Assembly (NCBI GenBank): GCA_965248445.1 | Contig: CBDFJG010000003.1 | Span: forward strand, 256,001-320,000 | Length of the DNA stretch: 64,000 nucleotides | Source of the DNA: Planctomycetota bacterium | Lineage (GTDB): Bacteria > Planctomycetota > JAJSAM01 > JAJVHW01 | Direction: 5' to 3' | Shown: one piece after another, positions 1-64,000 of the stretch | How the letters are laid out: the number at the start of each line of letters is the position of its first letter | Numbering within the stretch: position 1 is the first letter of the stretch | Notes under the pieces: generated by a model | Databases searched by the model: none | The model's input: only the letters and a program-made list of their open reading frames with translations | What the model was told of the DNA's origin: nothing | Made by a program: the position numbers and the translations under genes

Positions 1-184
1 GGAGGGCGAGCGCACCGCCTATCGGCTCACCCATGAGCACGGCCCAGGCCAGCATGCCGAAGTAGGCGAGCATGGTGAGGACGATCGTGGTGCCGACCAC
101 CGTGGCGGCCGCCAGGGCGTGCCCGAGGGCGGTCTGCGTGTGGGTCACGACACGTTCGGGCCGGCGGCTGTCGTCGTCAGGCAC
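1..184 (-). CDS. Putative membrane protein, 5' part only (runs off the window start)
   Basis: Read by eye from GTG at 184: VPDDDSRRPERVVTHTQTALGHALAAATVVGTTIVLTMLAYFGMLAWAVLMGEPIGGALAL. Open frame with a long hydrophobic segment; not in the ORF track. Confidence 0.5.
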   Translation of the reverse strand, partial: MPDDDSRRPERVVTHTQTALGHALAAATVVGTTIVLTMLAYFGMLAWAVLMGEPIGGALAL

Positions 185-317
185 GGCTCTAGCGTACCGC
201 GCGGGCCGGTGGAGGCGCGCCATACCGAGACCGGACTAGGATTCGTCACGGAGTCGTCGCGCGGAACGGGCGTGGCTACTTGATATGGGAATGCCCATTG
301 AGCCTGGAGCGGCGACC

Positions 318-337
318 TGGGACACTATCTGGGACAC
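318..337 (+). promoter_or_regulatory. Tandem TGGGACAC direct repeats, probable integrase arm-type binding sites
   Basis: TGGGACAC at 318-325 and 330-337, directly before the integrase ATG at 338. This position is typical of arm sites in phage/ICE att arms (inference). Confidence 0.45.
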
Positions 338-1450
338 ATGCCCAACCGACGCTCCTTCGGCTCCGTGTACCGGCGCAAGCGCCCTGACGGCTCCGAGATG
401 GACGGCTACTACATCCGCTGGAGCGACGCGGGCGGACGGCGGCGCAAGCGGTTCGGCGGGCTGACCAAGGACGCCGCCGAGACGACGCTCCTCGAGATCC
501 GGCGCGCCGTGCTGCGGGAGCGCCTCCTCGGAGAGCCCCAGGTCGAGGACATCTCGCTCAGCGCGTGGCTCGACCGCGTGCCGAAGATCATGCGAGCGCG
601 CAAGCAGGCGCCGCGCACGATCGCGAACCGGCGCGCAGCGATGAAACGCCTGCGGTCCAAGTTCGGTCGCCGGCCAGCAGTGAAGATCACCCAAGCCGAC
701 ATCCAAGCGCACATCGACGCGCTCTCGCTCGCCGGCATGAAGAACAGCACGCTGCGCACCGAGGTCGGGACGATCAGCGTCGTATTCGCGATGGCGGTTG
801 CGGCCCGCGTCGCGCTCGTCAACCCGGCTCGCGGCGTGAAGGTCGGGCGCGTTGTCCACAAGGCCGTCTCTTGGCTGCGCGCCGACGAGCTGATGCGCGT
901 GCTCGTGGCGATGCCTCGGAGCATCCGGTCGTGCGTCGTGCTGCAGGCCGAGCTTGGTCTCCGACCCGGAGAGGCGCGCGCGCTGGCGTGGGAGGACCTC
1001 GACGACAGGTTCGAGGTGCTCACGGTGCGTCGCACAGACGGCAGCGACACCACCAAGTCCGGCCGGGAGCGCCGCATCCCGTCGAGCCAATTAGCCATCG
1101 ACACGCTCCGCCACCTGTGGGGGCGCAGGCACGTACGCTCGCTCGCTGGGCTGACCCCGGTCTTCCCCGACATCACGGGGTCGAATTACAACCGGGAGTT
1201 CCGAGCCGCGGCTGACCGGATCGGTAGGACGACGCTCGTTCCGCACGATCTCCGGCACAACTGGATCGCGCATCTGGTTCGCACGCCCGGAGTGGACCTC
1301 GAGAGCGCCCGACGCATGGCGGGGCACGAGTCCCTCACGACGACGCAGAAGTACCTGCGCGCCATCCCGGACGACGAGGCGTTCGACGCCATGCATGCGC
1401 GCGACACGATGCAGAGTGGCGGTCACGACTCGCTCCTCGCGACCCCGTAG
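338..1450 (+). CDS. Tyrosine recombinase / phage-type integrase
   Basis: N-terminal arm-binding-like region (GSVYRRK..YYIRWSDAGGRRRKR); catalytic motifs GLRPGE (R), TKSG (K), HDLRH (HxxR), AGHESLTTTQKY (H, Y). Confidence 0.95.
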   Translation: MPNRRSFGSVYRRKRPDGSEMDGYYIRWSDAGGRRRKRFGGLTKDAAETTLLEIRRAVLRERLLGEPQVEDISLSAWLDRVPKIMRARKQAPRTIANRRAAMKRLRSKFGRRPAVKITQADIQAHIDALSLAGMKNSTLRTEVGTISVVFAMAVAARVALVNPARGVKVGRVVHKAVSWLRADELMRVLVAMPRSIRSCVVLQAELGLRPGEARALAWEDLDDRFEVLTVRRTDGSDTTKSGRERRIPSSQLAIDTLRHLWGRRHVRSLAGLTPVFPDITGSNYNREFRAAADRIGRTTLVPHDLRHNWIAHLVRTPGVDLESARRMAGHESLTTTQKYLRAIPDDEAFDAMHARDTMQSGGHDSLLATP

Positions 1451-1610
1451 CCGAAGTACCTGCGGAACTCGACCTGGTCGATGACGTAGCTACCCGACCG
1501 CTTGACCATCGGGAGACCGCCGCCCTTCTTGCGCACTCGCTTCCGTACCGAGTCCTCATCGATCCCGAGGATCTCGGCGACGTGCGCGGTTGTGAGCACA
1601 AGCGGGTACA
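1423..1610 (-). pseudogene. Helix-turn-helix excisionase (Xis)-like gene, 5' end cut by IS1595
   Basis: LYPLVLTTAHVAEILGIDEDSVRKRVRKKGGGLPMVKRSGSYVIDQVEFRRYF resembles an HTH_17/MerR-like RDF. Convergent with the integrase and overlapping its 3' end; the upstream part is replaced by the IS inverted repeat at 1611. Confidence 0.65.
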
Positions 1611-2700
1611 GGGGCTCCCCCCTTCGCTCAGGTTGAGCGTCCGATCGGGTGACTAACATCGCACTTACAAGGAGGTGCGATGACCGGTGCCATGATCCCC
1701 TTTGCGCGCGACGACTCGCTGCCGGGCACACTCGCCGAGTTTGTCGTGAGGTTCTCCGACGAAGATCGGTGTGCAGCCCTGCTGCGCCGGTGGAAGTACG
1801 GCGAGGGCGGCTTCCGCTGTCCAGCGTGCGGCGGCGAGGAGGCGTGGTTCCTGCCGTCACGCCGGCTCGACGAGTGTTGTGCCTGCCACAAGCAGGTTTC
1901 GCTCACCGCCGGCACCGTCATGCACGGGTCTCGCAAGCCGCTACGGCTGTGGTTCCTGGCCATGTATCTGTTCGTGTCGAGCAAGCGAGGCATCTCCGCA
2001 CTCGAGCTGCAGCGCGAGCTTGGACTGGCCAAGTACCAGACCGCTTGGACATGGCTGCACAAGTTGCGAAACGCCATCGCGATGCGATCCACCGCGCCGC
2101 TGCGCGGACACCTCGAGATCGACGAGACCTGGGAAGGCGGACTGCGACATGGCCGGCCGGGGCGTCCCAAGGTCGGCGACCGCAGCGCGCTGGTCATGGG
2201 AGCCGTCGAGATCTCACCGCGTCACGCCCTCATCGGTCGCATCCGTCTCGAATCCATCGCCGATGGTTCGGCTGACACGGTCAAGGCGTTCCTCGAGCAG
2301 CACGTCGCCGCACGCTCAGTGCTGTTCACCGACGACTGGCGTAGCTATCGAAAGCCGGCTGACGACTTGGAGCACGACCATCGACCGACCAACGTGTCGA
2401 AGTCCGACGACGAGGCACACGTTGTGCTACCTGCGATCCACCGCGTCTTCTCGCTGCTCCATCGCGTGCTCTTGGGCACGTTCCAGGGCGGCGTGCGACG
2501 CAAGTACCTCCCCAGCTACCTGGCGGAGTTCGAGTTCCGGTTCAACCGACGCACATCGAAGCGACGTGGACTGCTGTTCCAACGACTACTCGCCTGCGCC
2601 GTGCGGCGATGCCCTCCCTTCCACTGGGAGATCGTTGGGCGAACCGATGCGCGCACGCCACTCGCCGCCGCAGCCTGACCTGAGTGAAGAGGGGATCCCC
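1611..2700 (+). mobile_element. IS1595-family insertion sequence
   Basis: Terminal inverted repeats GGGGCTCCCCCCTTCGCTCAGGT (1611-1633) and the reverse complement of 2678-2700, GGGGATCCCCTCTTCACTCAGGT (20/23 identical), enclose one transposase. No exact target duplication. Confidence 0.9.
1680..2678 (+). CDS. IS1595-family (ISXO2-like) DDE transposase
   Basis: Zn ribbon CPAC..CCAC, HTH (GISALELQRELGL..YQTAW), EIDETW, LFTDDWRSY, YLAEFEFRFNRR. Start may be ATG 1692. Confidence 0.93.
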   Translation: MTGAMIPFARDDSLPGTLAEFVVRFSDEDRCAALLRRWKYGEGGFRCPACGGEEAWFLPSRRLDECCACHKQVSLTAGTVMHGSRKPLRLWFLAMYLFVSSKRGISALELQRELGLAKYQTAWTWLHKLRNAIAMRSTAPLRGHLEIDETWEGGLRHGRPGRPKVGDRSALVMGAVEISPRHALIGRIRLESIADGSADTVKAFLEQHVAARSVLFTDDWRSYRKPADDLEHDHRPTNVSKSDDEAHVVLPAIHRVFSLLHRVLLGTFQGGVRRKYLPSYLAEFEFRFNRRTSKRRGLLFQRLLACAVRRCPPFHWEIVGRTDARTPLAAAA

Positions 2701-2708
2701 TGTGCGGG

Positions 2709-3077
2709 CTAGTGGATCTCGACGCCGGTCAGGTCCATCAGGGCGTCGAACTTGATCGCGAACGCGCGCACGACGCTCTCGCCGTCGAAGTACCGCTCGC
2801 TGCGAAGCACGTTGCCCTCGCGGGAGTGCTCCTCGAGGTTGCCGTCCCGGTTGAGCGTGAAGCGCACGATCACCCGGGCGTTGTCCTCGATCAGGACCTC
2901 GAGGTTGTCCGTCGCGAAGAAGACCCCGCCCGCGCCGATGTTCTCGACGGCGCCGGTCAGTTCCTTCTCGGCACAGGCCAGCGACGCTTCCAGCCGCGTC
3001 TCGGTGCGCGGGTGGATACGACGCTCGCGGCCGGTCGCCTGCGTCTCCGTGTGCTCTTCTGGAGCCTGGTTTGCCAT
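2709..3077 (-). CDS. PilZ-domain protein (c-di-GMP receptor-like)
   Basis: ERRIHPR (RxxxR) followed by ENIGAGG (D/NxSxxG-like); 122 aa. Confidence 0.8.
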   Translation of the reverse strand: MANQAPEEHTETQATGRERRIHPRTETRLEASLACAEKELTGAVENIGAGGVFFATDNLEVLIEDNARVIVRFTLNRDGNLEEHSREGNVLRSERYFDGESVVRAFAIKFDALMDLTGVEIH

Positions 3078-3122
3078 CGTCGTCCTCGCTTGCTGCGCCG
3101 TCGTTGCCAGTCCGCTTCGGGC

Positions 3123-3152
3123 GGAACCCGGTGCGGGTCGGGTGCCGTCCTA
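3123..3152 (+). promoter_or_regulatory. Possible ECF (sigmaE-type) promoter
   Basis: GGAACC-N17-CGTCCTA upstream of the anti-sigma/RseB-like pair; resembles ECF consensus motifs. Not verified. Confidence 0.3.
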
Positions 3153-3347
3153 GGAGCGGCGCCCTCGAACTCATCGGTACAAGAGGGCATCGGGATGTAG
3201 CCCCCGGCAAGACGACCTGCGAGGCTCACGCCGGGCTCGATCGGGGCGCCGATCTGAGTTGGGGACCGCATCCCGGGCACCGAGCCTGGAAACCACTGAC
3301 GCCCGGACCCCTCGGGAGCCGAGGATCCGTACAGGAGGCGAGAGAAC

Positions 3348-3845
3348 GTGAAGCCTGGAGACGAGAAGCCTGGAGACGCAGTCTGCGCAGCCCCAGATCC
3401 GCTCTGCGCACGCGTCTGGGAGTTCGCACCGCAAGTCGTCGAGGGCGGACTGCCCGCCGACGAGGCGGGGGCCCTCCGGACGCACGCATCGGCGTGCGGC
3501 TCCTGCGCGAGCGTCCTGGCGCGGCAGACGCGGCTCTCGAGCATCCTGCGCTCCCTTCCGGCCGCCCCGTCGGTCGAACTGGTGGCGCCGTCGCTGCCTC
3601 GCGGACGTGTGCTGCGAGTAGCTGGGGCTGCGGCCGCGGCGGCCGCCGCCGTCGTGATCTCCGTGACGCTTCTGATGGTCGAGGATCGCGACCTGGAGGC
3701 GGCGTTCGTGCCCGTGCGTGTGCTGCACGTGCAAGATCTCGCGGAGCGCGCTCCGCTGCCGGACGACGACATCCTCTCGCTCACGTCCGGTCTCGAGGCC
3801 GTCGCACTGCGCCGCCCGGTAGGCTTCGCGTCCGAGGGACGATGA
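3348..3845 (+). CDS. Zinc-binding anti-sigma factor (zf-HC2) with transmembrane helix
   Basis: HASACGSC (HxxxCxxC), downstream hydrophobic helix (AAAAAAVVISVTLLMV), GGAGG upstream; stop overlaps the next ATG. Confidence 0.7.
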   Translation: MKPGDEKPGDAVCAAPDPLCARVWEFAPQVVEGGLPADEAGALRTHASACGSCASVLARQTRLSSILRSLPAAPSVELVAPSLPRGRVLRVAGAAAAAAAAVVISVTLLMVEDRDLEAAFVPVRVLHVQDLAERAPLPDDDILSLTSGLEAVALRRPVGFASEGR

Positions 3846-4822
3846 TCCGCAGACGCGGACGACACGTCGCCACCACAACAGTTCTGCCTCTGGCAGGACT
3901 GTTCTTCGTTGGGTTGTTGGGGGTTGCAGGACTGACTGGCTGCCGCGATGACGTTCCGGACGATCCCGCTGACGACATGGCCGCCCTTCCGGCGCCGGAC
4001 CCGAGCGCCGCGGAACTGATCGGCAAGATCCGCGACGCCGAGACGAAGCTCGCCTTCGCCGGCTGGAAGACCGCCCACCACGGGCCGCGGGAGAGTTCGC
4101 GCACATCGCGGGTTCACGTGCAGCACGCCCCCGGCGGCCTAACGCTCCTCACCTGGGAGGGTGACGGCGAGCGGCACCAACGATGGAACTTCCGGCAGCG
4201 CCACCGCTGGATCGAGGACCCGGACCTGCTCCTCTCGAACTACACGGTCGAACGCGCTCCTGAGCCGGGCCCGCAGATCGCCTGGCGTGACACGATCACG
4301 ATCCGCGTGCGCGGGCGCGCACCGCATCGCCCGAGTCTCGACATCGACGTCGATGCCGAGACGTGGCTGCCGCTGGCGGAGACGCAGCGCAATCACGTGG
4401 GCGAGGTCTCGTTCGCATGGGCGTACGAGTCAGTGGAGTTCGATCCGGAGCCGCCGGCCAATGCTCCAGCGCCGCCTGAGACGATCGAGACGCCGGACGA
4501 CCAGGATTGGGGCGGCTGCTCGTTCGATGCCCTCGTGGCGTCGAACGTCCCGGCCGGGTTCCGCCGGGTCGCCTGCCGCCTCCTGGACTGCGGCTCCCAG
4601 CGGGAGTTCTGGTCCGATGGGCTAGCCGCCTTCTCGGTCCGGCAACGGCCTGCCAAGGACGACGACACGCTCGCCGTGGGCGCTCTCGAGCGCCGCACCG
4701 GCACGGGCCGCGCGCACGTCCGGGGCCACGTCGGAGGCATGATCGTCGAGGTGGCCGGCTCCCTGCGGGTCGAGGACCTCGAGGACGTCGTCCGCGGCCT
4801 CGCCTCCCGTCCTACGGACTGA
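3842..4822 (+). CDS. MucB/RseB-like periplasmic regulator, probable lipoprotein
   Basis: ATG 3842 coupled to the anti-sigma gene; lipobox LTGC; LLLSNYTV..IAWRDT..DAETWLPL and C-terminal WSDGLAAFSVRQ resemble RseB/MucB. Confidence 0.65.
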   Translation: MIRRRGRHVATTTVLPLAGLFFVGLLGVAGLTGCRDDVPDDPADDMAALPAPDPSAAELIGKIRDAETKLAFAGWKTAHHGPRESSRTSRVHVQHAPGGLTLLTWEGDGERHQRWNFRQRHRWIEDPDLLLSNYTVERAPEPGPQIAWRDTITIRVRGRAPHRPSLDIDVDAETWLPLAETQRNHVGEVSFAWAYESVEFDPEPPANAPAPPETIETPDDQDWGGCSFDALVASNVPAGFRRVACRLLDCGSQREFWSDGLAAFSVRQRPAKDDDTLAVGALERRTGTGRAHVRGHVGGMIVEVAGSLRVEDLEDVVRGLASRPTD

Positions 4823-4994
4823 ACCGTCCCGATCCGGCCTGATCAGGCGGGATTCCCGGATTCCGTGCTACCCAGGTGGGGCCCCCAGCGTTCAGAATCC
4901 CACAGAGAAGCCCACATGCGGCCGAACCGGTGTCGCGGCGCGACGCTCGATGCCCTCGGCCGCTTCGACCCAACGGTCGCCTCGGAGGATCGAG

Positions 4995-7076
4995 ATGCAA
5001 CGCCCCGCCAGTACCAAGACCCGCAAGACCTGGTTCCTGATTCGCACCCCGCTGATGCTCACGCTGGCTACCGCCGCGATGCTCTGCGGCGACGTGTTCT
5101 ACGCAGACCAGGCGTTCGCCGAGTCGGGCGGTAGCCGTCTCTACGGCAACTACCGCGGTCCGGAAGATGCGCAGGCGGCCGACCAGACCGTCGAAGAGGA
5201 CACAACCGAGACCGAGGGTCCCGAGGACACCGGCCCGTCAGCGGGCGGCAGTGGTGACGACGGGGGCGGCATCGGCGCAGGCGGCGAGGGTGAGGGCGAA
5301 GGCGAGGGTGAAGGCGAAGGCGAAGGCGAAGGCGAGGGCGAGGGCGAGGGCGAGGGCGGCGGTGAAGGCGGCGCTGATCTCGGCGGCGCGGGCGGCGGCG
5401 GTGAAGGCGCCAGCGCCGGCACCGGTGAGACTCCGGGCGCGGGCGGCGGCATCGGCGGCGGCGGGTTCGGCGGCGGTCGCTCCGCGTCCGCCGCGACCGA
5501 GCGCTTCGAAGTCGTCTCCTGGTACTGGGAGCACAACCGCGAAGAGGCGATGGCCAACCTGGTCGCAGAGCAGGGACGGCGCGTCGATCTTCCCGACGCA
5601 TCGGCGGTGAGGGTGTTCGGCATCATGCCGGAGGACGAACGTCTTCGCAGCGCGATCACGCCCGAAGACCGCGAGCGCATCTTCGACGTGCTGAAGAGCG
5701 CGACGATCGACAAGCAGGGCATGGTCCGCGACACCGCGGTCATCGCGCTCGGTAAGCTTGGCGGCCCCAAGGCCGTCGACGTGCTACTCGAGCGGTTGTC
5801 CCTCGAGACGAACCTCGCAGTCAAGCAGGACACACTGCTCGCGCTCGGTCTCACCCGTTCGCCCGACGTCGTGGACGCTCTGATCGAGAAGCTCGGACAG
5901 CGCAACCTGAACGCGTTCGCCGCGCTCGCACTTGGCCTGACCGGTGACCTCGAGAAGGCCGCGCCCGCGCTCCTCGAGAGCTACCGTGAGATGAAGAAGC
6001 ACAAGGGGCGTGACCGCGAGAAGGCCTGTCACGCCATCGCCCTCGGCGCATTGCGCTACGAAGACGCCGTCCCGGATCTCTCGGCGGCAGTCAAGTCGAA
6101 GGCCTCGGCTCGCATCGTGCAGGTCTACTCGGCCCACGCACTGGGTCGGATCGGCAACGACGCGGCGCAGAAGGCGCTCACCAAGGCGCTCAGCAGCGTG
6201 AAGAATCTGCAGACGAAGCGCCAGGCCGCACTGTCGCTCGGGGACTTCCCCAACACCGACGCCGCAAAGGCCCTGTCAGGCAAGAACGGCATCAAGAACA
6301 GCGCGGACCAACTGGGCGCCGGCTTCGCCGCGGTCAGCCTCGGCCGCGTGCTGGCCGCCATGCCGGAGTCCGATTGGGGTAAGCACCCCGCCTTGCTGCG
6401 TGCGGTCGCGCTCGCGCCGCAGAAGAGCAAGATCAAGGCGCAGTACGCGAACCTCGGACTCGCGCTCTTCGAGGGCATCGACAACGAGGTGCGGAAGTTC
6501 TACACCGAGGAACTCGAGGACCGCTCCCGCGACGCGGAGACGCTCTCCGCGTTCTGCATGTCCGCCGGACTCGCGCGCGAAGGCGGCGTCGGACCGATGC
6601 TCGCCGAGATCGCCTCGGCATCCGCAAGCGACCCGAAGCTGGGTTCGTACGCGGCGATGGCGCTCGGCATGATCCCCGGCACGCCGGCCGAACAGGCGCA
6701 GGAACTGCGCAAGATCTACACCGACGTGGACCGCGCCGACGTGCAGCGCGGCGCGGTGGTGGCGCTCGGACTGGTGGGCGATCGCAAGGACGTCCCCTTC
6801 CTGATCAAGGTGATCTCGACCGCAGACGACAACTGGCTCTCGCGCTACACGCGGGGAGCAGCGGTCGTGGCTCTCGGGCGGATCCGCGATGGCGAGAGCG
6901 TTGCGAAACTGCAGGCGCTCCTGTCGAGCCAGAGCAAGGAGACGCGCGCGTTCGCGGTCGCCGCACTGGGCTACCTCGGCGACAAGGACCGCCGGCCGGT
7001 GTTGTCGCAGCTCGTGTCGCACAACAACTTCCGAGAAGAGTTCGACGTGGTGAAGGTCGTCCTCGGCCACCTGTAA
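4995..7076 (+). CDS. Secreted HEAT-repeat protein with acidic Gly/Glu-rich N-terminal linker
   Basis: GGAGG then ATG 4995; signal-like N-terminus; many HEAT-like units (VRDTAVIALGKLG, AAHALGRIG-like, RGAAVVALGRI, RAFAVAALGYLG). Confidence 0.85.
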   Translation: MQRPASTKTRKTWFLIRTPLMLTLATAAMLCGDVFYADQAFAESGGSRLYGNYRGPEDAQAADQTVEEDTTETEGPEDTGPSAGGSGDDGGGIGAGGEGEGEGEGEGEGEGEGEGEGEGEGGGEGGADLGGAGGGGEGASAGTGETPGAGGGIGGGGFGGGRSASAATERFEVVSWYWEHNREEAMANLVAEQGRRVDLPDASAVRVFGIMPEDERLRSAITPEDRERIFDVLKSATIDKQGMVRDTAVIALGKLGGPKAVDVLLERLSLETNLAVKQDTLLALGLTRSPDVVDALIEKLGQRNLNAFAALALGLTGDLEKAAPALLESYREMKKHKGRDREKACHAIALGALRYEDAVPDLSAAVKSKASARIVQVYSAHALGRIGNDAAQKALTKALSSVKNLQTKRQAALSLGDFPNTDAAKALSGKNGIKNSADQLGAGFAAVSLGRVLAAMPESDWGKHPALLRAVALAPQKSKIKAQYANLGLALFEGIDNEVRKFYTEELEDRSRDAETLSAFCMSAGLAREGGVGPMLAEIASASASDPKLGSYAAMALGMIPGTPAEQAQELRKIYTDVDRADVQRGAVVALGLVGDRKDVPFLIKVISTADDNWLSRYTRGAAVVALGRIRDGESVAKLQALLSSQSKETRAFAVAALGYLGDKDRRPVLSQLVSHNNFREEFDVVKVVLGHL
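5283..5370 (+). repeat. Coding hexanucleotide repeat encoding (Gly-Glu)n
   Basis: GGCGAG/GGTGAG/GGCGAA units encoding GEGEGE... inside the HEAT gene. Confidence 0.85.
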
Positions 7077-7102
7077 CCGCCCTGATCGAGTCAACAATCA
7101 GA

Positions 7103-7138
7103 AGCGGAGGCCGCGGCGAGCACGCCGCGGCCTCCGCT
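7103..7138. terminator. Perfect 16-bp hairpin between convergent genes (probable terminator)
   Basis: AGCGGAGGCCGCGGCG-AGCA-CGCCGCGGCCTCCGCT between the stops at 7076 (+) and 7188 (-). Confidence 0.75.
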
Positions 7139-7187
7139 GATTCATGCGCCCAGGGCCGTCTCATGCGGGCCGTCGCTACGGGCTTCG

Positions 7188-7631
7188 TTACGGTCCGGGG
7201 CGGCAGGTCTGGCACGGGAGGAACCCGGCGTCGAGCGCGTCGTAGGCCGTCTCAAACGGCCGTGTCGTACCCGTCGCGAGCGTGCAGCCGGCCTTGTGGT
7301 ACTCGCCGGTCGAGCTCGTCACGTGCACCGAGTCCTTGTGGGTGGGCACCGGCGGCGGGACGTCCACCGAGGGAGTCTCGCGCATGTCCGGTCCCGGTCC
7401 CGGCCGCTTGCCGGGCTCAACCGGATCACCGTGTTGGTCCACGGCGGGATGCTCCCCCGGTCGAGGCAGCGGGTTGCCGCTTCTCTCGACCGGCTCGTCC
7501 CGGCGGTCTCCGTAGGGCAGCGGGCCGGTATCCTCGTACGTGATCTCGCAACCGACGAGCGTCATAGCGAGGACGGCCGCGATGACCGGTGTGGACCGGC
7601 GGCGCGGCGCGGGGGACTGCGGAGTCGACAT
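7188..7631 (-). CDS. Lipoprotein with C-terminal Ada-like metal-binding domain
   Basis: Lipobox LVGC, Pro-rich linker, then YHKAGC...FETAYDALDAGFLPCQTCRP (Ada Zn-binding-like). Confidence 0.7.
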   Translation of the reverse strand: MSTPQSPAPRRRSTPVIAAVLAMTLVGCEITYEDTGPLPYGDRRDEPVERSGNPLPRPGEHPAVDQHGDPVEPGKRPGPGPDMRETPSVDVPPPVPTHKDSVHVTSSTGEYHKAGCTLATGTTRPFETAYDALDAGFLPCQTCRPGP

Positions 7632-8019
7632 GGAGCTTTTCTACCACGCCAGTCGCGACATCGAGCTGCCGCGCTCCGGTCGGCGGGTCCGCTTCCAGCC
7701 CGGACCGCGAGCCTGCGAGGCATGCGGCGCGCAGCTGGAGGGCGGAGAGCCCTCAGAGGGCGGCACCTACGGTCTGTCGTTCTGCAACGAGTGTCGCGAT
7801 AGCCTCGACAGGAGCGCGATCCAGATCCACTTCTGCGATGGCTGTGGCGTCTCAATCCCGCTCTACGCCGTCGAGGGAGGGGCGGCGCTGGCCGGCGACG
7901 GGCGCATTCTCTGCCTGCCCTGCCGCGCGCCGGAGCGGCCGCGGCAGACGCTGTGGTGGCTTGTCTTCACGGCTGCCGCGGCTCTCCTGGCCGGCCTGGC
8001 TGCGGCGCTGCTCTTGTGA
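7630..8019 (+). CDS. Small multi-CxxC zinc-finger protein with C-terminal membrane anchor
   Basis: CEAC, CNEC, FCDGC, CLPC pairs and a terminal hydrophobic helix; start uncertain (ATG 7630). Confidence 0.6.
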   Translation: MELFYHASRDIELPRSGRRVRFQPGPRACEACGAQLEGGEPSEGGTYGLSFCNECRDSLDRSAIQIHFCDGCGVSIPLYAVEGGAALAGDGRILCLPCRAPERPRQTLWWLVFTAAAALLAGLAAALLL

Positions 8020-8199
8020 GAGGGGTGGGGCCGAGGAGCGCCGTGGTCGCGGCGGGGTACGCTGCCTCGGGGCGGTCCCAAAGCGGAGGCTCCGCGGGCT
8101 CATCAGAATGTGGGACGGCACAGTGAGACACGTACTCAGGCAGGTGCCGGGCCGAGCGACTCCGGGTCGCGCCGGCCACTCTCTACGGGAGAACTGCAG

Positions 8200-10260
8200 G
8201 TGAACCTCAGGTCGCTGAAGCTGGTCAACTTCCGCGGAGTCCGCGAGTTGACGGTCCGCGATCTGCCGCGCGACGGCATCGTGCGGGTCGACGTTCCCGA
8301 GGACGCAGAGCCCGGTGCACTCGCCGACGCGGTGCGTTTCGCGCTGACCGGAAGCGATCCCGAGGGCGGCCCGCCGATGGCCCGCGGCGAGGGCTTCGCG
8401 TACGTCGAGGCCGGGTTGCGACTCCCCGGTGACGCACGCGCCTCCGTGTTCCGCGGAGTCGATCGCCGTGGCAAGGGCCAGGCGTCGCTGCGGGAAGCCG
8501 GCGGCCAGCGAGTGACGGGCGGATCCGATGGCGTCGCGTCGCGGCTCTCGGAGCTGACCGGAGGCGATCCGCAGCGCTTCGCACGTGCGGCGGTCATCGA
8601 CACAAGTGGCGGCACGTCGCCCGCGCGGACCGCCAGATCGGGCGGATCGGGCGGAATGAGCGGAATGAGCGGGACGACACGATCTACCGACTCCATGGCC
8701 ACCGACTCCATGGCCACGGGCCCCATGGCCGCCGGACCGGTTGCGAGTGTGGTTGCCGATCCGGTTGCCGACGCAAAACTCCGCGTAGAGCGCGCCGTCA
8801 CGGACCTGACGCGGTCGCTTCGTGCCGAGCGCCTGCGCAGCCTGGCCGGCGCCTCTCACGAGGATCTCGTCGCCGCCGCGGGGCGGCTCCGACGCGAGCG
8901 AGAGGTCCTGTCGCAGCAGATCGACGGGCTGCACGCCGAGCGGGCCCGCGTCCGCGCGCGGCTGCCGCGACTGGAGGAGTACCGCCGCCTCGCGCAGCCG
9001 GACACCGGCCGCCTCAGCACCGGGAGCGGCGCGGAGCGGAGGGACGGCGCGCCCCCTCGCGCGAACGGCGCGCTCGAGTGGTGTCTCGCAGTGATTGCGC
9101 TCGCGCTCTTCGGACTCCTCGCGTTCGTGACGGCGTCGGAGAACACCGCGTTCGAAGACCATCGCTTGCGCGCGTTCGTCGGCATGGCCTTCGTCGCCTC
9201 CGCCGCCAGCTTCATGGGAGTCGCCTCGGCCCGTCATCGTCACGGCGGGCGTTATACGGCGGGGCTCGCGCAGCCCGCCGAGCCCGCCCGGGCCGAGATC
9301 GGAACGCTGACCGGCGCTGCGGCTGCTACGCATGCTGCGATCGCGGCGGGCGGCCCGGAGCGCGCCGAACACCGCGATGCCCTTCGCAGCCGGTTCTCCG
9401 ATCTCGGCAATCCGGACGACCCCGCCCTGCCCGGCCGGCTTCGGGACGACCTCGCCGCCCTCGATCAGGAGCTATCTCCTCTGCACGATCGCATGGAGTC
9501 GCTGGACGACGGCCTCGCCGTCGCGGAGGTCGAGATCGGGCGCTCCGCTCGCGCGTTGCACACGCCACTACCGCCGAAGGAACTCCCGGCAGCGGGCCTC
9601 GCGGACGGCGAGTCCGTGCGCGATGCAGTTGACCGTGCGCGCGAGATGGGGGATCTGGTGTTCAAAGCGTGCGTCGAGCGCGACGCGCTCCTCGCGGACA
9701 CAGCGCCGGACACGGCGACTGCGAAGCGGCACGCCGTCGATGCGCTGACCGCCCTCGGAGCAGCGACCGGTCGGGACGCTGATCTGGTGTTCGCCCGTGA
9801 GCGCATCGCGAGCGCGCACACCGAGGCGATCGCGCACGCGGCGGAGGACGAACTCGCCGCCACCGTGCTGGCCGATGTCGCCCGGGCGTCGTCCGGCGGT
9901 GCCGCGCACCGGGATCCCGTCGCGCACCCGGCTCCCGTCGCGCGGCCCTCAGGCGATGCGGGCCTCGCCCGCGTCGTGTCCGCCGTCACGCGAGGGGCGT
10001 ACAACGGCATCGATCACGGAGACGGCGAGCCGGTGCTGCTGCGCAGCGACGGAGGTCGGGACGCCCTCGACGCCGTCGGGCCCAGTCTGCGCGCCCGTGT
10101 CATGCTGGCCTGTCGCATCGTGGAGAGCGGTGCGGACGGTCAGCGTCCCGGGTTCCTGGTGCTCGAGAGGGCTCCGGATCTGCTGGCCGACGAGGACCTG
10201 CTCGACGTCGTGCGCGCGGCAGCGCCCGACGTCTCGCAGATCCTCGTTCCGTCCCGTTGA
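8200..10260 (+). CDS. SMC/Rad50/YhaN-like coiled-coil membrane protein with degenerate ATPase motifs
   Basis: N-terminus LRSLKLVNFRGV..ADAVRFALTG is typical of SbcC/YhaN heads; central coiled coils and two TM helices; no recognisable Walker A, signature or Walker B. Confidence 0.55.
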   Translation: MNLRSLKLVNFRGVRELTVRDLPRDGIVRVDVPEDAEPGALADAVRFALTGSDPEGGPPMARGEGFAYVEAGLRLPGDARASVFRGVDRRGKGQASLREAGGQRVTGGSDGVASRLSELTGGDPQRFARAAVIDTSGGTSPARTARSGGSGGMSGMSGTTRSTDSMATDSMATGPMAAGPVASVVADPVADAKLRVERAVTDLTRSLRAERLRSLAGASHEDLVAAAGRLRREREVLSQQIDGLHAERARVRARLPRLEEYRRLAQPDTGRLSTGSGAERRDGAPPRANGALEWCLAVIALALFGLLAFVTASENTAFEDHRLRAFVGMAFVASAASFMGVASARHRHGGRYTAGLAQPAEPARAEIGTLTGAAAATHAAIAAGGPERAEHRDALRSRFSDLGNPDDPALPGRLRDDLAALDQELSPLHDRMESLDDGLAVAEVEIGRSARALHTPLPPKELPAAGLADGESVRDAVDRAREMGDLVFKACVERDALLADTAPDTATAKRHAVDALTALGAATGRDADLVFARERIASAHTEAIAHAAEDELAATVLADVARASSGGAAHRDPVAHPAPVARPSGDAGLARVVSAVTRGAYNGIDHGDGEPVLLRSDGGRDALDAVGPSLRARVMLACRIVESGADGQRPGFLVLERAPDLLADEDLLDVVRAAAPDVSQILVPSR

Positions 10261-10405
10261 CGGACACCCGCGGTGATCGGCGGGTGACTGGGGGGCAGCA
10301 CCGTCGGCAGCACCCCCCGGTCAGTCGTCGACACCGACCTCCCGTTTTCCGAAACGCGCGCTGACGCTCCGGTCACACTCTCCCTTCCAGCAGAATCCAC
10401 CGCCC

Positions 10406-11821
10406 GTGTATCCCATCTTCCTCTCGCTCCGGTTCGTGCAGCGTCACTGGCTCATGACGCTGATCGGTGCGTTCTTCGTCGGCGCCAGCCTCGTCGTCCT
10501 GATCCTCGTGATGGCCGTCATGGACGGCTTCCAGTCGCAACTGAAGGCGACGTACGTCGGCTCGACGGCCGACCTGATCGTGACGCCGCGCTTCGAGGCC
10601 GATCTCGACCAGCTCGCCGTCGCGATGAAGGGCCGCTTCCCGGACTCCATCGCTGCGACCGCTCCGCACTACGAGACGATCACGATGGTGCGCCGCTCGG
10701 GTGACGTCGACCGCTCGATCATGGACGAGTTCCAGGTCGGGCGGGTCTTCGGGATCGACGGGATCCGCGAGCAACAGGTCAACAGCTTCGGGCAGTACAT
10801 CACGACCAAGGACTCGAAGTCGAAAGAGCGGCTCGTACCTCAGGTCGACCTGACGAAGCCGTTCGACGTGTGGGATCCGGATCTAGCTGTGATGGGGTTC
10901 CACGGTGTGATCCTCGGCCATGACCTGATGCGCGAACTGCACGTGCTTCCCGGCCAGAAGGTGAAGCTGTTCTCCCTGCGTCAGCACGAAGCCGATCCCG
11001 CCGGGAATGGCGGCAACGTGGCTCTCGACGACTTCGAACTGAAGCAGGAGCTCTTCGTCGTCGTCGGCATCTACAAGAGCGGCAACAGCGAGATCGATGG
11101 CCGCAGCGTGTTCATGTCGCACGAGAAGTTCGACAGCTTCTTCAACGCGCGGACGTCCCGCCGGGCCGTGCGGGCGCGGCTGCGGCGTGGCGACAATGAC
11201 TTCCCTGAGATCGAAGAGGTGTTCCAGAGCGAGTGGCGCGAGTTCTTTCACAAGAGCCTCCCGCAGGGAGTGCGCGCGCCGCCCGCGATCGCGAATCCCG
11301 ACACGCCCATGATCGCCGCGTTCCGCGTCGAGCCGTGGTGGGCTCAGTACCTCCACCTCGTGCTCGCGATCCAGAGCGAGAAGCGGATGATCCTCGTCAT
11401 CGCGTTCCTCATCGTGCTCGCGGGCACGTCCTCGATCTTCGCCGCGCAGTGGTTGCTCGTCTCCGACAAGGTCCGCGAGATCGGAATCCTCCGGTCACTC
11501 GGTGCCGGCGTGAAGGGTGTCGCGGCGACGTTCATCCTGAACGGCTTCTTGATGGGTGTGCTCGGCGCGGTCGGCGGCACGCTGGGCGGTCTTCTCGTAG
11601 TGCGCCACATCGACACGATCCACGACTGGATCTCGGCGCTCACCGGCCAGGAGGTCTTCGACTCGAAGATCTACCTCTTCGAGAAGATCCCGACGGAGGT
11701 CGATCCGCAGCAGGTCACGATGTTCGCGACGGCGGCGCTCGTGTGCACGCTGATCGCCGCCGCGATCCCGGCGCTGCGGGCGGGCCTGATGGACCCCGCC
11801 AGGGCTCTGCACCATGAGTGA
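10406..11821 (+). CDS. Lipoprotein-releasing ABC transporter permease (LolC/E family)
   Basis: LILVMAVMDGFQSQL N-terminal TM; C-terminal FtsX domain (KVREIGILRSLGA, IYLFEKIP, PALRAGLMDPARALHHE); lolD follows. Confidence 0.9.
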   Translation: MYPIFLSLRFVQRHWLMTLIGAFFVGASLVVLILVMAVMDGFQSQLKATYVGSTADLIVTPRFEADLDQLAVAMKGRFPDSIAATAPHYETITMVRRSGDVDRSIMDEFQVGRVFGIDGIREQQVNSFGQYITTKDSKSKERLVPQVDLTKPFDVWDPDLAVMGFHGVILGHDLMRELHVLPGQKVKLFSLRQHEADPAGNGGNVALDDFELKQELFVVVGIYKSGNSEIDGRSVFMSHEKFDSFFNARTSRRAVRARLRRGDNDFPEIEEVFQSEWREFFHKSLPQGVRAPPAIANPDTPMIAAFRVEPWWAQYLHLVLAIQSEKRMILVIAFLIVLAGTSSIFAAQWLLVSDKVREIGILRSLGAGVKGVAATFILNGFLMGVLGAVGGTLGGLLVVRHIDTIHDWISALTGQEVFDSKIYLFEKIPTEVDPQQVTMFATAALVCTLIAAAIPALRAGLMDPARALHHE

Positions 11822-12549
11822 GCAGCATGAGTAAGAGCCAGAAGAACGACGTCGTGCTGTTCGCCGAGGAGGTGCGCCGTTCGTTCCGCATGGGCCGGGT
11901 GGAGATCGAGGTGCTCCAGGGCCTCGGCCTGACCCTGCGCCGCGGCGACAAGGTCAGCGTCGTGGGCACGTCGGGCTCGGGGAAGACCACGATGATCAAC
12001 GTCCTGGGACTGCTCGACCGGCCCCAGCGGGGTCGCGTGGAACTTCTCGGTCAGGACGCGCTGGCGGCTTCGCGCAAGCGGCGCAACGCGCTGCGCAACC
12101 GCGGGATCGGCTTCGTCTTCCAGTTTTATCACCTCGTCCACGAGCTCACCGCGATCGAGAACGTCTGGCTCCCCGCGATGATCGGGGGCAAGTGGCTGGG
12201 CCGCCGGGCGGACATGAAGCGGCGGGCGGCCGAGCTGCTGGAGCGCGTGGGGCTCGAGGATCGCGCGAAGCACCGGCCTCAGGAGCTCTCGGGCGGGGAG
12301 CGGCAGCGGGTCGCGATCGCCCGCGCGCTCATCAACAAGCCGGCCGTCCTGTTCTGCGATGAGCCGACGGGCAACCTGGACCCGCGCACGAGCCGGGGTG
12401 TCCAGGAGTTGCTCCTGGGACTCGATAGCAAGGAGCGCGCCATGCTGCTCGTGACGCACGACGAGCGCCTGGCCGCAAGAACCGGTCGCGTCTATCGTCT
12501 GAGGGACGGGACGCTCGAAGTTGATCCCGCAGTCGGAGGTGCCGCGTGA
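11818..12549 (+). CDS. lolD: Lipoprotein-releasing ABC transporter ATP-binding protein
   Basis: GTSGSGKTT, GFVFQFYHL, LSGGERQRVAIARAL, CDEPTGNLD, LVTHD. Start 11818 or ATG 11827. Confidence 0.9.
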   Translation: MSSMSKSQKNDVVLFAEEVRRSFRMGRVEIEVLQGLGLTLRRGDKVSVVGTSGSGKTTMINVLGLLDRPQRGRVELLGQDALAASRKRRNALRNRGIGFVFQFYHLVHELTAIENVWLPAMIGGKWLGRRADMKRRAAELLERVGLEDRAKHRPQELSGGERQRVAIARALINKPAVLFCDEPTGNLDPRTSRGVQELLLGLDSKERAMLLVTHDERLAARTGRVYRLRDGTLEVDPAVGGAA

Positions 12550-12848
12550 GTCCGTCCACACGTTCGCTACTCGCAGGGGCATTGCTCGCTGCCGTTACCC
12601 TCTTGCCCGCCTGCCGTTGCGACGGCGGAGTCGGCCGCAAGTGGCGCGGTAGGTCGCTCGACTTCACGATGTCGCAGCTCGGTCGGCGCACGTGCGACGA
12701 CACGTCCGCGTTCGCCGCGCATCTCGGCAACGCGGGCGAGTTGTTCACACCGGACATCCAGTCGTCCGGAATCGAGATCTCGCGGACGATCAACCTGTAC
12801 ACGACGGGCAAAGCCGAGGCGTGCTGGTGTCCCGCGCCGGCCGAATAG
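12546..12848 (+). CDS. Small hypothetical lipoprotein
   Basis: GTG overlaps the lolD stop, GGAGG upstream; signal peptide with lipobox LPAC. Confidence 0.6.
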   Translation: MSPSTRSLLAGALLAAVTLLPACRCDGGVGRKWRGRSLDFTMSQLGRRTCDDTSAFAAHLGNAGELFTPDIQSSGIEISRTINLYTTGKAEACWCPAPAE

Positions 12849-13038
12849 CGCGCGCGGCTTAGTCCGGAATCATTCCGCCCACGCATGAATTCGTGAGCGA
12901 AGACGTGCCCAAATGTCGTGCAGGGAACGCGATACTCTCGGTGTGCCGGGGTTGGGGACGACCCCCCCGTAAAATGACTCGCCGCGAACACTCCACATCA
13001 CATTCCCCTTTTCTCTACCGGCAGTCGTGTTCCTCGGC

Positions 13039-13076
13039 ACACCACCCCGCGCAACTTTTGTTGCGCGGGGTGGTGT
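13039..13076. repeat. Perfect 17-bp inverted repeat
   Basis: ACACCACCCCGCGCAAC-TTTT-GTTGCGCGGGGTGGTGT. Confidence 0.85.
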
Positions 13077-13223
13077 CGTCTCTGAGTTCGCCTTCTGACG
13101 AAGTCGAGACCGGCCCGCAGTTGCGCAGCGGGGGGGGGTGTCGTTTTCTGGCTCGTCTTCTGACGAACACGATGCCGGGCCGCACGCGTCCGCGCGCGGC
13201 AGCCGCACACCGATTCTGTCGGT

Positions 13224-13763
13224 GTGACTGCAGAGGGCGACGGGACTCGCACTGCGAAGCGGACGCCGTCGGTTGCGTTCAACGACGCTGCGACGGCGAG
13301 CGCACTGCGACGTGAACGCCATGTGCAGCCGGTGTGGTCGTTGACCTCCACTGCGCAGCTGTCGTCTGAGTCGCCCCGGCCGTCCCGGCGTTCGCTTGCA
13401 GTGCGGCGGAGCTTTGGTGTGGCGCTGACGGCGCTTGTTGTGCTGCTGCTGGCGGCGTTCGTCGCGTGGCCGGACTCGCCGGGTGTGTGCGAGCGTTGCG
13501 AACGCGTGGTAGCGGTTCGCTCCGGTTTCCGCGACGCGCGGCACTCGATAACCGGCTCTGACGCTTTGGAGTGGCACAAGAAGTACACTGCGAACACCGC
13601 GACGTACGTCGCGCTCAAGAGGGCTGCCGGAGTCTGTTCGTGTCCCCGCCGGGACAGCAGCTTCACGGTGACCGCGTTGCGCGGACATGTCGATCCGGCG
13701 ATCACCGTTCAGCGCGGGGCCGCGGCACTGCAGCGCGCGCTGAACTCCGCCGGCGTCAAGTGA
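13224..13763 (+). CDS. Hypothetical membrane-anchored Cys-containing protein (start uncertain)
   Basis: One hydrophobic helix (FGVALTALVVLLLAAFVAW) followed by CERC and CSC; no family recognised. Confidence 0.4.
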   Translation: MTAEGDGTRTAKRTPSVAFNDAATASALRRERHVQPVWSLTSTAQLSSESPRPSRRSLAVRRSFGVALTALVVLLLAAFVAWPDSPGVCERCERVVAVRSGFRDARHSITGSDALEWHKKYTANTATYVALKRAAGVCSCPRRDSSFTVTALRGHVDPAITVQRGAAALQRALNSAGVK

Positions 13764-13927
13764 CCGGGTCCCCGGTGTTCACGACGGCGCGAGTCGTCCG
13801 TCGAAGCCACGCCAGCCTTCCGCCGATGAAGGGGATGTGAACCTGAGGGAGGGGGACTGGCCCCTCCCCGTACGTGTCCTACACTTCCGGCCGGGCCTGC
13901 TGTAGGCGCCGTAACAAGGAGAGTCCT

Positions 13928-13999
13928 ATGCGTTTGCTCATCGCGCTCGTCTCGCTGCTCGCTCTGTCCGCATGCTGCACTGGGTGCTGCACGGGCTGA
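13928..13999 (+). CDS. 23-aa micro-lipoprotein MRLLIALVSLLALSACCTGCCTG
   Basis: AAGGAG at 13916-13921, ATG 13928, basic residue, hydrophobic core, lipobox LSAC, stop TGA 13997-13999. Too short for the ORF track. Confidence 0.6.
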   Translation: MRLLIALVSLLALSACCTGCCTG

Positions 14000-16900
14000 G
14001 TCGCCTCGTCTCTAGACCAGACGTACGCCGGTCGCGACGAAGTCGCGGCCGGTGTTCGCATTTACAGACGGTCTCGGCGACCGCCGGCGCGCCCCAGGGT
14101 CCATCCCTGCTACCGTCGCCGCCGTGATCGGCGAGAGCCTCGGCCCGTATCGCATCGACTCGGAGCTCGGCTCCGGCGGCATGGGTAGCGTCTTTCGCGC
14201 GACGGGTCCCGACGGCGTCGTCGCGCTCAAGGTCATGCACGCGCACCTGCTCGAGGGCGGGGACGCGGCTGAGCGCTTCCGCCGCGAGGTCGAGATCGGC
14301 AAGACGATCCGCCACCCGAACGTCGTCACCACGTTCGACGGTGGGGAGATCGACGGGCGGCACTACCTCTCGATGGAGTACGTCGAGGGGCAGACGCTAG
14401 CCGAACTGCGCGCCGAGCTCGAGCGGGTGCCTGAGGAACTCTGCCGGCACATCGGCCGCGAAGTGAGCAAGGGACTCGCAGCGATCCACGCCGCCGGCGC
14501 CGTGCACCGGGACGTGAAGCCGGAGAACGTGCTCATCACTCCGGCTCACGTTGTCAAGATCATGGACCTCGGGGTCGCGCGGTCCATGGACGACGCCTTG
14601 CGGCTCTCGCAGACGGGCGCGTTCGTCGGGTCGCTGCACTACGCGGCGCCCGAGCAGCTCGAGGGCGGCGGCAAGGGCCTCGACGGTCGCGCCGATCTCC
14701 ACGCACTCGGGCTGGTGCTCTATGAGCTGTCGAGTGACGTCAACCCGTACGACGGCGACGAAGTCGGGCAGGTGATCCGCCTGGTGCTGTCCAAGGAGCC
14801 GCGGCGTCTCGGGGAGATCAACCCGCAGCTGAGCGCGTTCTTCGAAGAGGTCGTGCACTGCCTCCTCGCCAAGGACCGTGACGAGCGGTTCGCGACTGCG
14901 TCCGACCTGCTGGCGGTGCTGGAATCGGGCGAGGACTGCCAGTGGTGGCGTGCTCGCGCCCGTGCTCTGCAACTGAACACGCGGCGTCCGATCCGTCGCA
15001 TCCGCATCCCTCGCGAGACCGCCGTGTACGGCCGGGACGACGAGATCGCAGTCCTCCGCGCTCTCTACGAATGCGCCAAGGCCGGCGAAGGCAACGTTGT
15101 CTTTGTCGAGGGCGAGGCAGGCATCGGCAAGTCACGTCTCGTGGACGAGCTGATCGGGCGCCTGCAGCGCGACGGCGAGGATCTCAACTTTCTGTGCGGG
15201 AGCTACCCGCCGGGCGGCGCAGCCGCGGCCGAGGGCGGGTTCTCCTCGGCGTACCGCGCGCAGTTCGGCGAAGCGGGCAGCGCGACGTACTTGCCGGAGA
15301 ACCAGGTCCTGGTGCCCGCTTTCGATGCGCTGCTGCGCGGCGAGGGGGCGCCACCCGATGCGCAGGTACTCAGCAAGGGCTCACTGCAGACCTGCTTCGT
15401 CCGCGCGACGCAGACCCTCGCGGCCGAGCGGACGACCGTCGTGCTGATCGAAGATCTGCACTTCGCCCCGGAGGAAGGCCGCTCTCTCTTCACGTCACTC
15501 GCGATGTCGGCTCCGGGTCACCGCGTGCTCTTCGTCGGCACGGCGCGACCCGGAGTCTCGCAGGACTGGCTCGCCGGACTCACGCGGCTCGACCAGACGA
15601 GTCAACTCCCGCTGCAACGGCTCGGCGCGAAGGACCTCGCGCGGCTGCTGCAGGACACGCTGCACTCCGAGCAACTCGCGAGCGACCTCGGCACGCAGAT
15701 CGCGATCAAGTCAGACGGCAACCCGTTCTTCGTCTTCGAGATCCTGCGCGGCCTGCGCGATGGGCAGTTCATCCGGCAGACGGAGGAGGGCACGTGGATC
15801 GGAACGCAGGTAATCGACGAGATCGAGATTCCGTCGTCGGTCCTGGATCTCGTCAATGCTCGCGTCTCCGGGCTGAGCCAGCAGGACCGGGACGTGCTCG
15901 ACGTGGCCGCGTGCTGGGGGTTCGAGTTCGATCCCGCGCTGATCGCGGAGGTCACGGGCACTCCCCGCATCCCGCTCTTCAAGCAGCTTGCCCAGATCGA
16001 GAGGGCGCACCGTCTGGTGCGCTCTTCGGGGCGCAGGTTCGCGTTCGACCACCATCAGGTGCAGGAAGCCCTCTACGGTTCCCTACCAGAGGTGCTTCGT
16101 GAGGAGTATCACGCCGCTCTCGCCGACGCGTTGGCGACGCGCACCAACGCCGCCGACACCGACCCCGCGGCGCTCGACGGTGCGCTCTGCGTCGACATCT
16201 GCGAGCACTTCCTCAAGGGCGCGCGAGGCGAGGCGGCGCTGCGCTACCTGCCGGCAGCGGAGACTCACCTGACGAAGGGCTACTTGGAAGCCCAGGTCGC
16301 GGCGCTCACCGGGCGCGCGCTTGCGATCCCGGGCCTCCTCACCGGCGTGGCACGCGCGAAGGTGCTGCTTCGCCGCGTTGCGGCGCTCATCCCGCTGGGC
16401 CGCCCGGCGATCACGGAGGAGTGCGCGCGGGAGGCGGAGCGCCTGGCCGCGGAGGCCGGGGACCAGGCGCTGCAGATTCGGGCTGCACGGACACTCGGTC
16501 GCGCTCTCCTCGGGTTGTTCCGCAACGAGGAGGCCGCGGCGGCGCAGACCCGCGCGCTCGACCTCGCACTCGCGAGCGGCGACCGGGAGGCAGAGGCCGA
16601 TGCCACGGTGAACCTCGGCGCCGCGTTCCGCTCCGGCGGCCGCCTGCCCGAGGCACGGGAGCACCTCGAGCGCGGACTCGCCCTCTGCGCAGAGATCGGC
16701 TACCGAAACTGCGAGGCAAGAGCCGCTGGCGGCCTCGGCCTCGTCTGCTGGGACGAGTGCCGCCTGGTCGAGGCGCACGATCACATCGAGCACGGTCTCG
16801 CGCTCAGCCGCGAAGCCGGCGACCGGCAGCTCGAGTCGAACCTCACCTCGAACCTGGGGATCATCCACTGGTCCGCGGGCCGGATGCCCGAGTCGCGGGA

Positions 16901-17115
16901 GTGCTACCTCCGGAGCATCGCCATCAGCCGCCAGATCGGGAACCGGGTGGGCGAGGCCAACGCGCTGGGGAACCTGGGCCTGGTCTTCGGTTCCGAGGGC
17001 CGTCTGCGCGAGTCGCTCGAGCACCAGCAGCAGTGTCTCGCACTCAGCCGCGAGGTCGGGAGCCGCGCACTGGAGGTGAACTGCCTGGGCAACCTGGCCG
17101 GAGCGTTCTACGCCG

Positions 17116-18647
17116 GTACCCGTTCAGCCCTTGGTTCTGAGCTCGGATCCAGATCGCTTTCCGTTCGGTCGATGAATCGGATGTGGGCACCGATGAGCTG
17201 CGTGATCTGGTCGAGCGCCTGACCCGTCGTCTGGACGCTCGGGACGAGACGATTGCCGAGCAGGCGGAGGTGATCGAGCGGCAGGCGGCACGGATCGACG
17301 ATCTCGAGAGCCGTCTTCGCCGGGACTCCCGCACCTCCTCGCGCCCACCGTCCTCGGATCCGTCGTGGTCCAAGAAGCGGCGGCGGCGCAAGCCGCCGTC
17401 GGACAAGCGCCAGGGTGCGCAGCCCGGCCACAAAGGGGCGACGCGCAAGCTCGTGGACGAGTCCGAGGTCGATGGCGTAGAGGACCACCGCCCGCGCGAG
17501 TGCAGCGCGTGTGGGAGCGACGTGCTCGTCCCGATCGATCGCGCCCCGACACGCCAGCAGGTCTTCGAGGTCCCGCCACGGCTGATCCAGGTGACCGAGC
17601 ACCGGTTGCACCGGGCACGGTGCACGGACTGTGGCGCCACGTCCACTGCCTCGCTGCCAAGCGGTGTGACGGCGAGTCCCTTCGGCCCGCGACTCTGTGC
17701 GCTCACCGCGGCTCTGGTCGGCGTCTTCCGCCTGTCGCGGCGCGAGACCAGTCGTCTGTTGCGTGACGTCATCGGCGTCTCGATGTCACCGGGCACGGTC
17801 AGTGCGATCGAGGAGCGGGTGTCGGGAGCCATCTCCTCAGCGCACATCGAGGCCCTCGGGGCCGTACGCACGAGCAGCGTCGCCTATGTAGACGAGACAC
17901 CGTGGTCGCGTCGTGGCACGCTGCATTGGCTGTGGAGCGCGGTCTGTGAGCACGCCACGGTCCATCGTATCGATCGGCGCAGGAGCGCCAAGGCCATGCG
18001 GCGACTCGTGGGCAAGCGCTTCAGGGGCGTCCTCGTGACCGACCGTATGGGCGCTTACGACCAGCATCCCACCGAGCGCCGCCAGATCTGCTGGGCGCAT
18101 CTCGAGAGGGACTTTCGAGCGCTGGCCGAGGGCTCGCGCGGCGGCCGGCGCTTCGGCAAGCAGGCCGTGCGTCTCGCCCAGGCTGTCATGCGAGCTCAGC
18201 GTCACTTCGGCGAGCACGGGGACCGCGACCGCATGCGGCGTGAGCTGCGTCTCACATGGGACCGACTCCTGACGCTGCTCGTGCGCGGCGCAGACAGCAA
18301 GCACCGCCGAGTACGCGGAACGACTCGGCATCTGCTCGACCGAGCGGAGGCTCTGTGGACCTTCGCCGACGTCCCTGGCGTCTCCCCGACGAACAACGCC
18401 GCTGAGCGCGCGGTGCGCAAGCCGGTCCTGTGGAGACGCGCAACGCACGGAAGTCAGAGCGAGCGCGGACTCCGCTTCGTCGAGCGCATCCTGACCGTCA
18501 CCGCCACGCTCCGCCAGCGTGGCGAGAGCGTCTTCGATTACCTCGCAGACGTCAGCGCGGCACTCGCGCACAACCGCTCGCCGCCGGCTCTCGTCGCGCT
18601 CCCGATCACGCGCTGAGGCCGCGGATCGTCATACCCTGAACGGGTAC
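17116..18647 (+). mobile_element. IS66-family element (single-ORF, ISBst12-like), copy 1, 1532 bp
   Basis: 12-bp perfect IRs GTACCCGTTCAG...CTGAACGGGTAC; 8-bp TSD CTACGCCG at 17108-17115 and 18648-18655. Confidence 0.95.
17183..18616 (+). CDS. IS66-family transposase (TnpC-like)
   Basis: Coiled coil then DSRTSSRPPSSD, GAQPGHKG, Zn finger CSAC/CTDC, VDETPW, LVTDR, QICWAHL, PTNNAAERAVR. Confidence 0.95.
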   Translation: MGTDELRDLVERLTRRLDARDETIAEQAEVIERQAARIDDLESRLRRDSRTSSRPPSSDPSWSKKRRRRKPPSDKRQGAQPGHKGATRKLVDESEVDGVEDHRPRECSACGSDVLVPIDRAPTRQQVFEVPPRLIQVTEHRLHRARCTDCGATSTASLPSGVTASPFGPRLCALTAALVGVFRLSRRETSRLLRDVIGVSMSPGTVSAIEERVSGAISSAHIEALGAVRTSSVAYVDETPWSRRGTLHWLWSAVCEHATVHRIDRRRSAKAMRRLVGKRFRGVLVTDRMGAYDQHPTERRQICWAHLERDFRALAEGSRGGRRFGKQAVRLAQAVMRAQRHFGEHGDRDRMRRELRLTWDRLLTLLVRGADSKHRRVRGTTRHLLDRAEALWTFADVPGVSPTNNAAERAVRKPVLWRRATHGSQSERGLRFVERILTVTATLRQRGESVFDYLADVSAALAHNRSPPALVALPITR

Positions 18648-19250
18648 CTACGCCGAGGGTCGCCTGCGGGAGGCGCGCGAGAACTTTGAACAGAGTCTGG
18701 AACTCAGCCGCGACCTGGGGCACCGGGAAGCCGAGTCGCGCGCGCACTTCAATCTGGGCAGACTCTCCCTTGAGGAGGGCGAGAGCGAACGCGCGCTGGA
18801 GAACCTGACCGCGAGCGTGGTTATCGCCGACGAGGTGGGGCTGCCCAACCTGTCGGCGGTGTCGCTCGTCACGATCGGGGCACTGCACGCCGCAGCGGGC
18901 GACGAAGAGGCCGCGCGCGAGTCGCTCGTCAAGGGGCGCGACATCGCGGCGGCCAACGAGTGCGTGGACGAGGAGGCGCTCGCGCGCGGCCACCTGGCGT
19001 GCCTGCCCGGCGGGGACGTGGAGGACGCGCTGGTATTCGTCGCCGAGAATGCCGAGCGCGTCGCTGTCGACGAGCGCCGTGACGCGTACTGGCTCCTCTT
19101 CCGCGCGACCGGCGACCGGGCGCATCTCGAGGACGCCAAGGGCTTGCTCGACAAGTCACTGGCGCACGTCGATGACGAGACCCGCCAATCGATGCTCACG
19201 AACCGCTGCGTGAATCGCGAGATCATGGCCGCGTGGGAGAGTGCTCGCTC

Positions 19251-19326
19251 TGGTGGAGCCTAGGAGATTCGAACTCCTGACCTCCTGAATGCCATTCAGG
19301 CGCTCTACCAACTGAGCTAAGGCCCC
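19251..19326 (-). tRNA. tRNA-Ala(GGC)
   Basis: Reverse complement GGGGCCTTAGCTCAGTTGGTAGAGCGCCTGAATGGCATTCAGGAGGTCAGGAGTTCGAATCTCCTAGGCTCCACCA; full cloverleaf, anticodon GGC, encoded CCA. Confidence 0.97.
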
Positions 19327-19538
19327 ACCGCTCGCGGTCGCGCCGATCCGGGACCCCAGGGCCCCAGGGAGCGCGACGGAGCGCGGACGATAGGCAGGCG
19401 CCGCGCGGGGGGCAACTTTCGCAGGCGGCAGCGAGCCGGTCAGGGCACCGGGAATGCCGGGCGCACTGAACCTCGGGCTAACCTCGCGCGTTTCCCCTCG
19501 GACGACCCGCGCGCGTGTGGCGCACGGGGGAGGCCCCG

Positions 19539-22046
19539 ATGAGCACCAAGTACGACTTCCGAGCTACCGAGCAGAAGTGGCAAGAGCGCTGGAGAGAGAA
19601 TGGTCTCTTCACGGCGCCGGAGGCTCCCGACGCCGACCGGAAGTTCTACCTCCTCGAGATGTTCGCCTACCCCTCGGGCGACATCCACATGGGCCACTTC
19701 CGGAACTACGGCATCGGCGACGCCGTCTGCCGGTACCTGCTGATGAACGGCCGCCAGGTGCTGCACCCGTACGGGTGGGACGCCTTTGGCCTGCCGGCGG
19801 AGAACGCCGCGATCCAGCGGGGCACGCACCCGCGTGAGTGGACGCGGGCGAACATCGCCACCGGAGGCGACACGCTGCGGGCCGTCGGAATGGGCTACGA
19901 CTGGAGTCGCGAGTTCGCGACCTGCAACCCGGACTTCTACCGGTGGACGCAGTGGATCTTCCAGCTGCTGCACCGGCGGGGTCTGGCCTATCGCAAGGAC
20001 GCGCCGGTCAACTGGTGCGACGACTGCAACACGGGGCTGGCGAACGCGCAGGTCCAGGACGGCAAGTGCTGGCGCTGCGGCAACGAGGTGCGCAAGCGCG
20101 ACCTCGAGCAGTGGTACATCAAGATCACCGACTACGCGCAGCGGCTGCACGACGGCCTGGACGACCTGCCGGCCTGGCCGAACAGCACGTACGCGTCGCA
20201 GCGCAACTGGATCGGCCGCAGCGAGGGCGCCACGATCCGCTTCGAGGTCGCGGACGCCCCGGCGGACTGCCCGCAGGTGCTGGAGGTCTTCACGACGCGT
20301 CCGGACACCGTATGGGGCGCTACGTTCATGGCGGTCGCGCCCGAGTCCGCCTTCGGCCGCTACTGCGCGGAGAGCGGACCGAATGCGGCTGCGGTCGCGG
20401 CGTACGCCGCCGAGGCCGCGAACAAGACCGAGATCGAGCGCAGCGCCGCGAACCGCGAGAAGACCGGCGTCAAGAGCGGGTTCCTGGCCGTGCACCCGTG
20501 CACCGGCGACGCGATCCCGATCCTGGTCGCCGACTACGTCCTGGCCGGCTACGGCACGGGCTACGTCATGGCGGTCCCGGCCCACGACGAGCGCGACTTC
20601 GCGTTCGCCAAGGCGCACGACCTGCCGATTCGCGTCGTCATCCAGGACGACTCGGGGGAACTGGCGGGCGCGACGCTCGAGGCCGCGCACACGGGCGCCG
20701 GCCCGATGGTCAACAGCGGACCGTTCGACGGCCGGGACTGCGCCGAGGCAATGAGCGACCTGATCGCGTGGCTCGAGGAGCAGGAGATCGGCGCGGGCAA
20801 GGTGAACTTCCGGTTGCGTGACTGGCTGATCAGCCGGCAGCGTTACTGGGGCTGCCCGATCCCGATGATCCACTGCGACGCGTGCGGCGTCGTGCCGGTG
20901 CCGGAGGACCAGCTGCCGGTCCTGCTGCCAGAGAACATCGAGAACTGGGTCCCGAAGGGCCGCAGTCCGCTGGCCGACGTGCCGGAGTTCATGAACGTCG
21001 CGTGCCCGGAGTGTGGCGGCGCGGCGCAGCGCGACCCGGACACGATGGACACGTTCATCGATTCGGCCTGGTACCACCTGCGCTACGTCGACCCGAAGAA
21101 CGAGACCGCGTTGTTCTCACCCGAGTACGCGCGGGCCTGGCTGCCGGTGGATCTCTACATCGGCGGCGCCGAGCACGCCAACGGCCACCTGATCTACTTC
21201 CGTTTCATCACCAAGGTGCTGAAGGACGAGGGGCTGCTGGACGTCGAGGAGCCGGTCACGCGCCTCTATCACCACGGGATGGTGTCGGACGAGGACGGCC
21301 GCCCGATGTCGAAGTCGCTCGGCAACGTCATCTCGCCGATCCACGTTTGCCGCGACTACGGCATCGATGCCGCCCGCGTCGCGATGTTCTTTTTCGCGCC
21401 GTCGGACGAGGAGATCGCGTGGAAGCCGACGGGGGTGGCAGGAGCGCGCAAGCTGGTTCAGCGGCTGTTCGCGACCTACTCGGAATACGCAGAGATCCTG
21501 GGCGCCCACGAGCCGAACGTGCGCGGCATGCCGAGCGCCTGCGACGACGCGCGCGAGGTGCGCCGCCGCGCGCACGTGTTCCTCGACCGGATGACCCGTG
21601 CGTTCGAGAAGGACCTGGCTCTCAACACGGCCGTGGCCGCGATTTACGAGTTCCTGAACGTTCTGCCCGCCGCGTCGGCCGCCGCGGAGGCCGACGAGAA
21701 CGACCAGTGCTGCTACGCCGAGGCGTTGCGCGTCGTAGCCCTCGGCATGGCACCGCTGATGCCGCACCTCGCAGAGCAGATTCACGAGATGCTGGGCGGT
21801 GAGGGCAGCGTCTTCGCGCAGCCCTGGCCGAGCGTCGATCAGGACGCGCTCTCGCTCGACGAGATCGAGATCGCCGTTCAGGTCCGTGGGAAGGTGAAGG
21901 CGCGCGTCACGATTGCCGCTGATGCCCCTGAGGAAGTCGTCAAGATGGCGGCGCTCGCCGACCCCGACGTCCAGGCGGCGATCGGGGAACAGAAGGTCAA
22001 GCGCGTCATCGTCGTCCCCGGACGGCTCGTCAACGTCGTCGTGTAG
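19539..22046 (+). CDS. leuS: Leucine--tRNA ligase
   Basis: MFAYPSGDIHMGH, GWDAFGLPAENAA, CP1 editing VFTTRPDT, DWLISRQRYWG, PMSKSLGN, C-terminal VPGRLVNVV. Confidence 0.97.
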   Translation: MSTKYDFRATEQKWQERWRENGLFTAPEAPDADRKFYLLEMFAYPSGDIHMGHFRNYGIGDAVCRYLLMNGRQVLHPYGWDAFGLPAENAAIQRGTHPREWTRANIATGGDTLRAVGMGYDWSREFATCNPDFYRWTQWIFQLLHRRGLAYRKDAPVNWCDDCNTGLANAQVQDGKCWRCGNEVRKRDLEQWYIKITDYAQRLHDGLDDLPAWPNSTYASQRNWIGRSEGATIRFEVADAPADCPQVLEVFTTRPDTVWGATFMAVAPESAFGRYCAESGPNAAAVAAYAAEAANKTEIERSAANREKTGVKSGFLAVHPCTGDAIPILVADYVLAGYGTGYVMAVPAHDERDFAFAKAHDLPIRVVIQDDSGELAGATLEAAHTGAGPMVNSGPFDGRDCAEAMSDLIAWLEEQEIGAGKVNFRLRDWLISRQRYWGCPIPMIHCDACGVVPVPEDQLPVLLPENIENWVPKGRSPLADVPEFMNVACPECGGAAQRDPDTMDTFIDSAWYHLRYVDPKNETALFSPEYARAWLPVDLYIGGAEHANGHLIYFRFITKVLKDEGLLDVEEPVTRLYHHGMVSDEDGRPMSKSLGNVISPIHVCRDYGIDAARVAMFFFAPSDEEIAWKPTGVAGARKLVQRLFATYSEYAEILGAHEPNVRGMPSACDDAREVRRRAHVFLDRMTRAFEKDLALNTAVAAIYEFLNVLPAASAAAEADENDQCCYAEALRVVALGMAPLMPHLAEQIHEMLGGEGSVFAQPWPSVDQDALSLDEIEIAVQVRGKVKARVTIAADAPEEVVKMAALADPDVQAAIGEQKVKRVIVVPGRLVNVVV

Positions 22047-22076
22047 CGCTCACCACAACCCGAAGAAGAGCACACC

Positions 22077-23510
22077 ATGTCACGCAGGAAGATCGCCAAG
22101 CGCAGCGAGGACTACGCCCGCTGGTACCAGGACATCGTCGCGGCCGCCGAGATGGCGGAGAACTCGCCCGTGCGTGGCTGCATGATCATCAAGCCGTGGG
22201 GCTTCGGCATCTGGGAGCGCATGCAGCGTGAACTGGACGACCGCATCAAGGCGACCGGCCACGAGAACGCCTACTTCCCGATGCTGGTTCCGCAGAGCAT
22301 GTTCACCAAGGAGGCGGAGCACGTCGAGGGGTTCGCTCCTGAGTGCGCCGTCGTCACGATGGGGGGCAACAAGGAGCTAGAGGAGCCGCTGTACCTCCGC
22401 CCGACCAGCGAGGCCATCATCTGCACCACGTACGGCAAGTGGGTGAACAGCTGGCGTGACCTGCCGATCCTGATCAACCAGTGGGCGAACGTCGTGCGCT
22501 GGGAGATGCGTCCGCGCTTGTTCCTCCGCACGATGGAATTCCTCTGGCAAGAGGGACACACGGCTCACGAGACGCACGAGGAGGCGTACGAAGAGGTCAT
22601 GCGGATGCTCGACGTCTACGCCGAATTCGCCGAGACCGTGTGCGCGGTGCCGGTGGTCAAGGGCGCGAAGACCCCGCAGGAACGATTCCCGGGCGCCATC
22701 GACACCCACACGGTCGAGGCCATGATGCAGGACGGCCGTGCGCTGCAGAACGGAACTTCGCACGATCTCGGCCAGGTCTTCTCGAAGGCGTACGGCATCG
22801 AGTTCCAGGGGCGGGACGGGAACATGCAGCACGCGTGGTCCACGTCGTGGGGCGCCTCCACCCGCATGGTCGGCGCGCTGATCATGACCCACGCCGACGA
22901 CGACGGCATGGTCGTGCCGCCGAAGCTCGCGCCGATCCAGGCGGTCATCGTGCCGATCTACCGTGGCGACGAGGCCGGTGAGCTGGTCGCCGACGCAGAG
23001 AAGATCGCCGCGGATCTGCGCGCCGCGGGAGTCCGCGTCAAGGCCGACACCCGCGACGCGCTCCGTCCGGGTGCGAAGTTCTTCGAGTGGGAGAAGAAGG
23101 GCGTGCCCGTGCGCCTCGAGTACGGCGCCCGGGACAAGGAAGCCGGTGTTGTGATCGTCAAGCGGCGGGACAACGGCGAGAAGCAGACCGTGCCGCTCGC
23201 CGATGTCGTCGCGACCGTGACGGCGCTGCTGCCCGCGATCCAGGACGACATGTTGGCTCGCGCGAAGAAGTACCGGGACGAGCGGACATGCGACCTGGAC
23301 AGCTACGACGACTTCAAGGCGCGGATCGAGGAGGGTGGCTTCTTCCACATGCGCTGGTGCGGTGGAGAGGACTGCCTGAACCGGGTGAAGTCCGATACCA
23401 AGGCGACCTCGCGGTGCTTCCCGCACGGCGCGCCGGACGATCCGGGTCCCTGCGCGATCTGCGGCGCGGATGCCACCGGGCCGAGGCTGATCTTCGCGCG
23501 CGCCTACTGA
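22077..23510 (+). CDS. proS: Proline--tRNA ligase (archaeal/eukaryotic type)
   Basis: LRPTSE, QWANVVRWE, FLRTMEFLWQEGHTAH, GTSHDLGQ, TSWGASTR; C-terminal Zn domain ending FARAY; no INS editing domain. Confidence 0.96.
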   Translation: MSRRKIAKRSEDYARWYQDIVAAAEMAENSPVRGCMIIKPWGFGIWERMQRELDDRIKATGHENAYFPMLVPQSMFTKEAEHVEGFAPECAVVTMGGNKELEEPLYLRPTSEAIICTTYGKWVNSWRDLPILINQWANVVRWEMRPRLFLRTMEFLWQEGHTAHETHEEAYEEVMRMLDVYAEFAETVCAVPVVKGAKTPQERFPGAIDTHTVEAMMQDGRALQNGTSHDLGQVFSKAYGIEFQGRDGNMQHAWSTSWGASTRMVGALIMTHADDDGMVVPPKLAPIQAVIVPIYRGDEAGELVADAEKIAADLRAAGVRVKADTRDALRPGAKFFEWEKKGVPVRLEYGARDKEAGVVIVKRRDNGEKQTVPLADVVATVTALLPAIQDDMLARAKKYRDERTCDLDSYDDFKARIEEGGFFHMRWCGGEDCLNRVKSDTKATSRCFPHGAPDDPGPCAICGADATGPRLIFARAY

Positions 23511-23549
23511 TGGGGTGCCTGCGTCCCATCCATCGGGCAGAATGACACC

Positions 23550-24134
23550 GTGCCGAACAAGTTCCTGAAGGCGATCTTTGCTGGCGACGACGAGGACGTC
23601 GGTTCGTCCGCAGGCCGTGCGGACGGCGCCCCCGCCGTTCCCGAGAACCGTCCACGCAGCCTGGCAGACGCGTGGGAGCGGCTGGCCGAGAGCAACCGCA
23701 AGATCGAGGAGCGTCTCGCGTCCCTCGACGCCGCGGAGCGCGCACGCAACGAACTGCTCGACGGACTGCGCGAGACGTCGAAGCAGCAGCTCGACGTGCT
23801 GCACGTCCTCGGCAAGTTCCACGAGGCCGCCGAGAAGCGCGGCCGCGAGATGGAGAACCAGCTCCGCGGCGTCCCCGACGTGCTGCGCGGTTTGCCGACG
23901 GCGACCCGCGAGCAGGCCGAGAGACTCTCCGAGATCGCGGCGCGGCTCTACGAGAAGGCGCAAGACAACACGGTCAGTGCTCTGAAGAGCGCGCAGGCAA
24001 ACCACCAGCGCACCGTCGAGGACCTGATCGACAAGAGCCTCGGAGCCTCGCGACGTCTGACGGTGTGGGCGATGCTGCTCGTGCTATTGGCCCTCGCGCT
24101 CGTCGTCTTCGCCTGGCTGCAGAACCCGGCCTGA
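23550..24134 (+). CDS. Hypothetical coiled-coil protein with C-terminal TM anchor
   Basis: Heptad-rich helical body and terminal hydrophobic helix; host-like codon usage. Confidence 0.65.
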   Translation: MPNKFLKAIFAGDDEDVGSSAGRADGAPAVPENRPRSLADAWERLAESNRKIEERLASLDAAERARNELLDGLRETSKQQLDVLHVLGKFHEAAEKRGREMENQLRGVPDVLRGLPTATREQAERLSEIAARLYEKAQDNTVSALKSAQANHQRTVEDLIDKSLGASRRLTVWAMLLVLLALALVVFAWLQNPA

Positions 24135-24221
24135 CTCCCAGTTCGCGCACCGGATAGTTGCGGCACGGACTTCGTTGCCCCGGTACGGTCCCCGCGTTCT
24201 TTCAGATCTCGATCTGTCTCA

Positions 24222-24440
24222 CGGGTGCCGCCCGGACGTGTTCTCACGACGGTCGGCAGAGGCGCGCTGCGAACGGTGCGCCGAAGAGGGAAGTGGGGTG
24301 CAACACCCCCGCGGGCCCGCCGCTGTGACCGGATGACGTGCTGTCTCGCGACACCACTGGGCGACTCCCGACCGAGGGGGCCCGGGAAGGTCGAGACGGC
24401 CACCGCGCGAGCGGTCGTCCGGAAGCCAGAAGACCTGCCC
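24222..24440 (+). promoter_or_regulatory. Cobalamin (AdoCbl) riboswitch
   Basis: Conserved blocks GGTGCC, AAGAGGGAAGTGGGGTGCAACACCCCCGCGG-GCCCGCCGCTGTGA, CCACTGGG..GGGAAGG, and B12 box AAGCCAGAAGACCTGCC, directly upstream of B12 transport genes. Confidence 0.92.
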
Positions 24441-24490
24441 GGTGAGCGCTTCACGTCAGCATCTCCGTGGAAAGGGAGAGTGAGGCCGTC

Positions 24491-25399
24491 ATGTTCCGTG
24501 CAGCCATCCTCCGCATCGCGGTGCTGCTCGCCGCCGCCCTGTCGGCAGCGTGTGGTGACCCCGCCAACACAACCGGTCCGCCCGCCCCCGTTGCGGCGGT
24601 CGATCGCATCGTGTCGCTCAATCCTGCGCTGACCGAGACGATTCTCGCGTTGGGCGCAGGGGACAAGCTGGTCGGACTCGGGAAGTACGACCCGCCGGTG
24701 CCGGGGAAGCCCGACCTTCCCCGGCTCGGCGACGCGCTTTCGGTCAGTCTGGAGGCGGTCGTGGCGCTCGAACCGGATGCCGTCCTGGTCAACGGCGTCG
24801 GTCTCGCCGAGCGGCTGCGGCCGATCGACGGGCGCGCACCCGTGTACTTGATCCCGACGGACTCGTTGCTCGACGTGCGTCGCGCGGCCGTCCAACTCGG
24901 CGAGATGACGGGACGGGCCGACGCGGGGTGGCGACTGCAGGGCGGCATCGCCGAGGCCGTGGAACTCGCCCGCGTCCGCGCCATGGTGCGCGAGAAGGAA
25001 CGTGCCTCTCCGGGGCCGCGCGTGCTCGTCGTCGTGCAGCGCCGGCCGATCTACACCGCGGGCGCCGCGTCGTACCTGCACGAACTGTTGCAAGCCGTCG
25101 GTGCGCAGAACGTTGCAGGCGACCTGGAGGCCGCCTGGCCGACGCTCTCGGAGGAGAGCGTGCTCGCGCGTATGCCGGACGTCATCCTCGACGCATCCGT
25201 GGGCGACTCGGACACCGCGGAGGGCCGCGCGAAGCTCCTCGCGGGCTGGCGCGAGCATCCCGGGATTCCCGCCGTGGCGAACGACCGCGTCATCGTGCTC
25301 GGCAAGGAGGGTGAACCTCTCTTCCGGGCGGGCCCGCGCGTTCCCCAGGCACTGGCGCTGCTCGAGAGGCTCCTCTACGACGAGGAACGCGCCGAGTGA
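24491..25399 (+). CDS. btuF: Cobalamin ABC transporter substrate-binding lipoprotein
   Basis: Lipobox SAAC; RIVSLNPALTETILALGAGDKLVG; EAVVALEPD; FRAGPR; follows the B12 riboswitch. Confidence 0.8.
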   Translation: MFRAAILRIAVLLAAALSAACGDPANTTGPPAPVAAVDRIVSLNPALTETILALGAGDKLVGLGKYDPPVPGKPDLPRLGDALSVSLEAVVALEPDAVLVNGVGLAERLRPIDGRAPVYLIPTDSLLDVRRAAVQLGEMTGRADAGWRLQGGIAEAVELARVRAMVREKERASPGPRVLVVVQRRPIYTAGAASYLHELLQAVGAQNVAGDLEAAWPTLSEESVLARMPDVILDASVGDSDTAEGRAKLLAGWREHPGIPAVANDRVIVLGKEGEPLFRAGPRVPQALALLERLLYDEERAE

Positions 25400-26421
25400 C
25401 ACGTGGCGCGCCGGTCACAGCCGGCCTGTTCGCGCGCGTCGTTCTCGCGGCGCTGGTGATCGCAGTCGTCTCGGTGGCGGTGGCGTCGTCAGTTGGCGCC
25501 GAGTCGGTCGACGTCGCCGCCATCCTCGGGGGAGGCGGTAGCGATACCCACCGCGCGATCCTGTTCGACATCCGGCTGCCGCGCGTCCTGGCGGCGGCCC
25601 TGGTCGGCGGCGTGCTCGCCGTCGCCGGGACGACGTTCCAGGCGCTGCTTCGGAACCCGCTGGCCGAGCCGTATCTGTTGGGGATCTCCGGTGGGGGAGC
25701 GTTCGGCGCGGTGCTCGCCATCGTGGCGATCGGAGCGACGGCCGGAGCGCTGCCGGCCCGAGTGCCCGCCGCGTTCGGCGGGTGTCTCGTCGCACTCGGC
25801 GTCGTGTACGCGATCGCCGTCCGGCGCGGTGCGTTCCATCCGGCGACGCTCCTGCTCGCGGGTGTCGTCGTCAACGCGTTCTTCCTCGCCGCGCTCGCGG
25901 CACTGCAATACGCGGCATCGCCCGAGGAGTCGCAGGCGATCTTGCGATGGGTGATGGGCGGCTTCACGGCGCCCGCCGCCGCAGAACTGTGGCTGCTTGT
26001 GGCCGCTGCCGTGCTGGTGCTCGTCGTGGTCCTGCGGGACGCGAGGCGTCTGGACCTGCTCGCGTTCGGGGAGGCGACCGCGCGTGGACTCGGAGTCGAC
26101 GTGCACGGCACCCGCCGTCGGTTGTTCGTCGTGGCGGCGCTGGCCACGGCGTGTTCGGTTGCCGTCGCGGGGCCGATCGGGTTCGTAGGCCTGGTCATCC
26201 CACACGCGGTCCGCCTGGTCGTCGGGAGTGGCCACAGACTCGTCGTGCCCGCGTCGTTCCTCGTGGGCGCCGGGTTCCTCGCGCTGGCCGACGCGCTGGC
26301 GCGCGTGGCCCTGGCACCGGCTGAGTTGCCGGTCGGGATCGTGACGGCGGCGATCGGAGCGCCGGCGTTCGTCGCGCTGCTCCTGCGGTCGCGGGCACGG
26401 GGGGGGGCACTCGTTGCCTGA
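25396..26421 (+). CDS. btuC: Cobalamin ABC transporter permease (FecCD/BtuC family)
   Basis: IRLPRV, FQALLRNPLAEPYLLGISGG, GEATARGLGV, GPIGFVGLVIPH, ELPVGIVTAAIGAPAF. Confidence 0.85.
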   Translation: MTRGAPVTAGLFARVVLAALVIAVVSVAVASSVGAESVDVAAILGGGGSDTHRAILFDIRLPRVLAAALVGGVLAVAGTTFQALLRNPLAEPYLLGISGGGAFGAVLAIVAIGATAGALPARVPAAFGGCLVALGVVYAIAVRRGAFHPATLLLAGVVVNAFFLAALAALQYAASPEESQAILRWVMGGFTAPAAAELWLLVAAAVLVLVVVLRDARRLDLLAFGEATARGLGVDVHGTRRRLFVVAALATACSVAVAGPIGFVGLVIPHAVRLVVGSGHRLVVPASFLVGAGFLALADALARVALAPAELPVGIVTAAIGAPAFVALLLRSRARGGALVA

Positions 26422-27217
26422 AGCGCCGCTGCTGCTGACCGGTGTCTCCGCTGGGTACGGGGCCCGCACGGTCGTGCGCGACGCCTCGTTCAGCGCGGGA
26501 GCGGGAGAGATCGTTGCACTGCTCGGCGCCAACGGCTGCGGCAAGACGACGCTCCTGCGCGTGGCCGCCGGCCTGCTCGTCCCGAGCGCGGGCACCGTTC
26601 GCGTGGCGGGGGCGGACCCGGTCGCGCTGGGACCGCGCGAGACCGCTCGGCGCGTGGCGGTCCTGCCGCAGGACTCCGGTCCGGTGTTCCCCCTGACTGC
26701 GATCGAGTGCGTGCTGCTCGGCCGCGCGCCGTGGCGTCCGGCGTTCGCGTTCGAGAGCGAGGATGACGTCACCGCCGCACGCGCTGCGCTGGCGACGGTT
26801 GGCGCCGAGGCGTACGAGAGCCGTTCGATCGACACGCTGTCGGGGGGCGAACTCCAGCGCGTGCACGTCGCACGGGCGCTCTGTCAGGGCGGCGACGTGC
26901 TGCTCTCCGACGAACCGACCGCGCACCTCGATCTGGCCGGTCAGGCCGAGGTGTGGCGGCTGTTCGTGCGTCTCGCTACCGAGAGGCGCGCCATCGTGGT
27001 CGTGACCCACGACGTCAATCTCGCGGCACAGGCCGCACACACGGTCGTGCTGCTGGCACCGGGTACCGACGGCGTCACCACCGTCCGCGCCGCCGGTGCG
27101 CCGCGGGACGTGCTGACGGCCGAACACCTCTCTGCGGCGTTCGGCACCGAACTCGACATCGTTCACGGTCCCGACGGCACGCCACACGTGCGGCGCCGGG
27201 TCCACCTCACCCGCTGA
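26414..27217 (+). CDS. btuD: Cobalamin ABC transporter ATP-binding protein
   Basis: GANGCGKTT, LSGGELQRV, DEPTAHLD, VTHDVNLA. Confidence 0.85.
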   Translation: MPEAPLLLTGVSAGYGARTVVRDASFSAGAGEIVALLGANGCGKTTLLRVAAGLLVPSAGTVRVAGADPVALGPRETARRVAVLPQDSGPVFPLTAIECVLLGRAPWRPAFAFESEDDVTAARAALATVGAEAYESRSIDTLSGGELQRVHVARALCQGGDVLLSDEPTAHLDLAGQAEVWRLFVRLATERRAIVVVTHDVNLAAQAAHTVVLLAPGTDGVTTVRAAGAPRDVLTAEHLSAAFGTELDIVHGPDGTPHVRRRVHLTR

Positions 27218-27228
27218 AGGACTCCTCC

Positions 27229-29250
27229 ATGCTCCGTGTACCCGCCATTGCGCTCTCGTTGTGCATCTCCGCTCTCTGCTTCGCAGACGACGGCGGTTCG
27301 AGCGACCTCGAGAAGGAGATCCTCGTCGTCGCGAAGCGCTGGAAGGACGTCGTCGGGAATGAGACCGCCTCGGTGGCGGTGATCGGGGCGAGCGACATCG
27401 CGCGGGAGCAGTCGTCCCGGGTGGACTCGCTCCTGCGAGAGGTGCCCGGCGTGTACGTCGTGCGCGACGGTCCGGCGGGTCAGTTCTCGCGGCTGTTCAT
27501 CCGGGGTGCGGCATCGAACCAGACTCTCGTGGTCGTGGACGGTATCCCGCAGAACGACGCCACCACCGGTGGCGGGTTCGATTTCAACGATCTGACCACG
27601 ACGGGCATCGAGCGGATCGAGGTGCTGCGCGGGAGCTACGGCGTGCTGTACGGGAGCGAGGCGATCGGTGGAGTCGTGCACGTGACGACCCGGCGGGGCA
27701 GCGGTCCGGGCCGCGGATTCGTCCGCTTCGAGGGTGGCTCGTTCGGGACGCACCGGGAGAGCGTGGGCTATTCGTTCGGGGACGACGTGTGGGACGCCGC
27801 GCTTACTCTCGGCAACTTCCGCACGGACGGAGAGCGGGACGACGAGGAGCACACGACGCGAGACCTGTCCGCCCGTCTCGGGTACCAGGCGCACGAGCGG
27901 CTTCGGTTCGACGCGACGGTGCGCGTTGCCGACTCCGAGACCGAGTCCCCGTTCGACTTCCCGTTCGGGACGATCCTCCCGCCCGACGGGAACATCACCC
28001 GGACGCGCGACACGGTCTCCGTCGGTGGCATCGTCACGTGGGATGCGCTCGATTGGTTGACGGTGCGCGCTGCTGTGTCCCGGCTCGACGTCGAGAGCGA
28101 GTTCGAGAACGGCCCGGACGGTCCGACGCTCATCGACCCCGACTTCACTCCGGGCAGCGGCGACGAGTTCACGGTGACGCGCGACGAGTTCACATCTCGC
28201 AGCGACGAGACAGACGACCGCTGGCGGCTGGAGGCGACGGCGTTCCTGGGCGATGCGCTCGGCTGGACGGCTCCGGAGGAAGGCGGCATCGACGTCGAGA
28301 TCACCGCCGGCCACGAGTGGATCGAGGAGGAGAGCGCCACGAGCAACACGTCGCCGGAGTTCAATGCGGCGACGACCACGACGACCGAGCGACGGGACGT
28401 GGTCGACACCCGGGCGGGGTTCGCTCAGGCATCGGTGTACCTGCCCGACCTGCTCGGACTCACGGACGGCGTCGTCACGGCGGGCGTCCGCCGGGACCGG
28501 CACGAGGCGTTCGGGTCCGAGTCGTCGCCGTACCTCGGAGCGCGTGCGCGTGTGCTCTCGACGGACACGACGCTGCGCGCGGCATACGGAGAGGGCATTC
28601 GCGCGCCGAAGCCGAGCGAACTGTTCGACGCGTTCGTCGGCAACGCGACACTGGGTGCGGAGACCTCCGAGAGCGTCGACATCGGTGTGGAGCAGCCGCT
28701 GCTCGACGGCGACGTCACGATCGGGGTGACCTGGTTCCGCCTGCGTGTGGAGGACCTGATCGCGTTCGACTCGACCTTCACATCGGGCACGCGGCCATTC
28801 GGCGCACTGGTCAACTTCACGCGCACGGAGACAGAGGGCACGGAGTGGTCCGCAGTGTGGGACTTGGGGGACGGATTCCGCGCGCGCGGCACGTACACGC
28901 GCCAGAACCCGCGCGACCGGACGACCGGCGATCCGCTGCCGAACAGGGCGCAGCAGTTCGGCAGTGTGGGGGTGACCTGGGAACGTGGTGCCGTGGCCGT
29001 CTCGCTCACCGGCACGTTCTCCGGCCGGCATCACGGGCAGGGCGGCGAGATCGTGTACCCCGAGGGCCGCGAACGGGAGGAGCCCGGCCGCCGCCGCGTC
29101 GTCGATCTGGCCGCGCGCTACGGAGTCTCGCCGTCCGTCACTGTGTTCGGCCGCATCGAGAACCTGTTCGACGACGATTGGGTAGCGACCCCGACGAGCC
29201 CGGCCGGCCCGCCGCTGGGGGTCTACGCCGGCCTGCAGATCGACTTCTGA
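27229..29250 (+). CDS. btuB: TonB-dependent receptor, BtuB-like
   Basis: Signal peptide from ATG 27229; plug motifs FIRGAASNQTLVVVDGIP and IERIEVLRGSYGVLYGSEAIGGVV; C-terminal F (GLQIDF); in the riboswitch operon. Confidence 0.8.
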   Translation: MLRVPAIALSLCISALCFADDGGSSDLEKEILVVAKRWKDVVGNETASVAVIGASDIAREQSSRVDSLLREVPGVYVVRDGPAGQFSRLFIRGAASNQTLVVVDGIPQNDATTGGGFDFNDLTTTGIERIEVLRGSYGVLYGSEAIGGVVHVTTRRGSGPGRGFVRFEGGSFGTHRESVGYSFGDDVWDAALTLGNFRTDGERDDEEHTTRDLSARLGYQAHERLRFDATVRVADSETESPFDFPFGTILPPDGNITRTRDTVSVGGIVTWDALDWLTVRAAVSRLDVESEFENGPDGPTLIDPDFTPGSGDEFTVTRDEFTSRSDETDDRWRLEATAFLGDALGWTAPEEGGIDVEITAGHEWIEEESATSNTSPEFNAATTTTTERRDVVDTRAGFAQASVYLPDLLGLTDGVVTAGVRRDRHEAFGSESSPYLGARARVLSTDTTLRAAYGEGIRAPKPSELFDAFVGNATLGAETSESVDIGVEQPLLDGDVTIGVTWFRLRVEDLIAFDSTFTSGTRPFGALVNFTRTETEGTEWSAVWDLGDGFRARGTYTRQNPRDRTTGDPLPNRAQQFGSVGVTWERGAVAVSLTGTFSGRHHGQGGEIVYPEGREREEPGRRRVVDLAARYGVSPSVTVFGRIENLFDDDWVATPTSPAGPPLGVYAGLQIDF

Positions 29251-29356
29251 TCCGGCTGATTGTGACTGTGGTTGCGGGCTCGGAGCCGATCTTGTGTTCA
29301 CCCCCTTGTGGACCTCGTTCGGGGGTCCCGTACGCTGTTCCGACAGGGGGTGCGAG

Positions 29357-30591
29357 ATGACAAGACTGGGCAAGTCACTTCGTCTGAGTTGCTGCGCCGT
29401 CGCGGCGACGATGGCTCTCTGGGCCACGTCGGCCACCGCGGAGGCCGCGACGATCAGGGTGCCGAATGATGCTCCGACGGTCGCCGGCGCGCTGGCTCTG
29501 GCGGAGAACGGGGACAAGATCATCCTCCTCGGCGGCTCGTACAACGAGACCGTGGAGGTCAACGGGCTCTCGGATCTCACGATCAAGGCCAGGGGGGGGC
29601 CTCGATGGTGCAGGCCGCCAACGGTCCGACACCGCTGACGTTGAGGAATTGCACGCGAGTACGGGTCATCGGACTGGCGATCGTCGGCGGCTTCTACGGC
29701 CTGGACGTCTTCGACTCCGCCGACATCAAGATCAACAAGTGCGACATCCGGGCCGGTGACGGCGACGGGATCCGCGTCTTCGACTCCGCACGCGTCAAGG
29801 TGGCGAAGTGCCTGATATCGGATCGAAAACTGACCGGCGTGTACGTCGCGCAGCTCGGCGCGTCGCCGCCGACGGCCGTGCAGGTCGTGGCCTGTACGAT
29901 CTCGCGTGCCGGACTCTACGGCGTGCTCGCCCAGCAGGGCTCCGGCCATGCGGTGCTCCGCTGCCGGGTCTTCGACACAGGGAGGGTCGGAATCGAGTTG
30001 AACTCCAGCGACGGACTGATCGAGCGGAACTTGGTGGTGCGTGTGACGACCTTCGCAGCGCAGGCGGTCCGTGGTGACAACAACGTGGGCCGCAAGAACA
30101 GGGCCGAGGCCGCAGGGAAGGAGGGGTTCTTCGTCGGTGGGACGAATGCACTGATCGAGAAGAACCAGCTCCGGAACTGTGCGTTCGGCATCTGGTGTCC
30201 CGGCGCGAACAACACGATCCGGAAGAACCTCATCGACACGACGACTTCCTGGGGCATCCTCATGTCCGTCGGCGAGGGCAACCTGGTCGAGCAGAACACG
30301 GTCATCGGCGCCGGGATCACCGCGCTCGGGATCTACTCCAACAACGGGGAGTACCGGTCGAACAAGTTGAAGCTCGGCAAGTCGTTCGGCGTCGACGTCC
30401 ACAGCGACGGGAACGAGATCGTATCCAACACGACGGTCATGTCGGCGGGCACGGCATTCGTGGCTCGGGCAACGGCGACCGGCAACACGATTGCGCTGAA
30501 CAAGGCGAAGAAGAACCTCGGGAACGGTCTCGACGACCTGAGCGCGCCAGGCGCGAACACCTTCCTCGACAACGTGTTCACCGGTCTCTGA
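29357..30591 (+). pseudogene. Secreted right-handed beta-helix (NosD/pectin lyase-like) protein, frameshifted at a G8 tract
   Basis: Signal peptide then ATIRVPNDAPTVAGALALAENGDKIILLGGSYNETV in one frame; parallel beta-helix repeats continue in another frame after G8 at 29592-29599. Confidence 0.75.
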
Positions 30592-30707
30592 CGGGACGTC
30601 GCTCCGCGGGATGTTGTGGCGCGGTGCTGGGCACCGCGCCACCGCCCAGTCCGGGACCTCTGCTACGGCGTCCGCTAGGCTCCGCAACCGCGGAGGTGGA
30701 AGGGGCC

Positions 30708-32069
30708 ATGCAGAGACGAATTGGACTTGCTCTGGCGGCGACGATTGTGCTCGCGGCCGGGTGCTCGCAGGAGTCACCCACACCCCCGGCAGCGCCTTCT
30801 GCCGTCGACGTCGCCGATGCTCCGTCCGTCCCGTTCGAGGGGATGGAGGCGCCCGAGGGCGCGCGACCGAAGAGCGTGGTGCTCGTCATCGCGGACGGCA
30901 TGGGCCCGCAGCAGGTGGCGCTGCTGCTCGACTGGGCGGAGGCGGCGGATGCGGGGATCCCGAGCTTCCAGTACCTCGCCGCGAGCGGCACGCTGGGGAT
31001 CGTGCGCACGGGCGCATCGAACTCGCCGCTGACGGATTCAGCGTCCAGCGCGACCGCGTTGGCGACCGGCGTCGAGAGCTACAACGGCGCGATCGGGGTT
31101 GATGACGCGAAGGAGGCGGTCGCGACCTGTCTCGAGGATGCGCAGAAGAGCGGCCGCCGCACGGGACTCGTATCGACGACGCGGCTGACACACGCGACAC
31201 CGGCGGCGTTCGCCTCGCACGTCGCGCGGCGGAACCTTGAAGCCGAGATCGCTACGCAACTGCTCGCGAGCGGTGTGAACGTGATGCTCGGTGGGGGTGG
31301 CCGCTTCGTGAAGCGCGCGGCCGGCGAGGCCGCTGGCTACACCGTGGTCGACAGCGAGGAAGGGTTGAACGCTGTTCCGACCGGCACGGACAGGCTGCTC
31401 GGCGTGTTCGCCGACTCGCACCTGCCGTACTTCATCGACCGCGACGGCGTCGGTGATCCCGACGACGCGCCGCAGTCGCCGACGCTGGCTGAACTCACCT
31501 CCCGTGCTCTAGAAGTGCTCGAAGGTCCGCAGGGCTTCTTCCTGATGATCGAGGCGGGTCGTATCGACCACGCCGGGCACATCAATGACGTGGCCGGTGT
31601 GCTGGGGGAGCTGCGCGAGTTCGACGACGCGCTCGAGGTGTTGATCAAGCACCAGCTCCACAACCCAGACACTCTGGTCGTGGTCACCGCGGACCACGAG
31701 ACCGGCGGTCTCGCGATCACCCAGGGGGGCGCGCCACTGCGGCCCGAGCACTTCCTCGAGATGGCGAAGGCAGAGCGTTCGCTCGAGGCGATCGCGCGAG
31801 ACGAGCCCGAGAAGGAGACGGTCGACTCGAAGGCCACGTTCGGCGTCGGGCGCCGCCACTTCTACCCGCCGTATTCGTGGTGGGAGACCTCGCGCGCGCT
31901 GGAGCGATCCGCGCAGTACAACGTCTCGTATGCGTCGCAGACGCACACGACGACGCCGGTCGTGTGTATCGCCGTCGGCCCCGGGCAGGAGCACTTCGGA
32001 GGGCTCTATCACAACGAGCGCATCGGCAGGCTGATGCGGTTCTTCATGATGAACGAGGCGCGCGAGTGA
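30708..32069 (+). CDS. Alkaline phosphatase (PhoA family), lipoprotein
   Basis: Lipobox AAGC; IADGMG, TDSASSATALATG (catalytic Ser), THATPAAF, EAGRIDHAGH, VTADHETGG. Confidence 0.92.
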   Translation: MQRRIGLALAATIVLAAGCSQESPTPPAAPSAVDVADAPSVPFEGMEAPEGARPKSVVLVIADGMGPQQVALLLDWAEAADAGIPSFQYLAASGTLGIVRTGASNSPLTDSASSATALATGVESYNGAIGVDDAKEAVATCLEDAQKSGRRTGLVSTTRLTHATPAAFASHVARRNLEAEIATQLLASGVNVMLGGGGRFVKRAAGEAAGYTVVDSEEGLNAVPTGTDRLLGVFADSHLPYFIDRDGVGDPDDAPQSPTLAELTSRALEVLEGPQGFFLMIEAGRIDHAGHINDVAGVLGELREFDDALEVLIKHQLHNPDTLVVVTADHETGGLAITQGGAPLRPEHFLEMAKAERSLEAIARDEPEKETVDSKATFGVGRRHFYPPYSWWETSRALERSAQYNVSYASQTHTTTPVVCIAVGPGQEHFGGLYHNERIGRLMRFFMMNEARE

Positions 32070-33091
32070 GCATCGCCGACTTCCGCAGCGACACCGTTAC
32101 GCGGCCGTCGGCCGACATGCTCGTGGCCATGACGGAGGCGGAGCTCGGCGACGACGTCCTCGGACACGACCCGACGACACAGCGACTCGAACAGGAGACC
32201 GCCGCCGTCCTCGGCAAGGACGGGGCGCTCTACATGCCCTCCGGCACGATGTGCAATCTCGTCGCGATCCTCACTCACACGACTCCGGGCGACCAGGCGA
32301 TCATCGAGCAGTGGGCGCACACGGCGTGCTTCGAGGGCGGCGGCGCGGGTGCAATCGCGGGTCTCCTGGTGCGGACGCTGCCGTCCGAGCGGGGACTGCC
32401 CGATGCGGGGGACGTCGCCCGGTGGATGCTGCCGAGGTCCGAGCACACCCCCGGAACGTCGCTCGTGTGCCTCGAACAGACGCACAACTTCCACGGCGGG
32501 ACCGTGCAGCCACTCGACGGGATGCAGGCCGTCGCGGACGCCGCGCACGCGGGCGGGGCGAAGGTGCACCTCGACGGCGCCCGGCTGTTCAACGCCGTGG
32601 CCGCTTCGGGCGTCCCGGCTGCCGACTACGCCGCCGTCGCGGACAGCGTCTCGATCTGCCTCTCAAAGGGCCTCGGCGCCCCCGTCGGATCGCTCCTGGC
32701 CGGCGAGGCCGAGTTCATCACCCGCGCCCGCTTCCACCGCAAACGGCTCGGCGGAGGGATGCGCCAGAGCGGCGTGATCGCCGCGGCCGGCCTGGTGGCC
32801 CTCCGCGAGGGTCCCGCTGGGCTCGGGGGCGACCACGGGCGGGCTCGGCGGATCGCCGTCGGGATCGCGTCCCTACCGGGTTTTTCGGTCGAGCCCGAAC
32901 GGGTCGAGACGAACATCGTTTTCGCTGGTACGGGGGGCACCCCGGCGGCCGAGATCGTGGCGGCGGCGGAGCGCGAAAACGTCCTGCTCTATGCCACCGG
33001 ACAGCACCAGATCCGCTTCGTGACGCACCGCGACGTGGACGACGGGGCGGTCGAACGGCTGCTCGAGGTGCTCGGCCGTTTCACCACATAG
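32066..33091 (+). CDS. ltaE: Low-specificity L-threonine aldolase
   Basis: DFRSDTVTRP, GDDV, PSGTMCN, HLDGARLFNA, CLSKGLGAPVGS (PLP Lys), RKRLGGGMRQ. Confidence 0.92.
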   Translation: MSIADFRSDTVTRPSADMLVAMTEAELGDDVLGHDPTTQRLEQETAAVLGKDGALYMPSGTMCNLVAILTHTTPGDQAIIEQWAHTACFEGGGAGAIAGLLVRTLPSERGLPDAGDVARWMLPRSEHTPGTSLVCLEQTHNFHGGTVQPLDGMQAVADAAHAGGAKVHLDGARLFNAVAASGVPAADYAAVADSVSICLSKGLGAPVGSLLAGEAEFITRARFHRKRLGGGMRQSGVIAAAGLVALREGPAGLGGDHGRARRIAVGIASLPGFSVEPERVETNIVFAGTGGTPAAEIVAAAERENVLLYATGQHQIRFVTHRDVDDGAVERLLEVLGRFTT

Positions 33092-33107
33092 CGAGAGGTA
33101 GCGAGAC

Positions 33108-33917
33108 ATGCGGCTCTTCGATCCCCACGTCCACATGTACTGCCGTCTGACCGACGACTACGAGCAGATGGCGCTCTCCGGCATCACCACGCTCGTCGAA
33201 CCGGCCTTCTGGCTCGGCACCTGCCGCACGCACCCGGAGTCGTTCTACGACTACTTCGAGCACATCACGGTGTTCGAGAAGAACCGCGCGGCGAAGTACG
33301 GCATCAACCACTACCAGTGCATCGGCGTCAATCCCAAGGACGCGGACAACCTGGAGGTCACGCTCCCGACGGTCGAGGGCATGCGCCACTTCTTCGAGCG
33401 GCCGTCGGTCGTGGGCGTCGGCGAGATCGGCCTCAACGAGAACACGCAGAACGAGATGGTCGGACTCGAGAAGCAGCTCGACCTCGCACAGGAGCTGGGC
33501 CTGCCGGCACTGGTTCACACGCCGCACGTCGACAAGAAGACCGGCGTCGAGATGATGGCGGAGCTGATCAAGGGCAAGAGCTACCGCAACGAGTTGATCC
33601 TGATCGACCACATCACCGAGGAGACGATCGAGATCGTGCGCGACCTGGGTGTGTGGGTCGGGATGACGGTCTACCCGTTCTCGAAGCTCTCCCCGGACCG
33701 AGCCGTCGCCATGTTCAAGCGCTACGGCCCCGAACTCATGATGGTGAATTCGTCGGTGGACTGGGGTGAGAGCGACCCGTTGTCGGTCCCCAAGTGCGTC
33801 CGGTTGATGCGGCGCGAGGGATGGACGGAAGCGGAGATCGACCGCTTCGTGTGGAAGAACCCGGTGGCCTTCTGGGGTCAGAGCGGGCGCTTGTCCGAGA
33901 CCGCGGTGATGCCGTAG
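33108..33917 (+). CDS. TatD-family metallohydrolase (EboB-like subfamily)
   Basis: DPHVHM..RLTDDYEQMA..EPAFWLG, IGVNPK, VGEIG, VHTPH..K, IDH, NSSVDWGESDPLSVPK. Confidence 0.8.
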   Translation: MRLFDPHVHMYCRLTDDYEQMALSGITTLVEPAFWLGTCRTHPESFYDYFEHITVFEKNRAAKYGINHYQCIGVNPKDADNLEVTLPTVEGMRHFFERPSVVGVGEIGLNENTQNEMVGLEKQLDLAQELGLPALVHTPHVDKKTGVEMMAELIKGKSYRNELILIDHITEETIEIVRDLGVWVGMTVYPFSKLSPDRAVAMFKRYGPELMMVNSSVDWGESDPLSVPKCVRLMRREGWTEAEIDRFVWKNPVAFWGQSGRLSETAVMP

Positions 33918-33919
33918 CC

Positions 33920-35257
33920 GTGGCGGTCCCATTCAAGGCATACGACATCCGGGGCGTCGTCCCGGACCAGCTCGACGAAGCGATGGCGGAGCGGGTCGGC
34001 CGCGCCGTTGCGACATTTCTCGGCGCCCGCCGCATGGTGGTCGGGCGCGACATGCGCGATTCGGGGATCGGCCTCTCGGCGGCGCTGATCCGTGGCATCA
34101 CCAGCACCGGCTGCGATGTCGTCGACATCGGCGTCGTCAGCTCGCCGATGCAGTACTTCGGCGTCGGCCACCTGGGTGCTGACGGCGGTGTCATGGTCAC
34201 CGCGTCGCACAATCCGGCCGAGTACAACGGCTTCAAGATCAGTGGCAAGGACGTCGTCCCGATCGGCGGAGACTCCGGGCTGATCGAGATCGAGGCGATG
34301 GTGCGCGGGGAACTCCCCCCCGCATCCGGCGAGGGAACGGTCGAGCAGGCCGACATCAAGCCGGCCTACACCGAGAAGCTGATCGGGATGCTGAGCCCGG
34401 GGGAGCGGCGGCTGAAGGTCGCCGTCGACTGCGGCAACGGCATGGGGGGCGAGGAGGTCACGCACGTCCTTTCGCACCTGCCGATCGACATCGTCGGCCT
34501 CTACCTCGAACCCGACGGAGCGTTCCCCAACCACGAAGCCAACCCGCTCCAGCCCGCAAACATGCGCGACCTGCAGGCGGCCGTGCTGCGGGAGGGCTGC
34601 GATCTGGGGATTGCATTCGACGGCGATGCGGACCGGGCGTGCTTCTGCGACGAGAAGGGCCAGATCATCGGCAACGACCTGATCACGGCGCTTCTGGCGT
34701 ACGAACTCGTGCCTGACGAGCCCGGCGCGGCCGTGGTCTACGACCTGCGCTCATCGCGCGTCGTCTCGCAGACGATCACGTCCCTCGGCGGCACGCCGGT
34801 GCGTGAGCGCGTCGGGCACGCGTTCATGAAGGCGACGCTGCGGCGTCACGCCGGGCCGTACGGCGGTGAACTCTCCGGCCACTTCTACTTCCGGGACCTG
34901 TGGTTCACGGATTCCGGGTCGTACGCGGCAGGGCTCGTTCTCTGCAAGCTGTCACGCGCAGACACGCCGCTCTCCGAGATCGTGGCGCCGCTGCGTGTCT
35001 ATCCGACGACGGGCGAGGTCAACTTCCATGTCGAGGACAAGGACGCCCTGATCGAGCGCGTCGCCGAGGAGTTCTCCGACGCCCGACAGGATCGGCTGGA
35101 CGGCATCACCATCGAGTACGACGAGTGGTGGTGCAACGTCCGCAAGAGCAACACAGAACCGCTGCTCCGGCTGGTCCTCGAGGCCGACGACACCGCGACG
35201 TTCGAGAGCGCGAGGTCACGAGTGATGGCGATACTCGGCGACCCGGTCGACGAGTGA
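33920..35257 (+). CDS. Phosphomannomutase/phosphoglucomutase
   Basis: FKAYDIRG, TASHNP (phospho-Ser), FDGDADR, GGELSGHFYF, RKSNTEPLLRL. Confidence 0.93.
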   Translation: MAVPFKAYDIRGVVPDQLDEAMAERVGRAVATFLGARRMVVGRDMRDSGIGLSAALIRGITSTGCDVVDIGVVSSPMQYFGVGHLGADGGVMVTASHNPAEYNGFKISGKDVVPIGGDSGLIEIEAMVRGELPPASGEGTVEQADIKPAYTEKLIGMLSPGERRLKVAVDCGNGMGGEEVTHVLSHLPIDIVGLYLEPDGAFPNHEANPLQPANMRDLQAAVLREGCDLGIAFDGDADRACFCDEKGQIIGNDLITALLAYELVPDEPGAAVVYDLRSSRVVSQTITSLGGTPVRERVGHAFMKATLRRHAGPYGGELSGHFYFRDLWFTDSGSYAAGLVLCKLSRADTPLSEIVAPLRVYPTTGEVNFHVEDKDALIERVAEEFSDARQDRLDGITIEYDEWWCNVRKSNTEPLLRLVLEADDTATFESARSRVMAILGDPVDE

Positions 35258-35413
35258 CTCGGCGCGGGCGTAGAGTCAGCCCGTGAAGAAGATCCTCCTC
35301 GCCGTACTCGTGATCGCGATCGTCGCAGGGATCGGCGCGCTCGTGTTGGTCGGCAATCTGGATCGGATCGTCGAGCACGCGATCGAGGCGGTCGGCAGCC
35401 GGGCAACCCGCGC

Positions 35414-36945
35414 GTACCCGTTCAGGGTATGACGATCCGCGGCCTCAGCGCGTGATCGGGAGCGCGACGAGAGCCGGCGGCGAGCGGTTGTGCGCGAGTG
35501 CCGCGCTGACGTCTGCGAGGTAATCGAAGACGCTCTCGCCACGCTGGCGGAGCGTGGCGGTGACGGTCAGGATGCGCTCGACGAAGCGGAGTCCGCGCTC
35601 GCTCTGACTTCCGTGCGTTGCGCGTCTCCACAGGACCGGCTTGCGCACCGCGCGCTCAGCGGCGTTGTTCGTCGGGGAGACGCCAGGGACGTCGGCGAAG
35701 GTCCACAGAGCCTCCGCTCGGTCGAGCAGATGCCGAGTCGTTCCGCGTACTCGGCGGTGCTTGCTGTCTGCGCCGCGCACGAGCAGCGTCAGGAGTCGGT
35801 CCCATGTGAGACGCAGCTCACGCCGCATGCGGTCGCGGTCCCCGTGCTCGCCGAAGTGACGCTGAGCTCGCATGACAGCCTGGGCGAGACGCACGGCCTG
35901 CTTGCCGAAGCGCCGGCCGCCGCGCGAGCCCTCGGCCAGCGCTCGAAAGTCCCTCTCGAGATGCGCCCAGCAGATCTGGCGGCGCTCGGTGGGATGCTGG
36001 TCGTAAGCGCCCATACGGTCGGTCACGAGGACGCCCCTGAAGCGCTTGCCCACGAGTCGCCGCATGGCCTTGGCGCTCCTGCGCCGATCGATACGATGGA
36101 CCGTGGCGTGCTCACAGACCGCGCTCCACAGCCAATGCAGCGTGCCACGACGCGACCACGGTGTCTCGTCTACATAGGCGACGCTGCTCGTGCGTACGGC
36201 CCCGAGGGCCTCGATGTGCGCTGAGGAGATGGCTCCCGACACCCGCTCCTCGATCGCACTGACCGTGCCCGGTGACATCGAGACGCCGATGACGTCACGC
36301 AACAGACGACTGGTCTCGCGCCGCGACAGGCGGAAGACGCCGACCAGAGCCGCGGTGAGCGCACAGAGTCGCGGGCCGAAGGGACTCGCCGTCACACCGC
36401 TTGGCAGCGAGGCAGTGGACGTGGCGCCACAGTCCGTGCACCGTGCCCGGTGCAACCGGTGCTCGGTCACCTGGATCAGCCGTGGCGGGACCTCGAAGAC
36501 CTGCTGGCGTGTCGGGGCGCGATCGATCGGGACGAGCACGTCGCTCCCACACGCGCTGCACTCGCGCGGGCGGTGGTCCTCTACGCCATCGACCTCGGAC
36601 TCGTCCACGAGCTTGCGCGTCGCCCCTTTGTGGCCGGGCTGCGCACCCTGGCGCTTGTCCGACGGCGGCTTGCGCCGCCGCCGCTTCTTGGACCACGACG
36701 GATCCGAGGACGGTGGGCGCGAGGAGGTGCGGGAGTCCCGGCGAAGACGGCTCTCGAGATCGTCGATCCGTGCCGCCTGCCGCTCGATCACCTCCGCCTG
36801 CTCGGCAATCGTCTCGTCCCGAGCGTCCAGACGACGGGTCAGGCGCTCGACCAGATCACGCAGCTCATCGGTGCCCACATCCGATTCATCGACCGAACGG
36901 AAAGCGATCTGGATCCGAGCTCAGAACCAAGGGCTGAACGGGTAC
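35414..36945 (-). mobile_element. IS66-family element copy 2, 1532 bp
   Basis: Same IRs and transposase as copy 1; its own flanks (ACCCGCGC and GGCTGGGC) do not match each other. Confidence 0.95.
35445..36878 (-). CDS. IS66-family transposase
   Basis: Protein identical to 17183-18616. Confidence 0.95.
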   Translation of the reverse strand: MGTDELRDLVERLTRRLDARDETIAEQAEVIERQAARIDDLESRLRRDSRTSSRPPSSDPSWSKKRRRRKPPSDKRQGAQPGHKGATRKLVDESEVDGVEDHRPRECSACGSDVLVPIDRAPTRQQVFEVPPRLIQVTEHRLHRARCTDCGATSTASLPSGVTASPFGPRLCALTAALVGVFRLSRRETSRLLRDVIGVSMSPGTVSAIEERVSGAISSAHIEALGAVRTSSVAYVDETPWSRRGTLHWLWSAVCEHATVHRIDRRRSAKAMRRLVGKRFRGVLVTDRMGAYDQHPTERRQICWAHLERDFRALAEGSRGGRRFGKQAVRLAQAVMRAQRHFGEHGDRDRMRRELRLTWDRLLTLLVRGADSKHRRVRGTTRHLLDRAEALWTFADVPGVSPTNNAAERAVRKPVLWRRATHGSQSERGLRFVERILTVTATLRQRGESVFDYLADVSAALAHNRSPPALVALPITR

Positions 36946-37790
36946 GGCTGGGCCATGGACCATCCGGAGAAACCGCCTCCCACTTCGCAGAGATCCTCCC
37001 GTCCCTACGGCGGCACTTCCATTGGCCGCCGTGCGCCTCAAGCGATTCGGCCACTGCCTTGGGGAGCACTCGTGCCACATGCCAGTAGGGCGAAGGCGCG
37101 GTCATGAGGAAGTCACGTGCGCTTCGTGGGTGGCGCTTCGCGTCGATGTTGGTCTGGTGAACGCCGTTGTCCCGCCACTCCGTGTTGAGAACGTGGATCA
37201 TCTCGCGGTCGGTATAGAGCGCCCGCAGCCGAGCCGACGTATCAGTCCACCCCTCCTTCGCCTCGAGCTTCATGTCACGGGAGAACTCCACCCATCCGGA
37301 CCCGGCAGAGATCTCGAAACCGTCAGGGTCTCCGCCCGCCTCCAGCGGAATCAGCGCGCGACTTGCGAGCTGCTGATCGACGAGTTCCTCCATGTCGGCC
37401 TGCTCGTCGGCCGAGGGAGGCTTGCCGATCAGTGCGTCCCAACGTGCACGGGCGCACGCCATTAGATGGGCCCGGGCAGCGTCGCGGAAGCCCGCCGGCG
37501 GCTCACGGTTCTCGAGGGAGTTCTCGAATACCGAGGTCCCATGAGGGAACCCACTCACGCCGTCGCGCAGGATCTGGGCGGCGAGAAGCGCCAAGTCGTT
37601 CTCCGACGGTTCCGGTTGCTCCTGCGCGAAGCCGACTCCGGTCATGCCGAGCAAGGAGACTGCCGCCGCCGCTACGACGCAGGCGCATCGGGCAGGAGCA
37701 CCCCGCAACGCCGACGTGAAGTTCACGCGGCTCCAGCGTGGCCTCGTCAGCGGGGGACGAGACCACGCGTTGGGATTGTGGCTCACGACG
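36946..37790 (-). pseudogene. Hypothetical secreted protein, 3'-truncated by IS66
   Basis: Signal-like AAAAVSLLGMTGVGFAQEQ; the frame runs without a stop into the IS66 left end at 36945; start uncertain. Confidence 0.5.
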
Positions 37791-37794
37791 CTTC

Positions 37795-39057
37795 CTAGGT
37801 GCAGTCGGGAAGCGTGTACGTCTTGACGCTGCTGCTCGGCGCGATCGAGTAGCAGCACTGATGGCCCTTCTTGGCCTTGAAGGCGGTCTGGTGCGCGCGC
37901 AGGACCAAGCCGATGGGGATGCTACACGACTGTGTCCACGTCGATACGGTGGTGGCAACCATGTTCACGGTGCTCGTGCCCACGGTGCATGTGCCATCGT
38001 CCTCACACTTGAACTGGTAGTAGAAGATGCGATCGGTCGTCGTTCCCGCGGTCCAACCGCGCGGACAGGTCACTGCCACTGACGTCTTCACGCACTTCCC
38101 GCACGCCGTGGTGGGAACTGATGCTGGCGGCTGCTGCGCCGGAACCGTCGTGGGGTAGCAGTCGTCGTCCGTCACCGTACCGGCGGGGAGTCCGGGCTCG
38201 GCGTCGAAGAGGATGCCACCGAAGCGAATGAAGCTGTTGATCGTTCCCAATGTCGACGTGGCCATCACGGTGAGGGTGGCCCTCTCGCTCGGGTACGCGA
38301 GCGCTGCGGACGGGTCGAACGCGATCAAAGCCGTGGCGCGGCTGTCCCCCGCGAGGACGGTGACCGTCGATGGCAGTGTGAGGGCGTCCAACAGCCTTGC
38401 GTCGCCCGAGAACGACAGAGTGTACTCGAGATCGGAGGACACCACGTCGTCGAGCAGGACGGTGAGTTCCACGTCGCCGGGCGTCCGAACGCCCTCCACG
38501 ATCGACTCGTCGTCCGGGACGATCGTGTGAGCCAGCATGTCGGTGTTGGCTTGGTAGACTCCGAGGTCGTCCTCCCCGAGGACGCCTGTCGTGGGGTTCA
38601 CCGTCATCACGCCCGGCCGCCCTACGTAGACGTAGAACTTCTGGTCGGCATCGATGAGCGCAGGGTGGAACGACAGGGCGTTCACCATCGGGATCTTGGC
38701 GGTCACACGGGTGCCCGCGCCATACGGCTCGTAGGAAACGAGCGTCTCATCGAGGGTGTGGTAACGCGTCGAGCCCGACTCGGCCCAGGTCACGCCGCCA
38801 CCGTCGAAGTCGAGCGCGTAGGCCACGACGACGTCGGTCGTGGGGGTCGCGTAGTCGGTGACGACTTCCACGTACCCGTGGCTCGCCACCGTGTCGATGA
38901 AGACCGGCGATCCACCGTCCACGAGGGTCGTCGCCGATCCCGTCCCCGGGTTCCACGTGGCCGACTGGATGTCACCAGCAAATGCAGTAGCCGTGGACGA
39001 GGCGAGAACGCCCAAGACCAGCGGCAGCACGAATCTATTCATCACATTTTCCTCCAT
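37795..39057 (-). CDS. Secreted beta-rich protein with Cys-rich C-terminal domain
   Basis: Signal peptide MNRFVLPLVLGVLASSTATAFA; Thr/Val-rich Ig-like body; 10 Cys in the last ~115 aa, ending DCT. Confidence 0.75.
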   Translation of the reverse strand: MEENVMNRFVLPLVLGVLASSTATAFAGDIQSATWNPGTGSATTLVDGGSPVFIDTVASHGYVEVVTDYATPTTDVVVAYALDFDGGGVTWAESGSTRYHTLDETLVSYEPYGAGTRVTAKIPMVNALSFHPALIDADQKFYVYVGRPGVMTVNPTTGVLGEDDLGVYQANTDMLAHTIVPDDESIVEGVRTPGDVELTVLLDDVVSSDLEYTLSFSGDARLLDALTLPSTVTVLAGDSRATALIAFDPSAALAYPSERATLTVMATSTLGTINSFIRFGGILFDAEPGLPAGTVTDDDCYPTTVPAQQPPASVPTTACGKCVKTSVAVTCPRGWTAGTTTDRIFYYQFKCEDDGTCTVGTSTVNMVATTVSTWTQSCSIPIGLVLRAHQTAFKAKKGHQCCYSIAPSSSVKTYTLPDCT

Positions 39058-39097
39058 GGTTTGCGAGCCCCAGTGCGGCTACCCTCTACCTGGGGCC

Positions 39098-39127
39098 AGA
39101 GTAGATCGACGGCCCAGGACCTGTCAA
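39098..39127 (-). promoter_or_regulatory. Putative sigma70 promoter for the cargo genes
   Basis: Minus strand TTGACA-N18-TACTCT upstream of 39057; a second TTGACAGGTC lies at 39160-39169. Confidence 0.45.
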
Positions 39128-39247
39128 CACGCTGGATCGGCGGGCGAGGCGGAACCCGCGACCTGTCAAGGCGCCGGGTAGGGCTCTTGAGGCGGCCGGA
39201 CATTGCGATGAAGGGCGTGGAACTCCGCCGCGGCAGGGTGGTCGATC

Positions 39248-39509
39248 TGCAGCGGTAGTGCAGCGGTGGTCGGATTCGCCCGATCCGGAGGCGCGCGGCA
39301 GATCGCACGCAGAAACCGCAAACCACTGTTCTCGAAGGACTTACGCTGGTCGGGGCGAGAGGATTTGAACCTCCGGCCTCTTGCTCCCGAAGCAACGAGA
39401 GATCGTTGTCCAGCAAGGACTTACGCGTGTCCCTCGCTGCACAAGCCGCACAAGAGGCAGGAGCGGGCGGACGTTGTGCAGCGGTAGTGCAGCGGTAGTG
39501 CAGCGGTGA
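39248..39509. mobile_element. attP-like site: tRNA-Pro 3' core flanked by arm-type repeats
   Basis: TGCAGCGGT(AG) 11-mers x2 at 39248-39269 and x3 at 39477-39509; AAGGACTTACGC at 39335-39346 and 39415-39426 bracket the tRNA fragment. Confidence 0.7.
39347..39395 (-). pseudogene. 3' half of tRNA-Pro(CGG) (att core)
   Basis: Reverse complement TTGCTTCGGGAGCAAGAGGCCGGAGGTTCAAATCCTCTCGCCCCGACCA: anticodon arm (CGG), T arm, acceptor 3' strand and CCA. D arm and 5' acceptor strand are absent. Confidence 0.85.
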
Positions 39510-39529
39510 TCCCTGGCGGAGATCGTGTC

Positions 39530-39665
39530 CCGGCCAGCGCCGACAACGTTTTCGACTACCTCGCACAGGTCAGCGCCGCCCCCGCGCACAACCGATCGCC
39601 GCCCTCGCTCGTCGCGTTGCCGACGACGCGGTGATCGGCGAGACGGTCAATGGCTGAACATCCAT
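39530..39665 (+). pseudogene. Degenerate 3' end of a related IS66 element
   Basis: ..GTTTTCGACTACCTCGCACAGGTCAGCGCC..GCGCACAACCGATCGCCGCC.. aligns by eye to 18530-18647; decayed IR (GCTGAACATCC). Confidence 0.65.
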
Positions 39666-39761
39666 GAGAAGGCCTCTTGTGTCAAGGCGTCGGATCGACT
39701 TGGCGATCCGTCCACCGCAACCGATGCCGGCTCCCTCTGCACGCATCCATCCGCACTCGTC

Positions 39762-40165
39762 GTAACCGTTCACCCCTTCGTCGCGAGCCAGTATCCAGAT
39801 CGTTCGGCCACCGGTCGATCAAGATGTTGTGGGCGAGCGGCAGGACGAGGATCTGCGGGCGATGGTCGAGGACCTTCTGGCCTGGATCGAGGAGCTGGAG
39901 CGTCGCGAAGCGAAGCATCTGCGCCGCATCGACGAGCTCGAGTCGCGTCTGAAGCGTGACTCCCGCAACAGCTCGAGGCCTCCGTCGTCGGACCCGGCGT
40001 GGTCCAAGCGCCGTCGCGGCCGAAGGCCGCGTAGCGGTCGCAAGCAGGGCGGACAGCCGGGCCATGAGGGCACGGCGCGCGAGCTGGTGGATCCGTCCAA
40101 CGTCGATGAGACCAAGGACCACCGTCCCGACCGCTGCGACGCGTGCGGACACGACGATCTCGAGC
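39762..40165 (+). pseudogene. 5' fragment of a second IS66 lineage (left IR and transposase N-terminus)
   Basis: GTAACCGTTCACCCC left end at 39762; ORF from 39829 (..RDSRNSSRPPSSDPAWSK..GGQPGHEG..DHRPDRCDACG) is then truncated. Confidence 0.75.
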
Positions 40166-40309
40166 AGGGGGCGAGCGGAGCGAGCCCTCACGAGGCGCAG
40201 GGGGCTCCCCCGGCAATTTGGTCTCCTTCTTCGTCATCGCTGATTCCTCCACCGCCCTGCACAGTAATCATCCGGGGGGTCGGTGTCTCAGCGATGTTGG
40301 CACAGAGGG

Positions 40310-40415
40310 CAGGCGCTCGACCAGATCACGCGGCTCATCGGTGCCCACATCCGATGCATCGACCGAACGGGAAGCGATCTGGATCCGAGCTCAGAACCAA
40401 GGGCTGAACGGATAC
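40310..40415 (-). mobile_element. Solo IS66 left end (106 bp)
   Basis: Matches 36840-36945 with 4 substitutions by eye, including terminal GTATCC versus GTACCC. Confidence 0.9.
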
Positions 40416-41033
40416 ACCCGCGCCACGGTCATGGTCGACGCGGTCGACCTGCAGATCACCGAGGGCAAGGGGACGATCAGCGGGGTCTCTGTCGGTAGTC
40501 CGGCGGGCTTCGCGGCTGAGCGCGCGTTCGCGTTCGATCGCGTGACTGTGGAACTCGATCCGGACGCGCTGACGCGCGTGCCGATCGTCGTCCGGCGGGT
40601 CACGGTCGACCGCTGCGACGTCACGTATGAATGGCAGCTCCACGGAAGCAACATGTCACGCCTGCAGGAGAACGTCCGCGAGTACCTGGCGGGCGAACGC
40701 ACCATCCGGGAGGCCGCCGGAGGGGATGAACCCTCCCGCGTCGTCATCGAGGAACTCGTGATCTCGGGCGGCACGATCGACCTGACGGCGTCGGCGCTCG
40801 GTTCAGCGGTCGTTGCGCTGCCGCTCGACCGGATCGTGCTCCACGACGTGGGCAAGAAGGAGGGCGGCGCAACAGCGGGGGAGATCACCGCTGAGCTCGT
40901 GCGCGCGCTCACTCGCCGCGTGATCGAAGCCGTCGCGAACTCCGGTGTCGACGTCCTGGACGATGCCCGGAAGACGGGCGAGAAGATCCTCGAGGGCGCG
41001 AAGGACATCCTCGACGGCGCGCGCGGGGACTAG

Positions 41034-42702
41034 CCCGAATCGTTCACCAGCCGGGAATCTGAGCGGGCCGTCGTCTGTCTAAGTGCTCGTACTCGCTAGT
41101 ACTTGCACCGACAGGAGCGCCGGCCCGATGACGACAGACTGTAGCCCGCAGGGGACCCTCTTCGCGGGCATCTGTGGACGCACCGCGGTGACGCGCTTCG
41201 ACGCCGGTACCGTGACGAGCGACGGGGGCGTGCTGCTGCTCGAGCGGACCGATCGTCGCATCGATCTGCTCTCGCGGTTTGCGCGCTGCTTCGGGGACCA
41301 CCGGGACCCGCGTCGGGTCGAGCACACGGTCGGCCAGATGCTGCGTCAGCGGGTCTTCGGGCTGTGCGCGGGCTACGAGGATCTGGTGGACCACGACCAT
41401 GTCGGCAAGGACCCGCTGTTTGCCGCGGCGTGCGGCAAGCGCGAGGGTGCTCTGGCCACGCACCCGACGCTCTCGCGGCTCGAGACCACGCAGCTCGGCG
41501 CCACGGCACAGACGCGCTACGCCAAGATCGAGATGGACCAGGAGCGCGTGGACAGCGTGCTCAGCGACGTCTTCTGCGAGGCCATGGGGCCGGAGGATCC
41601 GGGCCTGCTCGTGCTGGACCTGGACCACTCCGACGTGCGGCTGCACGGCCGGCAGGAGGGCCGCTTCTTCCACGGCTACTACGGGCACTACTGCTACCTG
41701 CCGCTGTACGTCTTCTGCGGCGAGCACCTCTTGCTCGCTCGGCTCCAGACCGCTGACAGAGATCCCGCGCGCGGAGTCGTGGACGAGCTCCGTGCGCTGG
41801 TCTTACGTCTGCGGCGCCGCTGGCCCCGGGCCAAGGTGCTCGTGCGCGCAGACTCGGGCTTTTGCCGCGAGGAGCTGATGGCCTGGTGCGAGGCCGCCGG
41901 CCACTTCTACCTGCTGGGCATGGCGCGCAATGAGCGCCTTGAGCGACACGTCGAAGACGCGCTCGATGAGGCCGCAGCCCGTGCCGTGCAGACCGGCCGA
42001 GCAGCCCGGGTCTTTCGCGACTTTGCCTGGACCACGCTGGGGAGCTGGAGCCAGAGGCGTCGCGTGGTCGCCAAGGCCGAGCACCTGCCGGGCGGCAAGC
42101 GCAATCCCCGCTTCGTGGTGACCAATCTGCCGCCTCGTAGCTGGAGCAGCAAGCGTCTCTACGAGCAGCTCTACTGCGCCCGGGGCGAGGCGGAGAATCG
42201 CATCAAGGAGCAGCAGCTCGAGCTCTTCGGCACCCGTCTGTCGGTGCACACGATGCAGGGCAACGCCGTGCGGATGGCCATGTCGGCCATGGCCTACGTC
42301 CTGACCTGTGCGCTGCGACGCATCGGTCTCGCCGGCACCGAGATGGCGCGTGCGCAAGCCGGCACGATCCGCCTGCGGCTGCTCAAGATCGGCGCGCTCG
42401 TGCGGATCACGACGCGCCGGATCTGGGTCTCGATGTCCTCGTCGTGGCCCTGGCAGCACGTCTTCGAGCGCTGCGCGCAACGACTGCTGGCATCCCCGAA
42501 GCCGACCTGACGTCCCGCCGCGCCGTCCGCCACACCACCGCCCGGCCTACGGTCTGCCCACACCGCAGAATCCGCGCCGTTTCGGCCGCTCACTCGCGTT
42601 GCCCTTGTGGCAACGACGACAGCATCCGCCCTCGCCTGGCCAAGATCTGACCCTGTGGACTCCGAAAGCACCGTCATCGCGACGTCTCGTGAACAGATGC
42701 GG
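41034..42702 (+). mobile_element. IS1380-family element copy 1, 1669 bp
   Basis: Imperfect IRs CCCGAATCGTTCAC / GTGAACAGATGCGG; CTAG on both sides (41030-41033, 42703-42706); boundaries set by identity with copy 2 (end uncertain by 1 bp). Confidence 0.9.
41128..42510 (+). CDS. IS1380-family DDE transposase
   Basis: FDAGTVTSDGGVLLL, GYEDLVD, LDLDHSD..HGRQEG.FFHGYY..CYLPL, VRADSGF, NPRFVVTN, YCARGEAENRIKE. Confidence 0.95.
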   Translation: MTTDCSPQGTLFAGICGRTAVTRFDAGTVTSDGGVLLLERTDRRIDLLSRFARCFGDHRDPRRVEHTVGQMLRQRVFGLCAGYEDLVDHDHVGKDPLFAAACGKREGALATHPTLSRLETTQLGATAQTRYAKIEMDQERVDSVLSDVFCEAMGPEDPGLLVLDLDHSDVRLHGRQEGRFFHGYYGHYCYLPLYVFCGEHLLLARLQTADRDPARGVVDELRALVLRLRRRWPRAKVLVRADSGFCREELMAWCEAAGHFYLLGMARNERLERHVEDALDEAAARAVQTGRAARVFRDFAWTTLGSWSQRRRVVAKAEHLPGGKRNPRFVVTNLPPRSWSSKRLYEQLYCARGEAENRIKEQQLELFGTRLSVHTMQGNAVRMAMSAMAYVLTCALRRIGLAGTEMARAQAGTIRLRLLKIGALVRITTRRIWVSMSSSWPWQHVFERCAQRLLASPKPT

Positions 42703-42755
42703 CTAGCCGCGCTGGATAGCGCCGCCCGCGACGGCCCTGGTCAGGAGAGCGCAGC

Positions 42756-43205
42756 TCAGAACTGTCGCTCGAACCGCTCGCGCGGGTGCGGCGCGTGGTC
42801 CTGCCAGTAGCTCTCGGCAGGCTCGGCGCCGCGGTCCAGCGGGTCCTTGCCGAACAGGCGCACCAAGAGCGCGGTCGGAGTGACGACCAGCAGGTAGAGC
42901 AGCGTGAACATGGGCACGGCGAAGATCACGCCCAGCAGCATCCCGAACGAAACCCACGCGCGCGCGGGACCCTCCGGCCAGCGCGGATTGAGCAGGCCGA
43001 GCAGCACCAGCGCGAGGTGCGCTCCGAGCGCTGCGTAGATCAGCCACGTCACGTCCTGCCACCAACCCCATCCGGCGGCGGCCCAGAGCGCCACGCCGAA
43101 CACGAGGCCCACGTAGCGGAGCTCCTTCGGCGAGACGCGCACCATGCCGAGGTTCGCGAACGGCGAGACCAGCCCGAGCAGGTTGATGAGGCGTGCGCGT
43201 TGCAT
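42756..43205 (-). CDS. SxtJ-family membrane protein
   Basis: KELRYVGLVFG, two TM pairs, LYLLVVTPTALLVRLFGKDPL..SYW..RFERQF; coupled to the carbamoyltransferase. Confidence 0.75.
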   Translation of the reverse strand: MQRARLINLLGLVSPFANLGMVRVSPKELRYVGLVFGVALWAAAGWGWWQDVTWLIYAALGAHLALVLLGLLNPRWPEGPARAWVSFGMLLGVIFAVPMFTLLYLLVVTPTALLVRLFGKDPLDRGAEPAESYWQDHAPHPRERFERQF

Positions 43206-45019
43206 CAATCGAGTGCGAGCGCCCCCTGACGCTCGTCGGCCGTCAGCGCCGGCTGGTCCTCCCGGTCGAGCACGAAGCGGCCGATTACCAGGTGATCCAT
43301 GCCCGTGCGCCGGAAGCACGCCAGTCCGTCGGCCGGTGTGCAGACGATCGGCTCACCGCGCACATTGAAGCTCGTGTTGATCAGCACGGGACAGCCGGTC
43401 AGCCGCTCGAACGCCGTCAGCAGCTCCCAGTAGCGCGCGTTCGTCTCGCGACTGACGGTCTGGACGCGGGCCGAGCCGTCCACGTGCGTCACCGCCGGGA
43501 TCGTCGACCGCGCGACCTGCAGGCGCTCGATGCCGGTCTTCTCCGCTTCGCTCGCCGGCGGCGCAACGCGCTGTCCCTCGGCGACCTGATCCACGAGCAC
43601 CATGTACGGGCTGTCGGTGCGCAGCGCGAACCAGTCGCGCGCCTTCTCCGCCAGCACCGATGGAGCGAACGGCCGGAACGACTCGCGGTACTTGATCTTG
43701 AGGTTCATGTGCCGCTGCATCGCGGGGTTCCGCGGGTCGCCGAGGATGCTGCGCGAACCGAGGGCGCGGGGGCCGTACTCCATCCGGCCCTGGAACCAGC
43801 CGACGACCTTGCCGTCGGCCAGCAACTGCGCAGTGTGCCCGGCGACGTCGTCGGACTCCGTGTACTTGGCGCCGGCGTCGTCGAGCACACGGCGGATCTC
43901 GTCGTCCGTGAACGACGGCCCGAGGTAGCTGCCGAGCATGGCGTCCTGGCGCGCAGGGTCCACCCGTCTCTCGTTGCCGAGGTAACGGTGCCAGACGGCC
44001 AGCGCCGCGCCGAGGGCGCCTCCCGCGTCCCCCGAAGCCGGCTGCACCCAGATGCGCTCGAACGGGCCTTCGCGGAGGATGCGGCCGTTGCCCACGCAGT
44101 TGAGAGCGACACCACCGGCGAGGCAGAGGTTCCTTGCGCCCGTCTCTCGGTGCGCGTAACGCGCGATCCGCAGCATCGCTTCCTCGGTGACGGCCTGGAT
44201 GGACCGCGCGACGTCCATGTGGAACGGCTCGAGCGGCGACTCCGGCTCGCGCCGCGGCCGCCCGAACAGCTCGTCGAACTTGGGCGACGTCATGCGCAGC
44301 GTCGCGAGGTACCCGAAGTAGTCGAGGTTCAGCCGGAACGAGCCGTCTTCCCGCAGATCGATCAGGTTCTCGAGGATCAGGTCCGCGTACTTCGGCTCGC
44401 CGTACGGCGCGAGTCCCATGACCTTGTACTCGCCGGAGTTCACGCGGAATCCGAGCCAATACGTGACCGCCGAGTACAGGAGCCCGAGTGAGTGGGGGAA
44501 GCGGATGTCGCGCAGGATCGAGAGGTCGCTGCCCTCGCCCAGACCAACCGATGTGGTGGTCCACTCCCCGACACCGTCCATCGTGACGACGGCCGCGCGC
44601 TCGAACGGCGAGGGGTAGAACGCCGACGCTGCGTGACTCTCGTGATGTTCGGCGAACAGGATCTTGTCGTCGTAGCCCGGCAGCGCCTTCTTGACGCGGT
44701 CGCCGATCCAGAGCTTCTCCTTCATCCACGTCGGGCCGAAGCGCAGCCAGTTGGGCAGCCCGCGGGGCGCGATCGACACGAACGTCTCGAGAATGCGGAA
44801 GAACTTCAGCACCGGCTTGTCGTAGAACGCGACCGCAGAGAGGTCGGCGGCGGTGATCCCGCCCTCGCGCAGGACGAACTCCACCGCCGCGTGCGGGAAC
44901 CCGGCATCGTGCTTCTTGCGGGTGAACCGCTCCTCCGACGCCGCAGCCACGATCTCCCCGTCTCGCACGAGGCAAGCGGCGGAGTCGTGGTAGTAGCAGG
45001 AGATCCCCAAGACGTGCAC
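43205..45019 (-). CDS. O-carbamoyltransferase (NodU/CmcH family)
   Basis: LGISCYYHDSAA, EERFTRKKHD, HHESHAASAF, DGVGE, EYKVMGLAPYG, AGGVALNC, GRMEYGPRALG, KYRESFRPFAP, INTSFNVRGEPIV. Confidence 0.95.
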   Translation of the reverse strand: MHVLGISCYYHDSAACLVRDGEIVAAASEERFTRKKHDAGFPHAAVEFVLREGGITAADLSAVAFYDKPVLKFFRILETFVSIAPRGLPNWLRFGPTWMKEKLWIGDRVKKALPGYDDKILFAEHHESHAASAFYPSPFERAAVVTMDGVGEWTTTSVGLGEGSDLSILRDIRFPHSLGLLYSAVTYWLGFRVNSGEYKVMGLAPYGEPKYADLILENLIDLREDGSFRLNLDYFGYLATLRMTSPKFDELFGRPRREPESPLEPFHMDVARSIQAVTEEAMLRIARYAHRETGARNLCLAGGVALNCVGNGRILREGPFERIWVQPASGDAGGALGAALAVWHRYLGNERRVDPARQDAMLGSYLGPSFTDDEIRRVLDDAGAKYTESDDVAGHTAQLLADGKVVGWFQGRMEYGPRALGSRSILGDPRNPAMQRHMNLKIKYRESFRPFAPSVLAEKARDWFALRTDSPYMVLVDQVAEGQRVAPPASEAEKTGIERLQVARSTIPAVTHVDGSARVQTVSRETNARYWELLTAFERLTGCPVLINTSFNVRGEPIVCTPADGLACFRRTGMDHLVIGRFVLDREDQPALTADERQGALALD

Positions 45020-45074
45020 GCGCGCACACTACACAGAGGCTCGGTCAGGCGAAGCTCGGCCCCGGACCGTACGC

Positions 45075-45983
45075 TCAGGCGGTCGCCGGATCAGCGCCGC
45101 CGCCGCGGGCTGCGGCGGCCAGCAGCGCGCAGCCGATCAGCAACACGGCGCCTCCGCACCACTCGCGCATCGACCTGCGCTCGTGAAGCAACGCCATCGC
45201 GAGCACGGCCGCGACCAGTGGCTGGCCCTGATTGATGATCGCCGCCTTCGCGAGATCCACGTGGCGGAGTGACAACAGGAACAACATGCGCGCCGTAGTG
45301 GGGGCCAACACAGCCACGCCGAGCGTGCCGGCCAGCAGTGTGTTCGACGGCGTCTGCCACTTGCCCGCTACGACGACCGCGATCGCGAAGAAGACGATCA
45401 GGAACGCGTTGCGGAGGATCAGGAACGGTCCGACCATCTCGCGCTGCGCCGCCCGTTTCGAGAAGACCTCGGAGATACCGAAGACGCTCGCCCCGACGAG
45501 CATCAAGACGATTCCCTCGGTGCGTCGAGGGTCCGGCGCGCCGAATTCCTCCGGTAGGCTCATGACAATGATCCCGGCCACGGCGAGCAGGCCGCCGACG
45601 AGTTCCATCCGGTGGAACCGCTCGCGCAGGAAGAGCACGCCGACCGCCACGGCCACCAGCGTCTCCGCGCGATTCAGGAACGATGCGAGCGATGCGTCGA
45701 TCCGGCTGACACCTGCCCAAAAGGACCACACGGCGACGAACGACAAAGAGGAGTGTCCGAGTGCGAGCAGCGCCGTGCGCCGGTCCGGGCGCCGCCATTG
45801 GCGCACGGCGACCGTCATGAGCGCGGAGAGCGGCATCCCGAACGTGAAGAGGAGCAGGTTGAAGAGCAGCGGGTGCGCCTCACCGACAGCGAGCTTCCCG
45901 ACGACGATCGCGCCTCCCGCGCAAGCAGCGCACCCCGCAGCGAGCAGGTACCCGCGGGCGGGGCGACGCTCGGCCGCGATCAC
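45075..45983 (-). CDS. EamA/DMT-family transporter
   Basis: About 10 TM helices in two EamA repeats (GVLFLRERF, AMALLHERRS); GTG overlaps the upstream stop. Confidence 0.85.
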   Translation of the reverse strand: MIAAERRPARGYLLAAGCAACAGGAIVVGKLAVGEAHPLLFNLLLFTFGMPLSALMTVAVRQWRRPDRRTALLALGHSSLSFVAVWSFWAGVSRIDASLASFLNRAETLVAVAVGVLFLRERFHRMELVGGLLAVAGIIVMSLPEEFGAPDPRRTEGIVLMLVGASVFGISEVFSKRAAQREMVGPFLILRNAFLIVFFAIAVVVAGKWQTPSNTLLAGTLGVAVLAPTTARMLFLLSLRHVDLAKAAIINQGQPLVAAVLAMALLHERRSMREWCGGAVLLIGCALLAAAARGGGADPATA

Positions 45984-46891
45984 GGCAGATAGTCTTGCGC
46001 GCCCATCAACTCCTCGGTGTTGCCCTCCTGCAGCCCATTCAGCTCGGCGTGGAAGTGACAGATGTACTCCCACGCGGCCTCGGCGGTGTCGCACGTGTGC
46101 ATCAGGTCGAGGTCGCTCGGCGAGATCGTCCCGGCTGCCGCCAGGTAGTCCCAGTCGACGATCCGCGACCAGAACTCCTCGCCGACGAGCACGATGGGGA
46201 TCGGCACCATCTTCTGCGTCTGCACGAGCGTGAGCGTCTCGAACAACTCGTCGAGCGTGCCGAACCCTCCGGGAAAGAAGACCGCCGCCTTCGCGCGCAG
46301 CAGCAGGTGCATCTTGCGGACCGCGAAGTAGTGGAAGGTGAAGCAGAGCTCGGGCGTGATGTAGGGATTCGGCGCCTGTTCGAACGGCAGCGTGATGTTC
46401 ATGCCGATCGTGGTCTTGCCCGCGTCCCACGCGCCGCGGTTACCGCCCTCCATGATCCCCGGGCCGCCGCCGGTGACGATCACGTAGTGCAGGCGGCCAC
46501 CGCTCTGGCACTCCTCGGACACGAGTTCCCCGAACTTGCGCGCCTCCTCGTAGTACCGCGCCTTCTCGGCGAGGCTGCGGGCCCGCGCGAGGTCCTGCTC
46601 GGCGCCGGCGTCGCCCGGGTTGGCTTCCAGCGCGCGCTCTGCCGACTCGATGAGACCCACAGCCGCCGCCGGATCCGGCACACGGGCTCCGCCGAACAGC
46701 ACGACGGTGCTCTCGATCCCCTGCTCCTGGAGGAGTAGCTCCGCCTTCAACAGCTCGAGCTGGAGTCGCACCGGCCGGAGTTCGGGGCGGTGCAGCAGTC
46801 CGACGTCCTCGTACGCGCGGAGGTACGCCGGGTTCTGCAGGATGCGCCGCAGGTTCTCGGCCGGTGTGCGCTTGTTCGGACCGCTCATCAT
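45980..46891 (-). CDS. LOG-family protein (nucleotide phosphoribohydrolase-like)
   Basis: TGGGPGIMEGGNRGA, LPFEQAPNPY, FHYFAVRK, FPGGFGTLDELFE. Confidence 0.88.
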   Translation of the reverse strand: MMSGPNKRTPAENLRRILQNPAYLRAYEDVGLLHRPELRPVRLQLELLKAELLLQEQGIESTVVLFGGARVPDPAAAVGLIESAERALEANPGDAGAEQDLARARSLAEKARYYEEARKFGELVSEECQSGGRLHYVIVTGGGPGIMEGGNRGAWDAGKTTIGMNITLPFEQAPNPYITPELCFTFHYFAVRKMHLLLRAKAAVFFPGGFGTLDELFETLTLVQTQKMVPIPIVLVGEEFWSRIVDWDYLAAAGTISPSDLDLMHTCDTAEAAWEYICHFHAELNGLQEGNTEELMGAQDYLP

Positions 46892-46975
46892 CGCCTCCGG
46901 GGAAGCCCGCGACGTTAGCGCTACCCCGCACCTTCCGCACCTTCCGCGGAAGGGGGCCGATAGACTCCCCGTCCC

Positions 46976-48571
46976 ATGTCCTCCGAGCGCTTCTACGTCA
47001 CCACCCCGATCTACTACGTGAACGACCGTCCGCACGTGGGCCACGCGTACACGACCGTGCTGGCGGACGTGCTGGCCGGGTATCACCGCATGCTCGGCAT
47101 CCCGACGTGGTTCCTGACGGGGACCGACGAGCACGGGCAGAAGGTGCAGGAGTCAGCCCAGGCGCGAGGCATCACCCCACAGGCGCTGACCGACGAGATG
47201 TCGGAGCACTACCGGGATCTGTTTGGGCTGCTGGGAGTGCGGAACAACGACTTCATTCGCACGACGGAGGAGCGCCACACGTCGGTCGTGCGGCAGGTGC
47301 TCACGGACCTGAACGACCGCGGCGATATCTACAAGGACGCGTACGAGGGCTGGTACTGCGCCCGCTGCGAGCGGTACTGGACCGAACGGGAGGTCAAGGA
47401 GCGGGGCGGCGGGCGCTGCCCTGATCACCCTGACCGGCATGAGGTCGCGCGGGTCGCCGAGGAGAACTACTTCTTCCGCATGTCCGCCTACGCCGATCGC
47501 CTGCGGGAGGCGATCGAGACGGATGCGTTCGAGATCACTCCGGAGAAGCGCAAGAACGAAGTGCTCGGGTTCCTGCGGCAGGGACTGGGCGACCTCTGCA
47601 TCAGCCGCAGCGCGGAGCGCATGTCCTGGGGCGTGCCGCTGCCGTTCGACGAGGACTACGTCTGCTATGTCTGGGTGGACGCGCTCTTCAACTACAAGAC
47701 CGCGGTCGGGTACCGCGCCGACGACGAGCGCCATGACAAGTGGTGGCCCGCCGACGTGCACCTGATCGGCAAGGACATCCTGACGACGCACTGCGTCTAC
47801 TGGCCGACGCTGCTCATGGCGGTCGGGGAGCCGCTGCCAAGGCGGGTGCTGGCGCACGGTTGGCTGCTCGATCCCAAGGGCGGGAAGCTGAGCAAGAGCA
47901 AGCGGCTCGACGATGACGGCGGCAACGTGTCGTCCGAGCCGACGATCGAGGGACTGCTCGAGGTGCTTGGGACGGACGTGACGCGCTGGTTCCTTGCCAC
48001 GGCCGGGAAACCGGGCGACGACATGCCGTTCAAGTGGGACATCGTGCGCGAGCGCGTGAACACCGATCTCGCGAACGGACTCGGCAACACCGCGAACCGC
48101 CTGCTGAAGATGGCGGCGGGTGCGTGCGATTCGAAGTTCCCGGGCCTCGGGCCCGCGGGACCGGGCGAGCAGATCGTCCGCGCAGCAGCCGAAGCGGCCG
48201 TCGCGGCGGCCGTCCGCATTCCCGAGACCCTCGACGTGACGTCCGTCGTCACCGCCGTACGGCTCGGTGTGGACGCGATTTCCGCCTATCTGCAGGACGA
48301 GAAGCCGTGGAAGCTCGTGAAGGACGAAGCGGGACTTCCGCGGGCGCGGGAAGTCCTCGGGTGTGCGCTGGCGGCGCTGCGACTGCTCGGTCTGGCCGTG
48401 CACCCGATCCTGCCGGCGTCGAGCGACGCGCTGCGCGCGGCCCTCGGCATCGAGGGAGACGTCGACTTCGCGGCGGAGTCGTCGTTCGAGGCCTATCCGG
48501 TGGGGGCGGCGCTCGGCGAGCCGCCGAACCTGTTCCCACGGGTCAAGCCAGAGGACATCCCCGCGGCGTGA
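46976..48571 (+). CDS. metG: Methionine--tRNA ligase (short form)
   Basis: FYVTTPIYYVNDRPHVGHAYT, LTGTDEHGQK, YVWVDAL, IGKDIL, KLSKS; ends PNLFPRV without a C-terminal tRNA-binding domain. Confidence 0.95.
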   Translation: MSSERFYVTTPIYYVNDRPHVGHAYTTVLADVLAGYHRMLGIPTWFLTGTDEHGQKVQESAQARGITPQALTDEMSEHYRDLFGLLGVRNNDFIRTTEERHTSVVRQVLTDLNDRGDIYKDAYEGWYCARCERYWTEREVKERGGGRCPDHPDRHEVARVAEENYFFRMSAYADRLREAIETDAFEITPEKRKNEVLGFLRQGLGDLCISRSAERMSWGVPLPFDEDYVCYVWVDALFNYKTAVGYRADDERHDKWWPADVHLIGKDILTTHCVYWPTLLMAVGEPLPRRVLAHGWLLDPKGGKLSKSKRLDDDGGNVSSEPTIEGLLEVLGTDVTRWFLATAGKPGDDMPFKWDIVRERVNTDLANGLGNTANRLLKMAAGACDSKFPGLGPAGPGEQIVRAAAEAAVAAAVRIPETLDVTSVVTAVRLGVDAISAYLQDEKPWKLVKDEAGLPRAREVLGCALAALRLLGLAVHPILPASSDALRAALGIEGDVDFAAESSFEAYPVGAALGEPPNLFPRVKPEDIPAA

Positions 48572-48966
48572 GCGATGACCCGGTCTCCGACATCCGGCAG
48601 AAGGACGATCGCTACCCGCGCTCGGCGTACGACCTGGTGCGCGAGGCCATGCGGCACACGCTCGAGACGCTCGGGGAGCGGCGGCACGTCACCGCGAGCG
48701 AGTTGCTCGAGGGGCTCGGCGTGTTCGCGCGCGCACAGTACGGCCCGCTCGCCCGCACGGTGCTGCGCAGTTGCGGGCTGAACTCGACCGGCAACGTCGG
48801 CGACGTCGTCTTCAACCTGATCGAGGCGGAGGAATTCGGCCGCAACGAAGGCGACACGCGCGAGGACTTCGACGACGTGTACGACTTCGACACGGCGTTC
48901 CCCGGCGAGACCGGCCCGGTCACGGTCCACGATCCGCGCAAGGACGACGACATCTGGGAAGAGTGA
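48568..48966 (+). CDS. Planctomycete/Verrucomicrobia-restricted conserved protein (Minf_1886-like)
   Basis: DDRYPRSAYDLVREAM..RHVTASELLEG..QYGPLARTVL..G..STGNVGDVVFNLIE..DTREDFDDVYDF; recognised from memory of the family. Confidence 0.75.
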   Translation: MSDDPVSDIRQKDDRYPRSAYDLVREAMRHTLETLGERRHVTASELLEGLGVFARAQYGPLARTVLRSCGLNSTGNVGDVVFNLIEAEEFGRNEGDTREDFDDVYDFDTAFPGETGPVTVHDPRKDDDIWEE

Positions 48967-49001
48967 GTGAGCGCCCCCGTCTCAGGGGGCGCGACACGAA
49001 C

Positions 49002-49223
49002 GCCCGTGTGTCCTCGTTCGCGCGCCAGCGAACGAGGAACGGGAAGCCGTAAACAACGGCTTCCCGAGCGGGACAGACGCGGTGTCCGACCGTCCCTAGT
49101 CGCCCCCGTATCCATGCTCCTTCGCACGACGCTCGCGAAGAACGTCTCGGGGGCCCGTGTGTCCTCGTTCGCGCGCCAGCGAACGAGGAACGGGAAGCCG
49201 TAAACAACGGCTTCCCGAGCGGG
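49002..49223. repeat. Two identical 71-bp double-hairpin units (49002-49072, 49153-49223)
   Basis: GCCCGTGTGTCCTCGTTCGCGCGCCAGCGAACGAGGAACGGGAAGCCGTAAACAACGGCTTCCCGAGCGGG x2, period 151 bp. Confidence 0.9.
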
Positions 49224-49450
49224 GCGGACGCGGCCGCAGCGCTCAGGACGTGATCTTTTAGTGCAGATCAGAACGGGAAGCCGCCCCGGAACAGCAACAG
49301 GGTGAGAGCAGTCACCACGATGATCACGGCCTCGTCGATCAGTACGATTCGAACCACCGGGGACGCCGCTCGTACCGTCGCCCGACGCAGCCGTCCGGTC
49401 GCGGTCGCCGACGTTTCGGGCTTGCGTGGAGGATGAGCTGCGCCCGCTCG

Positions 49451-51586
49451 CTACGGGCCCGTGATCTCGGTGGTCGCCGGCAGCGGCGCACGGCGCTTGG
49501 CCGCCCACGTGCGGATCGCCTCGGGGCGCCCGCGGATCTCGGTGAGCACGTCGAGCCAGGTGGCCGTTGCCTTCGGGATCTCGCTCGTCGGCGCCCACTT
49601 GCCCGCGGTGTACGCCTCGTACTTCCCGTCCGTCTTGCGATACGCCTGCCCGTCGTCGGTGACCGCGATCGCGGGACCCTCCGGCGCCGGCTCGTTCGTG
49701 CGATCACCGAGCGGGACCGTCTCGGCGAGGATGCCGTCCAGCGCAACGATGTTCTCGTTGCGCGTGAACGACATCAGCACCTTCGGCCGCTTGGCCGAGG
49801 TGTCGAACGAGTCGTCCGGCGCGTCGTACCGGAACATGCGCCGCCCGCCCTGGCGATAGCGGTTCGCGTACCCGCTCACGCGGCCGTAGCTCGCCGTGTA
49901 GTTGGACCAGAGCGTGGCCTTGGCACTGCCGTTGTCCTGATACAGGACCGAGCGCGGCCGGAACGTCCCGCTCACGGGGTCGTACCAGCGGTTCTCCCCG
50001 AACGAGCGCGCGCACGGGTACCAGTTCTTGTTGCGCATCAAGCCGCGGCGACGGAAGCCCGTGCCGAAGACCGGCGCGCCCCTGTGGATGAAAACTCCCT
50101 GCGCTGCCGCCGTCGTCTCGGTGCTGACGGTGTTCTCCAGGATGCCCAGCGGCTTGGTCGTGTTGACGTGCAACAGGCCGCACGACGTCGGCAGCGGCAG
50201 CATGCCTTCGGGCAGGGCGTCGACCGGCTTGTACTTCGTCTTGCCGTTCTCGCTCATGAACCACATGCCGTCCGCCCAGGCGTAGTACGCGCCAGCGAAG
50301 CCGATGACGTCGTCTTCGCTGTTGGTGACGAGACGTGCCGTGGTCCCTTCGATGGGCGCGGTCTGCGGATCCTTGCCCTTCATCCGCACGTCGGCGCGTA
50401 CGCGCTTCTTGATCGTCGCCCGCTGGCGCAGATTCGCGCGCGCCACGGCCTCGTTCGCCTGCGGCGTGCCGGGGACGCAAGAGAGCATGTGGCCCTTCAC
50501 GTGGTCCGCGGGAATCTGCGCGAACTCCGGCGGCAGGTTGCCGAAGTTGGCGCCCCACGGGCCATCGATCTTGTCCGCGGTGAACCAGCGGCCGGAGATC
50601 AGCAGGTAGTACTTGAGCGACTTGGGGTGGAACAGCAGGTCGCTCTCCGTGTTCGCCACGACCTGGAGTTTGTCGCCGGGCATCAGCATGAAGAGCGGAT
50701 CACCGAGCAGGCGCACGAGTTCTGCGGGCTTCTGCCGCACGATCACCTGGGGCAGCGGATCGGGGGGTTTGGGTGCGCCGTCGGGGAACCGCCGCTTGAA
50801 CCTGCGCGTGCCGGGGATGAAACGGCGCATGTGTCCGCGCGCGTGATCCACGGGCAACTGCGTCAGTGCGATGGGCAGCTTCTCGGGCGACGCCCATGGG
50901 CCGACGAGTGAATCGGCCTTCAGCCAGTAGCCGTCCAGCAGCAGGAACCACTTGCCGTTCGAATTCTTCAGCAGGTCGGCTGCGCTGTTCGCAACGTACT
51001 CGAGCGGCAGATCGCCGAGCGGCTGCATCACGGGTTCGCCGTCGATCTGCACGAGCACCGACGGCCGCCGCCGCACGATGATCTCGGGGGGCGTGATCTT
51101 CAGCTTGATTCCAGCGTCCGCGTGCGTTTGCCCCGGGCGGGCGGTGATCAGTTCGAGCCGCAGAACGTGACGCTTGGGCCAGGCTTCCGGAAGCGCCGCG
51201 GCGAGTTCTGCGCCCTTCTCGAGGGACGGCACCGCCGCCGTGAGCGTCTCGGCCGTTATCCCGTCAATCTGCACCAGGCCCGCCGGGACGTCGAGCCGCG
51301 CCGTTCCACTGACGGCGACCACTCCCATGTGGGTGCCGCCCAACGAGTCCGTCACTTCGATCGGGATGCGGAGAGAGACGGCACGCGTCTCGTCGTCGTA
51401 GGAGACGACCTCCGGCTCGTGAAGGGCGACCTTGCGTCCGGCGGCCTTGATGCTCCGCGGGTAGACCCAGGGGGTGGGGTTCTCGGACTTCGCCTCCTGT
51501 GCGCCGGCCGGTGGGGCCACGGCGGTGGAGGCGAGGACGAGCGCGAGGGCGGCGAGGACGGCGAGGACGGCGAGGCATGGACGCAT
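49451..51586 (-). CDS. Large secreted protein of unknown function
   Basis: Signal peptide; duplicated module PPEIIVRRRPSVLVQIDGEP..YVANSAADL / PQVIVRQKPAELVRLLGDP..VANTESDLL. Confidence 0.75.
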   Translation of the reverse strand: MRPCLAVLAVLAALALVLASTAVAPPAGAQEAKSENPTPWVYPRSIKAAGRKVALHEPEVVSYDDETRAVSLRIPIEVTDSLGGTHMGVVAVSGTARLDVPAGLVQIDGITAETLTAAVPSLEKGAELAAALPEAWPKRHVLRLELITARPGQTHADAGIKLKITPPEIIVRRRPSVLVQIDGEPVMQPLGDLPLEYVANSAADLLKNSNGKWFLLLDGYWLKADSLVGPWASPEKLPIALTQLPVDHARGHMRRFIPGTRRFKRRFPDGAPKPPDPLPQVIVRQKPAELVRLLGDPLFMLMPGDKLQVVANTESDLLFHPKSLKYYLLISGRWFTADKIDGPWGANFGNLPPEFAQIPADHVKGHMLSCVPGTPQANEAVARANLRQRATIKKRVRADVRMKGKDPQTAPIEGTTARLVTNSEDDVIGFAGAYYAWADGMWFMSENGKTKYKPVDALPEGMLPLPTSCGLLHVNTTKPLGILENTVSTETTAAAQGVFIHRGAPVFGTGFRRRGLMRNKNWYPCARSFGENRWYDPVSGTFRPRSVLYQDNGSAKATLWSNYTASYGRVSGYANRYRQGGRRMFRYDAPDDSFDTSAKRPKVLMSFTRNENIVALDGILAETVPLGDRTNEPAPEGPAIAVTDDGQAYRKTDGKYEAYTAGKWAPTSEIPKATATWLDVLTEIRGRPEAIRTWAAKRRAPLPATTEITGP

Positions 51587-51658
51587 GGCGAGGGTCTCCT
51601 CCGGATCGCCGAAACGTTACCAGCCGCCAGGCTGCACGAGCCGCGTATCCTGCGCCCC

Positions 51659-52453
51659 ATGGCGCGCCCGCGCATCGTCTCCCTCTTCACGGACTTCGGC
51701 ACCACCGATGTCTACGCCGGGGTGGTCCGCGGGCTGATCAGGACGATGGCGCCGGAGGCCGAGGTTCTGGACGTCACGCACGGCATCACGCCTGGAGACC
51801 GCCACGAAGCGGCTTTCATGCTGCTTTCGGCGGTCCCGTTCCTCCCCCGGGGCTCCATCCACCTCTGTGTGGTCGACCCGGGTGTCGGCACTGAGCGTCG
51901 GATCATTGCCGTTCGTGCCGCCGGGCACACCTTCGTGGGGCCGGACAACGGGTGCCTCGCGCCGGTCGTCGAGGCGCTGGGCGGTGCCGCGGAACGGCGG
52001 TACGTCACCAATGAGAAACTGCAGCGGCGGCGGCGCAGCGAGACGTTCCACGGCCGCGACATCATGGCGCCGGTGGTCGCCCACCTGGTCCGGGGCATCG
52101 ATTTCGCCAACGTCGGCGAGGAGGCGCAGGGACTCGTGTCGCTACCGGGCTTCGAGCCGGAGGAGGATGGCGATGTCGTGCGCGGCCGCGTGCTGCACAC
52201 CGACCGGTTCGGGAACCTCGCCACGAACCTGCTACTGGATGAAGTGCCGGGACTGGGGAGCGAGCGCATCCTCGCGGTCAACGGCACGGACGTCCCCCGA
52301 TTGGGTGCAACGTTCGCTGACGTCGGGATCGGCGAGCTCGTCGTCTACGTGGGCAGCGTGGGCTTCCTGGAGGTCGGTGTGCGCAACGGTAATGCGTCGG
52401 AGCGGCTGCAGGCCGGCAACGGCACACTGGTCACGGCGAGGAAGACCACGTGA
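51659..52453 (+). CDS. SAM hydroxide adenosyltransferase (DUF62 family)
   Basis: FTDFGTTD.Y, DVTHGI, VVDPGVGTERR, GPDNG, SETFHGRDIMAP, DRFGN. Confidence 0.88.
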   Translation: MARPRIVSLFTDFGTTDVYAGVVRGLIRTMAPEAEVLDVTHGITPGDRHEAAFMLLSAVPFLPRGSIHLCVVDPGVGTERRIIAVRAAGHTFVGPDNGCLAPVVEALGGAAERRYVTNEKLQRRRRSETFHGRDIMAPVVAHLVRGIDFANVGEEAQGLVSLPGFEPEEDGDVVRGRVLHTDRFGNLATNLLLDEVPGLGSERILAVNGTDVPRLGATFADVGIGELVVYVGSVGFLEVGVRNGNASERLQAGNGTLVTARKTT

Positions 52454-53673
52454 GACTCGTCTACCTCGACCCGTTCTCTGGGATCGCCGGCGACATGCTC
52501 GTCGGTGCGTTGCTCGATCTCGGCGCGTCGTTCGACGCCGTGCGCGCGGGCCTGTCGCGGCTGGACGTCGAACCGTATGAACTGCGCGTGGGGGAGGTCA
52601 GCCGCGGCGCCCTGCGTGCGACCAAGTTCGACGTGCTCGTCGGAGGACACTACGCCGACTCCCACGAACACCGAGAACACGCGCACGGCGCCCCGCATGT
52701 CCCTGTGCGCGGGCTGCGCGAGATCCGGGCGATCATCGAGAACGCTGATCTGCCCGAGCGAGTGCGTGAACGCTCCCTCGCGGCGTTCCGGCTGCTGGCG
52801 GAGGCGGAGGGCGGCGTGCACGGCGCCGCTCCCGACGAGGTCCACTTCCATGAGGTGGGTGCCGTGGACGCGCTCTGTGACATCGTCGGCACCGCGCTCG
52901 CCCTCGAAGACCTGGGCGTCGACGGTGTCCGCTGTGGCGTGCTGCGGGTCGGTTCGGGGTTCGTGCAGTGCGCGCACGGCAAGCTGCCCGTGCCGGGCCC
53001 GGCGACGATCGCGTGTCTTGCAGGCTTCGACGTGCGCTTCGACGACGGTCGCGGCGAACTCGTGACGCCGACGGGCGCGTGCCTGGTGGGAGCACTCGCC
53101 ATGCCCGGCCGCCCCGTGCAGATGCGCGTGGACCGTGTGGGGTACGGCGCAGGCACTCGCGATGACACCGACGTGCCGAACGTGCTGCGCGCCGTGCTCG
53201 GTGAGGTCGTCGAGGAAGACGGCGAACAGATCCTCGAGATCCGGACGAACGTCGACCACCTCGCGCCCAACGTTCTGGCCGCCGCCATGGAACGGGTGCT
53301 CGCTGCCGGGGCCATCGACGCCTACACGGCGCCCGTGACGATGAAGAAGGGGCGCGCAGCCCACGTGGTGACGGCGCTGGTCCCGCGCTCCCGGCGGGAC
53401 GATGTCGAGGCGGTGCTGTTCCGCGAGACGGGAACGCTCGGTGTACGGGTGACGCCGGTCGAGCGCACGGTGCTCGAGCGGTCGTTCCTGACGGCCGAGA
53501 CGCCGTGGGGTTCGGTGCCAGTGAAGGTCGGGCGCCACGGTGGCCACGTGACCAGCAGGGAGCCCGAGATGGATGTCTGCCGGCGCCTGGCGGACGAGCA
53601 CAGCGTGCCCGTCGCGGACGTGGTCGCGGCCGCGAGGCGGGCGCAGTTGGGTCCCTCCGGCGAACCGGGGTAG
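52450..53673 (+). CDS. larC: Nickel pincer cofactor biosynthesis protein LarC
   Basis: GIAGDMLVGALLDLG, His-rich insert, VHFHEVGAVD, HGKLPVPGPAT, GELVTPTGA, GYGAG, MKKGR, ETGTLGVR. Confidence 0.92.
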   Translation: MRLVYLDPFSGIAGDMLVGALLDLGASFDAVRAGLSRLDVEPYELRVGEVSRGALRATKFDVLVGGHYADSHEHREHAHGAPHVPVRGLREIRAIIENADLPERVRERSLAAFRLLAEAEGGVHGAAPDEVHFHEVGAVDALCDIVGTALALEDLGVDGVRCGVLRVGSGFVQCAHGKLPVPGPATIACLAGFDVRFDDGRGELVTPTGACLVGALAMPGRPVQMRVDRVGYGAGTRDDTDVPNVLRAVLGEVVEEDGEQILEIRTNVDHLAPNVLAAAMERVLAAGAIDAYTAPVTMKKGRAAHVVTALVPRSRRDDVEAVLFRETGTLGVRVTPVERTVLERSFLTAETPWGSVPVKVGRHGGHVTSREPEMDVCRRLADEHSVPVADVVAAARRAQLGPSGEPG

Positions 53674-53682
53674 GTTCAAGGC

Positions 53683-55065
53683 GTGAGCACAGCCGGTCCT
53701 GACGAGAAGCCTCCGCACGCGATGTCGGTCCTGCTCGTCGACGACGAGAAGACGATCGCGATCACGCTGCGCGATGCGCTGACCGACGACGGCCACGACG
53801 TGATCCTGGCGCCGGACGGCCTGGCGGCCCGGAGGCACGTCGAGGAGCGCACGTTCGATGTCGTCGTGACCGACCTCAAGATGCCCGGCATGCCGGGCAT
53901 GGAGGTCCTGCGACTGGTGAAGTCCCACCACCCCGACACCGAGGTCATCGTGATGACCGGCTACGGCACGGTCGAGACGGCGGTCGAGGCGATGAAGGCT
54001 GGCGCGTACGAGTACGTGCTCAAGCCGTTCCTGAACGAGAAGATCGTGCTCCTGCTGCGCCGCATCGCGGAGCAGCGGCAGCTCGTGCTCGAGAACCGCG
54101 CGCTGCGCGAGCAGCTCGGCCGCGCACAGAGCATGGAGGGGCTGATCGGCCAGTCCCGGCCGATGCGCCAGGTGTTCCAGACCATCCGGCTCGTTGCCTC
54201 GCAGGACGCCCGCGTGCTCGTGACCGGTGAGTCCGGAACCGGCAAGGAACTGGTTGCGCGCGCACTCCACAATCTGTCGTCCTGCCGTTCGCAGCCGCTG
54301 GTCGCCATCGCGTGCGCCGCGGTTCCCGAGCCGCTACTCGAGGACACGCTATTCGGTCACGAGGCCGGTGCGTACACCGGAGCGCAGGGCGAACGTGTGG
54401 GCCGCTTCGAGTACGCATCCGGCGGAACGGTGTTCCTCGACGACATCGACGACATGCCGCTGTCCACGCAGGTCAAGCTGCTGCGCGTCCTGCAGGAGGG
54501 CGAGATCGAGCGGCTCGGCGGGCAGTCGCCGATCAAGGTGGACGTCCGTGTGATCGCCGCGACGAAGGTCGATCTGCACGACGCGGTCGAGGACGGACGA
54601 TTCCGCCGCGACCTGTACTACCGCTTGAACGTCGTGCCGGTCGAACTGCCGCCGCTGCGGGACCGCGGCGACGATATCAAGCTGCTGTCCCAGCACTTCG
54701 TCGAAATGTTCGCGCACGGCAAGCCGTACCGGATCGACGACGCGACGATGGACGAGATGGTGCGCTACTCCTGGCCCGGCAACGTCCGCGAACTCGAACA
54801 CGCGATCGAACGCGCGATCGCGTTGGCCGGCGGGGAGGAGACCCTGCGGCGCGCGCACATCCTCGGCTCGAAGCCGGTCCCCGAGCGTCGCCCGGCCCCT
54901 GCGCGCGTGACAACGCTGCGCAGCGCCGTCGAGGAGACAGAACAGCTCGCGATCCGCGCCGCCCTCGAACACACCGGCGGCCGCAAGGCCGAGGCCGCCG
55001 CCGTCCTCGGCATCTCCCGCAAGAACTTGTGGGAGAAGATGAAGGGGTACGGGATCGAGGTCTGA
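53683..55065 (+). CDS. Sigma-54-dependent response regulator (NtrC/AtoC family)
   Basis: Receiver (LLVDDE, TDLKMPG); [45 protein letters not shown]; Fis-type HTH. Confidence 0.93.
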
Positions 55066-55332
55066 AGGCACGGAACGCTGCGAAGCAGCGTCCGCGCCTT
55101 CAGACCTCTTCGCGCCGATTGCGTAGCAATCGGCGCGCCCCGTAGTTGTTGTTGGGGCCGCTCTCGCGGCCGGGGGGCTCGCCCGCAAGTTCCGGCTCAC
55201 ATGCCGGCGCGCTCGCTCGGCCCGATTCGGCGCCGTCACGCCGTGTGCGCTGCACACGGCCCGCCGTCGTGCCCCGCGCTGGGGCGCGGGGCTGCTTCGC
55301 GCGAGCGCGTGACACGGTGGGACACTCTGGCG

Positions 55333-55974
55333 ATGCGCTACGTGCTACCGGGGATGGGGGCGACGTCGGCGATGTACGCCGGACCCTGGCGGTCGCTCTC
55401 TGACACGGAATTCCTCGACTGGTCCGAGATCGTCGGTGAGGTCAACCTGGCCCGTATCGCGGACGTCCTGATCGATGCGTGCGAGATTCAGCCCACCGAC
55501 GAACTCGTCGGTTCCTCACTCGGTGGGATCGTCGCGCTCGAGATTGCCGAGCGCATCCGTACAGAGCGCGTCGTGCTCGTGGGGAGCGCGCGACGTCGCG
55601 ACGAGATCCGCCGTGTGCTGACCGCTCTGGCAACGCTCGCCGCTGTCACGCCGATCCGCTTCATCCACGCCCTCGCCGGCAAGTCGGGAGGCGATCTCGG
55701 ACAGATGTTCGCCGACGTTGACGCGGCGTTCATCCGCGGGGCCTGCCGCGCCCTGGGCGCTGGGAGGCACCCGCACGCGCCGACACGGAGATCCGCCGGA
55801 TTCACGGCGCGCTCGATCTCGTCAATCCCGTGTCCGCCGGACGCGACGGCGCTGCAGGGCGGCGGTCACCTCATCGCGATGACCCACCCGGCCGAGTGCG
55901 TTGCGTTCCTCACCACGTGTTGGACGAATGAACGGGCGGGGCAGCGCCCCGCCCCTACACCGGGCAGTTCCTGA
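55333..55974 (+). CDS. Alpha/beta hydrolase with an internal out-of-frame segment
   Basis: LPGMGA, GSSLGG nucleophile elbow, GGHL; the expected IHGxxD motif lies in the -1 frame at 55761-55823. Confidence 0.7.
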   Translation: MRYVLPGMGATSAMYAGPWRSLSDTEFLDWSEIVGEVNLARIADVLIDACEIQPTDELVGSSLGGIVALEIAERIRTERVVLVGSARRRDEIRRVLTALATLAAVTPIRFIHALAGKSGGDLGQMFADVDAAFIRGACRALGAGRHPHAPTRRSAGFTARSISSIPCPPDATALQGGGHLIAMTHPAECVAFLTTCWTNERAGQRPAPTPGSS

Positions 55975-56007
55975 TGGGCCATGTGGCCGCTCGCGTGGCG
56001 ACCCGTC

Positions 56008-56394
56008 TCAGAACGAGTTCGTGTCGGGGGGATACAGCGGGTCCCACCGCTCCCGCACGGCCGGGACCAAGGTCCGAACGCGTGCGTCGCGGTAGACGAT
56101 CTCCCAGCTGCATTCGCATCCAGGTGGCGGCGAGATCTCTCGGAAAAACAGCTGCTCCGGCCGATCCCATCCGAGGAAGCGCAGGCCATCTCGATGCGCC
56201 AACTCATACAGGAAAGTCTGCGGCGCTACGTTGGGCGAGCCAACGGACAGAGTGAGCTCTTGGATCTGGCGCTCCGGCCAAGCGGTGAGTCCGGCCAGGG
56301 ACAGCATGAGCAGTGCGAACGCGGCCGAGCGGAGTATCGCTCCGATGTTCGCTCCGGCCGCCGGTCGACGTGGAGCCTGCAGGAGTTGTTGCAT
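56008..56394 (-). CDS. Hypothetical membrane-anchored protein
   Basis: Hydrophobic helix AILRSAAFALLMLSLAGLTAW; no family recognised; start uncertain. Confidence 0.3.
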   Translation of the reverse strand: MQQLLQAPRRPAAGANIGAILRSAAFALLMLSLAGLTAWPERQIQELTLSVGSPNVAPQTFLYELAHRDGLRFLGWDRPEQLFFREISPPPGCECSWEIVYRDARVRTLVPAVRERWDPLYPPDTNSF

Positions 56395-56449
56395 CCCGCT
56401 GAGTGTCTCTGCCCCGCGTCATGACCTCATCAGCGCCAGGAGTTGACGC

Positions 56450-56933
56450 CGTGCCACCCGGCTGTCCGACTAACCGCCGCAGCGGTTGGTGCGGGTGTTC
56501 GCCGCGGGCCCACCTTCGTTCAAGCCGGCGGGGTGCGTGCCACGCACGCAGCGTGACGGCGTAGTGGGCCGAACGAGTGCCACGACCGAGGGGGTACGGG
56601 GTCCGGGTGTCGCCCGCCGGGCACTCGGGCGGCCCCAGACAACAACAGGGAGGATGACTGGCGCGTCGACTGCTGCGCAGTCGGCGTGCCACCGGCTGTC
56701 TGATTAGCCGCCGCAGCGGTTGGTCCAGGTGTTCGCAGCTGTGCCACCCTCGTTCAAGCTGGCGGGATGCGTGCAATGCACGCAGCGTGACGGCGTAGTG
56801 GGCCGAACGAGTGCCACGGCCGAGGGGCACGGGGTCCGGTCGTAGTCCGCCGGGCACTCGGGCGGCCCCAGACAACAACAGGGAGGATGACTGGCGCGTC
56901 GACTGCTGCGCAGTCGGCGTGCCACCGGCTGTC
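56450..56933. repeat. Tandem ~234-bp structured repeat (2 units plus the first 16 bp of a third)
   Basis: Units start CGTGCCACC(C)GGCTGTC at 56450, 56685 and 56918; the 3' ~65 bp are identical and the 5' parts have diverged. Confidence 0.9.
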
Positions 56934-56940
56934 TCTCTAA

Positions 56941-58609
56941 CCCGAATCGTTCACCAGCCGGGAATCTGAGCGGGCCGTCGTCTGTCTAAGTGCTCGTACT
57001 CGCTAGTACTTGCACCGACAGGAGCGCCGGCCCGATGACGACAGACTGTAGCCCGCAGGGGACCCTCTTCGCGGGCATCTGTGGACGCACCGCGGTGACG
57101 CGCTTCGACGCCGGTACCGTGACGAGCGACGGGGGCGTGCTGCTGCTCGAGCGGGTCGATCGTCGCATCGATCTGCTCTCGCGGTTTGCGCGCTGCTTCG
57201 GGGACCACCGGGACCCGCGTCGGGTCGAGCACACGGTCGGCCAGATGCTGCGTCAGCGGGTCTTCGGGCTGTGCGCGGGCTACGAGGATCTGGTGGACCA
57301 CGACCATGTCGGCAAGGACCCGCTGTTTGCCGCGGCGTGCGGCAAGCGCGAGGGTGCTCTGGCCACGCACCCGACGCTCTCGCGGCTCGAGACCACGCAG
57401 CTCGGCGCCACGGCACAGACGCGCTACGCCAAGATCGAGATGGACCAGGAGCGCGTGGACAGCGTGCTCAGCGACGTCTTCTGCGAGGCCATGGGGCCGG
57501 AGGATCCGGGCCTGCTCGTGCTGGACCTGGACCACTCCGACGTGCGGCTGCACGGCCGGCAGGAGGGCCGCTTCTTCCACGGCTACTACGGGCACTACTG
57601 CTACCTGCCGCTGTACGTCTTCTGCGGCGAGCACCTCTTGCTCGCTCGGCTCCAGACCGCTGACAGAGATCCCGCGCGCGGAGTCGTGGACGAGCTCCGT
57701 GCGCTGGTCTTACGTCTGCGGCGCCGCTGGCCCCGGGCCAAGGTGCTCGTGCGCGCAGACTCGGGCTTTTGCCGCGAGGAGCTGATGGCCTGGTGCGAGG
57801 CCGCCGGCCACTTCTACCTGCTGGGCATGGCGCGCAATGAGCGCCTTGAGCGACACGTCGAAGACGCGCTCGATGAGGCCGCAGCCCGTGCCGTGCAGAC
57901 CGGCCGAGCAGCCCGGGTCTTTCGCGACTTTGCCTGGACCACGCTGGGGAGCTGGAGCCAGAGGCGTCGCGTGGTCGCCAAGGCCGAGCACCTGCCGGGC
58001 GGCAAGCGCAATCCCCGCTTCGTGGTGACCAATCTGCCGCCTCGTAGCTGGAGCAGCAAGCGTCTCTACGAGCAGCTCTACTGCGCCCGGGGCGAGGCGG
58101 AGAATCGCATCAAGGAGCAGCAGCTCGAGCTCTTCGGCACCCGTCTGTCGGTGCACACGATGCAGGGCAACGCCGTGCGGATGGCCATGTCGGCCATGGC
58201 CTACGTCCTGACCTGTGCGCTGCGACGCATCGGTCTCGCCGGCACCGAGATGGCGCGTGCGCAAGCCGGCACGATCCGCCTGCGGCTGCTCAAGATCGGC
58301 GCGCTCGTGCGGATCACGACGCGCCGGATCTGGGTCTCGATGTCCTCGTCGTGGCCCTGGCAGCACGTCTTCGAGCGCTGCGCGCAACGACTGCTGGCAT
58401 CCCCGAAGCCGACCTGACGTCCCGCCGCGCCGTCCGCCACACCACCGCCCGGCCTACGGTCTGCCCACACCGCAGAATCCGCGCCGTTTCGGCCGCTCAC
58501 TCGCGTTGCCCTTGTGGCAACGACGACAGCATCCGCCCTCGCCTGGCCAAGATCTGACCCTGTGGACTCCGAAAGCACCGTCATCGCGACGTCTCGTGAA
58601 CAGATGCGG
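56941..58609 (+). mobile_element. IS1380-family element copy 2
   Basis: Near-identical to 41034-42702 (ACC vs GTC codon, T to V); flanks CTAA / CTAG. Confidence 0.9.
57035..58417 (+). CDS. IS1380-family DDE transposase
   Basis: Same protein as 41128-42510 except one residue. Confidence 0.95.
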   Translation: MTTDCSPQGTLFAGICGRTAVTRFDAGTVTSDGGVLLLERVDRRIDLLSRFARCFGDHRDPRRVEHTVGQMLRQRVFGLCAGYEDLVDHDHVGKDPLFAAACGKREGALATHPTLSRLETTQLGATAQTRYAKIEMDQERVDSVLSDVFCEAMGPEDPGLLVLDLDHSDVRLHGRQEGRFFHGYYGHYCYLPLYVFCGEHLLLARLQTADRDPARGVVDELRALVLRLRRRWPRAKVLVRADSGFCREELMAWCEAAGHFYLLGMARNERLERHVEDALDEAAARAVQTGRAARVFRDFAWTTLGSWSQRRRVVAKAEHLPGGKRNPRFVVTNLPPRSWSSKRLYEQLYCARGEAENRIKEQQLELFGTRLSVHTMQGNAVRMAMSAMAYVLTCALRRIGLAGTEMARAQAGTIRLRLLKIGALVRITTRRIWVSMSSSWPWQHVFERCAQRLLASPKPT

Positions 58610-58985
58610 CTAGGGCTCGCAGGGCGACTAACCACTCCGTAGGTGTGGGCTCCCCGACTGAAGCGGCGCTGTCTGCGCAGCGGCCCAAGGCAAACCTCAA
58701 GCCCGGAGCGCGACGGACGCTCAAACCGGATGCTCCAGTTGGCGCGACCGGATTCGCATCCGATCGGGGCGTGGACTGGGTGAGGCGCTGGGGGTGTGCC
58801 TGCTCAACCTGGTTCATGCAACAACGCCACTCGCCGCCGGTACGCGGTGAAGTCCAACGCGAAGGCACGCTGGTCCGCCGGTGACCCTGGGAACGAGTCG
58901 TTGGGCGTCCACCTGGCGAAGCTCCGCGGCCTGACGCGCAGCGCCGGGACGCGGAGCACAGTCGCAACCGCGCGTGCGCCTCGGG

Positions 58986-59861
58986 CTATTCCGGCGCCGC
59001 TGCGCCGTTTCCGCCCGTCTTTGTGGTGGGGTCGGGAACACCGCCCGGCTGACTGCTGTCGGCCGTGCCGCCCTGAGTCGAAGCCGAGCCGATCGCGTCG
59101 TTGCCTGGGTTCGCGGTCTCGCCGCTACCACCCGGGCCAGACCCAGGCAAGCCGGTGGCGCCTCCATTGCCAGACGCGCCGGCGGAGCCGGTGAATGCCC
59201 CGCCACTCGCGCCGCTCCCCCAGATGGCGATGGCAGCGCCAGAACCGCCGCCGTAGCCAGCGTCGCCACCATCGCCGCCGTCGCCACCGACACCGCCATC
59301 GGCCAGCGCATCCCCACCGGCACCGCCCTTCTTGCCATTGGCACCCGCTCCGCCAGCGCCGCCGAAGGCCTCGGCACTCGCCGTGCCCGGAGCCTCCGTC
59401 TCGTTACCGGTGATGGCAAAAGCACCACCGCCGCCGCCCGCGGCGCCACCGTTGCCGCCCTTCCCGCCGCCACCGCCCTTTGACCCGCCGTTTGTCCCGT
59501 CGCCTCCGAGGCTGCCGAGTTCGCCGTTCTTGCCGAACAGGGCCATCGCCAGTACCCACGCGTCATCGGTGCCCGTCTGAACAGCTCCGCGGCCACCCTC
59601 GCCTGCGCCCCCGTTGATCCCGCCGGAACCTCCAGCGCCGGTAGCACCCTGATACTCCGGCTCGCCGGAAGTTCCGTCGGCACCGTCCGGGTGGCTCGGA
59701 TCCCAATTCTCTCCTTCCTGGCCGCTCGTGGCCTGGCCTCCGCCGCCCTGGTAGTACGCGTTTCCGCCGGCGCCGCCGTCGCCGGACTGGGCGAACGCAA
59801 ACGACGTGAGGGCTGCGGCGACCACAAGACACATGACGCCTGCCGGTTTCTGATTCGACAT
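58986..59861 (-). CDS. Secreted glycine-rich (PGRS-like) protein
   Basis: GGAGGAAGG then ATG 59861; signal peptide ending AFA; GGxGGxGG repeats throughout. Confidence 0.75.
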   Translation of the reverse strand: MSNQKPAGVMCLVVAAALTSFAFAQSGDGGAGGNAYYQGGGGQATSGQEGENWDPSHPDGADGTSGEPEYQGATGAGGSGGINGGAGEGGRGAVQTGTDDAWVLAMALFGKNGELGSLGGDGTNGGSKGGGGGKGGNGGAAGGGGGAFAITGNETEAPGTASAEAFGGAGGAGANGKKGGAGGDALADGGVGGDGGDGGDAGYGGGSGAAIAIWGSGASGGAFTGSAGASGNGGATGLPGSGPGGSGETANPGNDAIGSASTQGGTADSSQPGGVPDPTTKTGGNGAAAPE

Positions 59862-59956
59862 CTCTATCCTTCCTCCCCACCAATGCGGGGAGCTGTGACC
59901 CCTCACTTCTGGGGCCGCCCGTTGCAGCAAGGTCGAGCCGCAGACCTCTGCGAGAC

Positions 59957-61453
59957 CTATTCGTCTCGGTTGCTGGCCAAATCGTTCTCCAAGTCAATCT
60001 GCATCTGCCCCGACCACGTAATCCACCCCTTCCTCAACTCTGATACGCCGCCATGCGACTCAGGAAGCAGGGTCACAATCAGATAGTAGTCGCGCCCCAA
60101 CCGTGCGGCCCTGATATCGCACGTGCCGTCCTCACGCACGGCGTACGGCCCGTATATACTCTGGCCAACTGCTTGGCCGCCGTCGATGACCCTGACGGTG
60201 CCGCCAGCGATAGGAGTACCGCCCCTCACGAGTCGGAGGCTCGTCCACGCGACTGCCTCACGCAGGTGGACAACGACATCCGTTCGCGCAGCTGTGATTT
60301 CGCCAAGCTCCAGTTCTTCATTTAGACAGCCCGAGGCCTCGATCAGCAGCATCGCCCGCCCGGGCTCGTAGAAAGGCACTTCGAACGACCCGTCCTCTGC
60401 CGCGGACTCCGATGTGATGAATGTAAACTGACTGGAGGGACTATCAGTGGTGCGCCCTGTGCCTGTCACCCCTTGGCCACCGGTGAAATTCAGAAGCGCG
60501 ACATCGCGATCCGACAAGGCTCCAGTCTGCCCGATGAACAGAGTCGCGGTCACTCGCGCTCGCTTCGCTTCGGCGGTGTCCGGCCATATCACCCGGCCTG
60601 CAACGGTCCTGACAGGTCGAAGTGCGAGATCCTCCCAGCCGGATTCCAGACTCTGACTTGTCTCGATGCGTCGCACTACGGGCTCCAGTTTGTCGCTAGG
60701 TCCGCGCGCATGCAGGATGAGGCCCTTGATCCGCGGCACGGACACAGTGAACTTACCGTCGCGCTCGACTCGGGCTCGTGTCCGCCACGGGAAGCGACCG
60801 GTCTCGCTGAGCCATTTCTGCGACCACGGCTCCGGCACTTGAGACGGCCGGATACCGACTCCCCCGGGCAGTACCAAGCCCTCTACGCGAACGTGGGGAG
60901 TCAAGTCCGGGATGTCCGGAACTACTACGCGCCCCTCGATCGTGAGATCTCGGTAGACCCAGATAGTCGACCGACCGCTCTCGCTCTCTGTCCAGCCCAG
61001 GACATGAAACGGGGCAACAGCGTGCACGCGCTTCTCGTGGATGATCGGGACCGACAGTCGGACGACGCCAGGCCCCACCCATGTCACCGCCTCTTTCCCG
61101 TGCCGACCGGGCGGCGGTTCGTGCCCCTCAGTGTACAGTGCGAGGGCCGCACAAGGCGAGCCGTCGGCCATGTCCCGTACGTCCACTTCGTGTTGGATTG
61201 GGCTCGCAGTTAGCGATTGTTCGGGCGCCAGAGACACCCGTTCGCGCGGTTCACCTTCCGATCTTGGCGACGATGGCGGCACAGCGACCGTAGTTGTCGC
61301 CTTGTTGGTGGGGCCTTTGATACTCGTCCCTCTGCAGGCGTGGGCGATGAGAGCGACCAGTCCGATGACAAGAACAGTCGCGACTAACGCCATCAGGCGC
61401 CGGATGGCGATGGTGTCATCGTGGCTGCGCGGCGAGTCCGGCCGTTCCGTCAT
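59957..61453 (-). CDS. Membrane-anchored protein with carboxypeptidase-regulatory-like (prealbumin/Ig) beta modules
   Basis: N-terminal TM helix; repeated TIEGRVV..DGKFTV, TVAGRVI..DGSFEV and DGTCDI motifs; lower GC3 than the backbone. Confidence 0.6.
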   Translation of the reverse strand: MTERPDSPRSHDDTIAIRRLMALVATVLVIGLVALIAHACRGTSIKGPTNKATTTVAVPPSSPRSEGEPRERVSLAPEQSLTASPIQHEVDVRDMADGSPCAALALYTEGHEPPPGRHGKEAVTWVGPGVVRLSVPIIHEKRVHAVAPFHVLGWTESESGRSTIWVYRDLTIEGRVVVPDIPDLTPHVRVEGLVLPGGVGIRPSQVPEPWSQKWLSETGRFPWRTRARVERDGKFTVSVPRIKGLILHARGPSDKLEPVVRRIETSQSLESGWEDLALRPVRTVAGRVIWPDTAEAKRARVTATLFIGQTGALSDRDVALLNFTGGQGVTGTGRTTDSPSSQFTFITSESAAEDGSFEVPFYEPGRAMLLIEASGCLNEELELGEITAARTDVVVHLREAVAWTSLRLVRGGTPIAGGTVRVIDGGQAVGQSIYGPYAVREDGTCDIRAARLGRDYYLIVTLLPESHGGVSELRKGWITWSGQMQIDLENDLASNRDE

Positions 61454-62279
61454 CGCGGTGCCTGCACATGACGACCGACTGTACTCGGCCATGCCCCACG
61501 GTTGCATGTCATCGGCTGTCGTGAAACCCGGTTCGCATCGCGACAGAGCGTGCGCATTCTCTCTCTCCTGTCGTCGCGGCGCGTCGGGCCAATACTCGAC
61601 CCGAATGCCCTCGCGCGCACTCGACACGTTGGAGAGTACGGGTCCCTGTCGAGATGGGTCAACCACCAAGTCCTGAACCTCACGAGCACTGTGACGTTCG
61701 CGCGATTCGCGATCGCGGATTCTCGTGCGACGTCACTGTCGCGCGCCGCGACTGCGTCGAGGGGCGGTGGTGCACGGATCGAAGTGCGCAGACCTTGCCC
61801 CGGCGGTGAGTGTCCGGACCATGCGCTCGTCACGGGGTCCTGGCGAGTCCACTCGGGGAGGGTATGTCACCGCACCGACCGCTCTGCGGACGAGACTCGA
61901 TCCTGGGACGCTCGGCCGCGTGGAGCGAGGGCGATCGCCAACCATGAGGGTCGCGAACGCTTGACGCTCGCCTCGGTCGTCCGGCCGCCCGCGGGCCGAA
62001 GCGCCTCCAGTTCTCGACGGCCTCAGTGCCCCGGTTCGAGACCACACCGGAGGGCGTCACTGGAACGACAGGCGGTCGGCTCGCAGAGGCCGCAGCGCTT
62101 CCTCGGACCATGGCTGTCGGGGTGCGGCGTGACATGGACTGTCCTGCGCCGCCGGGCGCGTCCGTTTGAGCTACCCGGTCGGCGTATCCCAGCGCGCAGA
62201 CGGGTCTGCAGTGGCGAATGCTGTCCCTACCGCGTTGTAGGGTCTCTCTTGGCGTGGTGTCGCGACTAGGAGATTGAGC

Positions 62280-62456
62280 ATGGACAAGGCGCTTCTGATA
62301 TGGGGCGTGGCCCTGCTGGTGACCGTGCACGTCGCGGAGAAGCAGCGTCACGGCTGCCGCGAATGCGGCGTCGCGCTGAAGTTCCTCCAGGCCATTCGCA
62401 CGAGCGTCTGCCCGCAGTGTGAGCGCGCGCTGAACTTCGTCAACTCGCTCTGGTAG
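62280..62456 (+). CDS. Small Zn-ribbon-like protein or gene fragment
   Basis: AGGAG upstream; hydrophobic N-terminus, then CREC..CPQC; ends 7 bp before IS66 copy 3. Confidence 0.35.
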   Translation: MDKALLIWGVALLVTVHVAEKQRHGCRECGVALKFLQAIRTSVCPQCERALNFVNSLW

Positions 62457-62463
62457 GACCTTG

Positions 62464-63995
62464 GTACCCGTTCAGGGTATGACGATCCGCGGCCTCAGCG
62501 CGTGATCGGGAGCGCGACGAGAGCCGGCGGCGAGCGGTTGTGCGCGAGTGCCGCGCTGACGTCTGCGAGGTAATCGAAGACGCTCTCGCCACGCTGGCGG
62601 AGCGTGGCGGTGACGGTCAGGATGCGCTCGACGAAGCGGAGTCCGCGCTCGCTCTGACTTCCGTGCGTTGCGCGTCTCCACAGGACCGGCTTGCGCACCG
62701 CGCGCTCAGCGGCGTTGTTCGTCGGGGAGACGCCAGGGACGTCGGCGAAGGTCCACAGAGCCTCCGCTCGGTCGAGCAGATGCCGAGTCGTTCCGCGTAC
62801 TCGGCGGTGCTTGCTGTCTGCGCCGCGCACGAGCAGCGTCAGGAGTCGGTCCCATGTGAGACGCAGCTCACGCCGCATGCGGTCGCGGTCCCCGTGCTCG
62901 CCGAAGTGACGCTGAGCTCGCATGACAGCCTGGGCGAGACGCACGGCCTGCTTGCCGAAGCGCCGGCCGCCGCGCGAGCCCTCGGCCAGCGCTCGAAAGT
63001 CCCTCTCGAGATGCGCCCAGCAGATCTGGCGGCGCTCGGTGGGATGCTGGTCGTAAGCGCCCATACGGTCGGTCACGAGGACGCCCCTGAAGCGCTTGCC
63101 CACGAGTCGCCGCATGGCCTTGGCGCTCCTGCGCCGATCGATACGATGGACCGTGGCGTGCTCACAGACCGCGCTCCACAGCCAATGCAGCGTGCCACGA
63201 CGCGACCACGGTGTCTCGTCTACATAGGCGACGCTGCTCGTGCGTACGGCCCCGAGGGCCTCGATGTGCGCTGAGGAGATGGCTCCCGACACCCGCTCCT
63301 CGATCGCACTGACCGTGCCCGGTGACATCGAGACGCCGATGACGTCACGCAACAGACGACTGGTCTCGCGCCGCGACAGGCGGAAGACGCCGACCAGAGC
63401 CGCGGTGAGCGCACAGAGTCGCGGGCCGAAGGGACTCGCCGTCACACCGCTTGGCAGCGAGGCAGTGGACGTGGCGCCACAGTCCGTGCACCGTGCCCGG
63501 TGCAACCGGTGCTCGGTCACCTGGATCAGCCGTGGCGGGACCTCGAAGACCTGCTGGCGTGTCGGGGCGCGATCGATCGGGACGAGCACGTCGCTCCCAC
63601 ACGCGCTGCACTCGCGCGGGCGGTGGTCCTCTACGCCATCGACCTCGGACTCGTCCACGAGCTTGCGCGTCGCCCCTTTGTGGCCGGGCTGCGCACCCTG
63701 GCGCTTGTCCGACGGCGGCTTGCGCCGCCGCCGCTTCTTGGACCACGACGGATCCGAGGACGGTGGGCGCGAGGAGGTGCGGGAGTCCCGGCGAAGACGG
63801 CTCTCGAGATCGTCGATCCGTGCCGCCTGCCGCTCGATCACCTCCGCCTGCTCGGCAATCGTCTCGTCCCGAGCGTCCAGACGACGGGTCAGGCGCTCGA
63901 CCAGATCACGCAGCTCATCGGTGCCCACATCCGATTCATCGACCGAACGGAAAGCGATCTGGATCCGAGCTCAGAACCAAGGGCTGAACGGGTAC
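62464..63995 (-). mobile_element. IS66-family element copy 3, 1532 bp
   Basis: Same IRs; left flank GGACCTTG (62456-62463), right flank begins GGACC at the window end, consistent with an 8-bp TSD. Confidence 0.95.
62495..63928 (-). CDS. IS66-family transposase
   Basis: Protein identical to copies 1 and 2. Confidence 0.95.
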   Translation of the reverse strand: MGTDELRDLVERLTRRLDARDETIAEQAEVIERQAARIDDLESRLRRDSRTSSRPPSSDPSWSKKRRRRKPPSDKRQGAQPGHKGATRKLVDESEVDGVEDHRPRECSACGSDVLVPIDRAPTRQQVFEVPPRLIQVTEHRLHRARCTDCGATSTASLPSGVTASPFGPRLCALTAALVGVFRLSRRETSRLLRDVIGVSMSPGTVSAIEERVSGAISSAHIEALGAVRTSSVAYVDETPWSRRGTLHWLWSAVCEHATVHRIDRRRSAKAMRRLVGKRFRGVLVTDRMGAYDQHPTERRQICWAHLERDFRALAEGSRGGRRFGKQAVRLAQAVMRAQRHFGEHGDRDRMRRELRLTWDRLLTLLVRGADSKHRRVRGTTRHLLDRAEALWTFADVPGVSPTNNAAERAVRKPVLWRRATHGSQSERGLRFVERILTVTATLRQRGESVFDYLADVSAALAHNRSPPALVALPITR

Positions 63996-64000
63996 GGACC

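Follow-up and report, generated by a model that had tools for sequence, protein, structure and literature searches.

The window analysed here, a stretch of 64,000 nucleotides (G000:C3:256001-320000) from a genome of 5.40 Mb in four contigs with about 68.7% G+C, carries a 5,002-bp unit that is very probably a natural compound transposon composed of one intact IS66 element and one remnant end, moved as a block from a locus on contig C2 to its current place on contig C3. The unit itself was confirmed as a real feature. It spans positions 35414-40415 of the window, its edges being the right end of the element designated IS-A (35414) and a solo left end (40415), and it is bordered by two copies of an 8-bp target duplication, ACCCGCGC, the left one at 35406-35413 directly outside the IS right end and the right one at 40416-40423 directly outside the solo end (both read on the plus strand). 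The initial annotation had placed this duplication around the whole block, and the genome-wide comparison bears this out: among 215 IS66-like ends, ACCCGCGC was found as the outer flank of two, and both are the ends of the unit. By chance, about 0.005 matches would be expected between the flank of the solo end and any of the 35 right ends, an estimate derived from the base frequencies in 42 target 8-mers of IS-A. The cargo thus lies between outer ends of one IS type with the duplication outside the whole unit, as in a compound transposon, with a 106-bp remnant as the far flank in place of a second complete IS copy. The same unit occurs at more than one place in the genome, as two identical copies, one of them donor-like and the other with the duplication. 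Base composition along the unit was flat, and no matches to sigma-70 promoters or terminators were detected within it. Among the 215 ends, no other duplication-matched pair 1.9-100 kb apart was found, two IS-B pairs having only 12-14 nt of flank in common, and the unit is the sole one of its kind found among the IS-A insertions of the genome. A scan of the genome's ends revealed no circle junctions, the closest abutting ends being 63 bp apart or more.

IS-A (35414-36945, minus strand; right end at 35414 and left end at 36945) is an intact, single-ORF element of the IS66 family with a length of 1,532 bp. Its transposase gene (35445-36878, minus strand) occupies 1,434 of the 1,532 bp and encodes a protein of 477 aa in which profile searches identified the domains DUF6444, zf-IS66, and DDE_Tnp_IS66, with 111.7 bits against PF03050 (cut-off 23.1), as expected of an IS66-type DDE transposase, and 294.6 bits against NF033517 (cut-off 180). 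A single ORF with no tnpA or tnpB is the organization of the ISBst12 group, and IS-A was assigned to this group, as an ISBst12-like element, by its architecture. Terminal inverted repeats in the IS66 family begin with GTA, and both termini of IS-A carry a perfect 12-bp terminal repeat, GTACCCGTTCAG, with this start. The genome contains 33 full copies of IS-A, 32 of them 1,532 bp long (31 identical and one with a single-base difference). Their own duplication, always of 8 bp as is usual in the IS66 family, was kept at 14 of the 33 copies, while the remaining 19 displayed swapped flanks, with 8-mers matching those at other copies; the pairing of junctions across IS copies therefore leans on the assembly. 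Duplications were mostly lost or swapped at other elements as well, being kept at 2 of 40 IS-B copies and at 1 of 5 IS-C copies. Among the IS3 copies, 11 of 19 were without a 2-3-bp match at their ends, although these ends are uncertain and the duplications short, and the IS1380 copies, used like the IS3 copies as a control for flank swapping, had CTAG at both ends. GC skew was too noisy for inversions to be judged from it.

The far end of the unit is formed by a solo left end of 106 bp from an older IS-A isoform (40310-40415, minus strand). It is identical to the own left end of IS-A at 102 of 106 bp, with substitutions at positions 4, 45, 60, and 84, the first of which falls within the terminal inverted repeat, in agreement with the stand-alone left end with four substitutions described in the initial annotation. 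Three of the four variants are common to another left-end remnant at C3:457729, located near a region that is 99% identical to, and a paralog of, the region adjoining the C2 copy. Because these three variants are shared, they predate the move, and the solo end is a relic of an older sister isoform and not a chance look-alike. A left fragment of an IS3-family element (40170-40309, minus strand) abuts it and truncates it after 106 bp; the product of a related element at C1:99887 is an IS3 transposase by its match to NF033516 (186.7 bits; cut-off 160). Across the genome, the variant end was found in two places, each beside the cargo. The T at position 4 was also present at one end of an IS66 isoform at C3:480170-481707, which kept a perfect 8-bp duplication, so this base is no strong barrier to the use of an end.

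At its C3 location, the unit interrupts a host gene. The 5′ part of this gene (35283-35413, plus strand; 43 codons) is 70% identical to residues 1-43 of P0002, an intact 246-aa homolog from another source that is continuous across the junction, and the 3′ part (40416-41033, plus strand) is 62% identical to residues 42-246 of the same protein. Removal of the unit restores the gene in frame, as had been anticipated, with the two parts of 131 and 610 nt giving 247 codons including the stop. Of 3034 candidates, P0002 alone matched, apart from the protein of the window itself. The description of the gene as AsmA-like was only weakly supported, by a DUF748 match (E 7.7e-5) below the cut-off; P0002 matched PF05359, plus TIGR03545 below the cut-off. 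The product may tentatively be called a DUF748-like membrane-anchored protein of 246 aa. In a synteny check, the upstream gene was matched in 26 of 31 genomes, but the two loci inspected, out of five from other genomes, contained no recognisable counterpart of the host gene in the set of ORFs of at least 150 aa; the intact homolog was accordingly obtained through the protein search.

The cargo totals 3.47 kb, which agrees with the 3.4 kb of passenger DNA proposed at first as far as the length of the block is concerned, but approximately 1.1 kb of it is debris of mobile elements. Directly beside the left end of IS-A lies the 5′ part of a hypothetical gene interrupted by this element (36946-37789, minus strand; 281 codons), for which no homolog was found among 8000 candidates scored and no match in Pfam or NCBIfam. 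It is followed by an intact ORF for a hypothetical protein of 420 aa (37795-39057, minus strand), whose signal-peptide-like start and Cys-rich end, as read by eye, suggest a putative secreted protein; Pfam and NCBIfam returned no match for it, and its best Atlas scores were 0.81 or lower. The debris includes a repeated element of about 255 bp (39243-39496) in which the 3′ half of a tRNA-Pro (39341-39394, minus strand) is enclosed by 18-bp direct repeats; further copies of this element are located at C4:1978598, C4:90310, and C4:25167. Next to it, positions 39530-39761 (plus strand) hold a degenerate IS66 right end, from another isoform with about 80% identity to IS-A, together with a 114-bp stretch that is also found at C1:586005-586118, and these are followed by a 408-bp left fragment of IS-B with five mismatches and a DUF6444 match (39762-40169, plus strand). 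The genome contains 40 full copies of IS-B, a second IS66 element of 1,500 bp. A selected function of the unit is not evident: one gene was knocked out and one hypothetical gene duplicated. Besides the C3 unit, the cargo is present at one other site in the genome, the C2 copy.

This second copy, located at C2:851326-856327, is identical to the C3 unit over exactly 5,002 bp, to the terminal base of each end, and its flanks are unrelated to those of the C3 unit and lack a target duplication, so that the donor predicted by the initial annotation is indeed in the genome. The IS-A copy at C4:1077199-1078730 has flanks reciprocal with those of the IS at C2: GCCCAGCC stands before the left end at C2 and after the right end at C4, while CTCGGAAA has the reverse arrangement. 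Inside the unit, the 8 bp beside the left end of IS-A (36946-36953, plus strand) are the inner half of an older target duplication, GGCTGGGC, from the entry of IS-A into the cargo gene at the donor. The other half stands directly after the IS-A right end at C4:1078730, and the 3′ part of the cut cargo gene, which had been predicted to lie next to GGCTGGGC, extends behind it from C4:1078731 onward in an open frame in phase with the 5′ part. The earlier statement that the IS's own left end cuts a cargo ORF accordingly stands, and its remainder is absent from the window but present elsewhere in the genome. The gene on the other side of the swapped flanks is likewise split and continues in frame, and its paralogs contain the signal-peptide half and the main half in one protein; for the cut cargo gene, no homolog that could likewise join its halves was present among the 8000 candidates scored. 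From the reciprocal flanks and the in-frame gene halves, it follows that C2 is the native place of the cargo. A partner of the outer flank of the C2 solo end was found at 0 of 215 ends at up to one mismatch, which makes C2 an unlikely landing site, and the direction of movement was probably from C2 to C3. The donor is itself incomplete, since the 3′ continuation of its cargo gene is situated on another contig.

These arrangements can be placed in a series of four steps. Initially, an older IS-A isoform at C2 would have been reduced to its first 106 bp, with the IS3 fragment at the cut; the boundary is plainly visible, and the order of events given here is the one that we infer from it. The current IS-A copy would then have entered the cargo gene 3.5 kb away in the same orientation, duplicating GCCCAGCC, a step documented by the two duplication halves and the in-frame gene parts. 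In the third step, a single event, the IS-A transposase would have paired the right end of its element with the remnant left end, bypassing the near left end, and the 5,002-bp block would have been inserted into the host gene on C3 with duplication of ACCCGCGC and retention of the donor copy. The product of this step is present at C3, where all four variant bases, including that at position 4, occur on the outer end and none of them on the inner one; the acting enzyme, the bypass of the near end, and the pathway are deduced from it, copy-and-paste being the most likely route. The donor and the base at position 4 thus support the earlier proposal that the transposase used a distant variant end, whereby it presumably skipped its own. 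Before or after the third step, the donor IS would have swapped flanks with the other IS-A copy, so that C4 received the 3′ half of the cargo gene; the reciprocal flanks are observed directly, and an exchange between the two copies is the mechanism they suggest. A single landing event is known for the unit.

The swapped flanks also allow a farther-reaching explanation, which we consider doubtful: that a single-ORF IS66 element not only accepts a diverged, distant left end with the donor kept, but also generates the many swapped duplications, seen at 19 of 33 copies including the donor, by replicative intramolecular transposition, in the manner of IS26, and not by homologous recombination. Split reciprocal duplications have been read as intramolecular replicative transposition in the available account of IS26 (PMC4471558), whereas for an IS66-bounded deletion the accessible report favoured homologous recombination (PMC6778807). 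If the explanation were true, the single-ORF IS66 group would have a second, rearranging pathway. However, 14 copies and the unit itself carry abutting duplications, recombination between inverted copies yields the same pattern, and the 11 of 19 IS3 copies with uncertain ends likewise have no 2-3-bp match.

It is unlikely that the unit, or the way in which its flanks are paired, results from misassembly at repeats, and we assign this only a slight chance. Such an artefact might be suspected given the frequent loss or swapping of duplications in the genome (kept at 14 of 33 IS-A, 2 of 40 IS-B, and 1 of 5 IS-C copies) and given that, in the four public runs, which represent one sample and perhaps the source of the assembly itself, no contig across the whole unit was present among those listed. 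Nevertheless, both outer junctions were recovered in run contigs, the left one being covered in three of four runs (33500-35441) and the right one bridged in three of the four listed runs (40386-41056), and the left junction of the C2 copy appeared in contigs of all four. The variant end was found only beside the cargo, which means that the right junction could not have been built from a plain IS, and the assembly passes several 5-kb repeats and breaks at those of about 9-13 kb. The depth of the cargo was, moreover, approximately the sum of the C3 flank and C2 junction depths in all four runs, with values for cargo minus C3 flank relative to the C2 junction of 3.6/3.2, 5.8/6.1, 13.9/16.3, and 7.4/8.2, a weak comparison drawn from one sample. 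An empty-site joint was not found among the contigs listed for the four runs, and the right-flank pattern gave 0 matches in metagenome contigs, a collection that may omit records of this genome.

Homologous recombination was weighed as another origin. A plain IS-A could have made the duplication on C3, with the cargo entering later, either as a circle released by excision between the two direct left ends of 106 bp or through gene conversion from C2. The two left ends do form direct repeats with 96% identity, and IS copies in this genome seem to recombine often. A crossover within the 106 bp would, however, be expected to create hybrid ends and to retain the resident C as base 4 adjoining the duplication. 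Instead, the four variants are all located on the outer end, with none on the inner one, which confines the exchange to the last 3 bp. The presence of the variant terminal base at the new site argues against recombination, contradicting also the scenario of an older, rebuilt IS66 raised in the initial annotation, and later entry of the cargo is very improbable. That an old full-length isoform made the C3 duplication and had its interior rebuilt, the C2 copy being derived, is scarcely credible: the solo end does come from an older isoform, but the C2 copy has no duplication and a flank partner at 0 of 215 ends, the two copies are 100% identical with a right end of the current IS-A type, the remainder of the cargo gene is linked by reciprocal flanks to the C2 copy and not to C3, and another remnant of the same isoform adjoins a paralog of the stretch neighbouring the C2 copy. 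We thus retain transposition of the block from C2 to C3 through the remnant end.

A related arrangement was reportedly obtained by Han et al. in 2001 with Tn679, derived from IS679, in which a marker between an intact IS and a fragment with one end transposed with an 8-bp duplication. Tn679 is said to be a laboratory construct from the three-ORF IS66 group with a solo end that is an identical right end, in contrast to the unit described here, which is natural, belongs to a single-ORF element, and has a variant left end.

The combination of one intact IS with a remnant is already known in nature from derivatives of Tn6330 (ISApl1-mcr-1), which, in the available text, retain only the terminal 42 or 90 bp of their downstream ISApl1 (PMC5821093). 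The duplications of these derivatives were judged legitimate against empty sites, and the same account still calls for experimental proof (PMC5821093). Like our unit, they consist of an intact IS and a short remnant with its terminal repeat, with the cargo in between and the duplication outside; they are described as belonging to the IS30 family, with a 2-bp duplication, a remnant right end, and a selected resistance cargo (PMC5821093). The unit on C3 differs in its IS66 element, its 8-bp duplication, its diverged remnant left end, the lack of an evident selected cargo, and the presence of the donor in the same genome. The novelty initially attributed to the capture mode is lowered, as the far end is a true remnant and the whole is a compound transposon of the usual sort in which one flank has decayed.

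Within the ISBst12 group, active copy-and-paste transposition with an 8-bp duplication was reported for ISDge4 in 2026 as a first, in a study whose available text terms the mechanism of the IS66 family insufficiently characterised (PMC12898284). ISDge4 resembles IS-A in its single ORF (449 aa, compared to 477 aa here), 8-bp duplication, retained donor, and imperfect terminal repeats starting with GT, and the retention of the donor at C2 agrees with the copy-and-paste mode described there (PMC12898284). The accessible parts of that report concern simple insertion of the IS alone, with no mention there of a cargo unit (PMC12898284). Modules of ISPme1 and ISEcp1, from the IS1380 family, are similar in that an IS moves adjacent DNA by means of a distal end, although in the portions available they involve fortuitous repeat-like distal sequences, variable endpoints, and DNA beyond the 3′ end (PMC9330008, PMC3281130). 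In the present unit, a true IS remnant situated beyond the 5′ end serves as the distal end. A transposable module of the ISEcp1/ISPme1 type was considered and rejected, the distal end being identical at 102 of 106 bp to a real left end and there being one endpoint. A full-text literature search, with few subscription papers within its scope, returned no paper describing a single-ORF IS66 element with a cargo unit in nature.

For specialists, the unit may be a modest surprise, since the principle is known and the cargo is without known function. Its value is that it documents cleanly, from nature, the capture of genes by an IS66 element with a single ORF, on unusually complete evidence, the donor, the landing site, both duplications, and the terminal marker base all being preserved in one genome. 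IS-A offers a ready test system for end recognition in a group whose active transposition was first reported in 2026, according to the available text of that study (PMC12898284). In the proposed reading, 106 bp of a diverged left end would be sufficient for transposition, and decayed IS remnants in IS-rich genomes would stay usable and could turn the DNA flanked by such debris into cargo.

The donor, an identical copy of the 5,002-bp compound unit on contig C2, is adjoined by a 5-kb region (L002:330-2500, C2:856328 onward) in which an RHS-repeat-like gene was recognized by eye. A paralog of this region, 99% identical, was located at C3:458184-463260, where it likewise adjoins a remnant left by the older IS-A isoform from which the solo left end of the unit derives. 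On contig C4, a tyrosine integrase gene (L003:12893-14272, C4:1082892-1084271) is situated about 4 kb beyond the remainder of the cut cargo gene; the native region of the cargo may thus once have belonged to an integrated island.

At window 39243-39496, an element of about 255 bp was identified in which 18-bp direct repeats surround the 3' half of tRNA-Pro. Other copies are located at C4:1978598, C4:90310, and C4:25167, the last overlapping a full tRNA-Pro gene. The element may be what is left of an attachment site, or it may be a small mobile repeat. Additionally, an IS1380-like element of 1,677 bp, bearing CTAG at both ends, occurs in 64 full copies in the genome, including window 41030-42706 and a second window copy starting at 56937; CTAG appears to be its target. 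Its copies are also joined head to tail, as dimers and a trimer in which one CTAG is shared, with further loci at C3:1101663-1105012 and C4:1198091-1203113.

The window contains two further identical copies of the IS66 element IS-A (17116-18647 and 62464-63995), each with its own 8-bp duplication. Elsewhere, self-insertion of IS-A has produced stacked partial copies at C2:297627-300842 and C4:378926-380752, whose flanks match other loci. In addition to the one in the unit, solo IS-A left ends were situated at C3:153053 (about 116 bp), C3:457729 (about 167 bp), and C4:387164 (about 105 bp), and a duplication partner was found for none of these three.

Across all contigs of the genome, an 8-bp duplication of their own was retained by 14 of the 33 full IS-A copies, 2 of 40 for IS-B, and 1 of 5 for IS-C, the latter two being other IS66 elements. 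The flanks of many IS66 copies pair with those of distant copies, and among the IS-A matches three pairs are cleanly reciprocal and one set forms a three-way cycle. Shuffling linked to IS elements is thus heavy in this genome.

What the first reader, a model, noticed from the sequence alone, without database searches (positions are those of the whole stretch)
39248..39509. Complete attP-like site (2+3 arm repeats around a tRNA-Pro 3' half) with no integrase, carried inside the transposon
Seen: a tRNA-Pro(CGG) fragment from anticodon stem to CCA; identical AAGGACTTACGC boxes on both sides; TGCAGCGGTAG 11-mers, two about 77 bp to the left and three about 81 bp to the right. Established: integrated elements have arm sites on one side only (attL/attR); arms on both sides of a tRNA 3' core is attP geometry, as in lambda P1-2 and P'1-3. 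Inference: the cargo is the junction of an excised circle or tandem array captured by IS66. The result would be a non-autonomous element with two mobility routes, DDE transposition and trans-acting site-specific recombination with the host tRNA-Pro, which could also rearrange the chromosome. The integrase at 338 has different repeats and is probably not the cognate enzyme.
Basis: partly seen in the sequence, partly recalled or inferred. Interest (0 to 1): 0.82.

Follow-up and report, generated by a model that had tools for sequence, protein, structure and literature searches.

The report
Prophage junction copied by IS66 transposon
This is the seam between two viruses stacked one after the other in a bacterial proline-tRNA gene; a jumping gene copied the seam into an unrelated gene, leaving an intact-looking integration site far from its enzyme, most likely by accident.

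Summary
In detail: a 49-bp exact copy of the tRNA-Pro(CGG) 3' end, with 2+3 arm repeats, lies inside a 5,002-bp IS66 composite transposon that has an 8-bp target duplication and an identical second copy on contig C2. It is best read not as the attP of an excised circle but as an internal junction (chimeric attI) of a tandem prophage array at tRNA-Pro(CGG). The genome holds three intact cognate integrases (85-99.5% alike). One of them was in cis until an IS66 insertion split a cargo gene; shared 8-mers and restored reading frames show this. In the C2 copy the three-repeat arm still leads into lysis, tail and head genes. Two-armed cores are ordinary here: 5 of 5 distinct full-length fragments tested in this genome, 7 of 29 in relatives. 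All 8 genomes of the family carry 3-7 cores. Across 14 related integrases the arm sequence tracks the N-terminal domain (rho 0.77), not the catalytic domain (0.09). Nothing shows the relocated site being used, so 'two mobility routes' is unproven. An earlier scan note on a decaying prophage in this genome agrees.

The parts
35283..35413 (+). 5' part of the DUF748-like host gene split by the transposon; ends in TSD ACCCGCGC (35406-35413)
   Evidence: 249-aa frame restored; weak DUF748 hit, below cut-off
35414..36945 (-). Complete single-ORF IS66 element (IS66A; transposase 35445-36878), 32 full copies in the genome; supplies the left outer end
   Evidence: (NF033517 above cut-off)
36946..37858 (-). 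5' half of a membrane-anchored cargo gene (start codon uncertain), cut by IS66A at GGCTGGGC (36946-36953); its 3' half is at C4:1078739-1079331, about 4 kb from integrase C
37795..39057 (-). Prophage cargo gene, 420 aa, with a signal-peptide-like N-terminus; no family found
   Evidence: no Pfam or NCBIfam hit; best atlas score 0.81, lead only
39248..39268 (+). Two arm-type sites on the P' (attL) side; the end of prophage C
39335..39346 (+). AAGGACTTACGC box, probable host accessory-factor (IHF/HU-like) site; inferred
39347..39395 (-). att core: tRNA-Pro(CGG) 3' fragment; probable 7-bp crossover region = anticodon loop 39385-39391
   Evidence: identity in several relatives stops at the loop (45 nt)
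39415..39426 (+). Second AAGGACTTACGC box
39437..39463 (+). Three 9-bp-period repeats (C/A)NGCA(C/G)(A/G)AG, candidate excisionase sites on the attR side; inferred
39477..39508 (+). Three arm-type sites on the P (attR) side; the far end of the neighbouring prophage
39533..40306 (.). IS rubble: IS66 3' fragment (39533-39634), IS66B 5' fragment (39761-40169), end of an rve-family IS (40184-40306)
40307..40415 (-). 109-bp left-end remnant of IS66A (95%), a variant found only here and in the C2 copy; supplies the right outer end
40416..41033 (+). TSD ACCCGCGC (40416-40423) and the 3' part of the split host gene

Best explanation
The site is a chimeric internal attachment site (attI) of a tandem array of temperate tailed prophages that integrate in the anticodon loop of tRNA-Pro(CGG) in a Planctomycetota lineage. 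(1) A new phage integrates at the already occupied tRNA, so the far arm (attR side) of the newcomer ends up fused to the near arm (attL side) of the resident prophage C. That gives P-core-P' geometry without any circle [inferred from shown anatomy]. (2) IS66A inserted into a cargo gene between integrase C and its att, and IS insertions and deletions reduced the other side to rubble ending in a 109-bp IS66A left end [shown by flanks and frames]. (3) IS66A transposase moved the 5-kb piece between the two outer ends into a DUF748-like gene, with an 8-bp TSD [shown]. (4) Exchange between two IS66A copies also separates the donor copy from integrase C in the assembly [shown in the assembly; could be an assembly swap]. 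The att is a passenger. It looks intact and intact integrases exist in trans, but no use of it is seen.
For: Arms are integrase sites: 10 of 11 tandem arm arrays in the genome flank a full or partial tRNA-Pro core, and the 11th ends at an IS. The exact 20-mer occurs in 7 GTDB loci, 4 of them about 100 bp from a tRNA-Pro(CGG) core. 8 of 12 loci with an integrase relative have the core 1.7-9.9 kb downstream. Arm similarity follows the integrase N-domain (rho 0.77, 0 of 2000 permutations) and not the catalytic domain (0.09, 332 of 2000) in 14 rows. Link to integrase C: the IS66A at C4:1077199-1078730 shares one flank 8-mer with the cargo edge and the other with the C2 copy's outer flank; both joins restore reading frames; 18 cross-paired flank pairs against 0.09 expected. 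Array context: G006:C64:17850-76058 is a complete 58-kb prophage with these arms at both ends. On C2 the right arm is followed on the same contig by lysis, tail, head and terminase genes in the same order, and the C2 end overlaps by 12.5 kb (99.97%) the C4 start that runs on to integrase A and the tRNA. Two-armed cores: 5 of 5 here, 7 of 29 in relatives (0.3% expected by chance); 5 of 6 intact tRNAs have the arm on the 3' side and 0 of 6 upstream. 3-7 cores in each of the 8 genomes of the family. Sequencing contigs: cargo depth about twice the flank (16.4 vs 8.25) and both outer junctions present.
Against: Both arms of the window site are the same type, as a true attP would be; in relatives 6 of the 7 two-armed cores have unlike arms by eye. 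About 11 kb of IS rubble and RHS-repeat cargo genes lie between the C2 right arm and the first phage gene, so that link may itself be rearranged. The 12.5-kb overlap is shared with three other contig ends, so the path to the tRNA is not unique. The body of prophage C cannot be traced: its primase is cut by an IS1595. 22 of 29 relative cores do not score as two-armed. The covariation test uses related, non-independent rows, and one pairing is my reconstruction.
Confidence: 0.78

Rival explanations
1. True attP: an excised circle of prophage C was re-integrated by IS recombination or transposition, keeping its attP, and IS66A later copied it.
For: Same arm type on both sides; spacing identical to functional ends; C4:90204 is a two-armed core with integrase B 580 bp from its arms.
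Against: The phage genes beyond the right arm on C2 continue at 99.97% into the integrase-A prophage, not C. The same right-hand 100 bp is joined to a different left arm at C4:1978704. Stacking is common in the family.
Confidence: 0.12
2. Functional dual-mobility element or mobile landing pad: the IS66 unit spreads a working att site that resident integrases or incoming phages use, giving integration at new loci or chromosome rearrangement.
For: All conserved att features are intact. Integrases A, B and C keep the TGAR, HSLRH, LGH and TTQxY motifs, and an HTH_17 xis-like gene lies upstream of the two tested, A and C. Two IHF/HU-family genes are present. A chimeric attI is used for excision in S. 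agalactiae (PMC5704250, passage).
Against: Only 2 copies, 100% identical, so intactness may only reflect recency. The left arm is joined to the same right arm in both copies and no recombinant with the tRNA is assembled. No IS66A end-to-end junction in the genome. The unit's right end is a truncated variant found only here, which looks like a chance composite.
Confidence: 0.1
3. Sub-claim: the donor (C2) copy is still in cis with integrase C in the cell, and the assembly swapped flanks across two identical 1.5-kb IS66A copies. Only the window copy is a true orphan.
For: Only 14 of 32 full IS66A copies keep their own TSD; the assembly breaks in prophage repeats.
Against: IS-IS recombination is a recognised cause of missing TSDs (PMC11708052, abstract); a 4-contig assembly suggests long reads, which usually span 1.5 kb (inference).
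Confidence: 0.25

Closest known systems
Chimeric attI of tandem ICE/IME/prophage accretions (S. agalactiae ICE-IME at tRNA-Lys; S. thermophilus ICESt1/CIME)
   Same: An internal junction made by integration into an occupied site carries arms of two elements around a tRNA 3' core (PMC5704250, passages).
   Different: Here the elements are tailed prophages, both arms are one type, and the junction has been copied out of the array by an IS66 composite transposon.
Islander tDNA islands, anticodon-centred (A) subsite, tandem arrays
   Same: 3' tDNA fragment, tyrosine integrase, crossover in the anticodon loop (PMC4383910, passages).
   Different: Islander lists only 4 tandems of 3 or more among 3919 islands, while this family has 3-7 cores per genome (not all shown to be in one array). 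The window core is on another contig from the tRNA and has no integrase beside it.
Lambda-type attP (about 240 bp; core, arm, IHF and Xis sites)
   Same: 262-bp span, arm repeats on both sides, candidate host-factor boxes, candidate Xis repeats on the attR-side arm (PMC4111918, passages).
   Different: The three-site cluster is on the P side, not the P' side (lambda arrangement recalled); the site is chromosomal, and made of two prophages.
IS-bounded composite transposon (single-ORF IS66)
   Same: Outer IS ends, 8-bp TSD, passenger DNA.
   Different: One flanking IS is only a 109-bp end, and the passenger includes an att junction.
pPDL2 opd island (transposition plus attP integration); Mesorhizobium tripartite ICE
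   Same: Two mobility routes in one element (PMC3516476, abstract); dispersed att sites that rearrange a chromosome (PMC5882170, author summary).
   Different: Both carry their own integrases and are shown to work; here no integrase is in the unit and no activity is shown.

Membership tests
Chimeric attI of a tandem tRNA island array | Core identical to the 3' part of a host tRNA | tested here: met
   49/49 to C4:25273-25321
Chimeric attI of a tandem tRNA island array | One arm belongs to an element whose integrase points toward the site | tested here: met
   Integrase C linked by shared 8-mers and a restored frame
Chimeric attI of a tandem tRNA island array | Other arm belongs to a different element | tested here: inconclusive
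   The C2 copy leads into a head-tail block continuous with prophage A, but across IS rubble and a non-unique overlap
Chimeric attI of a tandem tRNA island array | Collinear with the intact tRNA in one array | tested here: inconclusive
   Not so for the window copy (relocated); possible for the C2 copy through a contig overlap; same-orientation cores on one contig in relatives
Lambda-type attP | Arm-type sites on both sides that match the integrase N-domain | tested here: met
Lambda-type attP | Both arms from one element, on a circular phage genome | tested here: inconclusive
   The site is chromosomal; no viral contig has the arm 20-mer (0 hits); one search points to two elements
Lambda-type attP | Recombines with attB given Int and host factor | not testable with these tools
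   needs an assay
IS66 composite transposon | IS ends at both outer borders, TSD, transposase | tested here: met
CIME / non-autonomous integrative element | Flanked by attL and attR, excisable in trans | tested here: not met
   One central site, borders are IS ends
Tripartite ICE | Several att pairs and conjugation genes that reassemble a circle | not tested
   The elements have phage head and tail genes; no search for conjugation genes was run

The most novel reading that the evidence does not exclude
IS66 composite transposition seeds working prophage attachment junctions at new chromosomal places. Because this phage family integrates into already occupied cores, the relocated junction could act as a mobile landing pad for incoming phages and as a partner for the three resident integrases, tying IS activity to prophage relocation and chromosome rearrangement. 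In addition, the family looks like a natural set of integrases that share one tRNA core but have diverged arm/N-domain pairs, which may be what lets 3-7 elements stack at one tRNA.
Probability: 0.12. Interest if true: 0.68.

Novelty: new variant of a known kind. Interest (0 to 1): 0.36.

Why it matters
As it stands this is a well-documented accident: it shows how IS expansion takes a prophage array apart and scatters intact-looking att sites, and that a two-armed tRNA core is not proof of a circle. It matters more if the relocated site works, since an IS would then be creating new phage integration sites. The by-product is useful on its own: about 20 integrases that share the tRNA-Pro anticodon core but differ in arm motif, in step with their N-terminal domain, offer a direct test of how arm specificity is encoded.

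Tried and rejected
Window integrase at 338 as the cognate enzyme: rejected (26.7% identity, other repeats). Free phage attP: the arm 20-mer has 0 matches in IMG/VR. IS66A circle junctions: none in the genome; no joint of the unit's two ends and no empty-site joint among those listed, but contigs drop rare variants and only part of the tables is shown, so this proves nothing. Phasing across the core failed because the contigs break at the shared 49 bp. No RNA holder listed. Contig 25 of run X6 has 47 letters before 36946 that do not fit the window; the letters were not shown, so I could not check whether they continue the cargo gene. IS66B flank pairing gave 0 self and 0 cross pairs, probably because my ends were off; uninformative. 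The 420-aa cargo protein has no Pfam or NCBIfam family and no atlas hit above 0.81. The DNA-level mosaic test of the C2 integrase returned nothing at the thresholds used. Literature: searches returned 0 papers; the listings (20 of 35 shown; 14; 3) showed no title or abstract start on an att junction carried by a composite transposon, and none on how IS66 transposes. These are listings from an open-access library, not proof of absence. No supplements were read. Rows dropped: L018 and L060 lack the N-domain, and 6 more distant rows were left out of the 14-row test; three duplicate loci and 2 cores near contig ends were left out.

Full report
Observation. The window is C3:256001-320000 of a 5.40-Mb, 4-contig, 69% GC genome. 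Close relatives of its integrase come mostly from Planctomycetota records. Bases 39347-39395 match the 3' 49 nt of the single tRNA-Pro(CGG) gene at C4:25273-25349 exactly. Arm repeats start at 39248 and 39259, and at 39477, 39488 and 39499; AAGGACTTACGC boxes lie at 39335 and 39415. The tandem arm 20-mer has 3 matches in the window against 0.00 expected. Three 9-bp-period repeats at 39437-39463 are conserved at the same place in related right arms.

The transposon is real. The unit 35414-40415 runs from the right end of a full IS66 (NF033517) to a 109-bp variant left end that occurs only here and on C2. It is flanked by the 8-bp duplication ACCCGCGC, and removing it restores a 249-aa frame. 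An identical copy at C2:851326-856327 has no duplication and is probably the donor. In sequencing contigs of sample S1 the cargo has about twice the depth of the flank (16.4 vs 8.25 in X1; 7.5 vs 4.8 in X3), and the outer junctions of both copies are present. This sample may be the one the genome was assembled from, so it checks the assembly but is not independent. A second study (X5, X6) holds the cargo at about 96-97% identity, joined to a left arm and the core.

The cognate integrase. The genome has 22 PF00589 matches. Integrase A (C4:21799-23061, beside the tRNA), B (C4:90884-92146) and C (C4:1082892-1084115) are 85-99.5% identical and keep the catalytic motifs; A and C, the two tested, have an HTH_17 gene upstream. 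The IS66A at C4:1077199-1078730 shares one flanking 8-mer with the inner edge of the cargo and the other with the outer flank of the C2 copy. Joining across these 8-mers restores a membrane-anchored cargo protein and a second frame with a signal-peptide-like start. Genome-wide, 18 IS66A flank pairs match across copies against 0.09 expected, while 14 of 32 full copies keep their own duplication. So the left arm once lay about 6.5 kb downstream of integrase C, a later IS1380 included, within the 1.7-9.9 kb seen in relatives. The window's own integrase at 338 is 26.7% identical and has other repeats.

The repeats are arm-type sites. In the genome 10 of 11 arm arrays flank a full or partial tRNA-Pro core. 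In GTDB the 20-mer gives 7 loci, of which 4 lie about 100 bp from a tRNA-Pro(CGG) core and 3 are in unrelated taxa with no core or integrase match. Of 12 loci with an integrase relative, 8 have the core downstream; the other 4 are partial or distant matches. Among 14 integrases of the inner group, arm similarity correlates with residues 31-58 (rho 0.77; 0 of 2000 permutations) and not with the catalytic domain (0.09; 332 of 2000); over all 20 rows the values are 0.57 and 0.19. Kin are not independent, and the pairing for integrase C is my reconstruction. L059 is the clearest case: 93% identical N-domain, 74% catalytic domain, same arms.

Why an array junction. G006:C64:17850-76058 is a complete 58-kb prophage (lysis, tail, head, terminase, replication, integrase) with these arms at both ends; its far core has unlike arms on the other side. 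Our genome has several 85-97% identical sets of these genes, and most contig ends fall in them. On C2 the three-repeat arm is followed, after IS rubble and RHS-repeat cargo, by lysis, tail, head and terminase genes in the reference order. The C2 end overlaps C4:1-12510 at 99.97%, which runs on to integrase A and the tRNA, but three other contig ends share that overlap. With a repeat score of at least 8 of 10, 5 of 5 distinct full-length fragments in this genome and 7 of 29 in relatives have arms on both sides (left alone or with right 17, right 12; random windows 260 of 5000); intact tRNAs have them on the 3' side in 5 of 6 and upstream in 0 of 6. All 8 genomes of the family have 3-7 cores; in the rest of the order 3 of 9 have any. 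Some loci are the same DNA reached by different searches and are not independent. A tentative order is tRNA - A - junction C4:1978704 - second A-type copy - this junction - C (inference).

Mechanism. Shown: arm-integrase association, former cis link, IS66 transposition with TSD. Inferred: formation of the junction by integration into an occupied tRNA; crossover in the anticodon loop (identity in several relatives stops at 45 nt); host-factor and Xis roles of the boxes and 9-bp repeats (two IHF/HU-family genes exist; the likeness to the IHF consensus is recalled). Not shown: any use of the relocated site. The tRNA is occupied, no recombinant is assembled, and no IS66A end-to-end junction exists in the genome.

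Comparison. Chimeric attI sites in tandem accretions are known, and one is used for excision (PMC5704250, passages). Tandem tDNA islands and the anticodon subsite are catalogued by Islander (PMC4383910, passages). Lambda att anatomy was taken from PMC4111918 (passages). IS-IS recombination explains missing TSDs (PMC11708052, abstract). pPDL2 (PMC3516476, abstract) and tripartite ICEs (PMC5882170, author summary) are working systems with their own integrases. Searches showed no report of an att junction carried by a composite transposon (listings only).

Verdict. A real, recent, probably accidental relocation of a prophage-array junction: a new variant of known parts, interest 0.36. The bolder reading, a transposon-borne landing pad, is not excluded (about 0.12) and can be tested directly.

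Noticed in passing
G000 and relatives G001-G007: Every genome of the family has 3-7 tRNA-Pro(CGG) cores; G016:C76 has 5 core-like copies within 10 kb with decayed left arms and no integrase hit, like an eroded array.
   Followed up: partly
22 integrase loci: One shared tRNA core, but at least five arm motif classes that track the integrase N-terminal domain.
   Followed up: partly
G000:C3:489475-489492 and C3:1210085-1210113: Only the anticodon-arm part of the core, each next to the end of a similar HTH-like frame and followed by the right arm of a different family; looks like one secondary integration site used twice, the first beside a comM fragment.
   Followed up: partly
G000:C4:1978538-1978853: A second two-armed core without integrase; its left side is fused to unrelated DNA with no IS end seen at the join.
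   Followed up: partly
G000:C4:1286117-1286164 and C4:288090-288138: Two junctions with unlike arms in reciprocal order (types D-E and E-D), each beside its own integrase.
   Followed up: partly
G000, IS66A copies: 18 cross-paired flank pairs against 14 self TSDs: extensive IS-mediated rearrangement, or assembly swaps; at least 64 full copies of one IS1380-type element.
   Followed up: partly
G000, 13 sites: AAGGACTTACG box, 10 of 13 beside tRNAs or att cores, also at tRNA-Leu and tRNA-Phe; once as a full dyad at C4:894622-894640. Candidate binding motif of a host recombination factor.
   Followed up: partly
G000:C2:11259-12384: A truncated integrase whose N-terminus is like integrase C and whose remainder is like A/B: recombination between co-resident prophages.
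   Followed up: partly
G000:C2:856528-862165, C3:458168-463940, C4:105447-116414, C4:1966304-1971502: Large secreted repeat proteins (YD/RHS in the one scanned) recur next to array fragments as probable prophage cargo.
   Followed up: no
L056, L060, L070: Related integrases (57-62%) target a different tRNA-Pro isoacceptor with the same att layout.
   Followed up: no
window:338-1450: Unrelated tyrosine integrase with its own tandem repeats just upstream; 63% identical to C2:808428-809546.
   Followed up: partly
G000:C4:1689-4499: Terminase large subunit with LAGLIDADG/homing-endonuclease domains in frame, probably an intein.
   Followed up: no
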